Positions 1 to 5,339 of a stretch of DNA of 5,339 bases are shown here, in pieces. The stretch covers positions 1 to 5,339 of the forward strand of contig JADGIF010000670.1 in the NCBI GenBank assembly GCA_018985225.1. The letters run 5' to 3'. Source of the DNA: Amoeboradix gromovi X-113. Lineage: Eukaryota > Fungi > Sanchytriomycota. Both the position numbers and the translations under genes were made by a program. A model generated the notes under the pieces. It worked only from the letters and a program-made list of their open reading frames with translations, did not search any database and was not told the origin of the DNA. How positions within the stretch are numbered: position 1 is the stretch's first letter; every line of letters starts with the position of its first letter.

Positions 1-180
1 ACCTTTTGCTTAGATGCTCAAAGACCTCATATATTTGAAAGAGATGTAGGGTCTTCTAGTTTTATTTTGAAAAGAGGAATACAATCAATGAAAGAAAATT
101 GGTATAATAGAAGAAGATCTTTTATTAATTATAGCATTTCCTCCGTATGGAGCACCTCCTTTAAAAACGAGTTAGTCTAG
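1..180 (+). CDS. Partial CDS (C-terminal 59 aa, 5' end outside the window) of a putative Fanzor/TnpB-like RuvC nuclease
   Basis: Frame +1 is open from base 1 to TAG at 178-180: TFCLDAQRPHIFERDVGSSSFILKRGIQSMKENWYNRRRSFINYSISSVWSTSFKNELV*. The paralogous copy at 1777-1800 (-) reads NLIGCTFC, supplying a CxxC. CxxC-x10-RDVGSSSFILKRG resembles the TnpB/Fanzor zinc ribbon plus RuvC-III pattern CxxC...RDxNAAxNIxxxG, although it is divergent. The frame lies at the end of a TIR element. Confidence 0.6.
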   Translation, partial: TFCLDAQRPHIFERDVGSSSFILKRGIQSMKENWYNRRRSFINYSISSVWSTSFKNELV

Positions 181-199
181 TTTTTATATTTGGTGTCCC
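1..199 (+). mobile_element. Right (3') end of TIR DNA transposon, copy 1, truncated by the window start
   Basis: 1-199 aligns as an inverted homolog of 1621-1785. It ends in the TIR AGTTAGTCTAGTTTTTATATTTGGTGTCCC (170-199), followed by AT. Confidence 0.9.
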
Positions 200-220
200 A
201 TATTTCCCATTTCATTGTGA
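141..220 (+). ncRNA. Candidate omegaRNA 3' part (scaffold in the transposon right end, guide from the flank at ~200-220); boundaries uncertain
   Basis: Predicted pairings: GCACC 152-156 with GGTGT 192-196, TAAAAAC 162-168 with GTTTTTA 180-186, and CTCC/GGAG 141-152. All are retained in copy 2. The location matches known TnpB/Fanzor omegaRNAs. There is no expression evidence. Confidence 0.4.
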
Positions 221-249
221 TAGTTTAAAGATGATTTTTAAACAAAGCA

Positions 250-1620
250 TTAAAGCGAGAGGAACCGATGAACCTGTTTTAAATCTTCATTCCAAATCGA
301 TATATAAATTTTGATGTGCAACTTCAGAAAATGTCCCAACTCTAAGTCGGAGGACTTCCTGGAAAGAGTCAGTCCATAACATGTCATCAAGCCTTTTTCA
401 ATGTAAAAATGCACTGGCAATCTCTCAACCGGCAATCATTTTCATATTCTGTCTTGATGTTTGTAATGTTTTTTTAGTACTCGACTACCATCTTTTTTGT
501 CTTTTGCAATATCTCTTTTTGTCTGGTTTTTTCGTATCTATGTTGCGTTAGGCATGCTGAGCTAAAAATAATGGGTAGCCTAGTGTGGGTTCTAGATGTT
601 CCTCCTACTTGGGAATGTGGACAGTTTGTCAGAATGGGTCTCATTTATTTATTAACTGTTGAAGCATACATTGCACCTAGCTTATATGCGACGATCTGAA
701 ATAAGTCAGAATCACATTTCTCAAGTGTACACAACTTGAGTTCAATATCAAAAATATTGTAGGATTGAAAATAATTAAAAGGGCAATTTTACATGTCAAA
801 TCCTCCCAAATGTCTTGGTACTGAACTCATAAACTTTTCAAGTGTGAACTTAATTGTACCTGTGTGAAAAGTGTTTATTAAAATAACTTGAATTCAAGCA
901 ACGAATAGCATGATGGCTGCTTAAAGGTATTCACTTCATAGTACTCGCAAATCTTTGGTTTTTGTTCGTTGTATAATATAAATCAAAAAGATCACATTGC
1001 CCAGTGTTGGTACACAATTCATAAAAAGAAATGCAATAAAATAATCTATATCTAGTCAAATTACAGTACCATATATAGTTGTTACTGCTATTCGACAATA
1101 TATATCTGGATTCATTGTTAATCTTGAACTCTTGCAAATAGGATCTCTATGATACCGTTTTCCATTTTTATAGGATGAAGTCCTTTTCCCTCATCCAAAG
1201 GAAATCCTATGTAGTCATTTAAATCAAACGTCGAACAAATTTCTCTTCTTTTGTTTCTTTTGCCCATAACGTTAATGTTTCTTCTTTGTTCAATCCATAA
1301 TCCTCTACGTTGGAAGTAAATTTAGCTAAGGAAAAAAGAACTCTCCTTTAGTTTCGATCCATTGAAGCTTCTTATCAGAAAATAGGATTTTAACTCTTTC
1401 ATCTTCACTTAAAAATCTAGAATTTTTGGTGCATTCGTGTGGTTGTAGCTGCGACATAGCACTTTTGCTGACTATTTTTGATGTATTGCTATTTTGCAAA
1501 TAGGATCATGCTATCAAAGAAGCCATATCCAAGAACCATATTTGAGCTTGTTACTCCAGAAAAGAATTACATTGGCAGTGCTCAGAGCATATCTTTCGGC
1601 TCAGTAACCCAACATCTAAT
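250..1620 (-). pseudogene. Decayed coding sequence, possibly an endogenous viral RdRp/L-protein fragment
   Basis: The minus frame 893..390 has only 3 stops in 168 codons, against roughly 12 expected at this AT content, and includes FMSSVPRHLGGFDM. Other broken frames lie upstream and appear to continue beyond the inserted element to ~1991. The identity is tentative. Confidence 0.4.
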
Positions 1621-1893
1621 GAGACACCAAATATAAAAACTAGACCAAGTCGTCTTTAAAGGAGGTGCTCCATAAGGAGCAAATACTACTATTAATAAAA
1701 GTCCTTCTTTCAAACTAGTTTTCTTTCATTAATGTCATTCCCCTCTTTAAAGTATATAGGGTCTTTGAGTGTCTAAGCAAAAGGTGCAACCAATAAGATT
1801 AATTTAATTTAATTTACTATCGGTTAATACACACTGTAAATAATGATTCAAACCATTTTAGAAAGTTAGTCTAGTTTTTATATTTGATGTCCC
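1621..1893 (-). mobile_element. Complete 273-bp non-autonomous (MITE-like) copy 2 of the TIR element
   Basis: TIRs at 1621-1650 (GAGACACCAAATATAAAAACTAGACCAAGT) and 1864-1893 (reverse complement GGGACATCAAATATAAAAACTAGACTAACT) match at 26/30. AT lies on both sides (1619-1620, 1894-1895). 1621-1785 is homologous to 1-199, and 1817-1893 is homologous to 5263-5339. Confidence 0.92.
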
Positions 1894-2029
1894 ATATGTT
1901 TACGAAGCATAACCTAAAGGAGTTGGATGAGTTTGTTACAAAAATTAGAATAGACAAAGTGGTTAGAATGCCACCTTAAGCAATTACTTGTTTAGAAACC
2001 TCAATGATGCAAAATAAACATAATTATAT

Positions 2030-2548
2030 TTATTCCCTGTATTCATACTTCTTGCGCAAAACTCCTACAAGCTCTTCTCTTTCTTTGCCAGTGTTCTTTG
2101 ATCTTGATCGTGGTGAAGGTTCATCACTAGATCTGCTTGAGCTTCTACCAGACCGAGTGGACTTGCTGTCAGGACTTTTAGATTTGGATCGTGCTGATCG
2201 ACTAGAAGCAACACGAGCAGAGCTGCTTTTGCTAGAGCCAGACCTACTTTTTTCGTCAGATCTACTTCGCGGGGACGATTCGTCCTTTCTGCGATGCCTT
2301 CTCTTTCTTCGATCATCTGATCTAGAACCGGAGCTAGAGCTGCTTAATTCGTCATCCCGTGCCTTCTTTTTAAGAAATGCAGGTGACTCTCCATGCTTTT
2401 CCTTGTAATATTGCTCAAGCGCTCCATCTACCTCCGCTTCGTTGTCGTTTTTGTGCCAATAGTCATTTACTGACTTTGTAACAGATAGTTGCAGTTGTTG
2501 AAATTGATCGGTGACACCGCCTGCCCATTCACTCCAAGTTGCTGCCAT
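2030..2548 (-). CDS. 172-aa protein with an Mso1-like Sec1-binding N-terminal region and an S/R/K-rich low-complexity tail
   Basis: Intact ATG..TAA ORF with higher GC than its flanks. NDNEAEVDGALEQYYKEKHGESPAFL resembles the fungal Mso1 motif (D..ED..V...L..YY..KG...P.WL) as recalled from memory. The small size and disordered tail fit. The CDS is well supported; the product is less certain. Confidence 0.6.
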   Translation of the reverse strand: MAATWSEWAGGVTDQFQQLQLSVTKSVNDYWHKNDNEAEVDGALEQYYKEKHGESPAFLKKKARDDELSSSSSGSRSDDRRKRRHRRKDESSPRSRSDEKSRSGSSKSSSARVASSRSARSKSKSPDSKSTRSGRSSSRSSDEPSPRSRSKNTGKEREELVGVLRKKYEYRE

Positions 2549-2712
2549 GAGAAAAATAACTTAAAATTCATTTAACAAAAAATAAATGTTACTGATTGGT
2601 TCTAACCAAATTAAAATCCTTGACAAATTTTGTGACCCAATTATCTTAGTTCTAATAAATGAGACAGAATATAAGCTATACAAGTCAAAAATCCAATAAT
2701 TCTCTGGTAGAT

Positions 2713-2733
2713 TAGACATCAAATATAAAAACT
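2713..2733 (+). repeat. Solo, truncated left-type TIR fragment
   Basis: GACATCAAATATAAAAACT (2715-2733) is a 19/19 match to the TIRs at 5265-5283 and 1873-1891 (reverse complement). AT precedes it at 2711-2712. Confidence 0.8.
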
Positions 2734-3149
2734 GCGTCTAGTGACTGAATCAATATGTCTCACAAGACTAAATATAACTAATTTTACACTTTTTACTAAA
2801 TAGGAAAGCTGTTTCAGCTTTCATTGGAACATTTGCAAGTACAATAGCGCTCACTCTCATAATGGTCTTATAATACGCCAGAGCACAGTATATGATGTAT
2901 TCGTGGATATATGTGTGAATGCATAATGCAAAAGCTACAAGTTATTGAAATCCTTATAACAAATCGCAAAATATCCGGGTGGCAGAAAGGAATGATAAAA
3001 AAAACAGTTTTTGGGAGATAAAATTGGAAACTATGTATAAGTTGGTTATCCCAGTACTACAATAGGTATCCCAAATGTAAAATCAAAGAGAACAGTTATC
3101 ATGGTGGAATAATTAAGAGCCCACAGTTTTCACTAAACTCCTCGCTACA

Positions 3150-4259
3150 ATGATGGGAAAATGCAATCATGTGGATTGTACACGAATGGCTTCTCAAAAT
3201 GTAGACTATTGCGGTAGCCATATACCTCATCATTATGAAAGTCATAGCAAGTTTAAGTGTGAGCTATGTGATACATTTATCACCATATCTAAAATTAAAA
3301 AGCATAAATTTGTGTGTCCTTGCCGCCCTAAAGTGCTAGACTACGTGGTTAAGAATGCTAACCTAATTGCTAAAGATCCAATTAATTCCATAGAAATAGA
3401 TTTACCCGATCTGTTTTGTTTATTTGAAGACGAAGTTCCTACTTTGCCAGCTTTTGATGTTAATTTAAATTCAAAATTGTTTAAATCGAACATCCAGGAA
3501 TATATTTTGTCCCGTATACTGAAAAAGTATGTAGATGAAGCCAATTTAGAGTCATTTGGAGTTATCGATTTTGGTTCTGGTAAAGCGGAATTCCTGCATC
3601 ATATTCGTATGTCTTTTAAAGATTTCCAAAACATAACTTACATCGCAGTAGATAAAAGAAGTTTTAAATTTAAATTTGATCGCAAGTTCAAATTTAATAA
3701 TCTGAAGCAGGAAGCCTGTGAGCTTGAAAGTTGTAAATTTAAAAGATTACACTGCGATTTGCAAGATCTGTGCATAGATAATGTTCTAGAGCTAAATGGG
3801 ATGGATTTAGTTGGGACTTGCAAGCATTTGTGCGGCAGTGCAACAGATTTGGGCATTAACTGCTTGATAAAGCAAAAAAGTAAGCTCTTTTTGTTCGCGC
3901 CTTGTTGCCATCATAGAATAAGTAACATGTTGTTGTACGACCCATTAGACTTACCTTTTCATAAGCTAGAGCGCTTTAGATTGCAGTTTGGTAAAAAATA
4001 CAAATTATCAGCAAATCCAAATGAAATGTTCGGACAGATATTAGCGAGTATTGCCAAGCTATCAAGCTGGGCCACTATAAAATCAAATCCTGAGAGTGCT
4101 GAAAGAATTAGAATTGGACGACGAGCCAAATTCTTTTTTGATGAATTGAGAGGCAAATATTGTGAAAGAAAGGGTTACGATGTAGTGCACGCCATTTATT
4201 GCAGTGAGTCAATTACCCCCGAGAATAGGATTATGGTTTGTGTTGCGAAATTGATCTAA
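3150..4259 (+). CDS. TRM13: tRNA:m(4)X 2'-O-methyltransferase Trm13
   Basis: 369-aa intronless ORF. It has an N-terminal CCCH finger (CNHVDC...YCGSH), a second zinc knuckle (CELC...KKHKFVC), a SAM-binding motif (IDFGSGKAEF), the signature KHLCGSATD and PCCHH motifs, IGRRAKFFFDELR, and C-terminal YCSESITPEN. Confidence 0.93.
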   Translation: MMGKCNHVDCTRMASQNVDYCGSHIPHHYESHSKFKCELCDTFITISKIKKHKFVCPCRPKVLDYVVKNANLIAKDPINSIEIDLPDLFCLFEDEVPTLPAFDVNLNSKLFKSNIQEYILSRILKKYVDEANLESFGVIDFGSGKAEFLHHIRMSFKDFQNITYIAVDKRSFKFKFDRKFKFNNLKQEACELESCKFKRLHCDLQDLCIDNVLELNGMDLVGTCKHLCGSATDLGINCLIKQKSKLFLFAPCCHHRISNMLLYDPLDLPFHKLERFRLQFGKKYKLSANPNEMFGQILASIAKLSSWATIKSNPESAERIRIGRRAKFFFDELRGKYCERKGYDVVHAIYCSESITPENRIMVCVAKLI

Positions 4260-5262
4260 ATTGATAAAACCTTATAGCCGGTGCAATAATTAGATTATTA
4301 TTTACTTCATTTGAAATAAATCAATGTTTTTAGTCTTATGAAATCAATTACAAAGAAATTATGTTTTAGCTTTAATATCTAAAATCTCACGTGTTCGCGC
4401 AACTAATATATGAAGTTCTTTAATATCTCTAACAAGCTTGGCATTTTAACTTTCAACAAACTGGGTTGACACAATTTTAGTCTGCTCCTACTTACAGAAT
4501 TCTTACCACCAGGATTGATGTCTCGATGACCCTGATGGTGACGTGGAACAGGTCTCATCAAGAGTCCTGATCTCGTAAAATCAAGTGTTTTCACAGAAAA
4601 ACTATGGCAATCGCTCAGTTGCAATGAAAGCGTGAGAAGTTACTTTTTTATGCTAGGTTGAATATGGATGCATACATCTTAATTATATGGTCTCTATACA
4701 TTTCTAAAAGCCTAGTAAGATGGTATGTTGGTGCGATACGACCTGCGTGACTACGGTATATCTTTTAACAACTAAATTGACAGTTGCTGCTGCAATATTA
4801 TCCCACAGTAATCGTTCAATAACAATTTTGTGAGAAATTTACAAAAATTTCTTTGTCATCTCATGTCCAATGGGACTTTTTGCCAATGTTTTCACTAACT
4901 TGTCGGGTATGCTTAGCAAGCCCGTTTTAAGGAAAAACTTGAAGTTGAACTCCGTCTAGTAGCAGAAAAATGAGAAAACGAGAAAATTTAAGTGAAATTA
5001 TAAACATGAGAAAATGTAAGACTTTCACGAAGAGCTTATATGGCCAGCAGAATTTACATGCGCTCTTAATATATTCATCAGGGTTAGTGATTAATTACAT
5101 TTATGCTACCAGATGGTAAACAATTTAAGATTTCAATTTAACTAAAGACTTTCCCGATGGCGTCACTGTTTTTGCAAACAGTTTAGATGGCACAAAACCT
5201 GATATTCTTTCTTTTTATCTATTGAAATTGGTCCAGTTCTAAAATAGACATTTAATACAAAA

Positions 5263-5339
5263 GGGACATCAAATATAAAAACTTGACCAACTTTCTGTAA
5301 CAACTTGGAACATTATTTAAGAGGCGAGTGGACATTCAG
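5263..5339 (+). mobile_element. Left (5') end of TIR element copy 3, truncated by the window end
   Basis: GGGACATCAAATATAAAAACTTGACCAACTTTCT matches the copy-2 left end (1893 downward) at 32/34. Ungapped similarity continues through CATTATTTA. The 5' flank is AA rather than AT. Confidence 0.88.

What the first reader, a model, noticed from the sequence alone, without database searches (positions are those of the whole stretch)
1..199. Divergent Fanzor/TnpB-like nuclease whose ORF runs into the TIR of a eukaryotic DNA transposon
Seen: an open frame of 59 codons, missing from the ORF track, stops inside the TIR. Copy 2 supplies the upstream GCTFC and retains the tail frame with mostly conservative changes (SFINYSISSVWSTSFKNELV* versus TFINSSICSLWSTSFKDDLV*), suggesting past protein-level constraint. 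Known: TnpB/Fanzor proteins end in a CxxC zinc ribbon followed by the RuvC-III RDxNAAxNI motif, close to the element's right end. Inference: this is a eukaryotic RNA-guided nuclease with an atypical RDVGSSSFI motif that keeps the Asp but loses both Asn residues, possibly an undescribed Fanzor lineage.
Basis: partly seen in the sequence, partly recalled or inferred. Interest (0 to 1): 0.9.

Follow-up and report, generated by a model that had tools for sequence, protein, structure and literature searches.

The report
Fanzor gene tail inside a mini-transposon
The 59-codon frame is a real leftover of the end of a Fanzor1 RNA-guided nuclease gene, but it sits in the right end of a cut-down, roughly 800-copy mini-transposon of the fungus Amoeboradix gromovi and is not a working nuclease gene here.

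Summary
Window 1-177 is an open frame of 59 codons, and its TAG stop (178-180) lies inside a 30-nt terminal inverted repeat (170-199).

The frame is homologous to the C-terminus of a Fanzor1 lineage: the second CxxC of the zinc ribbon, then RuvC-III. Longer relics and paralogues in the same genome, and intact 585-642-aa relatives elsewhere, carry IDPG (RuvC-I), E-x6-CxxC (RuvC-II), a C4 ribbon and the same unusual ERD-x-[GA]-S-[SA]-x-[FY]-I motif. A profile of the lineage matches solved Guillardia theta Fanzor1 at E = 1.9e-6.

This locus is not a nuclease gene. The window is a whole contig that starts inside the repeat. The repeat's ends occur about 1,600 times in the 10.5-Mb genome. Twenty of 21 complete elements are 283-726 bp and lack RuvC-I, and most also lack RuvC-II. 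They have 4-bp A/T-rich target duplications, like Sola2-type Fanzor elements. Copies decay almost neutrally.

No fully assembled intact gene of this lineage was found. One 436-aa uninterrupted paralogue is cut by a contig start.

A possible guide-RNA role for the retained end is untested, because no RNA data exist. The scan had already described this family on other DNA of this genome (s1-537450, s1-544941).

The parts
1..177 (+). Open 59-codon relic of a Fanzor1 C-terminus: the end of the second CxxC (T-F-C, nt 1-9), RuvC-III Arg-Asp (nt 40-45) followed by VGSSSFILKRG, then a poorly conserved tail. It is cut at its 5' side by the contig start.
178..180 (+). TAG stop codon inside the right TIR. 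L089 uses the same stop position; L073 uses the neighbouring TAG of the TIR in another frame.
170..199 (+). Right terminal inverted repeat. It diverges 1.7% among copies, against 5-7% for the rest of the tail.
200..203 (+). ATAT flank at the position of the 4-bp A/T-rich target-site duplication. The left end of this copy lies off the contig, so the duplication cannot be checked here.
145..203 (+). Predicted RNA stem. 145-150 pairs with 198-203, 152-156 with 192-196 and 162-168 with 180-186. It joins the subterminal TATGGAGCACC box to the TIR tip and the four flank bases. It is a candidate omega/right-end RNA scaffold end and is untested.
1619..1897 (-). Copy 2: a complete 279-bp mini-element of the same family, in reverse orientation, with both TIRs. 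Its RD codons were removed by a 31-nt deletion.
5260..5339 (+). Left end (TIR plus subterminal sequence) of a third element of the family, cut by the contig end.
2710..2740 (-). Degenerate solo TIR-like sequence (74% to the reference arm, with a 19-nt exact core).

Best explanation
Window 1-201 is the right end of a non-autonomous, internally deleted derivative (MITE-like mini-element) of a small TIR transposon whose only gene was a Fanzor1 RNA-guided nuclease. The full form, seen intact in another organism, is about 2.07 kb: a TIR, a 642-aa Fanzor1 ORF, and a second TIR that contains the stop codon. In A. gromovi, deletions removed most of the gene. They kept about 220 bp of the left end and about 250 bp of the right end, so the last 60-100 codons (zinc ribbon, RuvC-III, tail) travel with the TIR. 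These mini-elements amplified to roughly 800 copies, making 4-bp A/T-rich target duplications typical of Sola2-type Fanzor elements. They were presumably moved by a transposase supplied in trans (inferred; not identified). The frame stays open in many copies because they are young (94-100% identical), not because the peptide is used. The retained end is needed in cis for transposition. It may also still encode the guide-RNA scaffold, which in Fanzor1 elements overlaps the ORF end, the TIR and the target duplication (inferred from published systems).
For: Copy number: 836+790 TIR matches against 0 in the control; 911 first-look candidates for the 201-nt end. Structure: alignment of internal copies. 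21 complete elements measure 283-726 bp, plus one of 1660 bp. Perfect 4-bp duplications occur in 9 of 21, against 1.7 expected (P<1e-5). Descent from Fanzor1: relic L052 has a 291-aa open piece with LIGIDPGVK ... VDEYHTSKMCSVC ... CTFC. Paralogue L073 has a 436-aa uninterrupted frame with IDPG, NESYTSKHCSVC and FERDVGSSSFILKRG, and stops in the same TIR. L089 is an intact 642-aa homologue between the same kind of TIRs. Pfam TNB domain scores E=3.6e-5 and 4e-4. The lineage profile hits G. theta Fanzor1 (PDB 9cer) at E=1.9e-6. Decay: 19 of 49 copies have frame-breaking indels; substitutions by codon position are 168/139/186; pN/pS is 0.53. RNA: the fold of 60-215 has z=-4.2. Published parallels: PMC3627910 (single-ORF Fanzor TIR elements; Sola2 elements with AWWT duplications) and PMC10711439 (the Fanzor1 right-end RNA includes the TIR and the target duplication).
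Against: The left part of this particular copy is off the contig, so its length is unknown. pN/pS of 0.53 is below 1, though this may come from transition bias or from differences inherited from once-functional masters. Twelve of 21 elements lack a matching duplication. No transposase with these TIRs was found: the Sola-like genes on C556 and C367 are not flanked by them. No RNA data exist. The structure model was too poor to use (pLDDT 49.6).
Confidence: 0.85

Rival explanations
1. The window copy is the 3' end of a full-length, possibly active Fanzor1 gene that the assembler cut at the contig start.
For: The frame is open to the first base of the contig. Several long-form fragments at contig ends are open with no stops: C189, C363, C540, C173, C290, C746 and C400. 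An intact master could therefore exist but be fragmented in the assembly.
Against: About 800 elements share this end, but only about 10 places carry the long-form RuvC-I to RuvC-II segment at 76% identity or more. Twenty of 21 complete elements are mini-elements. No diagnostic difference links the window tail to the long form.
Confidence: 0.05
2. The mini-elements are functional 'ghost' guide-RNA loci. Each right end is transcribed into an omega-type RNA whose guide is the flanking DNA, and a Fanzor1 supplied in trans (L073-like) uses these RNAs, for example to cut empty sites and favour retention of the mini-elements.
For: The retained region is where Fanzor1 right-end RNAs are encoded (PMC10711439). 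The predicted stem joins a subterminal box conserved even in L089 to the TIR tip and the duplicated bases, with z=-4.2. A paralogue with an uninterrupted frame and all catalytic motifs exists.
Against: Only 2 of 18 predicted pairs show compensatory change, and TIR conservation is explained by transposition alone. No RNA run holds the stretch. The paralogue is only 62% identical and its N-terminus is unassembled. Copy 2 and others carry deletions in the putative scaffold.
Confidence: 0.2
3. The frame is a chance open frame in AT-rich repeat DNA, or belongs to a DDE transposase or an unrelated zinc-finger protein.
For: The 59-aa peptite alone gives no Pfam hit.
Against: The same frame continues into the DEYHTSK-CxxC and IDPG motifs in longer copies. 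The profile hits Fanzor1 and a Cas12 protein (UnCas12m4a, weaker at E=0.004), not a transposase.
Confidence: 0.01

Closest known systems
Sola2-type Fanzor1 elements DFa-1/2/3 and PPa-1/4/5 of dictyostelids (Bao & Jurka 2013, PMC3627910)
   Same: Fanzor1 is encoded at the 3' side of a TIR element. They make 4-bp A/T-rich target duplications (AWWT; ATAT, AAAT, ATTT), as seen here in 9 of 21 elements. Derivatives with the transposase deleted exist.
   Different: Their TIRs are 12-21 bp; here they are about 30 bp. Some of theirs carry a Sola2 transposase; here no transposase with these TIRs was found. Here the main product is a mini-element of about 470 bp at about 800 copies.
SPu-1 of Spizellomyces punctatus, the prototype Fanzor1 element (PMC3627910)
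   Same: It is a single-ORF element of about 2.1 kb with 33-bp TIRs in a zoosporic fungus. L089 has the same design: 2.07 kb and a 642-aa ORF.
   Different: Its putative duplications are TA, not 4 bp. No sequence match to any solved Fanzor other than GtFz1 was obtained. The RuvC-III motif differs.
Guillardia theta Fanzor1 (PDB 9cer/9ces/9cet)
   Same: It is the best solved relative, at profile E=1.9e-6 over RuvC-I to RuvC-III. It shares DPG, WGN-G, E-x-YTS-x-C-x-x-C, the second zinc knuckle and the I-L-x-R end.
   Different: Identity is low. GtFz1 is much longer. In GtFz1 the aligned RuvC-III stretch reads NRNVAGAFNI, where this lineage reads ERDVGSSSFI.
SfAV Fanzor1 non-autonomous element and its right-end RNA (Yoon et al. 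2023, PMC10711439)
   Same: It is a TIR element encoding only Fanzor1, moved in trans. Its guide-RNA scaffold includes the TIR and the target duplication, as the fold predicted here would.
   Different: It has two copies in a virus genome and its RNA was shown experimentally. Here there are hundreds of gene-less copies and no RNA evidence.
Bacterial miniature derivatives of IS200/IS605 elements (PATEs); from my own knowledge, not checked here
   Same: They are short non-autonomous derivatives of TnpB-type elements that keep the ends.
   Different: They are prokaryotic, move as single-stranded DNA, and have no TIRs or target duplications.

Membership tests
Fanzor1 (TnpB superfamily), tested on the lineage | RuvC-I with a DPG motif (Yoon et al. 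2023) | tested here: met
   IGIDPGVK in L052 and L073; YGCDPGVK or YGVDPGVK in P0003-P0005
Fanzor1 (TnpB superfamily), tested on the lineage | Alternative RuvC-II glutamate six residues before the first CxxC; [TS][TS]xx-C4 zinc finger-x(5,50)-RD (Bao & Jurka 2013) | tested here: met
   VD-E-YHTSKM-CSVC, 26 residues, CTFC, 11 residues, D. The spacers are longer than the 12-18 and 4-8 of the Yoon regular expression.
Fanzor1 (TnpB superfamily), tested on the lineage | Significant similarity to a characterised Fanzor1 | tested here: met
   Profile A1 against G. theta Fanzor1 gives E=1.9e-6. The Pfam TNB domain scores 24.3 bits, just under the 26.3 cut-off. A single-sequence search of the PDB found nothing.
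Fanzor1 (TnpB superfamily), tested on the lineage | [ST]DG motif in the WED domain, said to be characteristic of Fanzor1 (PMC10711439) | tested here: inconclusive
   A conserved SDGYS/TDGYS box lies upstream of RuvC-I, but its structural position could not be checked because the model pLDDT is 49.6.
Fanzor1 gene, tested at the window locus itself | Complete ORF with RuvC-I, RuvC-II, zinc ribbon and RuvC-III | tested here: not met
   Only the last Cys pair (partly), the RD and the tail are on the contig. Complete elements with this end are mostly 283-726 bp.
Fanzor1 system | Guide (omega/right-end) RNA from the 3' end, and RNA-guided DNA cleavage | not testable with these tools
   There is only a fold prediction (z=-4.2). 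No RNA runs exist.
MITE-like non-autonomous TIR element | TIRs, small size, no transposase, high copy number | tested here: met
   The size of the window's own copy cannot be tested because the contig starts inside it.
Sola2-type transposon | 4-bp A/T-rich (AWWT) target-site duplication | tested here: met
   9 of 21 are perfect (ATTA, AAAT, AAGT, ATTT, ATAT, ATAG) against 1.7 expected, P<1e-5. Twelve of 21 do not match.
Sola2-type transposon | A Sola DDD transposase bounded by the same TIRs | tested here: inconclusive
   At least 57 Sola-like matches exist in the genome, but the two copies read (C556, C367) are not flanked by these TIRs.
   Pfam and PDB searches give only TnpB/Fanzor/Cas12-type matches.

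The most novel reading that the evidence does not exclude
The roughly 800 mini-elements form a dispersed library of guide-RNA genes. Each would be transcribed from the retained Fanzor tail and TIR, with the neighbouring host DNA as guide, and would be used in trans by a surviving Fanzor1 that carries the unusual ERD-x-GSS-x-FI RuvC-III motif. RNA-guided cutting of empty sites would then help a gene-less eukaryotic MITE family to persist or spread. A side possibility is that the 125-138-aa in-frame fusion ORFs of some copies (NLS plus zinc ribbon plus RuvC-III; L056, L061, L065) make a mini-protein that competes for that RNA.
Probability: 0.2. Interest if true: 0.75.

Novelty: new member of a known kind. 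Interest (0 to 1): 0.4.

Why it matters
Fanzors are the eukaryotic relatives of Cas12 and TnpB and are of interest for genome editing. This lineage is rare in public data and has a RuvC-III motif without the usual Asn residues. It occurs in an early-diverging fungus and in giant-virus-like metagenome contigs. Its gene-less derivatives make up an estimated 3-4% of a 10.5-Mb genome. That gives a natural system in which to ask whether guide-RNA-bearing transposon ends can succeed without their nuclease gene. For annotation, it also warns that hundreds of short open frames in this genome are relics, not genes.

Tried and rejected
1. Pfam on the 59-aa peptide alone gave no hit.
2. An exact TIR pattern search in viral contigs gave no hit.
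3. My first hand translation of the upstream frame put a stop 16 codons upstream. That was wrong and was corrected by script.
4. A Pfam OrfB_IS605 search of the genome found only the other (IS607-like) family.
5. I took a TIR pair on C154 for a long element. It encloses a Schlafen AlbA_2 gene on the opposite strand with no Fanzor.
6. A single-sequence search of the PDB found nothing.
7. The AlphaFold model from an 11-sequence alignment had mean pLDDT 49.6, so no fold search was run.
8. The giant-virus-like contig carrying P0003 has no TIRs like these. The intact copy with the same right TIR is L089, next to a histone H3 gene end.
9. I looked for the mobilising transposase via homeodomain-fused Sola-like genes. 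No shared TIRs were seen.
10. I considered a TA duplication, no duplication, and an IS607-like dinucleotide crossover. I rejected them in favour of a 4-bp duplication.
11. No RNA run was available. The contigs laid show only that the repeat is very abundant in the source run, and that two soil metagenomes hold 99%-identical copies with other flanks.

Full report
**What is in the window.** The window is an entire 5,339-bp contig (G000:C956) of a 10.5-Mb assembly in 1,319 contigs. Frame 1 of bases 1-180 gives 59 sense codons and then TAG; the other two frames are closed. The ORF list omits this frame because it runs off the contig start. The stop at 178-180 lies inside a 30-nt repeat arm (170-199). 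That arm recurs in the window at 1619-1648(-), 1866-1897(+), 2710-2740(-) and 5260-5292(-).

**The repeat family.**
- The 201-nt end has 911 first-look candidates in the genome. Forty were scored, at 94-100% identity, and many lie at contig ends.
- The 21-nt TIR core occurs 836 times forward and 790 times reverse with up to two mismatches, against 0 for the reversed control. That is roughly 800 elements.
- Copies internal to contigs share a left end, a right end and TIRs of about 30 nt.
- Of 21 complete elements, 20 measure 283-726 bp and one measures 1,660 bp.
- In the window, 1619-1897 is a complete 279-bp copy in reverse orientation. 5260-5339 is the left end of a third copy, cut by the contig end.

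**Target-site duplication.** Nine of the 21 elements have a perfect 4-bp duplication (ATTA, AAAT, AAGT, ATTT, ATAT, ATAG). Shuffled pairings give 1.7 matches on average, so P<1e-5. The left flank also shows AC just outside the duplication in 16-18 of 20 distinct left ends. A/T-rich 4-bp duplications (AWWT) are what Bao & Jurka described for Sola2-type Fanzor1 elements (PMC3627910).

**Is the frame a Fanzor tail? Yes.** In better-preserved copies the same frame continues upstream:
- Some mini-element subfamilies read ...VDEYHTSK(K/M)CSVCENE...(26 residues)...CTFC...(11 residues)...D, followed by VGSSSFILKRG.
- A 1,660-bp relic (L052, contig C33) has a 291-aa open piece with LIGIDPGVK, ILFWGDGQF, VDEYHTSKMCSVC and CTFC.
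- A 62%-identical paralogue on C1157 (L073) has a 436-aa uninterrupted frame, cut by the contig start. It carries IDPG, NESYTSKHCSVC and FERDVGSSSFILKRG, and its stop lies in the same TIR.
- A 34-36%-identical relic on C574 keeps EKDVGSSKYIRKRG.

**Relatives elsewhere.** An exhaustive HMMER search of 1.84 billion representatives with the 291-aa piece found only 19 proteins.
- One is the EukProt Amoeboradix gromovi protein, at 100% identity. This identifies the organism.
- Three are full-length relatives of 585-642 aa. They have an N-terminal basic stretch, DPG, E-x6-CxxC, a second CxxC and ERD-[FG]-[GA]-S-A-x-[FY]-I.
- One of these (P0005, locus L089, from assembly GCA_013565655.1) sits in a 2.07-kb element bounded by TIRs. 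Its right arm is identical over 28 nt to the one in the window, and its ORF ends ...DLV then TAG inside the TIR, as here.
- Two others (P0003, P0023) lie in dense, giant-virus-like metagenome contigs without such TIRs.

**Statistical support.** The Pfam TNB domain scores E=3.6e-5 (24.3 bits, cut-off 26.3) on L052 and 4e-4 on L073. A profile of the lineage hits solved Guillardia theta Fanzor1 (9cer) at E=1.9e-6 from RuvC-I to RuvC-III, and UnCas12m4a more weakly at E=0.004. The lineage meets the published Fanzor definitions. These are DPG, the alternative Glu six residues before the zinc finger (PMC10711439), and the D...[TS][TS]xx-C4-x(5,50)-RD pattern (PMC3627910).

**Why this locus is not a nuclease gene.**
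- Nothing lies upstream on the contig.
- Elements with this end are overwhelmingly mini-elements without RuvC-I.
- In internal copies no more than 138 codons are open.
- Among 49 distinct copies of the 201-nt end, 19 have frame-breaking indels and 5 have new stops. Substitutions fall almost evenly on codon positions (168/139/186).
- pN/pS against the consensus is 0.53, uncorrected for transition bias. I read this as near-neutral decay with some inherited signal.
- The TIR itself diverges much less (1.7% against 5-7%), as expected for a sequence needed in cis. My choice of copies that reach the end adds some bias to that figure.
- Only about 10 places carry the long-form middle segment at 76% identity or more. 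Several of these are open fragments at contig ends, so an intact master may exist unassembled. I give about 5% odds that the window copy is such a long form.

**How it most likely works.**
- Shown: the architecture, the copy number, the duplications, the descent from Fanzor1, and the conservation of an ORF end inside the TIR.
- Inferred: internal deletion of a single-gene Fanzor1 TIR element produced short derivatives. These kept the two ends and were amplified by a transposase acting in trans, probably of Sola type given the duplications.
- The genome has at least 57 Sola-like matches, including a 687-aa ORF with a C-terminal homeodomain. The two copies I could read are not flanked by these TIRs. 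The mobiliser therefore remains unidentified.

**Possible RNA role.** In published Fanzor1 systems the guide (right-end) RNA overlaps the ORF end, and the TIR and target duplication form part of its scaffold (PMC10711439).
- As RNA, window 60-215 folds with z=-4.2, and 0 of 200 shuffles fold as well.
- A stem pairs a subterminal TATGGAGCACC box with the TIR tip and the four flank bases. The TATGG core is invariant even in L089; the rest of the box varies.
- Covariation is thin: 2 of 18 pairs.
- No RNA run holds the stretch.
- The guide-RNA idea is therefore a hypothesis, not a finding.

**Other sequencing runs.** The source run holds over a thousand contigs on the repeat. Two soil metagenomes hold 99%-identical copies with different flanks.

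**Comparison with what is known.** Fanzor1 in non-autonomous TIR elements, Sola association, and single-ORF 2.1-kb elements in a zoosporic fungus are all published (PMC3627910, PMC10530073, PMC10711439). I found no paper linking Fanzor with sanchytrids, or describing a Fanzor-derived MITE swarm. The RuvC-III variant is a lineage feature, not a loss of the catalytic Asp. I class this as a new member of a known kind. Other windows of this genome were already reported by this scan as Fanzor1 'ghost' mini-transposons (s1-537450, s1-544941). My tests agree with them on the main points.

**Limits.** The structure model was unusable.

Noticed in passing
G000 genome-wide; e.g. L031-L039, L044, L048: A second, unrelated swarm of TnpB-type relics reads ...LPSFNTSQM...NESFTSQTCTRCG...CTNCHLEIDRDHMAARNI. 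At least 150 places score over the Pfam TNB cut-off, out of 560 candidates. These relics do not use the window's TIRs.
   Followed up: partly
L040 (G000:C542), 1417-3126 minus strand: An apparently intact 569-aa Fanzor2/IS607-type TnpB homologue (HTH_OrfB plus TNB domains, DRDHLAARNI) lies directly downstream of a serine-recombinase-like ORF fragment.
   Followed up: partly
L083 (G000:C363), 1463-3541 minus strand: A 693-aa uninterrupted Fanzor1 frame of a third lineage has a near-canonical RuvC-III (EDRDVNSCIKI). Pfam TNB scores E=5.9e-8.
   Followed up: partly
L041 (G000:C154), 77-1833: A pair of the family's TIRs, each with a second subterminal TIR-like repeat, encloses a 383-aa Schlafen AlbA_2-domain gene on the opposite strand. 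This is a possible cargo-carrying element or two solo ends. A similar end lies 130 bp downstream of the Sola-like gene on C556 (L107, 4103).
   Followed up: partly
L107 (G000:C556), 1909-3969; L108 (C1105): A 687-aa Sola-like transposase ORF ends in a homeodomain. The genome has at least 57 Sola-like matches in two groups (76-89% and 36-46% identity). On C1105 a mini-element end lies just upstream of a truncated copy.
   Followed up: partly
L089 (GCA_013565655.1, JACCDU010508025.1): The intact 642-aa homologue sits in a 2.07-kb TIR element inserted just after the 3' end of a histone H3-like gene. Its right TIR is nearly identical to that of A. gromovi although the proteins are only about 30-34% identical. 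This suggests horizontal spread or strong constraint on the end. The host organism was not identified.
   Followed up: partly
L056, L061, L065 (G000:C1008, C1195, C952): Some mini-element subfamilies keep open frames of 125-138 codons. In L056 and L065 the frame begins with a start codon and basic N-terminus (MAKRKQKLS...) fused in frame to the zinc ribbon and RuvC-III tail. Whether any is expressed is unknown.
   Followed up: no
window 3150-4259 (+): An intron-less 369-aa gene for a TRM13-type tRNA methyltransferase (Pfam TRM13, E=5.6e-35) has Cys/His-rich N-terminal motifs.
   Followed up: partly
window 2030-2548 (-): A 172-aa ORF has a Ser/Arg/Lys-rich C-terminal half and no Pfam match. Local GC rises to 43% against about 33% elsewhere.
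   Followed up: no
runs X2, X3 (soil metagenomes, 2024): Contigs 99% identical to window 1-201 continue into different flanks. The same or a very close organism, with other insertion sites, is therefore present in soil samples.
   Followed up: partly
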